NCBI GenBank assembly: GCA_964036045.1
Contig: OZ038379.1
Location: forward strand, 15,562,001-15,626,000
Length of the DNA stretch: 64,000 nt
Direction of reading: 5' to 3'
From: Eutreptiella sp. 'Long Island Sound 2002'
Taxonomy: Eukaryota; Protista; Euglenida
In this document: piece after piece, positions 1-64,000 of the stretch
Numbering within the stretch: position 1 is the stretch's first letter
Layout: every line of letters begins with the position of its first letter
The notes under the pieces: model-generated
Databases searched by the model: none
Told to the model about the DNA's origin: nothing
The model's input: the letters and a program-made list of their open reading frames with translations, nothing else
Program-made: the position numbers and the translations under genes

Positions 1-383
1 GATTCTTTTTGGCATAACGAGTTGCTTGCAGCAACAACAAAGTCATCGGTGCTCTCTCGCCAAACGGGAGCGTTCATGCGTTGTAGGTGGTCTACTCATC
101 ACGTATATTCCAACTTTTATGATGAGTTTGCGGGGCGCGACGAGACTTCCTCCTCGTTCGTACTTGTCCCCCGTTGCAACTTCCTCTACTCTCGGAATTT
201 CACTGACTCGCGGCCTTTTACTTCGCATCTGTGCAATACCGTAGCCTTGAACGAGAAAAAAAAATACTCGGCCCTTCGTTCTTTCAATTTAGGTATTCGT
301 GGACAAGGTCCAAATTGCTCTATCGATACATTGGGAAATGTTCATGTTTCGTTCATGTTTTTGTCCATGTTCAATTGATGAAG

Positions 384-514
384 TTTCCCTTGGTGCATGG
401 TGCTTGCCCACACGCTTGAACCTATGAGCTATTACAGCATTCCCCTTGATTTCCCTTGGGGCATGGTGCTTACCACATGCCCGAACCTCTGAGCTACTTT
501 ATCATTCCCCTTGA
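384..514. repeat. Two-copy tandem repeat, ~66-bp unit
   Basis: tttcccttgg(t/g)gcatggtgctt...cattccccttga occurs at 384-449 and 450-514. Confidence 0.8.
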
Positions 515-2778
515 TTTTTGATGGGCTCATGGCGATGTCAAATTTGGCCGATAGGTGTTTAGCGTAGTCACGTTGTTGAAGAGAAGAAAATAGCTTGTCG
601 AGCCCTCAAGCGTCTCACTAGCAACCTACATCAAACATGTTCGTACAAGATTCGCAAGTCTTGCAAGTATACGTGTCAATGCCGCCACTAGACGTTGTGC
701 AAAAACGAGGAGAACCAAAAGTGAAGTTTTCACACTTAACCTTCCTCGATCCCACTTATCGGCCAAGTTCTTGAGGCGGTGATATTGAAGAAGGGTTTTT
801 TGAAGGATGCGTCGTAGATCGGCACATGGATCACCTTCCGCAATAACCGGGTGATTTCGGATCGCACTAAAGGAGTTGCTTTTTGGGTCTTTCACTAGTT
901 CTCGGTTTGTGTATGGCATCTTCCTTTAGAACCCGGAATGGCTCGATCAATTAGCAGCCAAGCGTCGGACTACGGAGGTATGCGTTGCATGCTTATGACG
1001 CAGGTCTTCCTTCCCACAAATGCATGACCATGCTTTCCTTGTATTCCATGCTTGTGCTCGGCCAGTCCCAACCATTATGAGCAATAGCCACGCAATTGTG
1101 CGCGGCTCTTATTTGTGTGCGACGAGATTGCCCATCCTCTTGACTCAACTAAAGTTTGGTAAAGGAGTTGTCGTGGAACGAACTGTCGCCGCTTCGCACT
1201 GCAATTTTTTCGCAATTCTCTAGTGAGACCTCGGGCCAAGTTTGTCGATGAGCCCCTTCCTGATTCTAGACGTATGTGTTTGCACCACGCTTGCGCTCGT
1301 CGAGCATCGTTCGCTTGGATTGTCGGTGCCGAGACAACGTCGCATTTCGGCCCCGTTGTTGATAGTCACACCTAGTGGACGGGGGTTGTTTAGGGGCTAT
1401 TGTTATTCCGAATCCAATGTTGGTCCACATTTTTGAGGGCGTGCTTGTGCATTTTGTACATGAGGCAAACAAACGGCGAAGAAAGATGATTTTTGTCGCC
1501 AACGTGGGCGGATACGCAAAAAACGCGGACGTAGACATCGGCAGTGGATCTCCACTTGTCCATCTTCGTAAACATTTTATGATGTTTGCCTTTCAAGGCA
1601 GCAAGCCCATATCAATTTTGCCCAACTACATCGAAAGTGAGATATGGCCGGTCTCTTTTATTTATGTCTCTCGCTGCATTGCACATAAGTACCATTTGAC
1701 CACAACACTTCACGAGGATTCTCCCCCCGTTCCCGAAAACGGCTCTTTGAAAGAATTGCCATCCGACAAGCAGTAGCCCACTCGCCGGGTGGCATACAAA
1801 ATTCACTAATTCGGCTAGGGAACCCACGCATTCCTTTTGTCTTTTCATCGCTTTCTTTCACCCCACACCACCCAAACTTACGACTCGTTGAATGGTGCTT
1901 TGGTAGCTCCATTTTGATCGTCCAGGACGGTTTTCGAAATCGTTTTCATTGTGATGCATCGAGTGTTTGGCAAGTAGCTAGTTGGTGCCAACACATTTCC
2001 GCGGTGGTGTCAAAATTAGCACGAACAAACAATCTTTGGTCAAGTGAGAATCTTTCGTTGCCGTGTTTGGTCCGACCAAAGAAAAGAAAGCCCTCGTTGC
2101 GACCTAGCGTAGACACCACCAACACAGATCGATTTTCAGCGATGTGCGGACGATGTAGGAACCGAACGAGAGCAAATCCATGGTGAGTGGGTCCACGATG
2201 CCAACACCACAAAAATGCTTGACCAAGTATGGTTTATGGATGATGTTGTCACATAGTTCCTTCAACCTCCATGGGCCAAAACGGCTTTTTTCCGGGCCGA
2301 AATTGGCTAACCGAATGTTTTTTTTTGTCGGCCCAAAAGTCACCGATTGCTCTAGAGTTAGCCAATGCTTGTTTTTGGTTTGACCAATATCGGCGACAAT
2401 GAGATGTTTCGTCGGACCGAAATCGGCCAACACGATGTTCTCGACCTCTACAGCGGTGAGTCGCCAATCCAGCATCAACATGATGCGCCGCACTAGCCAT
2501 GCCTCCGACAAACGCCCAGAGAAAGTGTCGTATCCACCTTCATCAGGTATTCACCTTCATGAGGGAAGGATTTCCATCCCGCACACCCACGCACAAGCAC
2601 ACTGCGTTTTGTGGGTGGGTGATGGGTCTTTGATTGCATGTGTGCAGCTTGAAGTGCATGCAGCCTCGAAAATGTAATTGCTCGACTACACATAAAGATT
2701 GCGGTTCCCCTCCAATTTGTTCATGCGTACCCTCATTCTTTGGTCCGTGACTACCCACCCAATACGCCTTCTTGGTAG

Positions 2779-2874
2779 TGCCACGTGTGGAAGCCTGGGC
2801 TGATGAGACCTTTGATGGCTGTGCTGTGCCCAACAATACTCTCGAGTATGTTGTGATCGTGCCCTGTTTAGAAT
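2779..2874 (+). CDS. Candidate upstream kinase-gene exon
   Basis: AG before, GTAAGC after; open frame PRVEAWADETFDGCAVPNNTLEYVVIVPCLE; phase-1 end joins 3200-3308; no homology support. Confidence 0.4.
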
Positions 2875-3199
2875 GTAAGCGAAACGTTGGACGAGCCAAT
2901 GTTCTTCGACGGCTATTCAACACGCCTACAACGGGCCTACAGAGGCAATACGCCTTCCATCAGTTTATCTACAATTCTTCCGGTTTCCGATTTTTTGGGC
3001 TGGCGGGCAAATCAGTATCTGCATTTTTTCGGGCACGTCAGGCACGCCGGCCAAGTCGGGCACGTCATTTTCCGTGCATTTGGCGCAAACATCATTTTGG
3101 AAACGAGCGGGGAAGGGTGACCCAAGCTTCCCAACCTGCTCCCCTTTGGCTCCTCCCATTTAATGGTGCTCTTCAACGGTGCGTCACACAGGTTTTTAG

Positions 3200-3308
3200 G
3201 TGTCCCAACAGCCATCACATCGGTGGTGGTGATGACGGTTACGGCCCGGAAACTCCAACAGCACAAAACGCCCCACGCAGGCAGGCTGGAGCCTGCCGAT
3301 ATGCTGGC
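3200..3308 (+). CDS. Candidate upstream kinase-gene exon, hydrophobic segment followed by RK
   Basis: TTTTTAG acceptor, GTAGTT donor; (C)VPTAITSVVVMTVTARKLQQHKTPHAGRLEPADML(A); phases fit both neighbours. Confidence 0.45.
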
Positions 3309-3429
3309 GTAGTTGTGGGGTTGTGGTCGCGATTGTCTGCATGAGAGTTGCTTGTGCAGCGTGTTGTCCCGTGGACGTTCGTCGCAGTGCACCTGGCCCT
3401 CTCCTTGTTCCAAACCTGTGCCTCTGCAG

Positions 3430-3564
3430 TGACTCTGCGTTGAGCCCTTTGCCGTCCGAAAATGGTAGGCCACCACAAGAGTGGCGGCCTGGTCCTCAGG
3501 CCCTCAAGGACCGCTTCCCCAGCCCCCTTGGCATCTTTGAGGTCGGCGAACGTATCAGCAGTGG
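3430..3564 (+). CDS. Kinase exon, pre-kinase linker and start of subdomain I
   Basis: DSALSP...SPLGIFEVGERISS(G); ctgcag acceptor, gtgtgt donor. Confidence 0.75.
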
Positions 3565-6500
3565 GTGTGTTGATTGCGCATGATACCTGCCACCCTGCAT
3601 TGCCTGGCACAGCCTTTTCTCTTAGTTCTCTTCCATCTGAACCCCAAGCCATATCTCTCGGGGACGGTACTGAACCTGCCAACTTTGTGGGTTTTTGGGG
3701 GTCGGTGCCATTGTTGCCTCATTTGTGCCCACCGAGTGTCCCAGAGGGGTATGTGGGGTATATTTGGAAAGCCCTTGAAAAGGGCTATTTGGAACACCCT
3801 GGGTCTGCATGTTGTACTGACGACATCTTTGAGAGTTTTGTCCGTTTTGGACGGTGCCTGTGTTGCTTGCTGCCTCTTTTTGTCAACAGGCAGCTACCAT
3901 GTCTTCATACAAATTCACGCCACGGGCTGTTGCTTCCCCGGATGCACCACAAAAGCCTTTGACGCGCAAAAGGGCTCGCTCTGGGGGAAGAAATATGTCC
4001 CTGTCCACAAACAGGGGGATGTCTGCCCTAATGGGGTCCCCGCCCTGCCTGAAAAAAGCAATGCTGACAGTGACAGTGATTCTGAATAAAAATGGATAAA
4101 CGGTGCAGTGCTGTGTTTGTGTGCACTGTCCCATGTGTTGTGCTGCGCTGAAAAATCACAACCCCTCCCCCCCAAACCCATACATTTCTGAAATGGCGTT
4201 TTCTTGCAGATTTCAAAAAGTATACACATACCCCCCCCCCCAGGTGACGACATGTTTGCACGCGGAAGCAAAAGTTGCAGAAACTACCGAAAAGTGCCAA
4301 AACCCACAAAGTTGGCAGGTTCTGAATGTCCCCGAGAGATATGCTCATGTCCTCATGTTCATTGCTGTGCTCCTCATTTATCCCCAGGGAGAAAGTGCAC
4401 AGGGTACAGAGGGGCGGAGTGCCGCAGAGCAAGAGGGACTGCAGCAGGGCACAGGGAGAGGGTTGCAGCAGGGCTCGTTGCTGACACTGATCCGTCTGTT
4501 GTTTATGCGTTGCTGCAACTCAGGTAACCAACCTGCAATTCTGTTTCGCGTTGCGCCTCGTGGTCATGGTTCCCAGCCCCTGTTTCTCTTGCAGTTCCTC
4601 CCGCCACCCATGTCTCATCTCCTGCAGACATTATGGGACTGTTTACCGTGGCCTGAAAAAAGGCACATGTGAGATTGTGGCCATCAAGAAGGTGCTGTGC
4701 GGTCCGACTGAGGTCTAGGGTTGCGAGTTTAGAATTTCGGTTCCTACGCTTCCCACATATCAGTCTGTTGACCTTGGAACCCTCAATACCAATTCTGCAG
4801 CATTTTTTTTTAACTGCAGCAGGACCGCAGCATTGGTCTTTAACCACGCAGGATACTGGAGAACAATTTGTGGGCACCAAGGCTTGCGATGTGTCTTTTG
4901 CGTAGGGTAGTGTGTCTGATCTCAACCATTTTCGTTGCAGGTTGCTATCGACGGCCATTGGGTGGTAAGCGAGTTCGAAAACCTGATCCATTGTATGCCC
5001 CTCCGTTCTCTGCGACCACTGGCATTTGGATCTCTTGGACGCTGAACGAATGAAGCCTTGAGGGAACCTTCCACGGCCAAGCACTGTCTGCAAGGGGTTG
5101 CCCATGGGCGCCGCCGCATCAGAGAGCTCTAAGCAGGAGTGGGCAGGGGGAGTGCCAAGGTTCAGGTACAGTTGAGAAAGTTCGGATCACCGGTCATACA
5201 ACAACCACGGGTAAATGTATCAACACAGAAGCCGTGCAGGGGGTCTTGCCAAACCTCTTCTTCTTTGGTGCTTTTGGTTGAGCGAAATTCTCGAGCGCGT
5301 TTGGTGCAAGATCTTTCTCAGGGATGGGAGCTCGCACATGCCCAATTGTAGGCACCAGTTTTTGTGGCCTCATCCACAGGACTGTCGCATGTGTTGCAGG
5401 TCGGTCCAATTACGTTGTGCATTGTGAAGGATGCTACTACAGTGAGGAAGAGGACATGTTGTGGGTATGTGCTGGAGGCTGGATGGAGGCTAGGCATTGC
5501 ACCACTGAGCTTTCTTGTGCTCTGAGACGTGATTCTGATTTTGGCAGAAGCATTTGGGTGTGTCGAAAGTGATGGCCACGTTTTCACATCATCTTCACGT
5601 TCTTGTGGTATTTTTTCTGCCCGTTATGCCAACATACCAGGGCCAGTGTAGGTGCATGAAAAATTGGGGTCCGGGAAGTGATTGTGGGCTGCTGTGGCGC
5701 TGTATCGTGTGATTTTAATATTTTCACATAACGACATAGTTCTGGCGGATCTGTGAGGTGCAGGGGGGGGGGGGGGGGTTGGCGCACATGAGGTGCATGG
5801 AGGAGGGGGGGGGGGGTTGGCGTGTATGTGGCGCAACAGGTGGGGGGGGGGGGGCTGGGGGGGTTTGGCATCCAACAGGGGGTGGACAGTTGAGTAACAT
5901 CCACCACAAGTTCAGCAGCACCTGCGAAAAGTTGAGTAACATCCACCAACTTGGTGGAACCAGTAAGGCTTTATTAACTACGCGGGAGGCGGGGTTGCCC
6001 ACGCTGCAGTGGGATGAGACAGCAAGTGGAGCACCCCATTTTTGGAATATCGTACCACCGGGGATGGCATTGCAATTGCGCCAGGCACCAGGCCGGCGTG
6101 AAGTGGTGAGACAGGGCGCAGGGCAGTTAGAAGATGAGCTCCCAGAGACGACAACTATCTTCGAGACGCCACTAGATGGGCTGTGCCTATTCCACGCTCT
6201 GGCGAGAGTGTGGAACGAAGTGCACCCACAAGAGGCGCCACAGACGGGCCAAGGGATGAAGCGCAATCTGCTGGAAAAGATGGAGGACACCCCAAGCCGG
6301 ACAGTGGAGGGACAGACACTTGCGCAGATCATCAAAGAGGATGGGTGGGCAGAAGCACCGGAGGAGGGCCACAGGCAAGGGACACAACAAACACAGCAAA
6401 CACCGGAGACAACGCAGAAAGATGGCAAAACAAGGTGATGCAATGCGGAATTATGCACTGCACCAGGGGTAGAACCACGATACACATGTCATGGGTGTGG

Positions 6501-9500
6501 CACATGGAACCACAGACAGTGCGCGCCGCCGGGCGGAGATGGAGGACAATTAGGAGTGTGGTCGTGTGCGCAATGCCGCATGTGGAAGGTGGTGTTTATG
6601 TCAGTTGGGGGAAACAGTGCTGGGAAAAGGACGTGTGGAGTGCCTAGTCTGTGGAGACGACGTGAAGACCGCCGGGAAGTACGTGCGCAACGCCAAACAA
6701 TGTATCTCTGGGGGCATAGCAATAGGTGCATCAATGAAAAAACAAGGGCATTGTGTGAGTGCAACATCCCGCAGGTGCTCGTACACAGGTTCAAAAAGTG
6801 GCAGAAGAGCCACAACCAAGCCACCAGACAGCGAAGGGCAGCAATGGTGAAACAGAAACGGGAGCAGGCGGCGGCCCAGGACAGGTGGCAGCTAGGAACA
6901 AAAGTTTGGCTCACAGGGCCGCGGAGGGCAAAACTGAATGGAGCAGAAGGGAGCATCCAAGGGGAGGAAAATGGCTGGGTTCTAGTACAACTGGACCACC
7001 AAAAGGGAGGCAGAACAGTGGCAGTCACCCACGACCACTTGGGCGGCCTGACCCCAGGTAATGGCAATAGTAGGGGCAGTCGGGAGCAAGCTAGTAGCCC
7101 GCAAACAAGGAGAGCAGGAGCACAAAGGCATGACAGGGCGCCGGTGAGGCCACCTGCAGCAGCCCCCCACGTGGAGGCGGCCGTGTTGGTGCCTCATTGG
7201 TGGCAGGGGCAGCGGTAGTGGTGGTGGGTAGCGCAAGGCACCTTGCGACAGGATCAGCAGTGCGTCTGCAAGGGCTGCGGCAGGTGGAATTCAACGCATG
7301 TGAGGCCATGGTGGTGGGGCATGACAGCTTCAGAGTGCAGGTGGGCGTAACAAAGGGGCCACAACACACACAAGGAAGGGAAATTCGCGTAAAGAGAGCG
7401 AACGCTGTCCGAGTGGAGAGGCCAATGACAAACATGGCCCCCCAGCCACAGCCCCAGCACAAGGCCCAGCCGGTGGGGGCCAACCAACCAACCAACAGTC
7501 CCACACACTAGAGGATAGGACCCAGTTGCGGACATACCAGACACACTGCTAGGGAACTAGTACCAAGTGCGGTACCCTGGGGCGACAACAGAGGAAATGA
7601 AGCGGGCATACAAGCAGCTCAGTGTCAAGCTACACCGAGACAAAAACACACCACAAGGAGAAGGCTGAGGGACTATTCAAACAAATAGGGAAGGCAAAGG
7701 ATGGACTACTAGACACAGAGGCCCGAAGACGGCACAACGCCGACATACAAAGAGGGACAGGCGCCAACAACGGGAGGTACGCCATTGCAATAGAGGAGCT
7801 GCGACACATGGCCCCGGACAGGAGGGCAGAAGGCTAGGGGAACCAAACACGCTGACGATGCAACGACGCTTTGCATACGTGACCGTGGACTTCATGGAAG
7901 CGCACAAGTACAGTACGGGCCCGCGAGTGGAAGCTAGCCTACACACCGATGCCCAACATGACCAGGGGTGAGGTGTGGTACCTCATATGCCGAGGACTGA
8001 TGATGCCGGTGGTCCGGGTGCGCATCGTGGCCGTTGGTGTGTATACCCCGCAGTGTAGCTGCCACCCACATGGGGTGTGCTACACACATGGAGAGTGGCA
8101 ACCGGTTTTGCACCCAGATGGGGGCCTACCAGGAGAGAACGTCCTGGTCTCACAACCGGGCAGATTGCTGCCCACTGATCGCATAGCGAAGTTAATCGCG
8201 GCAGCCTACCGGAGGCGTTGAGGGGTTCATCATAACGCCCAGGCACGCAGATCCGACAGAATGCAGCACAGTGCAGCGCAACGCACATTAGAACGGCAGA
8301 GGGCAGCACGACGCCCAAGCACACAGAGCTGACAAAGGCGCACAAAGGAGATCAGCACACAAACCTCGTAGGCAGGCCCCGGGGGCTCGGATTCGGCCCC
8401 GCCAATGGGTGGGCGGCCCTATCCAAAAACTTCGGAGGTTACCCGGACTCGGCCCCGACAGGAAGTAGCCCTGCCCGGGTAGCCGCGCCGCCACGCCTCA
8501 TGGAGGTAGCGCAGCGCACAACGCAGCGCAGCACGCTAGAGCTGGTAGAGGCACACAGCGAAACTTGCCAGCACATGAAAGCACGCAGCACACAGTATAG
8601 CAGAACAAAGCAAAGTAGTGTACCGCACCAACAGCAGCCCAACACCCAACACCCAACACCCAGGGTGGGGGCCAGACCCACCACACGGGCACTTCACCCA
8701 CACACAGCCACCGCCGCCCACAAACAAGGCACGCACGTGGAGCATCACCAAGTGCCCACGACCCCACGCCCCAACGCCAACACGGCGCCCACCACACACG
8801 CAACCACCAAGGCCACACCTATACACAACATAGAAGGGATGCTTCCCTGGTGCACTCCCGGGAGCCATCACCATCCCGACCACACAGGGAGGAGAAGGCA
8901 ACCCAAACCTAAGTAAGGGGGTCGCCCCTGCGGGGCTTTGGCAGCCGGCTACGTGAGTCCACCCCTTGGTTGGTCGTGTGCAGTGACCACCAATGGTTTG
9001 GACGCTGCGTCTCATAAGCGTGCCCAAGGCCCCTGCACTAGGCCCTGGTGACGGAACTTAGCTACTCGCGGGCAGTACATGTTTTAGGTCACTGCCCAAT
9101 GGACAACCGCGTGGACAGCCCGGAGTGAAGTCCTCAAACAGGGAGCCCCTCAGCAACCCAGAAAGCAAAAGAGCAACAACACAACACATTCACCCCAGAA
9201 CAACCCCAACAAACACAAGTGACAGGTTAGTTTGTAGATTTGGAGACATGTGCAAAAGTGCCCAGTGCACCCAATTGCAAGTGGGACAACCCGACAGCCA
9301 CAAGGGGATGCAGGGAGCAACATGCTGCCCCCCCGGCGCCGCACACCAGCAGCAATGAGCATGCCAGCAGAAAAAGAAAGAGCCCGAAATAGGGAGAAAG
9401 GCAAGCAGCAAAGCAGCTAGGCACAGGGCCGCCCCACACACGGCAGTGAGACGAGCCCCAATAGGACACACAACAATACACAAGGGAACCATGAGGTGCG

Positions 9501-12500
9501 AGCACTACAGCAACCACCAAATGCGGCGCACACCGAGCGAGCCATCAGCAAACACCCCCCCCCCCTCCCTCTACAAGGTGCCCACGTACTCCACAAGGGC
9601 GGGAGCTGCGCCCCGCGCGCCGGGAGGTGCCCGCCATGGTGGGTGGCAACAGGGCCGTGACCAGCCAACCGCGCACTGGACAGTCCACGTCGTACGGAGA
9701 TGTGAAAACCTCATACGGGGGTGCAGGCGGGTGGGACAGGAGGGGGTGCGCGACAGGGGCACCCAGGAGCGCCAATAGACAAGGGGAGGAGCAACACAGA
9801 CACACAGAACGCGGGAGCCACACCAGGAGGGACAAGGGCGAGCACAGCAAACAAGGAGGAGGGGCACAGCAAGGCAGGAGAGGCAACCAGAACAGCGGGA
9901 ACAGGGAACCAGAATGGAGCGGATGGCAGAGCGTGTGCATGGGAGGCAGCGACAATAAAGGGGATGGCTTGGCCAGCCAGCCCCGTCGCTGCCGGGTGCC
10001 AGGGCAACCCCTGCTCAACCGGCATCAGGTGGGGGGTGTCTCCCGCAGCCCAGATGGGCTGTTTGCGCAACAGGAGCGGGAGCCCATCAGGAGCAGACCA
10101 GCCGTGAGGGGGAAAAGGACATATCGTGGACGGCCGGGACAGTGCGTGGAGGAACAGGGCACCTGGGCCTCACGCACACAGAAACACAGCGAGGCAACGG
10201 ACGGCCTGTGGACAGAGGCGCGTGGACAGCAAAAACAGTCAAACGACCCCAGCAACAACCAGCACATCCTCCATACGCCAATTATTGGGCACCGCTGACG
10301 CGCAAACGGCACACCATGCTACATTCAGCACAGCCGCAACAACCAGCACATCCTCAATACGCCAATTATTGGGCGCCGCTGACGCGCAAACGGCACACCA
10401 TGCTACATTCAGCACAGCCCCAACACACCAACTACTGGGCTCCGCGAACGCGGAAACAACACCAGCAAGGGCACCGGCCGCAGCGGCCGACAGAAAGCAG
10501 CAACCCGACGCAACATGCAAAGGGAAGAATGGGTGGCTGTCAAGGGCCCCGTAAAGGAGCAACAACCAGACGGAATGTCACACAGGGGGGCTGGGGGGGT
10601 TTGGCATCCAACAGGGGGGTGGACAGTTGAGTAGCATCCACTGAAAGTTCAGCAGCACCTGCGAAAAGTTGAGTAACATCCACTAACCTAGTGGAACCAG
10701 TAAGGCTTTGTTACCTACGGTGGAGGTACCCCTTTTAGCCACCAGCGGTAGCAAGCAGCAACAACGAGCATGCGTAAAATGGTTAAAAGTCAGAACTCTG
10801 TTGTGGTGGCTGGGATTTGGGCGAGCCTTTGAGTCTTTGGTAAATGAAACCTGTGAGTATCAAGTACAACGACACAAAGTTTGAGCAGGCAACTCAATAG
10901 CAACGGCCAGGACTGTGCGCTGCACATGGCAGATTCAGTTCTTCTTCTCTCAAAATCTGTCAAATTTGGCAAAAAAAATGCCATTTCTTGGCCGGCTTGG
11001 GTATCTATGATGTTTGTGGAGGGGGCCATTTGCATTGGAGTCAAACTGGATGATGAACAAACACGTTGGTGCACCGTTTGGTAGCTTTTGACTTCCAATG
11101 CTCACTTTTTTCCAATGTCACCTTCCTTTGCTGTGTTTGACTGCCATGTATTGCATTGGGCATTGGGCATCCTTATGGTGATAAAAAATGATGAATAGGA
11201 GCATTGGCAAGCTATTTCCACACCTTTCACCGCTTAAATGCTAGGGTCGGATTACATATGGAGATATAGTGGGGCTCACATGTGGTTCAAAAGGTGGTGC
11301 AAAATTATTTTTTCTACATTCGTCTCTGGACTACCTGGGGTGCATAAAGAAGTGGTTTTAGGCTGTTTTGAGCTGGTTTTGACCCATACCAGCCCATGCA
11401 AGCTCCCAAAAGGCCGCGAAAAGGGCCATTTTTGGACCGTAAAGGGGTCAAAAATGCGTTTTTCCAAAGGTGATCCTATCGTTTGGGATGCTAAAATAAG
11501 TGGTTGTTCAGCTATTTTCAATTTTCTTTGAGCCATTTTTGCTTGCTTTGCTTGCACAATTGTCAAAACTGCATAGATCATGTTAGATGGGAGCGCCAGG
11601 GCCGGGGCCTGATTTGAGAGGGTCTTTGAGGGGCTTCTTTTATGGGGACCTGTTGGGGGATCCTTCATAGAGCTTCTTTACGAGGTCCTGTAAAGGGGTC
11701 TTTAAGGGGGGTCATGGGCATTCTGAGAGGTTGTTCACCGGCTAGGGTCTTTCAAGGGTATCTTTCCAGGGACTCCTTTTGGGGGTCCTTTGGGGGGTTC
11801 TTCAAGGGAGTCTTTTCAGGTGGTCCTTCAAGGGGCTTCTTTAGGGAGGTTGTTTGGGGACCACTCAGCTGGTATTTCACGGTGGTCTTTAGAGGGGATT
11901 TCATAGCAGGGTCTTTTGGTGGGGTCATGGGTCCTTGCATTTGTCCGCAACCGTGGCCCAAATTTAGGTGGACATTGTTCAACTATTGGCGGGTGCGCCT
12001 AACTTTTGGTGGATGGTGGATGGTAGCCGGGTCCTTATGGTTCTCTTGAACATGGTTGAAAAATGGACCACAGCATGGCACCATGGCGTTAGAGAAGCCT
12101 CAGTGGGCGAGCAGAGTTGAGCAGAACTGAACCAGGGTTTTGGGTGTCCAGGCAGTTGATTGAACAGGTGAAGGACACACTGCGAATGGCCGAAACGTGG
12201 GCCGGCAGGTCAGGAGCAGTCATGCAGTGTTGACTGCCAATTTATGTCTGTGGTGCAGCATGGTGTCCCATTTCTGTTTTGCAGCTGGTGATGGAGTTTC
12301 TCAGCCACACGCTCGAACGGGATCTGCCAAATGGCCAGTATTTGAAGGAGGAGTTCATTGCTGGTATTGTGCAACAGGTGTGTGTTGTTCGAAAGTCATA
12401 CTGTCTCAGGGACCCCTGACGCCACAGCAGAGTTTTTAGTCCATCCGGCGTCGGTAGCCATTGGCATTCCCTGCGATTTTCTTTGAGACCTCTGGTACCG

Positions 12501-15500
12501 CCACCTGCTGGGGTGCGGAATGCACAGTGCGTGCCTTCTTTTTCTTCTTTCGCGCCAACAGTCGACCCCCGCCCCCCAACTGTGACCACGAGAACACAAA
12601 AACATGTTGTCAACAGCAGGAAGCAGCCTGTGCAGCAAGTTCCCCCTCTGCCCACGTTCCAGCTGTCGCCCAAGTTCTTCTGCTTGCACTTGCATCTCTG
12701 CTGCTGTTTCATGGCATCTCTTACGAGCATCGACGGGTGGAGATCGGCATTGCATCGGGGAAGCAGATCCCAGCCTCGACGTCACATTGACTGTGTGTTC
12801 TTTTGATGCGTCTGGTTTGGAAGGGCGGGGATATCTCAATTTGCATTTAGCTGCAAAGGTGCGCAGTGGATGGGAGAGTTGGAAGCGAGCTAGAAAGGGG
12901 TGCAACACGGTGCCGTACAACACGGTGCCGATGTGCCCCTCGACTCTGCGTGACCATCCTTTGCGCTGTGTCCTGCTGCTGGGGTTTTGCATGCGTTCTC
13001 TTTGCTTCGGTGCCTTGTGCGGTCTGTTTCGACGTGCGAGTTTGCGCTTTTTTTTGGGTATGCAGACTCTAGTGGCATTGCGAGAGATCCATTCAAGAGG
13101 ACGTGTGCATTTGGATGTCAAACCCGCCAACCTGTTGTATGGTCGCATTGATGCAATCAAGCTTGGTATCCCTTCCCCTTCTGCACAGGCTGTATTAAAC
13201 CTTCATTCTTCAGCTGCTAATGTTTCCCCCATTGCGTGTAGCATCCCTGCCTTATTGATCACCGCAAACACCCCCCCCGCAGCACCCACGCAGCACAAGC
13301 CACCTCCGCATCACAATTGGAGCCGAGCCCCCCCTCCCCCCCAATACCGAGGCTTTGTGCCAACCCCCCCCCCCGCCCAAAGAAAAAGCGGTGTTCATCC
13401 AAAAGGATCGTGGTTTGGGTCGCATGTTCGAGGTTGTGCTGTATTTTACTCACAACACTGTTTTGAGATACATACAAGAGCCAGGTGCAATGTCACCCCA
13501 AGACCAGATGTACAAATTTGAACACTAGCTGAGTCTGTGCCTGTCCCTTCATCGGTTCCCTTAATGAATCCTTAATCATGTCCCTCAGTGGTTTTGCCGT
13601 GATGCTGCCACCACTCCTAGGAACTGCGGCACCCTGGGCTGACGCAATCAGCAGCCATGTCAGCAACCCCTCCCGCAGAACCGCAGAATTTGAGGCTGCA
13701 GGTAACTCGGGAGCCGGTTCACTGACGGGCGCTGATCCGCCACCAAACACAGCACACGACAGGCGAAGATGGTTAGTGGGTTCAGTTTGAAAGGAGAAGG
13801 ATTCATGGTGTCCACAGGCTGCACATTTTGGGAGGGGACCTGGGGGGGGGGGGACAGGGCGTTTTGGAGGTGTGGCGTGACCCTGAGATTGAGCACCTGT
13901 GTCAGGAGGCAGGGAGTGTTCTGGTGATATTGGGGATGCTGCTGTCAAATTCATCGCGTCTGACAGTATTAGCTGGCGGTATAAGTAGAAACTCATCAAA
14001 GAATTCCTCAACTGTACTGGCCCGGAAACAGGAATTGGTGAAACCCGTTTTCCCCGTTTTTCTGGTTAATGATGCCAAAATTCTCTGCGGAAGAAGCCGG
14101 CCCAGAAGGCAGCCAGTTCGGCATTGCACTCTGCTCGGAGCAGCACGTGTCAAATCTTCTCCCCGTGGTTGTTGTGGTTTGAATGGAGCTGTTTAGTGAT
14201 GCACATATTCCCAAGACGTTCAAAAGTCCTGTGCTGAAGCCTCACCTCCGCTTGCAAGCGCCGGTCGAATGGAACCTTCAAAATCACGGGTTCGAAACTG
14301 GGACCATGGCTGTAGGAGTCAAGTGCTTCAACCTCTAGACCGATTCAAGAATCAACCACCCCACCCTGGTTGGGGGGGTGGGGGTCAGGGGCAAAACGGA
14401 ATGTGCTCACCACACGGAGGTCTCAGCGCGGGAAAGGGCAGGTCCAAGGTTGTCACGTGCCCCCTTGGGAGTGGACATCCCAGGGCCTATCAGCCGCCGT
14501 TGGAGAGGACTCCTGCACCGCCAGCATGGGGTGTTTGCTTGGACGCGCTTGGCCAAAGGAAGGGAAAGGAGTGTAGGGGAGTAAGGATAGGCAAGACTGG
14601 TAGGACAAGGCCACTAGTTGGTGATTGACATTGAACGGCACCGCCACCTCACTGACGATCGTCCTAAATTTTCAGGGGGCCCAAACGAGTGTTGCGAGGT
14701 GCGGGCAAGTGCCTCATGGTAACCCTACTCGGAGGTTCCACAAACAGTGCCATGCCAGTTGCCACCGATCGTTCCATACCAGATCCAAGCTCCTTGTGAT
14801 GAGGGGCATGGGGGGTTTGGCCAGCATGAGGCGCATGGGGGGTGTAGGCGCGCACAAGGCGCGCCCAGGAAGTTCCGGTTAAACAAACGAGCTAACCAGC
14901 AAGTCTGCGACGTCCTGGGGCACAGCATGCAATTCACGTGATCTTGCTATCTCATTTGAACGCCAAAAGGGCAAGCCATTTTCTGAGTGGGCCGAACAGA
15001 GTTGAGCAGAACTGGACCAGGGTGTTGGGTGTCCAGGCAGTTGATTGTGGGGTGCGGCACAACCCTGACCACAAGAACACAAAAGCATGTTGTGAACAGC
15101 CTGCAGCAGCCTGCAAGGACAAGGGTAAGTGGGCAGAGGCCAATAGGTGCCGCCAGCGCCAGACAGCAACCCACTCAGGCGTCATGCCGAACCCTGACTG
15201 GTGGCTGGACAAGGGTGGTCGGGAGGGTTTCCGGAAATAGCCTCTGTGCGCCCCTTGCCTGACCGGGGGGCGGGGGGATTTTTGTTGCGCCCCATGCAGC
15301 AGTCTTGTAGAGTCTCGGCCGGTGGAGACCGCAGGATCCGGCAACCTACTGTACCCGAGAAGTCTGAACAAGGCAGGCCATGCGGACCCAACGGAGAGGG
15401 GCCGGATGGCTGGTGGCATTGGCACGCAGTGAATGTCCGCTTTGCCGTGTTGTTCCACATGTTCACTATTTTGCAGCGCCGTTCCTGTCTCTGGTCAAGT

Positions 15501-18109
15501 CTCTCATGATGCATGAGATCAAAGAAGGGGTCAGTCTGTGTCCCACTCACGCACAGGAGATGGTTTGGGGTCAAGCGTCAGGGTGCAACGGGTCGCATTC
15601 ACCTCTTTCTGTACTCAGGAGATTTCGGGACGATGGCCACCATCGGAGAGCCCTGCATTCAGCTGGGGGACTTCTGTTTCATGGCTCCTGAGGTCTTGAA
15701 TTGAGGGGATTGTGAACAGCGAGAGGCAGAGGGCTGCTGTCTTGTTGGATAAGTTCCAAGATTAGTTATTATTCAAAATGTAATAAAGAAATATTTGTTT
15801 GATAGAACTAAGAGCCCTACGGTAATTGATGTACTCGTACAGAAGTACCTCCTTAGGATGAAATAAAAATGCATTGAAAATAGAATTCCAAGTGTTTTGT
15901 GGTTGAACCAGACACGTTCCATCATTGTGCTGGAGTGCTGTTCCTGGACAGATCTGTCTGCTCCCTTCACCCAAGAGACCCAGAATCTGCCGTCCGCTTT
16001 CCCCAGCACTTTATGTTCATGTTTATGTTTATATCTGCAATATCTCTGCTCCACCGCCACGACCGTGGTTGTAGGCCAACTAACAGCAGTGGCTTTTTGT
16101 GCTCTACAGACACTCTGGCCACTGGCCCACTGAAAATTGAAGGCACCAGAATTCCCGAAATTGCTACATACGCAAGTCATTGACACTGTCATGGCAGCAA
16201 TCAACTTAAGATAGTAAAAAAAAACCCCAGCACACCCGTCCCTGACCCGCACGTTTTCTCTTTTTCGCTAAGCATGTGCGAACATTGGGTGCACAATATC
16301 AGCATTGACCAAGAACAGTGAGTCCTGCAGTGTGTTGATTCATCTTCGTTGACTCCAACTGTTTTGTGCGTGTGTTTGGTTTAGTGCACCAGGCCTACCC
16401 GTGCATTTGCAGTTGTTCCAAAAAAACCTTGGGAACCTTGTGTCACCATATTCTGAGTTTGCTGAGGTTGGTTTTGGTGAATGTTGGAGTTTCAGATGCA
16501 GTTTCGGAACACAACCTTTGCCCGTCCATTCTGCAAATTAGTTGTCTCGGCTTCGGTTTGTGGGGGATGGGGAGGCTTTTGCCCCCAAGCCAAACGCCTG
16601 CCGCTTCTGCTAGACGCAAGGATTGCCGCAGCAGGACTCGGTCTGCTACGTTCTGCCACCTCATTCATGTCCTTCTGGTGGCAGATGTGCCTGGTCCATT
16701 CCACAGGTGCTGGTAGGTAAGTCCCCTTGATCCTCGCATCCCCATCATGTGTGTCAGCAATCTACCACTCCTTCAGGTTGCATACTCACGAGGACTCTTT
16801 ACAGATCGCAGCGACATATGGAGTGTGGGTGCTGTTGCTGTCACCATGGCGGATGGTGGCCCTCCACTGTGCCGGGAGGATCCAAAACTGGTAACCCTGC
16901 TCCACAATACCTCACCTTAACCCACACCACACCACAGCTTTGCACCAGAATCTACTCCCGTAGCCTTCGTAACGCAGCGGGGCATAGCGATGCGCAGGTT
17001 TGACTCCTGCCCTGGGCCACCTATTCGTAGTTCGGGGATGTTGCACGGCTGAACAGTTCTCCACAGCCATATTTCTTATGATTCTGCGAGGGCTGTACTG
17101 CCGTAGCATTGGTAATGCAGCGGTGCTCGCATGGCGGGTACCAGCAGATGCGCAGGTTCAACTCCTCCCCCGGGCTATTTTATCCTGGTCCGGCTCCAGA
17201 GATCCTTGTTTCTTCACACTGCGAGGGCTGATACAGCATTGGGTAGTCTAAACAAAGCAAAGCAGATGCCCTGGATGGTTCCAAATACCCATCTCAATCT
17301 TGGTCCAGGTCGGTGATGAAAGGAAAGTAGTGATGGTACGATATGGATTCAACAATCTGCATGCTTCACGAGAGTAACCCTAACCTGATGTGCAGCAGTG
17401 ATAGTATACGCCTGGTGTTGATCACCGCTTTACTCCCCCTTTTGAAATCTCCGCCCGTTTGCAATCCCTCCCGCCCCTCCGGGGGGAACCCTCAGTTCAT
17501 CCAAAAAGCATATGAAATACTAGGTGCCGAAGAAAAATTTTCTTTAGGTTACACTGGAACTGCTGCAGGGTTAGTGCTACAATTCTGTGGTGCAACCCCC
17601 CCCCCAGGAGGAACTGTCACTTCGTCCCCCCCCCCCCCCCGTGGGGGGGAACCGTCACGCCATTGGGGGGAGGATTTCAAGGGGGGGGCTAAGGTCGTAC
17701 AAGAGTGGCGGTCCAGTGGTGGTGGTAGACAATGCAATTGGTGTTCCAGAAATGGTGCACGCGTAATATATAAAGCTGTATGACCGGACTCTGCAAAGTG
17801 TGTGTGAAATGGTGGGCTGGCTTCCGGCAGAGTGCTCTTTAGGTACCATCGCCCACCCCTTCTTTTTTCCTTGTGCAGCTGATGTACATCCATTACGAGA
17901 CTTGCATGGTGCCGTCTTTGTGGGAACCTCACAGATGGAGCCCTGAATTCCGAGATTTCCTGACACGTGTGTCTGTTTATGCTCTGGGCATGGGTATTGT
18001 ACCGCAGCATAAGCCTGAGTGCTCGTGTGCTGTTCTGCAATTTCTGGTTTTGTGGGCACTCTTTCTCTCTCTCTCTCTCTCTCTCTGTCTGTCTGTCTGT
18101 CTGTCTGTC

Positions 18110-18166
<57 letters not shown>

Positions 18167-21100
18167 TCCTCAACAAATACACTTGAACATGTACAACAAC
18201 AGTTTGATCACATCACAACCCCCCCCCCCCCTCTCTCTCTCACAACAAATACAAACGTGGTCTGATGACATCACAAAGTGCAATGCAAAATTTACTTGGC
18301 CTGAGCCTAACGTCAACAACAGGCACAGAAATGGTGGCAAACTAACTAGGATTGAATATTGGGACCGAGCTGGTGGGGGAAGGAACATCGTCTGGGAGAC
18401 TTCAACGACAAATGACGTACACACTAGAAAGTGGATGAGGGCGGCTCAAAAGGGGCTGACAATGAGCCGTATTCATCCGTTTGGGCACCACAACTGGACC
18501 AGGATCATTTTTGGAAAACCATGGTTTTGACCCATTTGAGCCATGTATGGTCCTAAATTGGCCCATTTTCAAGGCCCTTTCGGCCTTGCGAGAGGCCAAA
18601 GTTGCTCAACATGGGCTCAAAATGGGCTCATTCCACTTGTTTGTGCACCCCAAATAGTCCAAAAGTATGTTTGGAAAAACACATTTTTGATCCATTTTTG
18701 ACTGATTTTTGGTCCCAGATCAGCCCATTTTCAAGGCATTTTGTGATTGTGGAGTGGCCAAAATGGCTTGCTATGGGCTCAAAAAGGGCTCATTTCACTT
18801 GTTTAGGCACCCCAAATGGTCTAGGATCATTTTTGGAAAAACACATTTTTGAACCATTTTGGACCCATTTTTTGTCGCTAAACAACCCATTTTCAAGGCA
18901 TTTTGTGACTTTGGAGGGGCCAAAATGGCTTGCAATGGGCTCAAAATGGGCTCATTTCACTTGTTTAGGCACCCCAAATGGTTCAGGATCATTCTTGGAA
19001 AAACACATTTTTGACCCATTTTTGACCCATTTTTTGTCCCAAAAGAGCCCATTTTCAAGGCATTTTGGGATTTTACGAGGGCCAAAACGAGCCACCACGA
19101 GCTCAAAACGTGCCAAAAACACTTGTTTTGGCATTCCATGTGGTCCAAGATCACTTTTTAAAAAGTCATTTTTTTGCACCCGGTGGACCTTGTTTCCCCA
19201 TTTTGGCACCCACCTCTTTGGGCTACCTCCTGCAGCTTGCCACAGCCCACAGGCCCTAGGTATGGGGGTCTAGGTGTCGGTTAGGGCAATTTTAAGGGGT
19301 GGAAACCACCAAAAGTGGGTGGTTGCGGTTGGATTAGGTGTGCTCGAAATGTAGCCCAAGATATGGTCTGTTTTTGGTTTGGGGCCGTCGGTGGCCAATG
19401 TGCACAAATTCTGGGCCTTTTGGGGCCCTTTTGGGGGAGGCTCGCGGACATATTGTGGAGTTAGAGGGGCCTAGAGGGCCCTTTGGCACGGGGAAGTCTA
19501 GCTACATGTGTACAATAGCCACTATTTCCCTTCATTTGGCCATTTTCAGCAAGTTCTAGGGCGGTTTTGGGCAAAAAAAGGCTGATTTTGGCCCTGAATT
19601 GCAAATTTTGAAATGGAGGTCCGGCACTTGCGACGCCCGTTCCCGGCGGCCACCGTTGAGTTTGTGGCTCATACTTTGTGTGGTTGTCCCTCACACCCAT
19701 AGGTACCATCCACCAAAAATTTTGCTGAATCCGAAGCACCACGGCGGAGCTGTGATTTTTCCCCATTTCGCACGTGTTTGTTTGCTTGCTTGCTTGCTAA
19801 ACTTGTGAGGTCCACCCTAGACACTAAAGAGGGTTATAAAACCAAGACTGGTTCCACCAGCTCAGTTACCCTAACCCTAACCAGGACTAAATATTGGGAC
19901 CGAGCTGGTGGGGAAAGGAACATCACCTTCAAGGCATTTTGTGACTTTAGACGGGCCAAAATCGCTTACAATGGGCTCAAAACAGGCTCATGTCACTTGT
20001 TTATGCACCCCAAACAGTCTAGTTATCATTTTGGAAAAACACGTTTTTGACCCATTTTTGACCCTTTTTGGTCCCCAAAAAGCCCATTTTCAAGGCTTTT
20101 TGGAATTCAGGAGCGTCATAACGGGCCACCATGGGCTCAAAACGGGCCAAAAACACTTGTTTGAGCACCCCAAGTGGTCTAGGAACAAATTTGGAAAAAC
20201 ATGAATTTGGACCATTTTTGGACCTACAGATGACCCATGTAACCCTACCCTAGCACGTGCACTGTGCGCGCTCAACACTACTCTGTTGTGCCAAAATGGG
20301 GCATCGAAGGGTGATGACAATATGGAAAAAGGCTTCAAAGTGATCCCATTCATCGTTATTCAGCACCACAAGGGTGCCCAATGCAATTCATGGCTAAAAA
20401 ACACGTTACGAGAACATGCAACTTGAAAAATTATGCAAAAAGGGTGCTTTTCAAGGCCGATTTTGCGGTATTTTGAACCCATAAAGAGGTCGTCGGACGC
20501 ACTACTTGGGTGTAAAACCCACTAGACAGTGACCAAAGGTGATTGTTCATCATGTGCATATCAGTTTCCCTGCCAGGTTCATGGTGCCCAAACGGGCACC
20601 CTTTTTGTTGTCATCTTGAGCAAGGCATGCACAAGTTCCACTCGTGTACGCCTACCATTTTGCTGTGCTGTGCTGGGCTATGTTGTGCTGTGCTGGGCTT
20701 GCGGCTGCGTTGGGCTAGGCTGTGCTGGGCTAGGTTGTGCTGTGCTGCGCTGCGCTGCGCTGTGCTTTGCTTTGATGGGCTTCGCTATGTTGTGGTGTGG
20801 TGTGCTGCTCCCTCCGCAAAAGAGCATGCAGTAGGAGGGACAGTAGAGGGTGTTCGCAATGATCATTGTGCAAAGCAATGAAAATGCTCATTGCAAAGGC
20901 AATTTGTTGATTTGGGCCATCAAGCTATTTTGAATGTAGTCTGCATGAGCAAGGTCCAGGTTGGCCAAAGGAGGCCTTTGGCAAACCTGAGGCGCGCTCC
21001 AGAAGACACAACAAATCCTTGTTCTTGCAACTAGTTGACTGGAATTGGCACCTTGGGATCACCATTCATGAACTTGCAAGTTATCTTGTCTTAGAGGCGA

Positions 21101-23913
21101 TGAAACCGTGGTGACACAATGAACAATGCAAAATGCAACCCGAATAGCATAATTCCGACAAAAGCCGACACAAAATTCCGCCTTTTCGTCAATTTATATT
21201 GCCAATTTTCTAGCAGCAGCATGTGCCACTGCCCGTTCCTCGGATTTTACACGTATTATTTCAGCATATTTTTTAGGCTGAAAAGGACCTATTATGCCAG
21301 GGGGAATTGCTGGCATACTTCGCGCAAGCCTAATCCAGGTGGTTTGGCACCGCAGGGACCCCACTCCGGACTATTGGGACTGGGTATCCTAGTCCCGACA
21401 CCCAGTCATCACGGTGTTGGACAGTCTTGGGCACGCTACCACCCCGCCTATGGATAACGCTCACCGCGGGGGCTGTGGCCCACTTTCACTACATGGCGAA
21501 GTGCCTTACACATGAGTGCCCGCGACACCCCAACAAAGGGCCCCTTTACATGGCGCTCCATGCCGCCCTCCATGCCACGGGAACCATGCCCTCCAAGCTG
21601 GCCCTAGCGCTTGCACGAGCATTTTGGGGCTGCAGCGACAGTGGCCCCCAGCCTGGGGCCCACAGCGACACCTGCAGTCCCAAACGGAGCCGTGGATCCA
21701 TGAGCTACCGCAGCCGGCAACCATCAAAGGGACCATTGTAGCAACGGATGCAGGGATCACTCCGGTGGGTATGGCTATGGCCCTAATGTCGGAGCATGCG
21801 CCCGGCCAGGCGTGGGGTGCGCAGTTAGTGTGGTGTGCATAGTATGTGTGGTGTGCACAGTTAGTGTGGTTTGCATTGTAGGTCTGGTGTGCAGAGTATG
21901 TGCTGTGTGCATCGTGATTGTTGCGTAGCCTCCTCACATTTCTCAGGCTGTTTCGTCAAAGATGCAATGCGCCGGCCCTCTGCTGATGAACTGCTCAGAG
22001 TATGTCGCCAGATGCCATTGGGCGGCCCCTCATTCCCTTAAAGCTGGGTGCTTTCCGAGGTGCTCAAGCCCTCACCCCTCCCTTTCGCTAATTTCTGGCG
22101 TCAGGTCTGCAGAGGTAGGAGGGGTGGGGAGAGGAGGGCGGGGGGTCACAATATGTAATACCTCAAAATGCTCGCCACGCCATGGATTGAATTTTTCCAG
22201 TGTTCTTGAGCAGCACGTCGAAACGAAAGTGCATTTTGCTGGGTTTTCCGCTCGACACGCAGAGCAACCGAGTAATTACCCAGGCCCTCAGTGGGAGGAT
22301 TCAGCTGGGTAATGTCACTGAACTATCGACCACATCAGAACCTTCTTTCTGGCGCTTTGTGGCGTCCAGCCTAAGCCCGGCAACCTTGGGCCTCTAAGTG
22401 TGGTTGAAGGCCATGGAGGGCATTTAGCTCCAGTGGACCGCGTTTTTCACTTTCCCCCACCAAGACCCCCCCCCCCGCCCGCCCGCCCCTTGCCCTCTCG
22501 TGTTCTGTGTCACACTTCCCACATTGGTCGTGAGTACCTTCCCAATTTTACTGGCTTGGGAAAGACTCTGTGTGAAGCAATGCCGGCACCCCCACGGGAG
22601 GGTCGCCAAGGGGCAGAAGCAGCCATTGTGAGTGGTGGCTTGGGACAAGCAACGTACACCATTTCCAATCCATTTCCAAAGGGGCCTTCGGCCCGCTTCT
22701 ACTGGGGTGGGTGGATTGCGTACGAGACCAAGGGTCCCCCCCTTGCCCCGTGAGCGCGAAGGCGTGCTACGCGCTTTTGTTTTGGTCCGCTTAGTGCAAT
22801 CCTGTCATAAGATATTTGGCCCTCCAGTGAGCAAGACCAGTGAGGAAATCTCCCGCCTGGGCCGCGATGGATGGATGATGGACGGAATTATTTTGGTGGG
22901 GGCTGGGAGGGGCGTTGCCGCCCTATGACGAATGATGAGAGACCACTGCAATTACACTGTGCTGAACCGTTTGACCAAGCTGAGGTTTGGGTGATGGTAT
23001 TGCATAGGGTCTTGACAGGATGCAGCTACCAGTGCTGTGGCGGACGTAGGCGGAGGGAGGTGACATCGATTGCGGCTGCGCCTCACAACACTCTCGGAAC
23101 TGTTTTAATTTCCCGCCGACGCGTTGGGACCCACCCAGTCGCGTGGAAGGGGTGGGGCTGGGGGTGGACCGTTCTTTTCGGAGGGTGGCTCATGCACGTT
23201 TGTACACACGAGCAGTCACCATGGTACACGTGCACATAGTTTACCGTGTGCACGCATAAGCACGTGCACCTTGTGAATGGCGATGTGTGTGTGCGTATGT
23301 GTGTGCAATGTGCCAAGCCCAGTGGATGTAGAGACGCCTCAGGTTCTTTTGATGCATGAAAACGATGCGGAAATGCAAGCGAAGGGGTCGTGATGACGAG
23401 CTTGTCAGTGCGTGTGCGGAATGCGTGCCCAGTGCAGCAGCTTGTTCCCTCCTTTATTTCTGGGGCCCTTTGGGTTGTGTGGGATATGGGGATGATGATG
23501 TGTGCGCCGCAAACATGATGCCCCCGGAGTGTGACCAATAGGGGCATCCCTGTGGGTCTCTGGAGAGCCGCCCAGCAGTGTTTGCACTTTCGACGCCAGC
23601 TGGCGTGCCCTCACACGGTCCTGAGAGGAAGCCAGACATGTCTGTGCGCTTCTTTCTATGCCACCATTCACCATTGTGGCAAGTTGTCCGGTGGGTGGTG
23701 CCCGGGATTGGCACTGTGATACATGGTGGCCATTGCGCAGCTGCCCGAGCCATGACCATAACCTGATGCACACGCCTCTTGACACAGCACCCGTGGATTA
23801 CGAAGTACGCCACCAATCCCCTGCTGCTGCTGCATGACAAGTACCAGCCGATACCCCACAGAATCGAAGACAATCCCTTGGTGCAATCCGTGGGCAACTC
23901 AGAAGGGGTATGA
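3430..23913 (+). CDS. Multi-exon STE20/MST-like Ser/Thr protein kinase, 11 exons resolved, 5' end incomplete
   Basis: Exons 3430-3564, 4628-4691, 4941-4992, 5400-5464, 12285-12377, 13066-13165, 15619-15692, 16777-16890, 17879-17966, 21947-21999 and 23788-23913 are AG/GT bounded and phase-compatible. The spliced peptide shows subdomains in order: IFEVGERISSGHYGTVYRG, VAIKK, SEFENL, LWLVMEF, HLDVKPAN, KLGDFG, FMAPE, DIWSVG, WSPEFRDFL, RRPSADELLRHPW. The STE-like assignment is by motif resemblance. Confidence 0.9.
3650..4343. mobile_element. MITE-like element with ~57-bp imperfect terminal inverted repeats, in a kinase intron
   Basis: 3650-3706 (catatctctcggggac...gaacctgccaactttgtgggtttt...cggt) is the near reverse complement of 4286-4343; no long coding frame inside. 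Confidence 0.7.
4628..4691 (+). CDS. Kinase exon, subdomains I-II
   Basis: HYGTVYRGLKKGTCEIVAIKK. Confidence 0.9.
4941..4992 (+). CDS. Kinase exon, subdomain III
   Basis: VAIDGHWVVSEFENLIH(C); gtatgc donor, phase 1. Confidence 0.8.
5400..5464 (+). CDS. Kinase exon, subdomain IV
   Basis: RSNYVVHCEGCYYSEEEDMLW; gtatgt donor. Confidence 0.85.
5851..5982 (+). repeat. ~132-bp direct repeat, copy 1
   Basis: ggggctggggggtttggcatccaacagg...gtggaaccagtaaggcttt...ctacg, closely matching 10587-10719. Confidence 0.9.
5983..8221 (+). pseudogene. Decayed multidomain ORF, probably mobile-element cargo: OTU-like protease, PHD finger, Cys-rich segment, two SH3/KOW-like barrels, DnaJ J-domain
   Basis: TPLDGLCLFHALA matches the OTU DGxCLF catalytic motif. 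After one TGA at 6436-6438 the same frame reads CNAELC...YTCHGCGTWNHRQC...VWSCAQC (C4HC3). It then shows LGTKVWLTG...LNGAEGSI and GSAVRLQGL...FNACEAMV barrels, and ATTEEMKRAYKQLSVKLHRDKN with frameshifted KEKAEGLFKQIGKAKDGLLD (J-domain, HPD replaced by HRD). Confidence 0.7.
8480..10586 (+). repeat. A/C/G-rich dispersed repeat sequence with a ~84-bp tandem duplication at ~10260-10420
   Basis: Strong strand bias; ccagcacatcctc...tacgccaattattgggc...cattcagcacagcc occurs twice in tandem plus a degenerate third part; long ORFs here are low-complexity. Confidence 0.7.
10587..10719 (+). repeat. ~132-bp direct repeat, copy 2, continuing into a dispersed repeat to ~10890
   Basis: Same sequence as 5851-5982; the downstream part resembles 24880-25000 and the reverse complement of 19680-19800. 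Confidence 0.9.
12105..12650 (+). repeat. Dispersed repeat in two parts on either side of kinase exon 12285-12377
   Basis: 12105-12161 and ~12509-12650 match consecutive parts of 14990-15125. Confidence 0.65.
12285..12377 (+). CDS. Kinase exon, subdomain V
   Basis: LVMEFLSHTLERDLPNGQYLKEEFIAGIVQQ; ttttgcag acceptor, gtgtgt donor. Confidence 0.9.
13066..13165 (+). CDS. Kinase exon, subdomains VIa-VIb (catalytic loop)
   Basis: TLVALREIHSRGRVHLDVKPANLLYGRIDAIKL(G). Confidence 0.92.
14990..15190 (+). repeat. Dispersed repeat; relatives at 12105-12650 and ~50735-50790
   Basis: agagttgagcagaact...ggcagttgattg, gaacacaaaagcatgttgtgaacagc and gaggccaataggtgccgcc are shared. Confidence 0.7.
15619..15692 (+). 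CDS. Kinase exon, subdomains VII-VIII
   Basis: (G)DFGTMATIGEPCIQLGDFCFMAPE. Confidence 0.9.
16777..16890 (+). CDS. Kinase exon, subdomain IX
   Basis: VAYSRGLFTDRSDIWSVGAVAVTMADGGPPLCREDPKL. Confidence 0.9.
16953..17177 (+). ncRNA. Two degenerate tRNA-like units (tRNA pseudogenes or SINE heads)
   Basis: T-arm GCAGG-TTTGACT-CCTGC followed by CCTGGGCCA (16994-17019); GCAGG-TTCAACT-CCTCC followed by CCCGGGC (17152-17175); A-box-like TAGC(C/A)TT upstream; no clean anticodon arm. Confidence 0.4.
17433..17689. mobile_element. Possible TA-flanked MITE
   Basis: TA-ctcccccttttgaaatctcc at left is roughly inverted to ggaggatttcaaggggggggc-TA at right; arms are degenerate. Confidence 0.35.
17879..17966 (+). 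CDS. Kinase exon, subdomain X
   Basis: LMYIHYETCMVPSLWEPHRWSPEFRDFLT(R). Confidence 0.88.
18060..18164. repeat. (CT)n/(CTGT)n microsatellite
   Basis: Directly visible. Confidence 0.97.
18340..20225 (+). repeat. ~1.53-kb repeat unit plus a partial second tandem unit, with an internal 162-bp array
   Basis: aatattgggaccgagctggtgggg at ~18355 and ~19889; ttcaagg anchors at 18568, 18730, 18892 and 19054; (CCCTAA)2 at 19869-19880 at the unit junction. Confidence 0.85.
20655..20810. repeat. Degenerate 5-bp (GCTGT/GCTGG/GCTGC) minisatellite
   Basis: tgctgtgctgtgctgggct... directly visible. Confidence 0.85.
21330..21820 (+). mobile_element. Possible LINE ORF2 remnant (post-RT region and start of RNase H)
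   Basis: Frameshifted ...KGTIVATDAGITPVGMAMAL resembles the first acidic motif of an RNase H; no other motifs found. Confidence 0.3.
21824..21910. repeat. ~18-bp degenerate tandem repeat just upstream of a kinase acceptor
   Basis: tagtgtggtgtgca / tagtatgtgtggtgtgca / ttagtgtggtttgca units. Confidence 0.75.
21947..21999 (+). CDS. Kinase exon, subdomain XI
   Basis: (R)CFVKDAMRRPSADELLR; gtatgt donor. Confidence 0.88.
23788..23913 (+). CDS. Kinase exon, end of domain; terminal exon or spliced at GTATGA 23908
   Basis: HPWITKYATNPLLLLHDKYQPIPHRIEDNPLVQSVGNSEGV*. Confidence 0.75.
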   Translation, partial: HPWITKYATNPLLLLHDKYQPIPHRIEDNPLVQSVGNSEGV

Positions 23914-24789
23914 CCATGAATTGCCCATGCCCTGTATCCACGTCGCAGCCCCCATAAGCTGGTGCGATTGGGGCCAGGGTTGCTGACCAGCAAGAGATTT
24001 GCTGTGCGCCTTGTTGGTTTGTTCGCAGGCATTACAGCCGCTAGACACCAATAAGGAGGAGGCTGCTTTGAAGCATTGCTTACTGCTCGCGACCCAGGGG
24101 TGATGTGCCCCTCCCACCCCAGGTGGCAATCCCACCAGGGGCGGCAGGGTGGGGTTTTGGAGCAACAAACCCATATCAAAACTATGGGTTTATTTGGACA
24201 TCCCTGGTGCACTCCATCGGCACTGCAATTTAATTCCGAGGGACATTATATGACCACGATCATCATCGTCAGTTGTGCACTGCACGAGCCGCTTAGCGCT
24301 CATCACAGGGGTACCCTGTTTCTCGAATTTCGGACGTCATGCTAGTTTGGCCAACCCCCCCACCCTTTTTTCCAAGGTGCCAAAGCAAAAATTTTATGGA
24401 CAAACAAACACCCCCCATTGTTTGCTGTTGGGGTCCACACTGCACCTTTGGTATGCAACTATTTTGTAGAATTTGCTCTAGAGTAGCAACATATGGGTTC
24501 ATCAACCCCCAAACACCCCTAAAGTGGCAAGATGTGAACTGTTCTATTGTGCTCCTGCCCGGGGACGGGGGGGTGGGGGGGGCTCAGAAACCGGATACGA
24601 TGAGGGGTTTCGAAACCCGCCCCGTTTTTCAAAAATGCCCCGTGGGGTGGTTTTAAGGGGGTTTTTTGACGCAAGCGCTCCAATTTTGGAAAAAAATTCT
24701 TGTGACGTCTTTTTGGGCTCCACATTCACGGTTTTTGTGGCCCCTTGAGTTAGGGATATGTCCTCATAATCCACAGTTTTTGGTTGAAC

Positions 24790-26760
24790 CGGTGAACCAG
24801 TTGGTGGAACCAATATTGGTCTTATGACCCTCTTTAGTGTCTAGGGTGGACCTATTAGGTTTGGTAGCAAGCAAGCAAGCAAGCAATCAAGCAGCAGCAA
24901 GCATGCGCGAAATGGACAAAAAATTGCAATTCCGTCGTGGTGCTTCAAATTGAGCGGAACTTTTGGTGGATGATACCTATGGGTGTGAAGGACGATCACA
25001 TGAAGTCTGAGCCACGAGGGCTGCTCCCGGCTAGGACCCGACCCCAAGGGGAGGGCTACCCCCCCTCCACAGACCCCAAAATGGTTGTACATAACAATGG
25101 GTTCTGTGGGCGCCGGAGGCGCCGGAGATTTTGTTTTAGGCATAGGCAGGGGGAAATATTTTTGTTTCACCCTATGTGTCTGTACTCAAAATACTCAGAA
25201 TTTTGTGGAGAGTTCAAAAACGGGTGAAAAACACAAAAAAGGATTTTGACCCCAACCCGGCCTCCAGGTCGGACCTTGGCTGATGGGAGCCTGAGTTGAT
25301 GGGCAAATTTTTTTTGAAAAATTTTTTACCCCACTTGTGCATGTTCAAAATGATCAGCGTGTTATGGGGATCATTTTAAGGTATGTATGTTGAGACACCC
25401 ACCAAATCCCCCCCCCCCCCCTGCGTGGAGCCCGGTGGCTGACCGCCCGACCCGCCAAAGGGGGGGGGGAGTGCCACCCCCCCACCCCCTACGACCCCCA
25501 AAACTGTCACACACCCCTCGGGATCACACATTGGCCGGCAGCCGCCCCCGTGGTCTGAGCCAGAAACTCAACGCCGTCTACCACTCGTGACACCCGGGAA
25601 CAGTTGTCGCGAGTGGTAGACCCAGGTTTCAAGAAATTGCAATTTAGCGCCAAAAACAGCCTTTTTTTGCCCAAAACAGCCCTAGAACCTGTTCAAAACG
25701 GCCAAAGGAAGGGAAATGCTGGCTACACTCCACATGCAGCTTGACTTCCTCGTGTCAAAGAGCCCTATGAGGCCCTCTAACTCCATGATGTGTCCAAGAA
25801 ATGCCTCCAAATGGCCCCCAAAAGCCCAGAATTTGTGCACATTGGCCGTTGTCAGTCGCAAACCAAGACTTAGCCATATCTTGGGCTACGTGGCTCAAAA
25901 TGTGATTTTGAGGGCACCTAGTCCACCCGCAACCACCCATTTCTTGTGGTTTCCAGCCCCGAGAATTCCTCAAATGGACACCTGAACCCCCGTTCTTGGG
26001 ACCACTAGGCAACGGCAAGCTGCAAGAAGAAGCGCAAAGAGGTGGATACCAAAACGGGTCGTCACAAGGTCCACTGGGTGCAAAAAAAATGACTTTTTCC
26101 AAAAATGATCCTAGATCACGTGGGATGCCAACACAAGTGTCTTTTGAGCCTGTGGTGGCCCATTTTGGCCCTCCAAAAATCCCAAAATGCCTTCAAAATG
26201 GGCTGTTTTGGGACCAAAATGGGTCAGAAATGGGTCCAAAATGTGTTTTTCCAACACCAATCTTGCGGCATTTGGGGTGCCCAAGTGAAATGTGGGCATT
26301 TTGAACATATTGTATGCCATTTTGGCCCCTCTAAAGTCACAAAATGCCTTGAAAATGGGCTGTTTTGGGACCAAAAAAAAAGGGTCAAAAATGGGTGAAA
26401 ATTTTGTTTTCCTGAAAATAATCTTGGACCATTTGGGCTGCACAAACAAATGAAATGAGCCTATTCGGAGCCCATTTTGAGCAATTTTGTCCCCTCTCAA
26501 GTCCAAAAGAGCCTTGAAAACGAGCCATTTTGGGACCACAAGTGGCTCAAAGATTGGCCAAAATATCTTTTTCCAAAAATGGTCCGAGTCCATTTGGGGT
26601 GCCGAAATGGATGAGTAGCTCATTATGAGCCCATTTTGACTGGCTCTAATCCATTTTCGGGGCGATTTCCGGGGGAGAAGTTGCGTGAATCATTCTTCGT
26701 GTCTTTTCCCCACCAGCTTGGTCCCAATATTCAGTCCTGGTTAGGGTTAGGCTACTTACC
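24790..26760 (-). repeat. Inverted copy of the ~1.5-kb unit family, interrupted by a MITE
   Basis: 24797-24851 is the reverse complement of ~19808-19862; 26705-26751 is the reverse complement of ~19870-19918; ~160-bp array at ~26100-26620. Confidence 0.85.
25013..25552. mobile_element. 540-bp MITE, CACG...CGTG termini, 8-bp TSD GTCTGAGC
   Basis: TSD at 25005-25012 and 25553-25560; TIR cacgagggctgct versus cacgggggcggct; the uninterrupted paralogous site is at ~19655-19680 (reverse strand). Confidence 0.88.
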
Positions 26761-26850
26761 GTAACCTAACGCCAACCCTCACGCTAACCCTCCTTGGCCA
26801 CCCAACGTGGGGGTATTAGGACGGGGGTTGGGCTGGAGTTAGTGGGGTTC

Positions 26851-27360
26851 CACGGGGGCCTGGTCAGGACCCGACCCCAAAGGGGCGGGGGGTCCCCCCC
26901 CCTCTACAAATCCCAAAATGGTTGTACAGAACAATGGGTTTTGTGGGCGCCAGAGGCGCCGGAGGTTTGGTTTTTTGTTCGACCCTATGTGTCTATACTC
27001 AAAATACTCAGAATTTTGTGGAGAATTCAAAAATGGCTGAAAAACACAAAAAAGGATTTTGACCCCAACCCGGCCTCCAGGTCGGACCTTGGCTGATGGG
27101 AGCCTGAGTTGATGGGCAAATTTTTTTACCCCACTTGTGCATGTTCAAAATGATCAGCGTGTCATGGGGATCATTTTGAGGTATGTATGTTGGGGTACCT
27201 ACCGACCCCCCCCCGGGGAGCCTGGCGGCTGACCGCCCGACCCGCCGACCCCCAAGGTTTGGATCAACCAAGGGGGGGGTGCCCCCCCCCCCCCCCCTAC
27301 AGCCCCCAAAACTGTTGCACACCCCTCGGGGTCACACATTGGCCGGCGGCGGCCCCCGTG
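26851..27360. mobile_element. 510-bp MITE of the same family, 8-bp TSD TGGGGTTC
   Basis: TSD at 26843-26850 and 27361-27368; cacgggggcc...ggcccccgtg; interior is similar to 25013-25552. Confidence 0.88.
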
Positions 27361-30300
27361 TGGGGTTCGGTACGGGTTGGCACAGGGGGTGGCTGAAGTT
27401 AGTGGGGTTTGGTGTGGGGATTTTAGCATGTTTCTCAACCCCCGCCTTTTTTAAGACCCCCCAAAATTAGGTGAAACAGCATGACGTGTGAAATTTGAGA
27501 AATGGGGTACCCCTGGCTCATCCAAACCACAATGCCTACATCAATATCAATTACATAGCAGCCCATATCACCTCTGCACCCGTGACCACCCGCATCAGCC
27601 GCATCAAATTGTGGGCATTTTGGTCACAGTTTACCCAAGCGAATCAACACGAGGCAAAAATCAGGGTGCTTTATCGAGCCTCTACCCATCCATGTGAATG
27701 CCATACGCTCCTTCGGCCGTACACTAAGAAAAAGGGGGGCTAAAAGCCGGGCCTGTTGCGGTGGTTTGGCACGACCAGCACGTGTGCCCTGCGTCCCCTG
27801 CGCATTTCCGAGATACGCGCACCCCTGCCATCATGGGCTGCATCCCCTGGAGGTCACACATTGGCCCGGGTGCGGTGGTCGCTGGGGTCAGCTTGCAGCT
27901 TGCGGCCCACCACCAGCCAGGGCTTTGTGGTTGCGTTCAAGCTCTCGTCCTGTGCGTCATTGGCTTCATCTGGAACGGGCTCATGCTGCATATTCATGGG
28001 TGGCTCCAAAGATACAGGACTGAAGTCTATCACAGGACACAAACTGCTGGAGGGTGATTAGGCCGGGCGTGGGTGGCAGTCAACAAAGGCAACTGGTCCT
28101 CAGCCATGTAAATACATCTGACCATCAATGGAGGTGTCATACCAGCCCAGAACACTCTTTGTTGCCGGCACTGCAAAGCCTTTTATTTGCTTAAAGTTCA
28201 CTTGTCTTGACTCTACTAACCATCTAGACTGCGGTGTCCCTGCACTGCCTCCTTCTGAACACCAATGACAGTAACTGATATCAAAATCTGGCCACTGCCA
28301 CGGTGCATTGCACGGTGTGCGAGTGTCTTCTGATGTATGACCTAATGTAACGCACACATACGCAGTCAAACGCGCACGTTTGACCAAGCAGTCAAACGTG
28401 CATGGTATTTGCAGACCTTTTGTGTGCATTCTGAGGTGCCGCCCATAAATTTTGCCGAGTATGGCTGTATGATGTTTGATGTAAATCGTTCGGAAGTGCT
28501 GGGCACTCCAAATCAAGAAATGATACTGGTCGGCCGGAAGCCTTCATCCCCGTTTTTTGCAGTGGTCTTCCCCACCCGCAGCCTGTGATGTGCCCCTTCT
28601 GTACGGCTCCTGACAGGCTGGGCATAAGCTCAGCAGGCGGCACCAGTGCAGTATCTGCGGCACAACGTTTCGGAGGAAATCGCTCTAGCGTCAGGGCCTC
28701 TGACAGGGCCTGGCCTCAACATCTCCAATTTTTTTTGGGGTCCCCCCCTTTGGGCGCCAGCCACAAACGGGGTGTTCTCTCAAGTCAGCAGCTTCATTAT
28801 CGATGGATGGTTGATGCAAATCCTGCACCCTCCTCCTCATCAGCCCCTATGTAACCCCCCCGCCTCGCGAGCCTTTGGCTTACACTTATTGAGACCCGCG
28901 TCGGCGGCCTTCCGATGACCACGTGGTCAAACGGTGCACATTGGCACAGCTGACAACCATCACTACACAGCACTTACAGCGCAGATCCCATTGCATCGTA
29001 CACTGCATGCGCGATTCTCAATAAACTTTGCATGAGCCACAGTGCCCAGTGGCACACTTCCGTAGCACACTGGCAATGTTGTGCCAATAGGCACAGCTGC
29101 GCAGGGCCCACTGCAGTGCAGTAGTGAGTCCATGTTTTTGGCCTAATGAGTGCGGAACATTGCAGACTTTTGATTCCCGCCACCCCCCCCTCTACCCATG
29201 TGTACAGCACGCCTGATGTGCTCTGGAAGTGCGTGCTGCCGTCCAAGTGACGATGGTCTGATGTCGCATCAGATTCATGTGCTGGGCGTGTGTGTGTGCT
29301 TAGCTGCTACATTTAATGCGGAGGATATTCTTGCAGCAGTTGCATCCTCTTGTCACTTGTGTGGATGCCTAGTGGGCTACATCAATGCACTGGGTTCTTC
29401 GCTCTTTGTCTCAGCCAAATGCTGGTGTGCGATGTGTGCATCTGCCCCATATCTCTTTTTTGTTGGGTGGCCAAGTGATCACTTTTCAGCTGCTCATGGC
29501 CAGACGTCAAGTGCTGTTCCAGTGAGGCCTTGTGACTGTGCTGCACCGGCACTTTCACCAATGTCTCAGGTGTGGCAGTTCCGCGGGCACCCATTTGTTG
29601 AGGCAGTGATTGAGGGATGCAAGGGATGCCCACACAAGGGATGCTACTGGGGGCAATAACTACTGACAACGAAGTGCGAACATTGCAAGGAATGCAGCAG
29701 GAAGTAGATGCAAGGCTACCAAGCCAGGGCTACAACCTACTGGTGATCACTGCCGGCTACTCCTTGCGTCCATTGCATCCTTCTGAATCCTTTGCATTTT
29801 TTCCCTCAACCTTGCAACGCTCCTCCAACCCCAACATGAGTGTCCCATGAAAAGTTCCATGCCGAGGGTTGTTCTACATGTTTTCGGTCCCAGGTTGGTG
29901 GGTGGAAGCAGGAAACAAAAAGCCTGCAATTCAGAATACAACCTTGTACATCAGAGGTCTATGTTTAGAGATTAAGCTGACCAAGGCACGTCATGACCCA
30001 AGACATGTAAGTGCAGGAGCATGTGATTTCATGTTCTTTGCTCGAAAAAGAGGAGCTGCACCTTTGCATTGCATTCATGGCTATGCAGGGCCATCACATG
30101 AAGAAGCATGCACCAGAAAATTCTCACCCATACCTGAAAAACAATGGTCAGAACTAGAGTGCACAATTAGATTTTCCTTTCAACCCATCAGTAGCTAGAC
30201 CTTAGTATCACAACGAAAGCGAAAAGCTGAAGGAAGTGCAACAGTGAGCGTCACTAAGTAAGGCAACGGGCAAATATCAAAAGTGACTCTCGAAGTTTAG

Positions 30301-32815
30301 AATGCTCTTTTGGAAGCCAAATTGGCATGTTGATGCCGTAGTATTCTACACGCAAAAACGTTGAAAGCAAAAACTGCTGGAAGCGAATGACTGTGGGTGG
30401 GATGCGGGAGTGTTGCGCAATGGTACACAAAAGCTGTGCAAGGTGCACAACATTTGATGATGGCTACCAGAGCGAGGGGGCATTTCCCTCAAACCTCAGG
30501 GTGCATGTTGAGGGTAGTGCTCCCAGCATTCATGGTCCTGTGAAACAAGTGGTTGCATTTTATTTGATGGGGTGTTTAAGCGGGAAGTTTCATCCGTAAT
30601 TGTGCTCAGCAGCAGGGCTGGATGGAACTAAGCGGCGCTAACTTCGGCGGTGCTTCGGCTCAGCCGATTAGGTTCCGGCACTTCGGCTCGGTAGCAGCAG
30701 TATCCAGTCCTCATGCTGCCCCGTCGGCTGACCGATGTGTCCTCTCAGACCGCAGATGATTAGCCTCCAACTGCTGTCGGATGAGGCATTTCAGGTGTTG
30801 GGTGAGCTGCAATCTTTCTCTTGCCCCATCCTATGGCACCGCAGTGCCATAGGATGGCACTGCGGTTTTGTGGACATTGACAAATTCGTATTGATGTTGA
30901 TTTTCCTTTGCTTTGGGGTCTGTCCAATGGCGTCTATTGCTGGCATTTTGCGCGTTGGAAACAGGCTCGGTCGGTGTCTGTGGCCTCAGCTTCCAACCTG
31001 TCTGACCTCAAAGTTGCTGTGCTCCTACCTCAGCCACAGAAAGTTCTTATTTTCTTTGTTTCTGCTTTGTCTGTCCTCCATGACTGATTGTGATATGCCT
31101 GCGCATGCACAGCATCTCTGCTGCAGTGGTAACCCTTGCGCACACCTTCGGTTGAATGTCGATGCATGTTCGTGATTAGAAATAGAAGATCGTGTGTCGT
31201 GGTATGCTTTGGGGTATGAACCTTGTCTCATGGCTTCAGGTCAGCAGAGCCTGGGTTGCAGTCTGGTCGTCTGTTGTGTTCTGTCTTTTTGGATTCAGGC
31301 TGCTTTGGATCGTCTAAAATAAGATCAGTGCAGTGGATTGTGTTTGCCTATTGATGGTGGGCGCCCCCCCTCCTTGTGTTTCACCAAGTGTCAACTTTTA
31401 CTGTGTGGTCTCTTTGGGTGCTGGGGTCAGCAGTAGTCAAGTGATTTTGGTTTAGGGCCAGACAACATTCCTGGGTCAGAAGAATGGCATGTTGCCATCC
31501 CATTGTAGGTTGGCGGAAATTTCCATGGTCTTCTCCTGATACACTCCACTGCGAATTTGCTGGTACAGTGAGCAGACTGTGTACCGTCGAATAGGATGCA
31601 GTGAGCATGCATCCATGGATGACATTACACTGGCCTCGTGCCAGCTTTGGATGAGGGGCGATTTGAGTTTTGGTTCCAATTTGATTTGCATGTCTTTTTC
31701 CGTGTCAGACTGCGTGCTGAATTGTAGAGCTGAACCTGATTGCGGCTTGTGTGTTGTTGTTATTTTATTTTGGCCAAAGATTATGACAATTTTTGCTGCT
31801 CGACAAGAGACAATTTCGAGGACAGAGCCTTTGTTCTTCAGAGATCAAGTTCTTCACCACAGAGAGGAATAAGGGTGTGTACAAGCCCTGAAGACCACCG
31901 TTGAGGCACTCCCAGCCATTCACAGAGCTTGAACAGTGACATGTGGTTTGCAGCCAGGCCTCGTGTTTTCAGCAACATTTGAGCCAATTCATGGTCAAGC
32001 CATCAAAGGATCCTTGAGTAGTGGTGGGTATCACCAGGGCTCGATGGGCTCCAAATTCAAGGAGACCCCCCCCCCCCCCCACCAAGTAGATCCCCCTTCC
32101 CCCAAGTAAATGAGTCCAGTGGGCTTACCAGGGAATTTGTGCCCAGGGTCAATTTTGCACCAAATTCCCTGGTGTACGGACCGGAGAGCAAGTTGCAAGC
32201 ACACATTCCCTGGTGTACAGACCAAAAAGGGCGGTTGTGCGCCCAAAATCCCTGGCACGAATCCCGTGTGTCTGTGCGCACGAAATCCACCCACAACGGA
32301 CCGGGAAGAGGGTGCATGCGCACGAAATGTCACACATGCAATATATGGGGGCTGGGGTTTAGTGACATATATTGGTCTGGGTTTCAAACCCACAACTATA
32401 ATTGTTAGAATCTGCTATGTTGCCAATTCAGGTAAAAGTACTTACAACGGATTATACAAATTACCTGGTGTACAGACTGGAGAGAGGTCTCCCCTGTGCC
32501 CCCCCCCCCCCTCTTTCCCCTGAGCTCAACGACCCCCCCCCCAAAAAAAACAGGTGTGGGTTGGTTGGTTGGTTGGGGTGGGGGGGGGGGTTGGACCAAG
32601 GGGGGCTAGCTTACCCCCCCCTTGCAATCCCAACGTCATTTTGACATTTTTTTGAACAACAGTTGGTTCTGCTCTCCTGTTGCTTTCCTGTGGGTGCCCC
32701 CTGTCAGAGGTGATTTCTCTGTCATTCACACACAAATCTATGCCACAGGCACTCATGTTTGGTACCACTCTCGTCACAAGGGTGGCCTGCTGGCCTGCTG
32801 CTGGCAACTGTCATT

Positions 32816-33563
32816 GGGGGCGCCCCAAGCGCAGTGCGCGCGCAGTGCAACTATTTGGGCGTCTGGCCGTACTAGAGACCCATACTTTGAGATACTAGGG
32901 GCCCCTAGGGGCATCATGGTGACCCCTAGCGGAGGTTTTGAGTTCTGATTTTGTCCCCCTTTGTTTGGGGACACCCGAGAATGCAGGGGTGACGTAGCAT
33001 TTCTGCCCTCTTTCGGGCCCCAACCTTCCAGTGCTATTGAGGAAACCGGGACAATCTTTGATTCCACGCTTTGTTGCGTGAAGTATTCTTTTCTTTTTTG
33101 CATGTTGCTTTGCTGAGGTCAGGTATATTGGTGGACAACATTGCCCTCTCTCAACATGGCAAAGTTCATTTGATAATCGCCTGGAAGTTTTCAAAGTTGC
33201 CCGGAAAAATGCTCGGAAGTTTTGGCAGCCAGCTTGGGACCCAAAACGCAACCAATATCGCTTGGAATTTCTGTATGTACCATGTGATACGAGTCCCATT
33301 TGGTGACCATAAGTGCTAAGCGTTTCCAAAAATCCCTTGCAAAATGCCCAGCTTTTTCCTGCCATTTTTTACCTTCTATGCTGTGTGTTCCAGCCCCATG
33401 TGGTGTGTTATGTGAAGGGAAGGTAGCTTGCAACTTTCTTGAGCTGGGGCAGTTTGGGTCACCTAATTCTAAGGGCGTTTCCAAGGGGTCTGCTTGGGGG
33501 CTCTTCGGGGGGAACATAGTCTAAAAGTAGCGCGCAGTGCGCGCGCAGTGCAAAGACTCCCCC
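32816..33563 (+). mobile_element. 748-bp non-autonomous PIF/Harbinger-like element, 3-bp TSD ATT
   Basis: GGGGG...CCCCC termini flanked by ATT (32813-32815, 33564-33566); subterminal gcgcagtgcgcgcgcagtgc at both ends; one copy of the 170-bp unit found in 35167-37478. Confidence 0.75.
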
Positions 33564-34569
33564 ATTGGTCCCCCACCCTTGGGACCCGAGTTCCTGCATA
33601 TTCGATACCAGGGTACTGGGGACAAGGTGGTGGACCATGCAGTAGCCAAGATCTGTCGGTTGGAGGCCATCCACGATTCATCTCCCCAATCACCGGGATG
33701 TGATGATTGTCCTTCTGCGCAACTCCCACACCTGAAGGCGCATTACAGAGATCCGTTCATATTTGTTCTTCTTCGCAACTGGCACCTACACTGGCACCAA
33801 AGACACAATATCACATAATGATGTCAGATATCTCACATCAACATGGCACATAAGATGTCTAACATGCCACATACTCTTCATCTTCTCTTCAGATGCCGTG
33901 TTTGATGAGCAGTGAAGCGACCGACGGAATATGTGTCAACATGGCTGCATGACCATTGCCTTCTCACAGTCCCCATGGTTGGGAGAAAGTAACCTAGAAA
34001 GGAGTGGATGTGGTGGAAATGAGCAAAAAATGTGTGAAAGGGGGTGGAAATGGGTGAAACTGGGTGAAAATGCCACATCCCCAATGTGGAAAAAGCATCA
34101 AAACCTACTGTCAAACAACAATGATGGCCATTGTATCACAAAGTATGGTTTCTAGTATGGCCGCATGCCCAAATAGTCACATTGTGCACGCAGAGCGCTT
34201 AAGCCCCCCCTCCCCCACCACCAAAATTGCATCATGGGCTGCAGTTGGGGACGGCGGTCGTTGCGGTGTAGGGAACCCTTTCAAAACTACACTGGCGTTG
34301 GTGTCCCTGTCATCCTGTCATCTGTAGCTGGGGTATTAGGCTTGAAATAGCGTTCCATGAACGTTTGGAGGGTTCGTTTCACACCACGCTTGGCTTCAAG
34401 TTGAGCACACAATGTTTAGGTTCAAGGAATTCCAGCGCAAGTGTTAGTGGAGTAAAACCCATCAAATTTGGATGCAACCTTTTTCAATCAAAAAAACGAG
34501 AAAAAATCTTCTATGTCAAATTGCAATTTTTACACCCCCTAGCTATTTTGCACCCCCCAAGGATAGGGT

Positions 34570-34820
34570 AGTCGGGGTCGCCTAATTTTAAGGGCATTTG
34601 GAAGGGGGTCGCTTGGGGGCTCTTCAGGGGGACCCCATTGGTCACACTTTAGGGGGAACAGGGGTTATGCATCATGCGTATTTCATTTATTGTTCTTGGT
34701 GCTCCAGTTGTTATTTTTAAATTGTGGTGGTGCAATATGCCTGGTTGAATTGTTTTGGTTTGTTCGTGTAACTAGTGTAAAAGTAGCTACAGCACGCGCG
34801 CACAATGCAAGGACGCCCCC
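34570..34820 (+). mobile_element. Orphan right end of a related Harbinger-like element
   Basis: gggtcgcctaattttaagggc...gggggctcttc resembles 33455-33510; aaaagtagc...gcgcgc...tgcaaggacgccccc resembles the family right end. Confidence 0.5.
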
Positions 34821-35262
34821 GCGGATGCAATGAAACGTCTTGCCAAACGCTGTCCCAAGACTATACGCATGGCTGGCCCATTGCACAAGTTCACAAGTGC
34901 AATGGAAATATTGGTAGCGGTAGGCTATGCTGAACGTGTGCTATCTAACTACCAAGCGGCGGAGGACCTCGGAATCAATTCTAGGACTGGTGAGCCATCA
35001 AAACACAATTGGAGACGGAAGTCAAAAAAGGAGGAAGGAGGAAGAGCTTCACCCTTGGCAAGAACCTATATCATACTGCAGAGATGCACCTGCGGATGTG
35101 AATTGTACAAAAGTAGAATAAGCGCATAGCACGAACGAAAAAAGGGGTCATTGGCACAGACTAATGGGGGGAACGTTAGCGCGCCGGGCGCGCGCCGGGC
35201 ATCTTTTTGGACCCGTGCCCCACCGGTGACCTTTTAGGGGGTGCGCTAAGGGGGCGCACTTA

Positions 35263-35630
35263 GGACAATCTTTGAATCCACGCTTCGTTGCGTGCTGCAT
35301 CATGGTGACCCCCGGCGTAGGTTTTGACTTCCGATTTTGTTCCCTTTGTTGGGGACCCCCGAGAATGCAGGGGTGATGTAGCATTTCCGCCCTCTTTTGG
35401 GCCCCAACCTTCCGGTGCTATTGACGAAACCGGGACAATCTTTGAATCCACGCTTTGTTGCGTGGTGCATCATGGTGACCCCCGGCGTAGGTTTTGAGTT
35501 TTGATTTTGTTCCCTTTGTTGGGGACCCCCGAGAATGCAGGGGTGATGTAGCATTTCCGCCCTCTTTTGGGCCCCAACCGTCCGGTGCTATTGAGGAAAC
35601 CGGGACGATCTTTGAATCCACGCTTTGTTG
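35263..35630 (+). repeat. 170-bp tandem repeat (2 full units plus a part) in the transposon 5' region
   Basis: ggac(a/g)atctttgaatccacgc at 35263, 35433 and 35603. Confidence 0.92.
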
Positions 35631-35963
35631 CTTGTGTTGTTGTTTGTGTCCAATTCGCCGATACCGGCACTTGAAGATCCCTGCCTCGAGCTTTCATACC
35701 CCGGCTCGAGGAGGAGGCAATCAGGGGCTTGAAGATCCCTGCCTCGAGCTTTTCCCCGGCTCGAGAAGGAGGCAAAAAGGGGCTTTCTTTCTTTCTTCTT
35801 TGCGTTGCGTTGCGTTGTGTTTTGTTGCGTAGTTCCTGAAATGCGTGCATGTGCACTTTGAAACGGGCACACTGAGCTGGTAATATGGTGATACATTCAG
35901 CGTGTCTGCTGCGGGAGATCAATTTTTGCTGTTCGCCTCCTCAGACCTCTTTTGCTTTTCGAT

Positions 35964-37282
35964 ATGGACTTGAAGATTGGGGACAGCGTCTTTTACACTC
36001 GGTCGACTAGGCTTCGCGTACCTGCGAAGGTAGCTGGCCATACGGACGAAGGGTACGTGGAGTTGGAGTACCTGCAAGATGGGGTGCGCGTCATCAACCA
36101 TCATTGCCCCATCGACGCCCTCTCCTTCGGTATCCCGAGTTGGGACTCACCCCCACCAACCCCCTCAAGTCCACCAGCCGCCGACGTCCCCGGTGATGCG
36201 ACTGGTGGCAGCCCTCTCCGTGGCCGTTCACCCACACCACCCCCCTCAAGTCAAACGGTGTAAGTCCACCTGTGTGCGTACCCAAGTTGCACGGATGGGT
36301 GCAGATGCCGAAACAATGGAGGAATTTTGGATGAAGTACGGGCACCCCGAGCTCCTCGACCGTGAGTCATTGTTTCGATTTTTTTTCTGGATGAAACACA
36401 CCCCACCGGCAGAGAGCGGTGCTTTCATGTCTCACGCAGAAGGTTCGGAGGTTGCCTGGCGGCAGAGTGTTGCCCGTGCTCGCGAATACCTTAACCATGT
36501 TGTTCAAGAGATTCGATGGGCCGAAAGGTTGAATCCTTTCAACCATTGTCCCCATTTTCCATTCTTTATGAAGCATTTCACAGACTCCATGCCCATCAGT
36601 TCCATTGGCGGGATATGGAGTGCAGACCTGTGGAATCCTAAGTATGCGTCGCATGTTTACAAGGTCACTGTTGCCGTTGATATGTTGGGCAACATTGTAT
36701 GGATTTGCCCCTTGGCCCCCGGGACATCAGCAGATGTTTTGATTTGGGATGGGTACGGACCTTCTCGTACCCGAGGGGATTTCTTTGATTTTGAAGTTGG
36801 GGGCCATGATGGCGCTTATAAAGGCCGGATTCATGTCATGGTGCCATTCATTGGAAGAAAGAATGGCACTTTGACAGCCCGCCAACAAGGTTACAATGAT
36901 GTCCATGGGTGGTACAGGGCACGCATTGAGCAGCTGTTTGCTCGGTTGTGGCATTGGGGTTTGGTTAGGAACATCTGGCGTGGCGGCCCCAATGAGTTGC
37001 ACCAGTCAGTCCGCATTTTGTTGCATTTCACTCAGTTTTGCATCCGGAGGCAAGTCCGTCACCCCCCCTACGGACCATGGACCATGGGAGCATGTCCCGC
37101 CTCAGGTTTGGACTGACCAAAGCAACTCGGCCGCCACGCAAGATGAGGCAGAGGATGAGGCGGAAGTGTGTGTTTTGTGTTGCCAAAGGCGCCCCACCGT
37201 CGCAGTTTGTGATGAGTGTAAGGAGCATTATTGTAATGAATGTATTGACACCCACACTTGTGGGACCAATGTTGTTTGTTAA
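35964..37282 (+). pseudogene. DDE_Tnp_4-type transposase, frameshifted, with N-terminal SH3/Tudor-like and C-terminal B-box-like Zn modules
   Basis: HFTDSMP (D), KYASHVYKVTVAVD, PGTSADV, HDGAYKG (D), YNDVHGWYRARIEQLFARL (E). Upstream frame MDLKIGDSVFYTRS...VELEY. C-terminal CVLC...CDECKEHYCNECIDTHTC is shifted out of frame by a 7-bp duplication at 37072-37085. Confidence 0.85.
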
Positions 37283-38289
37283 GTGCAACACAAATGACAG
37301 TTGGAGTGGTTGAAGTCACAGATATTGCTTTATTTTGCAACGTGCTTTGTAGGGAAGGTGTGCAGTGCAATGTGGTCTACTTGGGGGGCTTCTCCATGGG
37401 AGGGTAAATCTGGGGCTGAAGTCGGGATAGTTAATACAAAAGTAGCGCGCCGGGCGCGCGCCGGGCAAACATTCCCCCATGGCTCAATGGATCCGTGACG
37501 CTTGGGAGGGGGAGGGGGTTACAATACCCACATAGAGATGCGCCTGCCATGAACGACAAAAGGGGTCATTGGCACAGGCGAATGGCTCAATGGATTTGTG
37601 ACGGTTGGGAGGGGGAGGGGGTTACAATACCCACATACCAATTCTCTTCGTTCCTCTGGATAGATTTTGCCATGTGATGTGGCAGTTGCATGCCGCAGTA
37701 GAGAGCGCCTCCTTAGTCCACATGTATGAGCTCTGGGTCTTCACCCAGTACCTTGTCCACAAGGGATCAAATTGTATCATATAACTGAGTCGCCCAATTT
37801 CCAAGAGCTATCTTGAGTACCGATGAACACTTCGATTCAGCCCCCCCAAAAATGGATCTGTGATGCTTGGGACCGTATCCGTGCCGAGAACATTCTGCAA
37901 GCCACCGGGGCTGCATATTTTTCCAATGGGATGAAACTCGATACCTCGGAGGATATTGCATATTTTGCAGAACAAGCATGTGTGTCCCGTCCGATTCCTC
38001 TGAGGCTTCCACGTCGTGTTTGTCACACTCGTCGGATTGTGAGTCTGATTGTGATTTTGATGACGATTTTGATGGTGATGCATTGTCAGTGCCCACTTCC
38101 TCTAATTGCGACTCACAAGGAATGCCCTACACACATTGTGCACGCAGTGTGCACGCCGTGCAAAAATTTGTACGTCGGTAACTACCCGAACCCTAGTTTC
38201 GGCCGGATATGACATATTTAGATCATTATCCATTTCACCCTGTTGTCACCAATTTGTACCCATTTTCACCCCATTCTACGCTTCCTTGT

Positions 38290-38790
38290 GGCCCCTTGAG
38301 TTGGGGTGATGGACGCTTTGGTTTGGCCTCTCAAGGTGGTATAGTGCGGATATGTGATCTGATGCCGGGAATGTGGGCGGATGTTACGATTTGGGATCAA
38401 CGTGGTCGTTCACGAACGTACTGATAGTTCTTTGATTATGAAGTAGGTAATCATGATGGCGCTTACAAGGGTCGCTTGCACAGTGCTGTACTTTATATCG
38501 GGTGGAAGATTTTGACGGAAGCCCAGCGAGAAAAAAATGATGTGGATGGCTTTTATAGTGCAAGGGTGGGGCACCTTTTTGCTCGCTTGTGGCACTGGAG
38601 GATCGTCCAAAATGTATGGACAAGCTTTGCTGAGCAATTGCACGGTCATGTTTGTATTTTGCAGCATCTGTCTCAACTTTGTGTTGTATGTGTAGACAGA
38701 CCAAGTATGAGCCGTATGGACCTTGGCCTCATGTGCTTGAGTCTGTGTGGGCACCGGACTATGCCACATCAATGTGTCCCTCGGCGGGCA
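38290..38790 (+). pseudogene. Second, more decayed Harbinger-type transposase fragment
   Basis: IVRICDLMPGMWADVTIWD and FDYEVGNHDGAYKGRLH...FYSARVGHLFARLWHW...YGPWPHV align with the 36079-37116 ORF; stops and frameshifts present. Confidence 0.85.
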
Positions 38791-39479
38791 GATGCCTGTG
38801 CTTGGCCAGTTGTGCACTGCGGGCATAAACAATGTGTGTCCTTTCACATTTGGCATGCATTTTGGGGCGTAGTGGGTGGCTCATGCGTCTTGCGTTGGAT
38901 TTACGTGGATGCCCTAACTTGTGTTCTTGTCTGGTGTGTTGACCTTGGTGCATTGTGGGAGTTGTGTGCGCGTGGCGCACGATCAGCGTTGGTGCCCAAG
39001 AGGACTGCGAAGAGAAAGCTTCCGGCGTGGACATGGCCGCCTCAGGTGGTGTTCGACATGGTGACTGCATTACTACAGCAGCAGCAGCTAAGGCCGTGGC
39101 AGTTGGCGTTCTCTTGTCTATAGTGTTTTTGGGTCTTTGCACCTTAGGTGTGGGCATACGGGTCGGGGGAGTGGCACTACACGAGGAGGGGGGGAGGGCT
39201 CGCTTGGTAGGCCGCTGCAGGCCATATGGCCTAGCGGGCGCCCCTAGTTCCCCGGATATAGCGGGAGGAAGTCTGATGTAAACAAACCCGGGTTCCACTT
39301 TCCGCCACCTCAGCTTGAGCTTTGGTTGATGCATGGCCGGAAGTAGGGAGGCTGTGAAGGCCATCCTCAGCAGGCATTCTTGGATGGTTGGGCTCCTGAG
39401 ACTCTCACCGATCTTTGGCCTTCTTCTTCCGCTCAGTTAGTGCAGCTCTCGCTGGCTGCTAAGAGGGCTTGCACACCCA

Positions 39480-40830
39480 CTTGGTTTCACAGTTCTTCTT
39501 GAGGCTCTAGATCATGGGCGGTATTTGGTGTTTGCTTGTAAAGTACGGGTGGATAGGCCAACCACCATGGGTCCCCGTGGTGGGACTGGAGCATCACATT
39601 TGGTCCGCACCCTACTAGGAGGAGAGGCCCCGTCGGTAGGTGCTGTTGCACTATAGCCAGCGCGAGCTTGAGCACCCGAGCTCTTTCTGGTAGTTGGAGA
39701 GTTTCCCCTTTGTACATGGCTTGTGGATCTGATGGAACCGCCCTATTAACGTGTAGCTCGAAGTCCATGGACACTTCCATGAAGGAGACATGGTGCTGTC
39801 CAGGATCCATTGCAAGGCCTCAAGCTAGGCGAGGAGGACTATCACACGATGGCCCTGGCCATCCTTTGAGATCGGGCCAAACGAACAAACGTGGTTATCT
39901 TTGACTAGCGCATGAAAAAAAATGAGAGCACCGAATATCCTTTTAGCCAACTGGTTGGCCCCCTTCATCTATCACTCCGAAGCACATGAAGCGTGCTGAC
40001 TTGCGATGGGATGGGGCCTTTAAGCAAGTCTACCATGAAGCATCTCACCTCATCTTTGAGTTGCCCTTTAGTGCATTTTGTCGGCATTACCCCGCAACTG
40101 TGTAGGCACATTGGCCGCTTCCGTGGCGCCATGGGCAAGCCGATGGCTTGTGCTTTGGCGATTAGCTCGTCTCAGTGTTGCGTTCTTAGATGTGCCCATG
40201 ATCCGCACAGCCAAATGATGTGCTCTTCAGTTTGCACCTGACAGAAGGGGCAGTTCGGACTGGCCCGCGGCTTCCATTCATGTACCCGCTGTGCCGTCCA
40301 CGGCGCTCTTGCTATCCATCCCTGGAGCACTCAAATTCTGTTCCTTGCGAAAGCAGTGTGGTGGTGGCTTCCCTGTACCATGCCACCACGGCAACCCTCC
40401 GTGCCTCAAGAGGACTGGGTTGGGGTTAGGGTTAACCTTGCACAATGCTTGGGAGCTCAGCACGACAGTTACGTAGTACCGATGGTACCTGTGGAAAGTG
40501 TGTTGCGCAGCAGCACACCACCCCCAACTCTCCCGCCCCTGATTGGGATGAGGCTGTACTCTGAGGGACTAATCCGGGACTGCCAAGCTGTGCCTCAGCT
40601 AGCACGGGTGAATGGACATCCACTCTTCCCAATGCAACAGGGGTTGCCCTTGCAGCACCACACCATGGTGTATAGCATGCGATCTAACCGGCAGCAGCCA
40701 CGTGAACCCACGGGGCATGGCCAGGCAACCTTTGAGCAAACATAACCTAGGTCAGCCATGGAGCCTCTTGCTCTGTCGACGCCAAAGGCCCCCTGCCACC
40801 CGACCCTCGGGGAAGCAGCGGTGGGAATAA
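39480..40830 (-). mobile_element. Possible decayed LINE 3' coding remnant with an RNase H-like segment
   Basis: Minus-strand IFGALIFF...CSFGPISKDGQGHRVIVLLA*LEALQWI resembles the RNase H G-x-G...Q...RAEL.A..AL region; many stops. Confidence 0.3.
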
Positions 40831-41005
40831 GTGCCTTTCAAGCCCAAGGGCTATGCTCCTAAATATGCACACACACACACACACTCGCTCTTTTTTTTTT
40901 TATGGGGAAGCCTTTGCACGCAGTGCAAATTTTTTGTATTCCCGGAAGTACTTGGATTCTATTTCAAGCATCACTCTGCTCTCAGTATAAAGCAGCATCA
41001 TGGGT

Positions 41006-41662
41006 TACCATGTCATGGGTCACCATTTGTCCTGGATGGCGGATTCCCGCGGACTACGCTTCCGCCAGTGGCGTACGGCTCTCCTCCCCGAGGCGCGGTC
41101 CACGGTGTCGCGCAAGCTCGCCGCGGCATCCTAGTGTTGGGAGCAGGCACATGTTTCGCTGTCCACCAGCATCCAAGCGGAAGAAGCATCCGAATGGCGG
41201 CATATGTCCCAAGTGCACGCAGTGACCCTTACGGCCTTACGGCGAACGACTTTGTTGGACCCCCCGATGGGACATCCGAGGGGCCACCGCACAGCGCATG
41301 AAGCGCTTGCGGGACGAGAACCCACCCGAGACACACAAGAAACGGAGGACAGAGACGCTGGAGGTTCCTAGTGATCTCCAGGATATGGAAATCCCGCTGG
41401 AGGACATGGGCGATGTCATTGTTTTGACTGGATTGTAACACCCCGAGAGGTCCGGGAGGATGCGCATACCCGTGCAAACGGGGCGACAGGGGTGGGGCAA
41501 GGCGCAGGACTCGTTCCTCCCGCCACCCCGCCGCAGCCGTGTTGGTGAGGGTAGGTCATACCACACCCATACCCAAAGTTGGCCCTGTCACTGACCCATG
41601 ACCTGCTATGTGTACTCTCAATGGACACTTGGTGGAACTTTGGTCACGAGTTAAAAAAAAAA
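41006..41662 (+). mobile_element. 657-bp 5'-truncated retroposed insertion with poly(A) and 19-bp TSD
   Basis: ATAAAGCAGCATCATGGGT at 40987-41005 and 41663-41681; A10 at 41653-41662; a residual frame WMADSRGLRFRQW...DVIVLTGL* looks like an ORF C-terminus. Confidence 0.8.
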
Positions 41663-42262
41663 ATAAAGCAGCATCATGGGTCATGGGCAGATGCAGCCTC
41701 TGCAGAAGATGATGACAATCATGATTGTGTTTTGGTTTTTTTTTGTGCTCCCAGGAGGTCAGTTTTCATGCGTATACATGGGTTCCAGCGGCAAATGTGC
41801 ATGCAGTATGCACACTGCAGTGCACACACAGTAGCATGCTGTACCCACAAAGTGCATGGTTGTCGACTATGCTGACTTCTGATCTGGGACTGTCCCAAAA
41901 CAATTCGACGCAACGTGCGCCAGATCACAACAAACGAAAAAGAAGGATTCAGGCAGGTATCTGGAAGCTCCCGACACCAAACAACGCAACCCGCAATGGG
42001 ACTGACGGAGGAAATAGTAGGATGGAAAAGAGCAGGGGAACCAGGAAGCAGACAAGAGAAGAGCGCCATGAGCAGTGAGGAACGGGAGGCACCACTGAAG
42101 GGGTTTTAGGCTTGTCGCATTGTCCTCTTCTCAGAATGTGATTTGGCTATGGGGCACTGCTGCCGATAAGCTTTTTCACGGGACGTACTGCATATTACAA
42201 TTGGTTTTAAGATCAGCCCTATCTAAGCGTCGACTCTTCGTACACCTTTCACTTCCGCAAAC

Positions 42263-42807
42263 ATGGCTCACCTCTACCCTAATGGGCTCCGCATCGAAAT
42301 TCTTGAGGGAAGGGGCTTGAAGGCAATGGACTTCACAAGCTCTGACCCTTACGTCAAAGTTTCCTACGACAATGACGCCACGCTGGCGCAGACACGGACC
42401 GTAAAAAAAGACAAAAACCCGACATTCAACGAGTGGGTCACCCTTCCAGCCCCTCCTCATGGCTCGTATTTGATCCGGTTCACACTCTGGGATTCCGACA
42501 TCGGGGCAGACGACTGTATGGGAATGGCAGAGATTAACTTGAACGAGCAGTTGCCGGGCCCCCACGAACTGACAATCCGTCCAAGACCTGGCGAGAAGTC
42601 CTACAAGGAGTTGTCTAAGGAGGATGATTTAGGAGTCCTGTCGATCTTCGTCGAGGACCCTGAGTCAAACCCGTCGACCGCAGCACAGCCACAGGCAGCA
42701 ACATATTACTCTGATGTCGGAGAGACGGTCAAGTCGAATCCGCACAGTTTGCCAGATGAAAGTTCGACGTTGCTGGCTTCGAGGCCTGTGGATCTGAAAA
42801 TCATCAG
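42263..42807 (+). CDS. C2 gene exon 1 (C2A)
   Basis: ATG after a pyrimidine-rich tract; gtatgc donor, phase 2. Confidence 0.92.
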
Positions 42808-45800
42808 GTATGCGGCATGACTGGAGTGCTTTCTCATCAGGAATTTTTTCTGGACCCAATGAACAAACATCTTCATCGGTCTGCTTAGGCTGTGGATCCA
42901 CGGTGCCATGAGGTACAGTGCATCTGCCTGGGCTGTGGATCCACAGCTCCGTGCTTGCCTAACTCGACCCTCATGGACAGAAACGGTCGAGTTCTGACAG
43001 TGCAGCGCCGCTGTCGCCAGACAGCTCCCAAAACTGAAAACAATACGGACTGCCGTAGTCCATGTAGTCTGCGGAGAAGGCACTGGCTCTGCAATGCCAT
43101 GCAACAACGAAACTGCCCCTCACTACGAGACGTGCCCTTCCCGTGCCCCATTCCAGGCTGTCCTGAGAGTTGTGTGCCCATCCAGACCAGCATCCCCCGT
43201 ATCCTTCTCCAGTGGCAAAAATCTCATCAAAACCGACATCATTGGCCAAAGTGAACCCTACGTGAAGGTCTTCTACGCCTCAACCGGTGACAAGGGCCAC
43301 GAAGTCTACAAAACGGCTCGCAAGGAGGGCCGCGACGTGTCGTGGCACGAGACCGTGGAGCTGCGACCCCCTGGAGGCGACCAGACGGTGATCTTGCAAG
43401 TGTGGGATGATGACAAGCTGGGGAAGGATGACTTCATGGGACAAGCCGTGGTGTCCATTGCTGAAGCAGGAGAATACACGCTGGATCTGCAGCCCCGCCC
43501 ATGGAACGACAAGGATGCCAAGCTGGTGGACAAGCATGGGAGCCTTGGCCAGTTGATGGTTGCGGTCCATGGGGCGCATTTGGCCAGCCAAACAATCGGC
43601 TATCCCCAGACCAATCCCGCACGCACGGCATCGATGCATTCGCATTCGTCTGCAATGACCTCGGAGCGCCAGAAGTCTTTCACCTCGAAGACGTCCTCCA
43701 AAGGAGGGGAAGTGCCGATGGGGGTCGTGGATTTCACGATCGTCCGGGGCCTGGGCTTGTGCAAGATGGACTTCAGCAAGGGTGCAGACCCATACGTGAC
43801 GATGCAGTTTGAAGGCCAGACAAGCATCGCTGCCAAGACGCAGGTAGTACAACCCCCATGCTGACAAGCGCTGGCTTGGCTGTGCGGCACTGTGGGCCGC
43901 ACTGGATCGCATCGGCCACGGCATTAGGCGATCCCGTTTTCAATGGCACTGTGCATTTCAATGGCTGTCTGCTTGCATTGACGCGCTCCTCTGCCACCAC
44001 CTGAGTCTGGTACAGTGTTAAGAAGGCTGTTGCTGTGGGTGCTGTTCTTCTAGCCTCTGCAGTGCGTACAGTGTGTGAAGAGGATGCACCCCGTCGGTTT
44101 GAGCCAGCGCTGGCTCAGCAGCATGATCCAAATATGTATTTAGATAGAGCGACAGGGGTAATGATGCTGCAGGTTGCCCCATGACATCAACCTCATCCAT
44201 GGGGACCTTGCAACCTCATCCATGGGTATCTTGGTGGTATGCACTGTTTGTGGCACGGTTTTGCACTGTCACGAACACACTACTATATGAACTGATGGCG
44301 ATGCAAGTTGTGTGGCAGGGACGACTGGAGCCTAATGCATGGCGGTATGCCTGACCACTTTACTGCCTCTTGCGGTGGTATGCAGAATGGTCTGGCTTGG
44401 TGCCTGGAGGTGTGCCCCTACCCAGACCTCAGTTGTGTGTGTGTGTGTGTGTTTAGGTCAAGAAAAACACTTTGAAACCAGAATGGCGCCAGCCCTTCCG
44501 CATTCGGATGCCCCCAGCAGACATGGCCCGGCATTTGGTGATGAAGTTCTCGGTCTGGGATGATGACAAGCTTTCAAGTGATGATTTCATGGGTGTGGCG
44601 TACATGCCCATTGGCGCAGGCATGGATGGCACACACAAGTTACAGCTGATGCCCCGCCCTGGAAATGCCAGTGACAAGAAGCTACTGCGGAAGCATGGTT
44701 CGTTGGGATCGCTGATTGTGGAGGTGAAGAGCAACCTGGCAGAGGACTACCCACCCATGCACAGTTCCGATTACCAGGTGTTCTGCTGCAAGAAGAACGT
44801 TGGAAGGAGAGGGAATCTGCCACTGCAACAGCGACTGTTCAACTAGATGCCTGCAGCGAGTCGCGAACTGCAATGGACCAACTGTCAACCACAGTGGGTC
44901 ATTTGCCCAACGGCAATCTGGAAGGGGCGTAATTCAGCCAAGAAAACAAAACAACAAAATGAACAGCTAGTCAGGGACACACACCGTGTCAACGTGCGTT
45001 TAGCCACTTTGAGGGTGTTCTGTGTGCTGTGCACGCGCTGTGTGGAAGAATCTGGCTAGGATATGGAGGACGGAAATATGGGGTTTTTCGGTGAATTAAT
45101 GTCGGATTTCACCGGGGGCAAAAAATCGGCTGTTTTCAAAGTTGCTCCTGGACCATGTGCGATGCCGAAACACTTGTTTTTAGCCCTTTTTTTGGCCTGT
45201 GGCGGCCCGTTTTGGTCCTGTTCTTAACCCCTGCTGTCTCGGGGGCCCACATGTGGGCAAAGTGGCTACATAACCCTTGCCATTTCGGGGGTCCCCAACG
45301 CGCAGCGCAGGGACAAAATCAGAAGTGGCCATTTGACCCCTTCCGTCTCGGGGGCCTAGGGCGATCCGAGACTTGCTCGGTTGGGGGTGGCACGGGTGCC
45401 GTCCGAAGGAAGGGGGGGGGGGGGGTTGGGAAGACGGGTTTCCGTGCCGGCCCCGGTGTTTTATGTTTATTTTGGGGAAAACTGTTGGCGCCAAAGGCGC
45501 TGGGAAATTTTTTGGGCCTCCCGAGGGGAATTTTTTTTTGTTTCACCCGATGTGTCTATGCTCAGAATACCGAGAATTTTGTGGAGAAAACGGGTGAAAA
45601 CCATTACTCTGAAAAACATCCCAACGCTCTACTTGAGCCATCCCAGAGCCTAGCCACATCCAAGTGTTGAGCCAAAAACTCAACGATGGCAGCCCGCGGC
45701 GAGGGTTCCAAGTTGGGACGTGCCCTCGCGAATCTGGCCTGACTATTCCACAATGGGCCTGTCTGAGACCTCGCATGTGTCTCTACATCTCTACACACGT

Positions 45801-48800
45801 CCCGAGGTAAGGTGGATTGTTTACAAATGTGGTTGGACCGGGTTGGTAAAGCGGTCTGGAGCGGCTACTGTTGGTTACAAATGCTTTGGTGTGGGGAAGG
45901 CGAGAACGCCTAGTCGGAGACTCAGCCCATGCAAAGGGGGGTTAAGGTCAGCTCCTCCTTTCAAATGTATCCCTGCCTCCCGCCCTCACTCCCTCACCAA
46001 CTTCCGTTCCTTGGGATACTTGAGACTTCGGGAAGGAAGGCATATTGCAGAGCTGATACACGTTCACAGCAGGGTACAGCATTCTCCCGGCGCCAGGCTA
46101 CAGGAGGTGCACTGAATGTAGAGAGTGGCCCCCTGTGCTTGAGACAAGAGAGGAAGAGCTTCCAGTTTTCATGTGGGACCTGAGGCTGGAGCCTGCATAA
46201 GTCACAAGCTGCTCTGCAGTACACCACTCCAGGTTTCCATTTCGCATTATGGGATGCAACCTGCTTTGTCTCCAATGCATCCCTGATGTGACTGAGCTTG
46301 CGCTGGCACCATATTCGTGTGTGTTTAGAATCTGGATGTCGAGGTCGTTGAGGCCTCTGGCTTGTACTCTGCGACAGCAGACCCCTATGTCCAGCTGCGG
46401 TTTGGCAGGAGACCGCCTGTCGCTAAGACCGTGGCCCACACGAATGATCCCAATCCGATTTGGAAGGAGCATTTCAAACTCTCGGTGCCGGCGGACGAGA
46501 CCATGCTCCTGGTCCAAGTCATGGACCACGATGAGGGCTCCTCTGATGATATAATCGGTGAAGGCCGCATCCGGCTGAAGGGGAACTGCGCTGGAGACCA
46601 TCACCTGGTGTTGGCTTGCCCGGTATGTGGTGCATGCTCGAGAATGCCCTGCCCCCAGCCCCTCCGAGAGTACGGTGGATGTACCACTAGGAGCAACAGG
46701 GGCACAGGGGCACTGGTGCGCACACACATAGGGGGAATGGGAGACAGGGGCACAAGGTCAAAGGGTCACAGGGGCACAGGGGCACAAGGACCCTGCCCCC
46801 CCCTCCATTTCCAACATCATCTGGTGCAGTGAATGACCCCAGTTTCCCCATAATTCGACGAAGCGTACACGCGCTTTTCAGAGGGGGAGGGGCTTCTTAG
46901 TCGGTTGCTGGCCAGCCATGTTGACAGGATGAGGGTCTTTATAAGCTGTTTGGTCGTTCCACTTTGTGTACAGTGCACAGGTGCATGGAAAATTTCGCCA
47001 GGAGAGAAGTGCATGAGAAAATGCTATTGCCTTTTGGCAAGTCTACCCTGCTTCAGCTTGGATCAGACCCCACTCAACCGTGTTCAGGGTGGCATGGGGT
47101 AGGGGTGGGCTTCCAAATCGCTTTTTGGGGGCGATCCGCGCCGACACTGAGGGAATGGGGCATAGTTGGGTGATCGTTTTGTCACATTACAAGTACACAT
47201 AGACCTGTGGACCGCACCATCTACACCCCCTTGGTGGCTGTGCTCACCCGAAAAAAGTCTTCTTTTTGGCCTGTCATCATGGGCACCAGGCTGGGATACC
47301 GTGCTTCGACAAGGATGCGCTAGTGCAAAGGGGTGGGCCCATGCAGCACCACGGAGGCTTTCCCCGACCCGTGCAAAGCCACTTTGTGGCCATTTTGGTA
47401 GGGGTGGGCAAAAATGGGTGTGCGTTGATCCGCACCCAGGTCCAAGCCGAGTTTGTTCTTCAATGCCGAACCCCAGCCAACGGCATGTTTTCCTTTTCAA
47501 GAAAAAGGATGCGTATTTGTCCTCCTTTTTTCCATGTTGCGAAGCTTTTTGGCACACTCAATACCCTCAAGCACTTAGTGAGGGCACAAGTTGGATGGCA
47601 TGGGCCATTTGTTGGTGTCGGGTACTAGTTTTGGCTCAAGTGATCCCGCATCAGCCCACTGTGACGATGAAGACTGCAAAGGCAATGTGTGCACTCTTTC
47701 GTGCATTGCAAAAGGATGCAAGAACAAACACAATCAGGTCCCACTGAGCCATGCATTGCTGAAATCAATTTCACAGTCATCGAAATACAATGTGCGCTTT
47801 TTTACGGGGGGTCGGGGACTTCGTGGCAGGAATTTTTTGTCGTGGGATATTTCGCGTTTCGAATTTGTGTGAAATTTCCCACACAATTTTCAGGCCCTGT
47901 ACAAAATGAACCCGCTTCGAAATTTGGCAAATTTTCTTGTCCAACAGTTGCCTGAGCATTTGGAGATGGGGTACGGTGGAATCTGTGGGTCGCGTGGTCG
48001 TGTACAATGAGGGAGCTGATATGAAGCGCCACAGCAGGACTCATTTTCAGGTGGCATAAGTCTGTTGTGCCCTTCCACAAGAGCTGAAACACAAAAATGG
48101 TTGCCATCAGGATCTGTGACGGGGGATCTCGTGATCATACGTTTCTCAATGCAGTAAGATGTACACGCTGCGAACGTTGCCTGTAGCTTGCTACATCCTT
48201 TGCAGGGAGGGAAAATACCCCTCCACAAATTGGCAGGACTCACCAGCAATGCATCAGGGGTTGGGCGGTGGCAGCAGTGCATCAGAAAATAACAGCAACC
48301 AGCTGGAAGTGACAACAACCGCCAGCAATCAACAGCACACCACCAGGAATTAACAGCAGCCCTCCAGGAATTAATTTGCAGCAGCCACCAAGAAGGAACA
48401 GCAACCCTCCACGACTCACCAGCAACTCATCAGGAAGGAACGACAACGCTTTAGGACTCAACAGCAAAGCATCAGCAAATAACAGCAACCACCACCAACC
48501 AAAGATTGGCTCACAGCATGTGGGTGCAAAAATTTCCCACAGCACATTCAGGACTGCATGCGAAATAAACCTGCTTCGAAGCATCCCATGGCGAAAATTT
48601 CCCGCCGCGAACCCCCCCCCCCCTGTGGGTGTGCGATCTGACTCATTGGAACAGCAATTTTTGGCGTTCTTCTCATTAGAGATGCAGTGTTTCACGACAC
48701 CCTCCGCACTCTTTACACGTTGACCAACTGGGCACATTTGCAGCGTCTGAAGGCAAAGCGGCAAACACTCTCCCTCGACCTCCCTGGTGTTGTCTGTGCA

Positions 48801-51800
48801 TGGATCTGAATTTATCCATCTATCTCACTCGGGGGGGGGGGGGGGGGGGCTGGGGTATGAGTGATGCTTTCAGGGTACCATAACCCCGAGCAGGTGAGTC
48901 TCCATGCCCCAACAAATACTGTGTGCAGGTTGGCGTCGAGGAAACACACTCTGTTGTGTGCCAGTTCACTTTGATTCTGTGTGGCATGTTTGATTCCCAT
49001 GGAACGTAGCTGCTCGCCTTTGGTTTAAATGGGTGCAGTACCTTGGTTTACATTAGGACCAGAATGTACAGATCCAGAATGACAGCCTGTTTTTGTTCTG
49101 CTTTTTTACCCCATTCTCTCGTTAGGTTCGTTTGTTTGCTGATTCGATCTTCTTGAGTATAGATTTCACTATGTTTGAGACTTTGAACCTGCTGATGAGC
49201 TGTCAATGGGTGACCACCATAAAATTTTGACAGCTCGGATCTTGGTCTGTTAAAAAAAAAGGACAGGTTGGGGAGTTCAGCATGGGCACGGACTGTGCGC
49301 CATCTTGGGCCAGTTCACCCCTTCGCTGCTTTGGAAAAAACCAAGTGGGGTTGGAAATTGTGGCTGTGCCGCGGCATGGATGATAACCTCCTGATCCGCT
49401 GTTGAAACAAAAAGTAAATCCACGCAACACCTGCACACGTGCATGCGCAGTCCCGCCGCACCTTCTGGCCATGCTACTTAGGGGCACGACAGCCGGCAGG
49501 AGATCGGTACTGTGCACGTGCGAATCGGCGGGGAGCGCATCTACAAATACGATGATGACGATTACTCGGTGGACGACGACGATTCTGAGATTCTCCCATC
49601 GAGGATCATCACCCGAGGGCAATCGGCAGGTGTGGATCGTGTAAGTGATGACGGTGTGTCATCTCCTCATGTGGAAACAATGAAGCAGAAGGCACAATGG
49701 GCAGTCCCATGCGGGAAACATGCGCGCGGTGCGCCCTGCGGTGCACTGTCCAAGGCAGTTTTGCTGCACAGATTTGCACAGAGCGTTGCCCTTCCCTCGT
49801 GCAGCGTTTCCTTAAGGCACCGCGCGCCTGCTGCTGTGCATGTGTCTCGGCATGAGCATGGGGCAGCCGTGCACCCCCTTATGTTTGTGCTGCTCCTTCA
49901 AGTCACCGCTTGCCTGCAACTGTGCAAATGGGCAATAGCAACGCGCACACGGTGCGGCGCGGTGCCGTCCCTCCCTGCCGCGGGCGGCGTGGACACGAGC
50001 CTGGCTGCTGCAAGCGCAGGGGGTGTGACGATATTTGCGTTTGCAGCATCAGACCGTAGGTTCGTCGCTGCAACATGCTCATCCAACACTGTTCTGCACG
50101 ACAGTGACCCTGAAGCGGGACCCAGCGAAGCCGGTATCTCGTAGCTTCGATCTCAGTGCCGACGACCCTGAGAGGACGCACCGAATGGCGGACCTGTGGC
50201 GCGAGCAGCTCGGCGCCGAGAGGGTGGTGATCGCGCACCCGGTGTCGAGCGAGGTCAAGGCCTCGGAGGAGAGCAAGCGGCAGTGGGCTTACGCGCAGCA
50301 CAAGGCGTTGGAGGAGGAGGCAGAGCGCATGCGGGTGTCTCACGAGAAGCGGGAACGTGAGTTGGAGGCGCGGCGCGCGAATGAGCTGCGGATCAGGCGG
50401 GAAGAGGTGACACCTGTTCCCTCCAGCCCCACACCGTGCCTTTGGCCCTGCGACTCGTGCAGGCCGGGATGGCTCTGTGGGCAGACTTGGCAGTTCTCCT
50501 GCAAAAGGGAAAAGATACGGAGGATGGGCAGGAACCAAAACGAAGAAGACGGCAAGAATACACAACTTTAGTCCGCGGCTGCGGCCGTTTTGTGTCACAT
50601 GGGTCTCGATGCCGGCCGACCTTTTTCTAACAAATCGTGGGGTTCCTTGGCTCTATCTCATGGTACCCCCCACCCCCCTCCAAAAGGCCGATGGGCACCG
50701 CCGCCTATGGAGGGAAAGGGTTCAATGGAAGGGCAGCGGTAAGTGGCGAGAGGCCAATGGGCGCCGCCCGCTGCAGATAGCAACACAACCAGGCGTCATG
50801 CCAACAACCCCCCCCCCCCCCCCAAAGGCACCTGACCTATTGACGCCCCCCCCCCCCCAAAGGCATTGCAGTTTATCAGGAGCAAAAACGAGCAATTCAG
50901 GGGTATTCTCGATGATGCCCACGGGGACTTCCACAACTACAGTCGACGGTAGCATTACGACGTGCATAGCAGGAAGTGCAGTTGGCTTCTATTGCGTGTG
51001 GCAAGTCCGCCTCGCAGAGAACTGCTCCCGAGCAAAAAGGGCCCGGTGCTTTGCTGAATGCTTCCCAATACGCTGATATAGCCCCAAAATGGGCATGGAC
51101 ACCTTTGGGTGGGCCTCGTGGGTGCTGCACGGCTCCCTATGGGTTTGCATGGGCTCCCATGGTCATCAAATGATGGCTCAAGGTACATGGGCTACATGGG
51201 CTTGTGTGCTTGTAGAGTCGCCAACTGATGACCACCACCAAGCCAGGGGTGTCCAGGGGTCAGCGAGGGTCGCCCGCAATTCGCAATTCTATTGCCTTTG
51301 ACAGGTCCACTTTGCAGAGAATTACTCTGTTCAACCTACAGCAGAGTGGGGCATCTGTTTTGCATGCATCGATACAAATCGGTTGACGTGGCCTGACAAC
51401 AGCCCTTCCAGGGGCCTACCTACACCATCCATTGGGCCCCATTGGTACTACATGCCACTCCCGTTTGCGTGACACCGGATGTGAATGAGGGACCAGACGT
51501 GTGTGACATCTGTATGAAGTGTCCCCATAGGACCCCTGCGACCCCACCATTGGTCACGGGGCCCATGTAAAAGGAAATACTTGAACGGTGCCTGGGTGTG
51601 AGTCGATGAATAGTGGCCGCCATAGGCCGGGTAAGTTTCGTCCACCCCCAATCTGGTTCTTCAAACCGCAGGCATTCACCGATGTCAGAGCTGCATGCTG
51701 CATTCTGCATCCCACCAGCCCCATCACCGAGCCCTGTCCTTTTCATGTGCCCCCCCCCCCCTTTAGAATGAAGCTCGAGTCTTGCCTGCAGTGCCCGCCC

Positions 51801-53462
51801 CTCACCAGCCATGGCTGTCCCGACGTGGTGCACGCAGCACAGTGCGCCCCAGGCAGGAACCAGCGAACCACCACCAGACCCAGACGCCGCGACCGCAACC
51901 ACCCAGGAAGTCCTCTATGATGGTCACGGGGCAGTCAGTCTCCTGGTGAGCGACGCCCTGCACCAGTCCGCAGATGTGCCCTAGGGGGAGGGCACGGAGT
52001 GCAGCAGTGGCCTGGAGTCCGATGCACGCGCGGGAAGGACACCACGTATAGTGATGGAGCGGACGGCAGCCAATCCAGAAACCACCCGGTACAAACCCTC
52101 ACTGGACCCTCACTGCACAGCACACACACGGCCGGCAACGCCACGGGAAGGTGGTCCGGGGGGGGGGGGGGGGGGTTCGAGCGGCAAACCCCAATAAGGC
52201 AGTTTCACCCGCCTATCGCGAAGGCGGCAGTGGCTCCACCCCTCAGGCCTCACGGGCCCAAAGAGGCAACTGATGGCGACGCGGCCCGGCAGCGGCGGCG
52301 GTCAGCCACGGCGCAAGGGTCCAACCCAAACCCAAACCCAAAGCCCCTTTTAGTTCCCCTTGTTCGCACGGGGGGGGGGGGGGGTGCAGAGGGTGTCCAT
52401 ACGCCCGACACAGTGCGTGCACCACGAGTGCCCAGGGACTGTGTGCTCCGCAGTGATTTTGTAAGGGGGAGGTGTAGTAAGTCGTCAGTATTGGTCTGTC
52501 TTGGGTGTGTTTGAGGTGCAGCCGGGTCTGACTTACAGATGCACTCATGTCAGAGTGCATTGCCTAAATTTGCAAACTTCCTGCAGTTGTGCTTCATTCT
52601 GTTGGTTTTTCATCCAATCTCAACCTACCAATTAATCCCCCCCCCCCCATCCCTGCCTCTCAATTATGTAGGTGCCCCCACCCCCCTCCACTGCCACCCC
52701 TTTCCATTTGTGGCCCCGCTGAGCCCCCTCACCACCCCCCAACTCCTTCAGTCCTCTCACCTCTCTGCTCTCCCTACCACCCCCTCCCCTTTCACGTTTG
52801 CTCCTGCGTCCGCCAGCAGTGCCCTCAAGCTCCACCACCATTGCACACATCAGGAACGCCGTAAGAAGGAGGACCGCCAGCGGCAGCTGGAAATGGAGTC
52901 TTTCTCACGTGTCTCACTGCGACTCGGTGGACAGCGCCGCAGTGACGAGCCCAAGGAGCCCAAGGAGCCCAAGGCCAGCCGGGGCAGGAGTGGCTACGGT
53001 GCTGGTTACATCAACTATCGCTCTGCAAGGACCACGCCGGGTGCGGGTTACAAGTCGCCGTACGCGCAGCAGCCATACCACCCGTTGCGGAGTCGCACAA
53101 AATCACCCTCGAAGCCCAAACGGACCCGAACCACAACCCCCACTGCCCCGCACACAAACGCCTCTGGGGTCTCCATTGTTGGAGGCGCTTCCAGCCCCCC
53201 AAAGCCCACAACTGCTGACAACCGCAGCGCAGACACCGCGGTGAACCTCCGGGATCTGACCCGGCTGAATAAGCCGTCGTATTGTGGGACGGATTATTAT
53301 TTCAAGAATGGGGATCCGCGTGACATGGGTCACGACAAATACAAATCGAAGGGGGCGGTGCCCTTCGGCAAACTCTCCAAAGGGCGGCCATTTACCTACG
53401 AAAGCCCGTTGGATGCCAAGCTTGGGGACCCTGTGCACTACTCACCCGCAGATACCAGATAG
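42263..53462 (+). CDS. Seven-exon gene for a ~949-aa protein: four C2 domains, coiled coil, basic low-complexity tail
   Basis: Exons 42263-42807, 43213-43843, 44457-44777, 46329-46622, 49482-49629, 50105-50406 and 52854-53462 total 2850 nt, are GT-AG and in phase. C2 motifs: AMDFTSSDPY/WDSDIGADD, KTDIIGQSEPY/WDDDKLGKDD, KMDFSKGADPY/WDDDKLSSDD, ATADPY/MDHDEGSSDD. Small extra exons cannot be excluded. Confidence 0.88.
43213..43843 (+). CDS. C2 gene exon 2 (C2B and start of C2C)
   Basis: ttctccag acceptor; gtagta donor. Confidence 0.92.
44457..44777 (+). CDS. C2 gene exon 3 (rest of C2C)
   Basis: VKKNTLKPEW...HSSDYQ; the donor position is somewhat uncertain. Confidence 0.85.
45057..45729. mobile_element. 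~670-bp intronic dispersed repeat, possibly with a 9-bp TSD
   Basis: gaatctggc at 45048-45056 and 45730-45738; the interior ~45530-45600 matches the middle of the CACG MITEs; no clear TIR. Confidence 0.4.
46329..46622 (+). CDS. C2 gene exon 4 (C2D)
   Basis: NLDVEVVEASGL...HLVLACP; gtatgt donor. Confidence 0.9.
48285..48500. repeat. Degenerate ~12-bp CAG/CAA-rich minisatellite
   Basis: ccagcaatcaacagca / ccaggaattaacagca-like units. Confidence 0.75.
49482..49629 (+). CDS. C2 gene exon 5 (last C2D strand, acidic stretch)
   Basis: GHDSRQEIGTVHVRIGGERIYKYDDDD...; the phase-1 donor fits the next exon. Confidence 0.7.
50105..50406 (+). CDS. C2 gene exon 6 (coiled coil)
   Basis: ...KALEEEAERMRVSHEKRERELEARRANELRIRREE. 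Confidence 0.8.
52854..53462 (+). CDS. C2 gene terminal exon
   Basis: ERRKKEDRQRQLEME...GDPVHYSPADTR*; continues the coiled coil in phase. Confidence 0.8.
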   Translation, partial: ERRKKEDRQRQLEMESFSRVSLRLGGQRRSDEPKEPKEPKASRGRSGYGAGYINYRSARTTPGAGYKSPYAQQPYHPLRSRTKSPSKPKRTRTTTPTAPHTNASGVSIVGGASSPPKPTTADNRSADTAVNLRDLTRLNKPSYCGTDYYFKNGDPRDMGHDKYKSKGAVPFGKLSKGRPFTYESPLDAKLGDPVHYSPADTR

Positions 53463-54384
53463 CGTACACGGCCTGTCACATTTGTGACACTGCCAGACGT
53501 GCACGGTTTCACACAGCTGTACACCCCTGCGTGACACCATTTGTCCAGTTACGCAGGCACACTCCATTTACGCACCGATTTTTTTCAGCTTTACCTTCTG
53601 AGACTCTCCCCAGAAGTCCTTCTTGGTGTCCATGCAGGACGCACCCAAACCACCGAGCTGCTACTCGTTTGGAGTGCCGGAGAGTCATGTGAGTGTTTGT
53701 TTGGTCCAAAGTTACTGGGGGTTTTTGAAGAGTCAGCCTGGCAGACGAAAGCTTCATCTGATCCCAATGGAGAACTGTAACATCACAACGTTGACCTAGA
53801 GGAATGGGGTAGAGATAAGAGGTGGCGGTACAATCCCTCGCATATTTCTTCTGCTCTAGACCCCCAACCCTCAGCCCGCCCCAGCTGCATGGATCGGTCA
53901 TGCAACAAAGGGTGTGGGCCTAGTGCTTCGCTTGGTGTCCCCCTATTTCCAGTGCGGCGGACAACAACCAACAGTAGGTCTCTCATCATACTTTGCTGGC
54001 ATCCCTTGCATCAAAATTTTTCCGCCCCCCAGCTCCCTCCCCTTTTTTCTTGTAATCTGCATCCAGCCCCTCTTTGCGCTTATCATTTCTCGCCCCCAAT
54101 TCGTTTGGGAAAAACCAACAATGCTACAAAAGGCTAGTTTCCAGTCAGCGAAAACAATTTTTAATTGGTCTGAGTGCACCACTCGCCTATGTCGCTGTAC
54201 TTTGGACCCAATTGGAAGGTGCCATGCTCATGTGCGTGGTGTGTTGTGTTTTTGAGAGTGTGCGTTTTCATCTTGGTGCACACTGAAAACATCAAGCAGG
54301 TGGGCAAAGCTGTAGATTTTTGGTTTTGATGCATCCCACAGCATCAAATTGCACTTGAAGCTCTGCATTTCAATGTGTTTGTGT

Positions 54385-55050
54385 CTATTTATGTGTGTTT
54401 ATGTGTGTGGATGTGTGTGTGTGTGTGTGTGTAACTGACTGGGGTAACTCCGGGGTAACTGACGGGGAATCCGATCTTCGTTTGTTCTGTACAGGCTTCT
54501 GGTACAGTGCAGCTGCCAGAGGCCGCCCAGAAATTCGTCTTGAACATGATGCATCCCCCGCGATGTGAGCTCCTCCCTGTCTGTCCCCGTTACTCCAGAA
54601 AGGCGCCTATTGGTGGCGAACATGCTCTGTCTTGTTTGACGTTCCAACTGACGAGGATTCTGACACTCGGAAACCGCGTTGTGCCCGTTTGTCTTGCAAT
54701 CGTGTGTGTGTCTGTCTGTGTGTGTGTGTGTGTGTGAAATTCGATAAGGGCACCCGTTGCTCACACGCGAAGTGTGTGTACGTGTGGTTCTGGATTTGCT
54801 GTTGGGCAGCATGGCACGGAGAAACGCCCTGTGCACAGGGGTGCAGCATGTTGTTGTGCAAGGGGTTGAGAGCAGCATCTGGAGATGCTAAAGTACCAAT
54901 GCCTCAATTTTTTCGCGATCTGATAGTATGCAAGCGATACCATGTGTGGCAAAGAGTTTTTGCATGTCGTTGACGTGGTGTGTGTCCGTCTGTGCTGCGT
55001 GTGTGCGCATGCGTGTGTGCGTGCATGCGTGCGTGCGTGCGTGTGTGTCG
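54385..55050. repeat. Three (TG)n-rich microsatellites
   Basis: ~54385-54431, ~54702-54735 and ~54978-55048. Confidence 0.9.
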
Positions 55051-58000
55051 AGAAGGTTATGGCTCAAATAAACCTTGAAAGTCCAAGGTGTTGCTTTTGA
55101 ATTTGCCTGGTAGTTGCAGCACAGCAGTGCAACAGAAGGATGACGGACCATACGGACGATACGGAGCAGGATGTTCATGTTATTGTTTTGGCATTGCTCA
55201 ATTGCTTGGCTGCCAGTCTGCTGTCCGTTGATTTACGGCTGTCAGTTCCTGCTCAGCACCAACGCCAATGCATATTTGATGCTTTGATGCATTTTCCTTA
55301 TTAGCCCAAAGGGCAGAGTACCATGGGCTCGATTGCTCCCGCATTCTGGTTATAGGTTTAAATGAGATACATTGCATCCACCCCACTGTCCTCCTTGAAA
55401 GCCATATCCTGGGAGAGTGTCTCCCTCTGACAGTATGTACACTGCCTTTTGGCACCCATCAGCAATTGTCCATGCTTGTGGTGTGCAGTCATCTGATGCT
55501 TCGCTGTTTGTTTCAAGTGTACCAGGTAAAAACTTCAAATGAACAAAAAAGTGGAGGCAAATGATATTTTCCCTGCGAATATTTGCTGGTAAATGCAAGT
55601 TCCCTTGGTCAAACAAGGACCTGGGGGTTTGTGGCATCAACAATTGCACCAATGCTGGCACCATTTCTCATACATACTGCACACTGATTACAGGATTACA
55701 GGATGTTGCAGATTTTGAAAGGTGGATTAAAGAGTTTTGTCGGCCTCATTTTTTTTGCATTTTGCATTTGCTGTTGCTGCTAACACAATTGCAGACAATG
55801 AACAATATTTTCTGTACACAACCCTTGAAATCTGAGTGAATGGGTGTGTTGCCACAGCCTGGCCCGGTTTGCAATTTCACCCCATTTCCCATTGTTGGTT
55901 TGGGTAATCTGCTTAACAACCCCGAAGTATTTTCAGTTTAGGGGAGCCTTTGGAAGAAATGCATTGGGAAACAAGGGGTCCGCTTTTCATGCAGGTACCA
56001 AGCATCCACTGTCCAACATAGCACTCACAAACCGCCAACAGGCCTTGTTTTTTATGGAAACCATCCAGCAAACCAAATGAGGAAGGAGAAAACACTCATT
56101 GTTTGTAAAAAAGTGTCAGTGCCGAGACAGCCCGCTGGCACATGTGCTGGGCAGTGTAAAGAAGAATGGTATAAGAGGAAGATGACAAACAGTTTTGTTA
56201 GGTTGATATGATTCATGCACATTGAGTTTTGTTGAGGCGTTCTCGCTCTAACACTTGCCACAAAGAATCAACCTCCTGAGTCAAGTCCATCATTGAGCAC
56301 TCCAAGCGCCACCGCTCTATTTGCACACCCTGTAGCTCAAGCCGTTGTTTTCTTTTCAGTTCACCACTTTACAAAGAGGGAGGCTATATTCATACCACTT
56401 GAACTCACCATGCGTGGTGTTGCTTTGTGCCGCCCCCGCACAGGAGCATCCCCGGCTCCTGCTCCCACGGAGCTTGTCCCCCTCAGAAGCTGGTCTCCGC
56501 GGGCGGTGCTCCTCAGGAGCTTGTCCCCTGGCTCCATAGGAGCTAGCAGCTCGTTAGGAGACGATCGGCTCCAGAAGAGCACATCAGCTTTTTGCAAAAA
56601 TCTGTAAGTCTCAACCACCCACCAAGGATGGCTCACCTGGGATCGCGAGCCATACATATGTCTGCAAATAACCCACATTGGTTCTCACAAGCACTACAAT
56701 TAAAAAACGGATGCCCGGTCGTCGCCCAAGAAGGACATTGTTTGAGCAAGTATCATCGTTCCTTGATTCGCATGACACACACAATGCTGCAATCGATAGA
56801 AGAATTTGCTTCTCCAAGAGCACAACACATGTTGCCCACAACCTACAAAATACACGGGGGCGGGCAACCAGCGGTGCTCCATCTGACAAAGCACACGAAT
56901 AGAGTCGGAGTTTGAATCAGTCCCGTCTGTAGCCTTTTTTAGATGGATAGATTAATGCAACTGTGTCATGTGCATTTCGGGATCCATTGGCATGCAGTGA
57001 GAACACCTCTCGCATTTTGTGGAGTGGGGCATTTGGGTTGGTGAACATCTGTTCAGGGAAACACTTCATCCCTGGTTTCCTTCCCTCCTCAACTGAAAGG
57101 TATTTGTTGGCGTAGCATTCATATGCATCATAGAGATCTTTTATCTTTATCTCATACCCAGAACGTTTCGGAGTATTATTCAATGTCCTCTCTCGAATGA
57201 CGCATGCTTTGTGAAGCCGGTTCGGACCCCCGTGGCCATTTTTGGGTCACTTGGGGTGTGTATCTATGGGCCGGCAAGCCGCCATTGGCTGATATCATAC
57301 TCTCCCATTCACCTGACCTAACCTGATGTGATAGTGTGGTAGGCTTGGCCATTCCAGCTATGAGCGGCCATATTCACAACCGAGGCGCCGCCGGCTGAGA
57401 TTTATATATCAAAATATCAGGAATCAACAGGGTTTTTTTTATCATAATGTTTCCGTAATTTTTCAGCTATCCGTTCTGATTGTCAATGTATCGGCGACTG
57501 TCAGTTGGCTCGCGATTTTGCGGTAACCGATTGGTTAACTGTTATTTCCAGATATTTTAGCGGAAACCCCGATGAAGGGTCAGATTTCATCAGAAAAGGG
57601 TTCGTTGCTTCCGCAATTTTCATGTTATACACTCGCAAAATTAATCCCATTTTTTCAGACATTCATAATCGGATTGTTGATTTCGAGGTCGCCGCACTGG
57701 ATATGATGAATTTCGAGTGGTCCTACATTTTCCCCCGATCACGAATCAACCTTCCTTTTGTTGTCTCCTTCATTTTTCTTGGAGATATAGGCGAAACAAG
57801 ATTGATTCGTGAGGCCACTTTGAAAAATCATATCTCCGGCTCGCGAGGAATCCCAATTTTGAGACTTGGGTTGGAACCGCCTTGGTCTCAACTTAATTTA
57901 GGAAGCGTCAAACGCCCTTGGTATGCACACCTGCCCGTGGTATCAAAGGATCATGGTCAAGAGGGTAGAAAGTGCTCTACAACTCTGGGACCATGATACC

Positions 58001-58659
58001 GAATATTTTAATATGGGTTTCGAGTGTACCGCACGAGTGTTGGTGTTGCATAGAAACTTTCCTTGGGTTCCTACGTATTTTTAACGTGAAGTTATGTCCA
58101 TGGAGGGGCATGGCATACCATGGTGGGAGCCACTTTTAAGGGTATGTGTTATATGGATGGTATGTGCTTCGCTATGCTCACGCCCATGTTATATACCTCC
58201 GTTTGTAGGAAGATATGTGGAGTCATACGTGGCAAGGGCTTTGCCCATGTCCCAATGGTGAGCTCCATAGCGCTAGACTAAGTCTACTGCACATATAGTG
58301 CATGTGGGAAGGCTTACAGAGCGACCCACAAGCGCCACTATCAATTTTCCCATTTGTTGAGCGTGTCCATGGAAGCGGGGAAGTTGGGATGGTTGGGGGG
58401 GGGCAGGGTTTGCAGGGTCACTTTTTTTTTTCTTAACCAGAGCCGAGGAGATGGGGTGTGATGGTGTGGTGATATTGTGGTAGCTGGTCGCTACTTCTTC
58501 CAGCACCACATCTGTGAAGAGCTCTATGTCTGCCGGGGATAAAGACTCAAATTCGGGGAGGGTAGACTCGCACCATCGCGCCAGGGGGGCGAGGGAGTCG
58601 TGGTGCTTGGAGCGCTCCTGCTCCGTCAGTTTGCGGAAAACTTTCCTCTTAGTGGTGGG

Positions 58660-59420
58660 TGTTTCAGAGAAGGGGTGGGGGGGGACTTGAGAGGTGTACG
58701 TGACTGGGTGGCGGTCTGATGTTTTGTCGTCGGTTTGGACGGTTGCAGAGGTGGGGGCAAAAATTCCGAGGCCGCCGGGGAGAGCAAAATATGGTCGAGT
58801 CGGCTGCTGCTTGCCCTGTACGGGGTGGGGTATCGGGAGAAAGACCGCTCGGTCGGGTGAAAGTGCCGGAAGGTATCGATGAGGCGTGGCGGGTCGCTCG
58901 TGACCTGCCTGCGGAGCCATGGCCACTCGTTGTCCGTTTGGAGGTTCGCTCCGTCCAGCTCAGGGCACATTATGCAGTTGGTGTCTCCGCCTAGGACGTG
59001 GTTGGGATACTGATGCATGAGTGGCCGCAGGATGTTTTCAATTTTTGAGCGGTGGACGTCTGCGCTCGGGGCGTATACCGAGACCAACAAGGTGGGCGGG
59101 GCCCCCGGGGGGGGGAGAACGGCTGCCGCCAGTAGCCCTACAGTATCGAGTCGGGGGAGGGGGGTAACGAAACGGGCGAGCCGGGGGGAGCAAACCAAAA
59201 CGGAGCCGTGCTCGCCTCTGGAGTGTTTGTCCTGGCTGATGTTCGAAACAATGGCGGCTTTAGTGCCCGAACCGTACGCGTATACGTGGGGAAGGATGGG
59301 GGCGTGATTGATTTCTTGGAGGAAGAGGATGTCGAAGTCGTTCTTGAGGTGTCGGAGAATTTGGCTGCTCACTATAGGTTTCTTTCGCAAGTTGTGCGAC
59401 AGAAAACGCAGTTCTGAGGG
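58660..59420 (-). pseudogene. Apurinic-like (APE/EEP) endonuclease of the LINE
   Basis: LRFLSHNL, DILFLQE, VSVYAP, LGGDTN, LIDTFRHFHP, SRLDHILLS, then after a frameshift at the A-run 58759-58763 TSDRHPV. Confidence 0.93.
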
Positions 59421-59733
59421 GAGGGGTATGGGGGGGCGGTGAGGCCGTTGGTACCCCTTCCGTAGGCGCGTACCGGACTTCGGGGGGGGCGGGATAGGGG
59501 GGGGCTGGGGGGGTGCCTCGGAGTCTGGCTGGCTGGGCTGGCTAAGGCAACGGAAATGCTGAATTTGGTCGGCTGGTATTCCAGCCGAGGCGAGCTCTTC
59601 GTCTAGCCCCTTGCCGGTGACTGAGGAAGCCGTGACTGGGCCGGTGATTCACTGAATCTTGACCCTTGTGTTTTCAGGCAGAGGGGGCTGGAGAGCGCAG
59701 GAGGCGGGTATCCGGCCCTCTGGCTTTCGTGGG

Positions 59734-60290
59734 TTAGCTTGCCTGTGGGATGTGGCAGAGGATTAGAGCGAGCCGAGGGATGGTACGCGGGACAGTTAGC
59801 CCAAACACTTCGTCTTCCCTCCGTCGGGGTATCCTGTGGTGCCACTCATGGCGTGCGGCCCCCGTGAGGACCAGGAGAGAGCGGGCAAAGAAGCGGATGC
59901 GGAAAGAGTCCCCGTTGGAGGGGTTTTTAAAGAACATTGTGGTGTCCGACTGGGAACCAAAAATGGACACCGGGTCGCCTAGCAAGGGGTCGTCCCTGTG
60001 GTAGCCGATGCCCTCTCCCGGGAGATACATTGTGCCCGTGATTTGGTTGGGGGGGGGTGCGAGAGGCCCAGTCGCCCCAGCGCGGCATTGTAGGTTTGGA
60101 TGATAGAGGAAAACTCTTCCGGGATGTGGGACGTGGCGTTGACTTTGTTCGGGCCGAGGTATGCGTGGCCGAAGTGTTGGACTGAGCGCCCGTGGTATTT
60201 CTCCCACGTGTTGTCGTGGAGAACCTTTTTTACCGTTTCCTCTTGGCTCTCGGAGAATACGTCGCGGACGTAATAAAAACCAGTAGGGAG
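59734..60290 (-). pseudogene. AlkB-family 2OG-Fe(II) dioxygenase domain, one frameshift at the G9 run 60049-60057
   Basis: LPTGFYYVRDVFSESQE...W...RSVQHFGHAY, then PNQITGTMYLPGEGIGYHRDD (HxD), RSLLVLTGAARHEWHHRIP (distal His), RTIPRLALIL (2OG-binding Arg). Confidence 0.88.
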
Positions 60291-60299
60291 GCGGAGGTC

Positions 60300-61286
60300 G
60301 ATTTGTATCTCCGAGACGGGGGTGGGGGCATCGTGGTCGGGGGGTAGGAGGGTGGTCGCCTCGCCTCCCAGCGGAGCAAGCAGCGGGACGCTGGCCTCGG
60401 ACATCTCTTCAATGCGGTTTGGTCCCGGCGTTGGCGTAGCGGCGTCGGCGTCGTCCGGTGCTGCGTTCCACTCGCTGATGCGCTCAGTCAGCCCCGTCGC
60501 GGGCCTATCACGAAGGGCGGAGACGAGCTGGGACACGAAGGCCGTGGACCCTAAGGCGGCGCCCGCTTGGAGGCGTTGCACGATGGGTTGCTCGTGCTCG
60601 GCCACATCCGGGTCTTGAGCGGGGAGTATCTTCTCGAGGGCGAGGAGGTTGCGGTGTAGTGGGGCAAAGGCAGCGTCTCCATATTTGAAATCATGCGCTA
60701 GCAGCGCGGATTCCTCCTTTTCGTAGACCACGAGGTGGGCTTGTTGGTGCTCGTAGGGAGGTCGCGTGGGTTCGAACGACACGTACGGGCCAAGGAACCC
60801 CGCTTGGACGCGCAAGTCGAGAGCATGCGCCGATCTTGGGGCCACTAGGAGCACGGCGGTCTTCGGGGCCTTAGACGAGTCGTATGAGGGCGGGGCCGGC
60901 GTTGCGTGGGCTTGCTCGGGGGCGCCCGAAGGCGCGGACCTCGTATTGCCGCCGGACCGTGACGAAAACCGCACCAACTGCCCATCTATGCCATGAAAGA
61001 GAACAATGCCGCATGAGTGGAAGGAGCGGATAGCTAGCGTTTGGACTCCGGTTTTAATGACGTCGCACGGCGCGTGTGTGGTGTCAATCGCCACGACCAA
61101 GGAGTCTTTAGACCGGAACATCGCTCCTAAGGGCGGTGAGGCGCCCCGTCCTCCGGGCAGGTTGGCGATCATCATGCTGAGCATTTCCGGGGCTTGTAGG
61201 TGTTTGTTTCTTTCCTTCTGGTCTCTAGCGATCACGGCTCGATACACTTCAGTAGTAGGCAAAGCGTGCATGTCCATGTCAAGGAG
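60300..61286 (-). pseudogene. ORF1-like N-terminal region, possibly with RRM-like folds
   Basis: Continuous open frame of ~330 codons leading into AlkB; alternating hydrophobic beta-strand patterns (DSLVVAID, GIVLFHG, TAVLLVA, AHLVVYE); the fold call is inference. Confidence 0.55.
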
Positions 61287-61559
61287 TGGGAAACCAAAGT
61301 GAACAAGGCCGCAACCACCAAAATCCATCGCTGCCTTGTGAGGAAAACTAGGATCAAGCGCACCATCAACGAGGCGCTCAACCCCGTGGAACGCGGTGAA
61401 ATAACCCTGAAGCGCCCGGGCGCCACACAGCTCGTCTCCACCCCTAAAGAAGTGAGCTCTATTTTTCTTCCACAGTGCTCACCCTGGGGGGCAGCCTCGA
61501 ATACGCACCGCCGAGCACGCTAGTGGATCGCCTGCTCACACACTCCCCAACCTGCCCTG

Positions 61560-62900
61560 AACGCACAAAACACAGCCCTCTCCCTGACATTACCTGGGAA
61601 TCATTCCGCAACACGCTCAAGAGGTCAAAGCCCAACAAGGCGGGGGGGCGGGACTTCACAAACAACTACACTTTGCACATCTCCCCCCCCCCTGTCCAAC
61701 AATTCATTTGGAGGGTATGTAACCACTACCTCCACCAACCGTTGCCTGAGAAATGGCTGGAAGCCAACAATATCTTACTTTTTAAGAAAGGTGACGTGAC
61801 GAACCCTGTAAATTACAGGCCTATAGCCCTGCTGAACAGCGTTTACAAAATAATTGCAACACATGCCAACCGTGAGCTACTGGCAGCAGCCATCGAACAC
61901 TCCATCATACACCCCACCCAGCTCGGCGGGCTTCCCAACCGCAGATGCCAAGACCACATTTTCAACCTTTTATGCACGTTTCGGGAATCAGTCGGTAGCT
62001 ACAGCCTCTACATTGATTTCAACAAGGCTTTCAACTCCGTCCCCCACACCACCCTCTTCACAGTGCTGTCCCGCCTGAACTTTCCCACGCACCTTGTAAA
62101 CCTCATTCCATCCTTGTACCGTGCCCCCCGTGACTTCCCGGTGGTGTCAGGGCACACCCACTCCTCCCGCCTGCAAACCAGAGGTGTTCGGCAGGGATGC
62201 CCCATGTCACCCATCCTTTTCTGCCTTTACCTGAACGTTCTCCTCTTCGCCCTGCCGTCTCACGTCACGGCACCCCCCTCCCCACACGAGTCTGGCCACG
62301 CCTTCGTTGACGACCTCCTCTATCGATCAGAGGATGGGGACTGCATACAACAAATTTTGAATTTCTTCGACACAGTCGCCAGGGAGTGGGGCCTGGACTT
62401 AAACCTCAGCAAAATCGAAATCCATGCTATGGGAACAGACCCCCCAGAACTTTCACCTCCCCCTCGGGCACCCCCCTGTCAACCACCAACCAGAAGACGG
62501 AGCAACCACACAACTGCTACAAATACCTAGGGGTGTACATCTTCACCGCCAACCACGAGGCGCAAACGCTGGCATTAGCCAAGTCGGAAATACGCTCCTT
62601 TTTCACAACCCTCCAACCCCTCTGGCTCACCCTTTCGGAATACATTCTCTTAGTAAACGTCCAACTCATCGCTATTCTTTCCTACCGCCTCATGGCACAC
62701 CCCCTGGCCCTGAACGAGTGGGGAGCCCTCCAGGCCATGATCTGGCAAAATATTGCACATGACCCCTCCCCAGACAAGGCCAGCAAAGTTTCCCGCCTCG
62801 TCTCTTCTAAGGACCGCTACACCCCCCGCCACCAGGCAGGCTTAGGACTCCGCCACTTCACTTTTTCCATTTGCATGGCCCTGGTGAACGACGCAATCCA
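61560..62900 (+). pseudogene. Non-LTR reverse transcriptase, frameshifted near 62430-62470
   Basis: KPNKAGG, LLFKKGD...NYRPIALLN..YKI, QLGGLPNR, YIDFNKAFNSV, GVRQGCPMSPILF, AFVDDL, GLDLNLSK, YKYLGV. Confidence 0.95.
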
Positions 62901-63539
62901 GTACCTCAACGGGGACGGCCCAGCCTCAACAAACGAGTCCTTTTCTGAAGCGATGCTCTCCACCACACGCAACCCAATCCAAGACACCGTCATGGACGCG
63001 TGCCACACCATAGGCCTCCGGTACCACAGCACCGGACTCTGGGCCTCCTGCCCCCCCTCCCTCTTCCCTCCGAAAGAGAAAGTCCAAGTCCGGTTCCTAG
63101 CCACCAAACCAGCACCACAATACAGCAAGTTCGGCAACAGGTTGAAACGAACATCCCAAGACCTAGGGTTCCACCTAGGAACAGTCACGGGGGTGCATAC
63201 AGAATCGGCCACAGTCCAGTTCTCGGACGGCACCACCCACACCATCAAAGACCCCGGTCTCCGCCGCAACGAAAAAGAGTACACCTTTCAAAACCCAGTC
63301 ATTTCTGTCCGCCCCCAACTGGCGCGGCACCACGAACTGCTTACCCCTCCCCTTCTCCACCCCCAAGAGTACATCCTCAACCCCCCCCCCGGGCCACACA
63401 TGGGAGTTCTGCTCGACTCGTCGCTGCATGGCAAGCTGTACCGGCTCCCAGATGAACCTCACTCCCTTGACCCCGATGACCTCGAAGAATGGGGTTGTGA
63501 AGCAGCCCTTGCCCTCCTCCTCACATCGTCCCCCGGCAC

Positions 63540-63950
63540 AACATGGGTGTACTTGGATGGCTCAGCGGGCGCCTTGGGCTACGGGTCTGCAGCCACCCTG
63601 TTTTTCCCAAATGGCTCCAGATGGGTGCTGTGCCAAACGTCCCCATACCAGTCCTCAGAGGGATCGGAGTTCTGGGCGGCTATTATGTTCCTACGGTGGG
63701 CCCTTGCATCTCACCCGCACCTCACCTTTGCCGTGCTAGGGGACAACTTCCACGTTATCACTGTTCTCTCCCCGAGAACCCCCCCAGACCTCCCGTCACG
63801 CTCGCCAGCCGGCACGTGGGAATCCTCTCTTCAGTCCATCCAGGCCTCCCTACGCCCAGGGATGATCCCGGGTTGGGGGTGGATCAAAGGGCACGCCGGT
63901 TTTGTGGGAAATGAAATCTGGATGCTTACTCAAAGTGGGCCGCCCACGTG
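63540..63950 (+). pseudogene. RNase H domain of the LINE
   Basis: WVYLDGS (D), QSSEGSEFWAA (E), VLGDN (D), WIKGHAGFVGNEI; a 1-nt shift near 63920 would restore xDAYSKWAA. Confidence 0.9.
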
Positions 63951-64000
63951 ATGGTCTGGGACCCCTCCCTCCTTCCCCCCCCTCCGATAGGGTGCATATC

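Follow-up and report, generated by a model that had tools for sequence, protein, structure and literature searches.

LINE ORF1 proteins are RNA-binding chaperones, and the accessory modules described in them are few (esterase, PHD and zinc-knuckle domains, for example). Enzymes of the AlkB family are known from other RNA-templated elements. In plant RNA viruses (Betaflexiviridae, Closteroviridae and others) the AlkB domain lies within the replicase polyprotein and is held to repair m1A/m3C in viral RNA. Among retrotransposons, the Ty3/Gypsy (Tat/Ogre-like) elements of Phalaenopsis orchids encode an ALKBH5-like AlkB protein (PMC9289625). The orchid protein is an RNA binder with m6A-demethylating activity in vitro, and was proposed in that study to act against epitranscriptomic control of its element (PMC9289625). 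That parasites replicating through RNA templates encode erasers of base modifications for their own use is an idea so far supported only for the plant RNA viruses and this one orchid LTR element.

The stretch of DNA analysed here (64,000 nucleotides; the window) contains a copy of a retrotransposon that adds a further setting for an AlkB domain. The carrier is a true LINE, with an APE-RT ORF2, target-site duplications, an A-tail and 5′ truncation and inversion, and AlkB forms the C-terminal domain of its ORF1 protein (ORF1p); it is integral to the LINE and not a separate gene. Judged from sequence, the ORF1 of this LINE would include an enzymatic domain new to such proteins, in parallel to the known plant-virus and LTR-element cases. 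A full-text literature search, with Repbase outside its range, found neither a LINE-borne AlkB nor an AlkB in Euglena transposable elements.

With respect to the described systems, the LINE and the orchid Ty3/Gypsy elements are alike in being retrotransposons that encode their own AlkB-family 2OG oxygenase. The orchid carrier, however, is an LTR element in which AlkB occupies an additional ORF, falls in an ALKBH5/ALKBH9/10-like clade and represents a recent gain in one plant genus, whereas the carrier here is a non-LTR element whose AlkB is fused to ORF1p, is ALKBH8/6/Ofd2-like and has been kept across ORF1 families that are 24-26% identical. The plant RNA viruses are likewise RNA-templated genetic elements, and Foldseek matched the LINE AlkB to Grapevine virus, Little cherry virus and Picornavirales polyproteins with E ~1e-8 to 1e-10. 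Their AlkB accompanies an RdRp replicase, whereas the carrier described here is a reverse-transcribing nuclear element whose AlkB has its closest sequence relatives in ALKBH8/6. The remaining architecture comes closest to that of APE-RT-RNase H LINEs with an RRM ORF1p (the I / Tad1 / ingi-L1Tc-like group), with which the element has in common the bicistronic layout, the APE-RT-RNase H ORF2, target-site duplications, an A-tail, 5′ truncation and twin-priming inversion; over RT and RNase H it is similar to those LINEs of fungi and arthropods that also bear RNase H. It differs from that group in the putative enzymatic AlkB domain on ORF1p, and in that full-length copies start with the host spliced leader.

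The window copy was aligned to a full-length copy of the element (L051; 8453 nt, with element positions counted from its first base), and the following features were assigned in window coordinates.

58353..61287, minus strand: inverted 5′ segment of one LINE insertion, corresponding to element positions 4314 down to 1379 (blastn, 92.2% over 2937 nt)
61278..64000, plus strand: direct 3′ segment of the same insertion, element positions 4318-7043 (blastn, 91.6% over 2726 nt)
61278..61287, no strand assigned: junction of the inversion, where both segments align over the same 10 nt (GTCAAGGAGT) and element positions 4314 and 4318 abut
59737..61287, minus strand: ORF1 remnant, about residues 386-903 of the 903-aa ORF1p, whose translation matches ORF1 of the intact copy L052 from MDMHALPTTEVYR on
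60651..60875, minus strand: predicted RRM-like fold, ORF1p residues ~524-598 (AlphaFold2 pLDDT >90); coordinates approximate, projected from an intact copy
59734..60302, minus strand: AlkB-family Fe(II)/2OG dioxygenase domain and ORF1 stop (PF13532 match; ORF1p residues ~715-903)
60049..60057, no strand assigned: G9 run (read as C9 in the coding sense, where it encodes Pro-Pro-Pro), lacking one base relative to the in-frame state and thereby causing the -1 frameshift that splits AlkB
59516..59733, minus strand: ORF1-ORF2 spacer (217 nt in intact copies); coordinates projected from the ORF maps of L046/L051/L052 via the alignment
58353..59515, minus strand: N-terminal ~388 aa of ORF2 including APE (Exo_endo_phos), collinear with L052 ORF2

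Overall, the window copy is a single 5′-truncated insertion with its 5′ part inverted, the pattern expected from twin priming. Because the two segments belong to one twin-primed insertion, AlkB, APE, RT and RNase H came in a single retrotransposition event, even though RVT_1 (E=4e-29) and RNase_H (E=1.4e-3) are found, from 61475, on the strand opposite AlkB and APE. The direct segment carries the ORF2 RT at ~61790-62425 and RNase H at ~63541-63915 and continues past the window end, and the first ~385 ORF1 codons are absent through 5′ truncation. By subfamily the copy is one of the older members, with ~92% identity to the young subfamily, and it is dead, being 5′-truncated, 5′-inverted, frameshifted and altered by R897C.

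An earlier note on this DNA had described an AlkB-like motif set in frame after an ORF1-like region and ~0.3 kb upstream of an APE endonuclease on the same strand. The position of APE is as described: Exo_endo_phos (E=1.6e-9, ORF 58629-59390) is on the same strand as AlkB and starts ~0.2-0.35 kb downstream of the AlkB stop. The window translation also contains an AlkB-type motif set on the minus strand at 59734-60290, although the set is in frame with ORF1 only in part. Specifically, GRSVQHFGHAY lies in the ORF1 frame, in a 449-aa ORF (59979..61328, minus strand) that has GRSVQHFGHAYLGP as its tail, whereas GIGYHRDD, EWHHRIP and RLALILC lie in the -1 frame, in a 157-aa ORF (59734..60207, minus strand). 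Similarly, of the iron triad and 2OG-binding arginine noted before, HxD..H and R891 are kept in the window copy, whereas R897, in the 2OG-binding R-x5-R motif, is replaced by Cys. The C-terminal AlkB piece of the window matches Pfam 2OG-FeII_Oxy_2 (PF13532) with E=3.8e-5 and 24.4 bits, which falls short of the curated cut-off of 31.2 bits solely on account of the frameshift that splits the domain. In the same profile check, which the note had proposed, copies with the domain intact all scored above the cut-off (32.2 bits for L052, 31.7 for L051, 53.2 for L047 and 34.2 for L053).

Since naturally intact copies were found, the frame repair and consensus building that had been suggested proved unnecessary. 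The copies L046, L048, L051 and L052, which are 99.5% identical to each other, carry PF13532 at the C-terminus of a 903-aa ORF1 (the last ~190 residues) and an ORF2 of 1590-1637 aa with Exo_endo_phos, RVT_1 and RNase_H. Intact copies run from the spliced leader through ORF1 (903 aa), a 217-nt spacer and ORF2 to an A6-7 tail, and ORF1p itself is ordered as an N-terminal region, RRM-like folds, a disordered linker and the C-terminal AlkB. The reading of this locus as a LINE carrying AlkB is thus borne out in copies that hold both the ORF1-AlkB and the APE-RT-RNase H ORF2. The element is also abundant: a first look at the 2.28-Gb genome returned 2054 candidates for the AlkB piece, many of them within open frames of ~980-1000 aa, and 1108 candidates for PF13532. 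The earlier note had allowed that other copies might lack AlkB, that the AlkB segment might have a target-site duplication of its own, or that it might match a single-copy host gene. What we observed instead was that all 29 further loci of the window subfamily are collinear over ORF1, AlkB, spacer and APE unless truncated (as are L017, L019 and L023-L025), that the AlkB segment lacks its own target-site duplication, and that the nearest host gene is only distantly related.

The insertions themselves bear target-site duplications (18 bp for L051; 17 bp, with one mismatch, for L048) next to the A6-7 tail. At the other end, full-length copies start exactly at ACTTTCTGAGTGTCTATTTTTTTTCG, which is the Euglena gracilis spliced leader (L048:58-83, L051:244-269 and L050:232-256); the same sequence has served as an SL-specific primer in E. 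gracilis (PMC5654406). This leader identifies the host as a Euglena-type alga; a dinoflagellate host was considered and rejected, as DinoSL was looked for and not found. As full-length copies begin with the spliced leader, the template for retrotransposition is a trans-spliced mRNA.

Conservation of the arrangement extends well beyond the subfamilies represented by the window and its closest intact relatives. In the family represented by L047, ORF1 is 26% identical to that of L052 and alignable end to end, and ORF2 is 40% identical; a third family, represented by L053, has the same layout with ORF1 24% and ORF2 47% identical. In both families the position of AlkB is unchanged and its H, D, H, R and R residues are intact. 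L052 and L047 agree at every one of these residues (H816, D818, H870, R891 and R897), and most of the 35 copies sampled retain them. Invariance of the Fe(II) triad and both 2OG arginines across ORF1s that are 26% identical argues for catalysis having been retained. Comparison of subfamilies, another of the suggested checks, gave AlkB pN/pS values of 0.11-0.21 between young and old subfamilies (six independent copies; p 1e-6 to 3e-10), indistinguishable from those of ORF2 (0.20-0.21) and of the rest of ORF1. By these ratios the AlkB domain is conserved and under purifying selection in the LINE. Moreover, the 99.5%-identical copies (L046, L048 and L051 versus L052) still differ at pN/pS 0.16-0.28, which suggests several master copies that were concurrently and recently active under selection, rather than neutral decay after insertion. 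The LINE family has been recently active.

The homopolymer that disrupts the window copy is itself variable. Across the 39 nearest copies, the span containing it ranges from 556 to 563 nt; the commonest length, 558 nt, is the in-frame one, and 17 of these 39 copies, collected by an unbiased DNA search, keep the frame across it. A programmed frameshift was considered and rejected on the basis of this spread and its in-frame mode. In our first sample (L002-L030), older copies were all shifted by -1, +2 or +5. That sample had been collected with a protein query containing 46 out-of-frame residues, which selected such copies, so that the frame common to L002-L030 is an ascertainment artefact. The hypervariability of the Pro-Pro-Pro homopolymer in AlkB may reflect real slippage or homopolymer error in the assembly.

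In terms of its place in the AlkB family, the closest solved proteins by sequence (phmmer) are human ALKBH8 (E 2e-15 to 6e-13), S. pombe Ofd2 and ALKBH6, which together score 1e-10 to 1e-15 against the LINE AlkB. ALKBH3 is a weak match (E ~0.6), and phmmer with the LINE AlkB returned no match to ALKBH5, ALKBH2, FTO or E. coli AlkB at E up to 10. By sequence, then, the LINE AlkB is placed outside both the repair-type clade (E. coli AlkB, ALKBH2/3) and the m6A-eraser clade (ALKBH5, FTO), with which it has only the general fold in common. This has a consequence for function, as the earlier note had proposed removal of m1A, m3C or m6A: with ALKBH8, ALKBH6 and Ofd2 as the nearest relatives, that proposal is weakened, and demethylation is not the default expectation. 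ALKBH8 is a tRNA mcm5U hydroxylase. An exhaustive profile search collected 4668 relatives, in which the AlkB-only proteins include ALKBH8-like eukaryotic ones and many stand-alone proteins of ~185 aa. A domain tree of 115 sequences was star-like with long LINE branches, and showed neither a donor nor monophyly of the LINE AlkB domains.

The predicted structure of ORF1p is consistent with this placement. AlphaFold2 modelled the AlkB domain with pLDDT 92-96 over residues 720-900, and also gave confident domains at ~55-260, 280-495 and 520-650, with a disordered linker at 661-715. The AlkB model is superposable on solved AlkB homologues and has the predicted double-stranded beta-helix fold; Foldseek matched it to ALKBH6 (7vjs; E=3e-14, TM 0.74, rmsd 2.8), to Ofd2 (TM 0.74) and to ALKBH8, as well as to phage, giant-virus and RNA-virus AlkB domains. 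For the middle region of ORF1p, the top Foldseek matches were all multi-RRM proteins, for example Prp24 and U2AF65. VIA-align gave residues 524-598 a Z of 8.2 to IMP3 RRM12, with dozens of RRMs at Z 6.5-7.8; as these Z values are middling, we name the fold RRM-like. It lies ~120 aa from AlkB and is also present in L055, a homologue that lacks AlkB (see below).

Human ALKBH8 (RRM-AlkB-methyltransferase; 3thp/3tht), ALKBH6 (7vjs) and S. pombe Ofd2 (5yl6) are thus the best matches by both sequence and structure. In ALKBH8 an RRM precedes AlkB, and in the LINE ORF1p a predicted RRM-like fold lies upstream of it. ORF1p differs in that the RRM-like fold and AlkB are parted by helices and the disordered linker of ~55 aa, and in that a Pfam scan found no methyltransferase domain after AlkB; the protein stops ~6 residues past the AlkB core. 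The methyltransferase that would be expected behind AlkB in an ALKBH8 orthologue is lacking. In further contrast to a single-copy host gene, the LINE AlkB resides within a 903-aa ORF1p in many hundreds of copies.

Taken together, these observations lead us to favour, with some reserve, a model in which the C-terminal AlkB of ORF1p in this bicistronic LINE is a tethered oxygenase that acts on the element's own RNP. ORF1p would bind its own LINE mRNA through the predicted RRM-like domains, and the Fe(II)/2OG oxygenase tethered to it would thereby be brought to the element's own RNP. Its target would be a base modification, carried by the RNA template or by newly made cDNA, which it would hydroxylate or take off by oxidation; left in place, this modification would obstruct reverse transcription or flag the RNA to host control. 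More tentatively, we suggest that this is a LINE lineage in which an active oxygenase on ORF1p serves as a cis-acting eraser or rewriter on spliced-leader-capped mRNA or cDNA and is needed for efficient retrotransposition, which would be a first for LINEs.

Other roles for the domain have to be set against this model. Heavy 5mC methylation and promoter 6mA characterise the Euglena genome. AlkB might edit DNA or chromatin, stripping 6mA or alkyl marks from the target site or from the newly inserted copy and so shaping the epigenetic state of insertions, and Euglena retrotransposons have been reported with adenine methyltransferases, engaging 6mA and 5mC (bioRxiv 10.64898/2026.05.21.726589). The LINE AlkB does show similarity to the C. 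elegans DNA 6mA demethylase NMAD-1 (E 1e-3 to 0.07 by sequence; Foldseek E=1e-10). This similarity is nonetheless much weaker than that to ALKBH8, ALKBH6 and Ofd2, and AlkB is carried on the RNA-binding ORF1p rather than on ORF2p, the protein that contacts target DNA, such that we consider a DNA-directed role unlikely. A role modelled on ALKBH8, in which the domain would act on host tRNA or other host RNAs (by wobble-uridine hydroxylation or similar) and tune translation or RNA metabolism for the element, draws on ALKBH8 ranking first or second among solved relatives in sequence comparison (E 2e-15 to 6e-13) and on the way Foldseek lays the RRM-like domain and AlkB together on the RRM/AlkB of 3tht (~400 columns). 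The rmsd of that superposition is ~19 Å, however, so that only the domain order is common; the RRM-like domain also occurs in the AlkB-less L055 and was therefore not acquired together with AlkB; and the methyltransferase that ALKBH8 needs to make its substrate does not follow AlkB here. We regard this role as quite unlikely.

It is also conceivable that AlkB is not a nucleic-acid enzyme at all, and is instead a structural or chaperone module or a protein hydroxylase/demethylase of the kind proposed for Ofd2 and ALKBH4. Ofd2 is indeed among the top matches, and the domain is minimal (~190 aa), without an elaborate nucleotide-recognition lid. Tethering to RRM-like folds points, however, to nucleic acid, and the invariant Fe(II) triad and 2OG arginines described above would be hard to reconcile with a purely structural module; we hold this reading to be very unlikely. 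Finally, the rearranged and frameshifted state of the window copy could raise the suspicion of a chance juxtaposition, in which a few copies had transduced or captured part of a host gene, or of an assembly artefact. The same architecture is found in hundreds to thousands of copies and, with purifying selection, in three divergent families; L039, the host paralogue that comes nearest, has a Diplonema orthologue and is only distantly similar. Intact copies, collinear loci and pN/pS together refute this explanation, to which we give next to no credence.

Should AlkB in ORF1p be under selection for such an activity, the idea of parasite-borne base-modification erasers would be extended to non-LTR retrotransposons and to a distant eukaryotic supergroup (Euglenozoa). 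The element would also offer a tractable natural system, with hundreds of near-identical intact copies, an mRNA 5′ end defined by the spliced leader and clear catalytic residues, for mutation, and so for finding out which modifications of RNA or DNA hold back reverse transcription or single out retrotransposon RNA to host control. A practical implication is that many AlkB "genes" in euglenozoan genome counts may be encoded by transposable elements.

The host does have AlkB-family genes of its own, several of them apparently single-copy (L031, L033-L036 and L038-L040). Only one, L039 (G000:C12:59425713), belongs to the ALKBH8/6-like clade of the LINE domain; it scores 104 bits against the LINE AlkB profile, compared with at most 30 bits for the other host AlkB genes, and is distantly similar. 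Its grouping with a Diplonema ambulator transcript identifies it as a genuine host gene.

Related loci were also found in metagenomes. The contig ERZ6864647 (L055; 8978 nt) contains a related LINE with an ORF1 homologue, with 22% identity over ~600 aa including the RRM-like part, and no AlkB domain is detectable in it before ORF2. AlkB is thus dispensable for the wider LINE lineage, and in the lineage of L055 it was either never gained or lost. Two metagenomic ORF1-AlkB homologues, P0024 (L056, 1025 aa; a cluster with n=19) and P0025 (L057, 1158 aa), are ~24% identical. No APE or RT was detectable in the 1.6 kb downstream of the ORF1-AlkB of either, and for this reason they were not counted as LINEs.

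AlkB domains occur in this genome in other repeated contexts as well. At L054:11538-12401 (= G000:C7:9716034-9716894) there is a member of a repeated family of 287-380-aa ORFs that are almost wholly AlkB (PF13532, 52 bits), with at least seven copies >90% identical and many more that are 35-41% identical. A LINE ORF2 ends ~1.1 kb upstream of this ORF, and no ORF1-AlkB is recognisable ahead of that ORF2; the AlkB ORF may be a 3′ ORF in some other lineage of LINEs, or may belong to a transposable element of another kind. At L053:2816-10584, an ORF1-AlkB and ORF2 LINE is inserted in a polyketide-synthase gene, and the public gene call at this locus merges PKS domains with the LINE AlkB.

Elsewhere in the window, an ORF for a DDE_Tnp_4 (PIF/Harbinger-type) transposase is located at 36079-37116 on the plus strand, and an ORF with a C2 domain at 43094-43864, also on the plus strand. 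A further repeat may lie in the 6 kb from 5000 to 11000, where AT skew is strong (up to 0.5) and G+C is raised.
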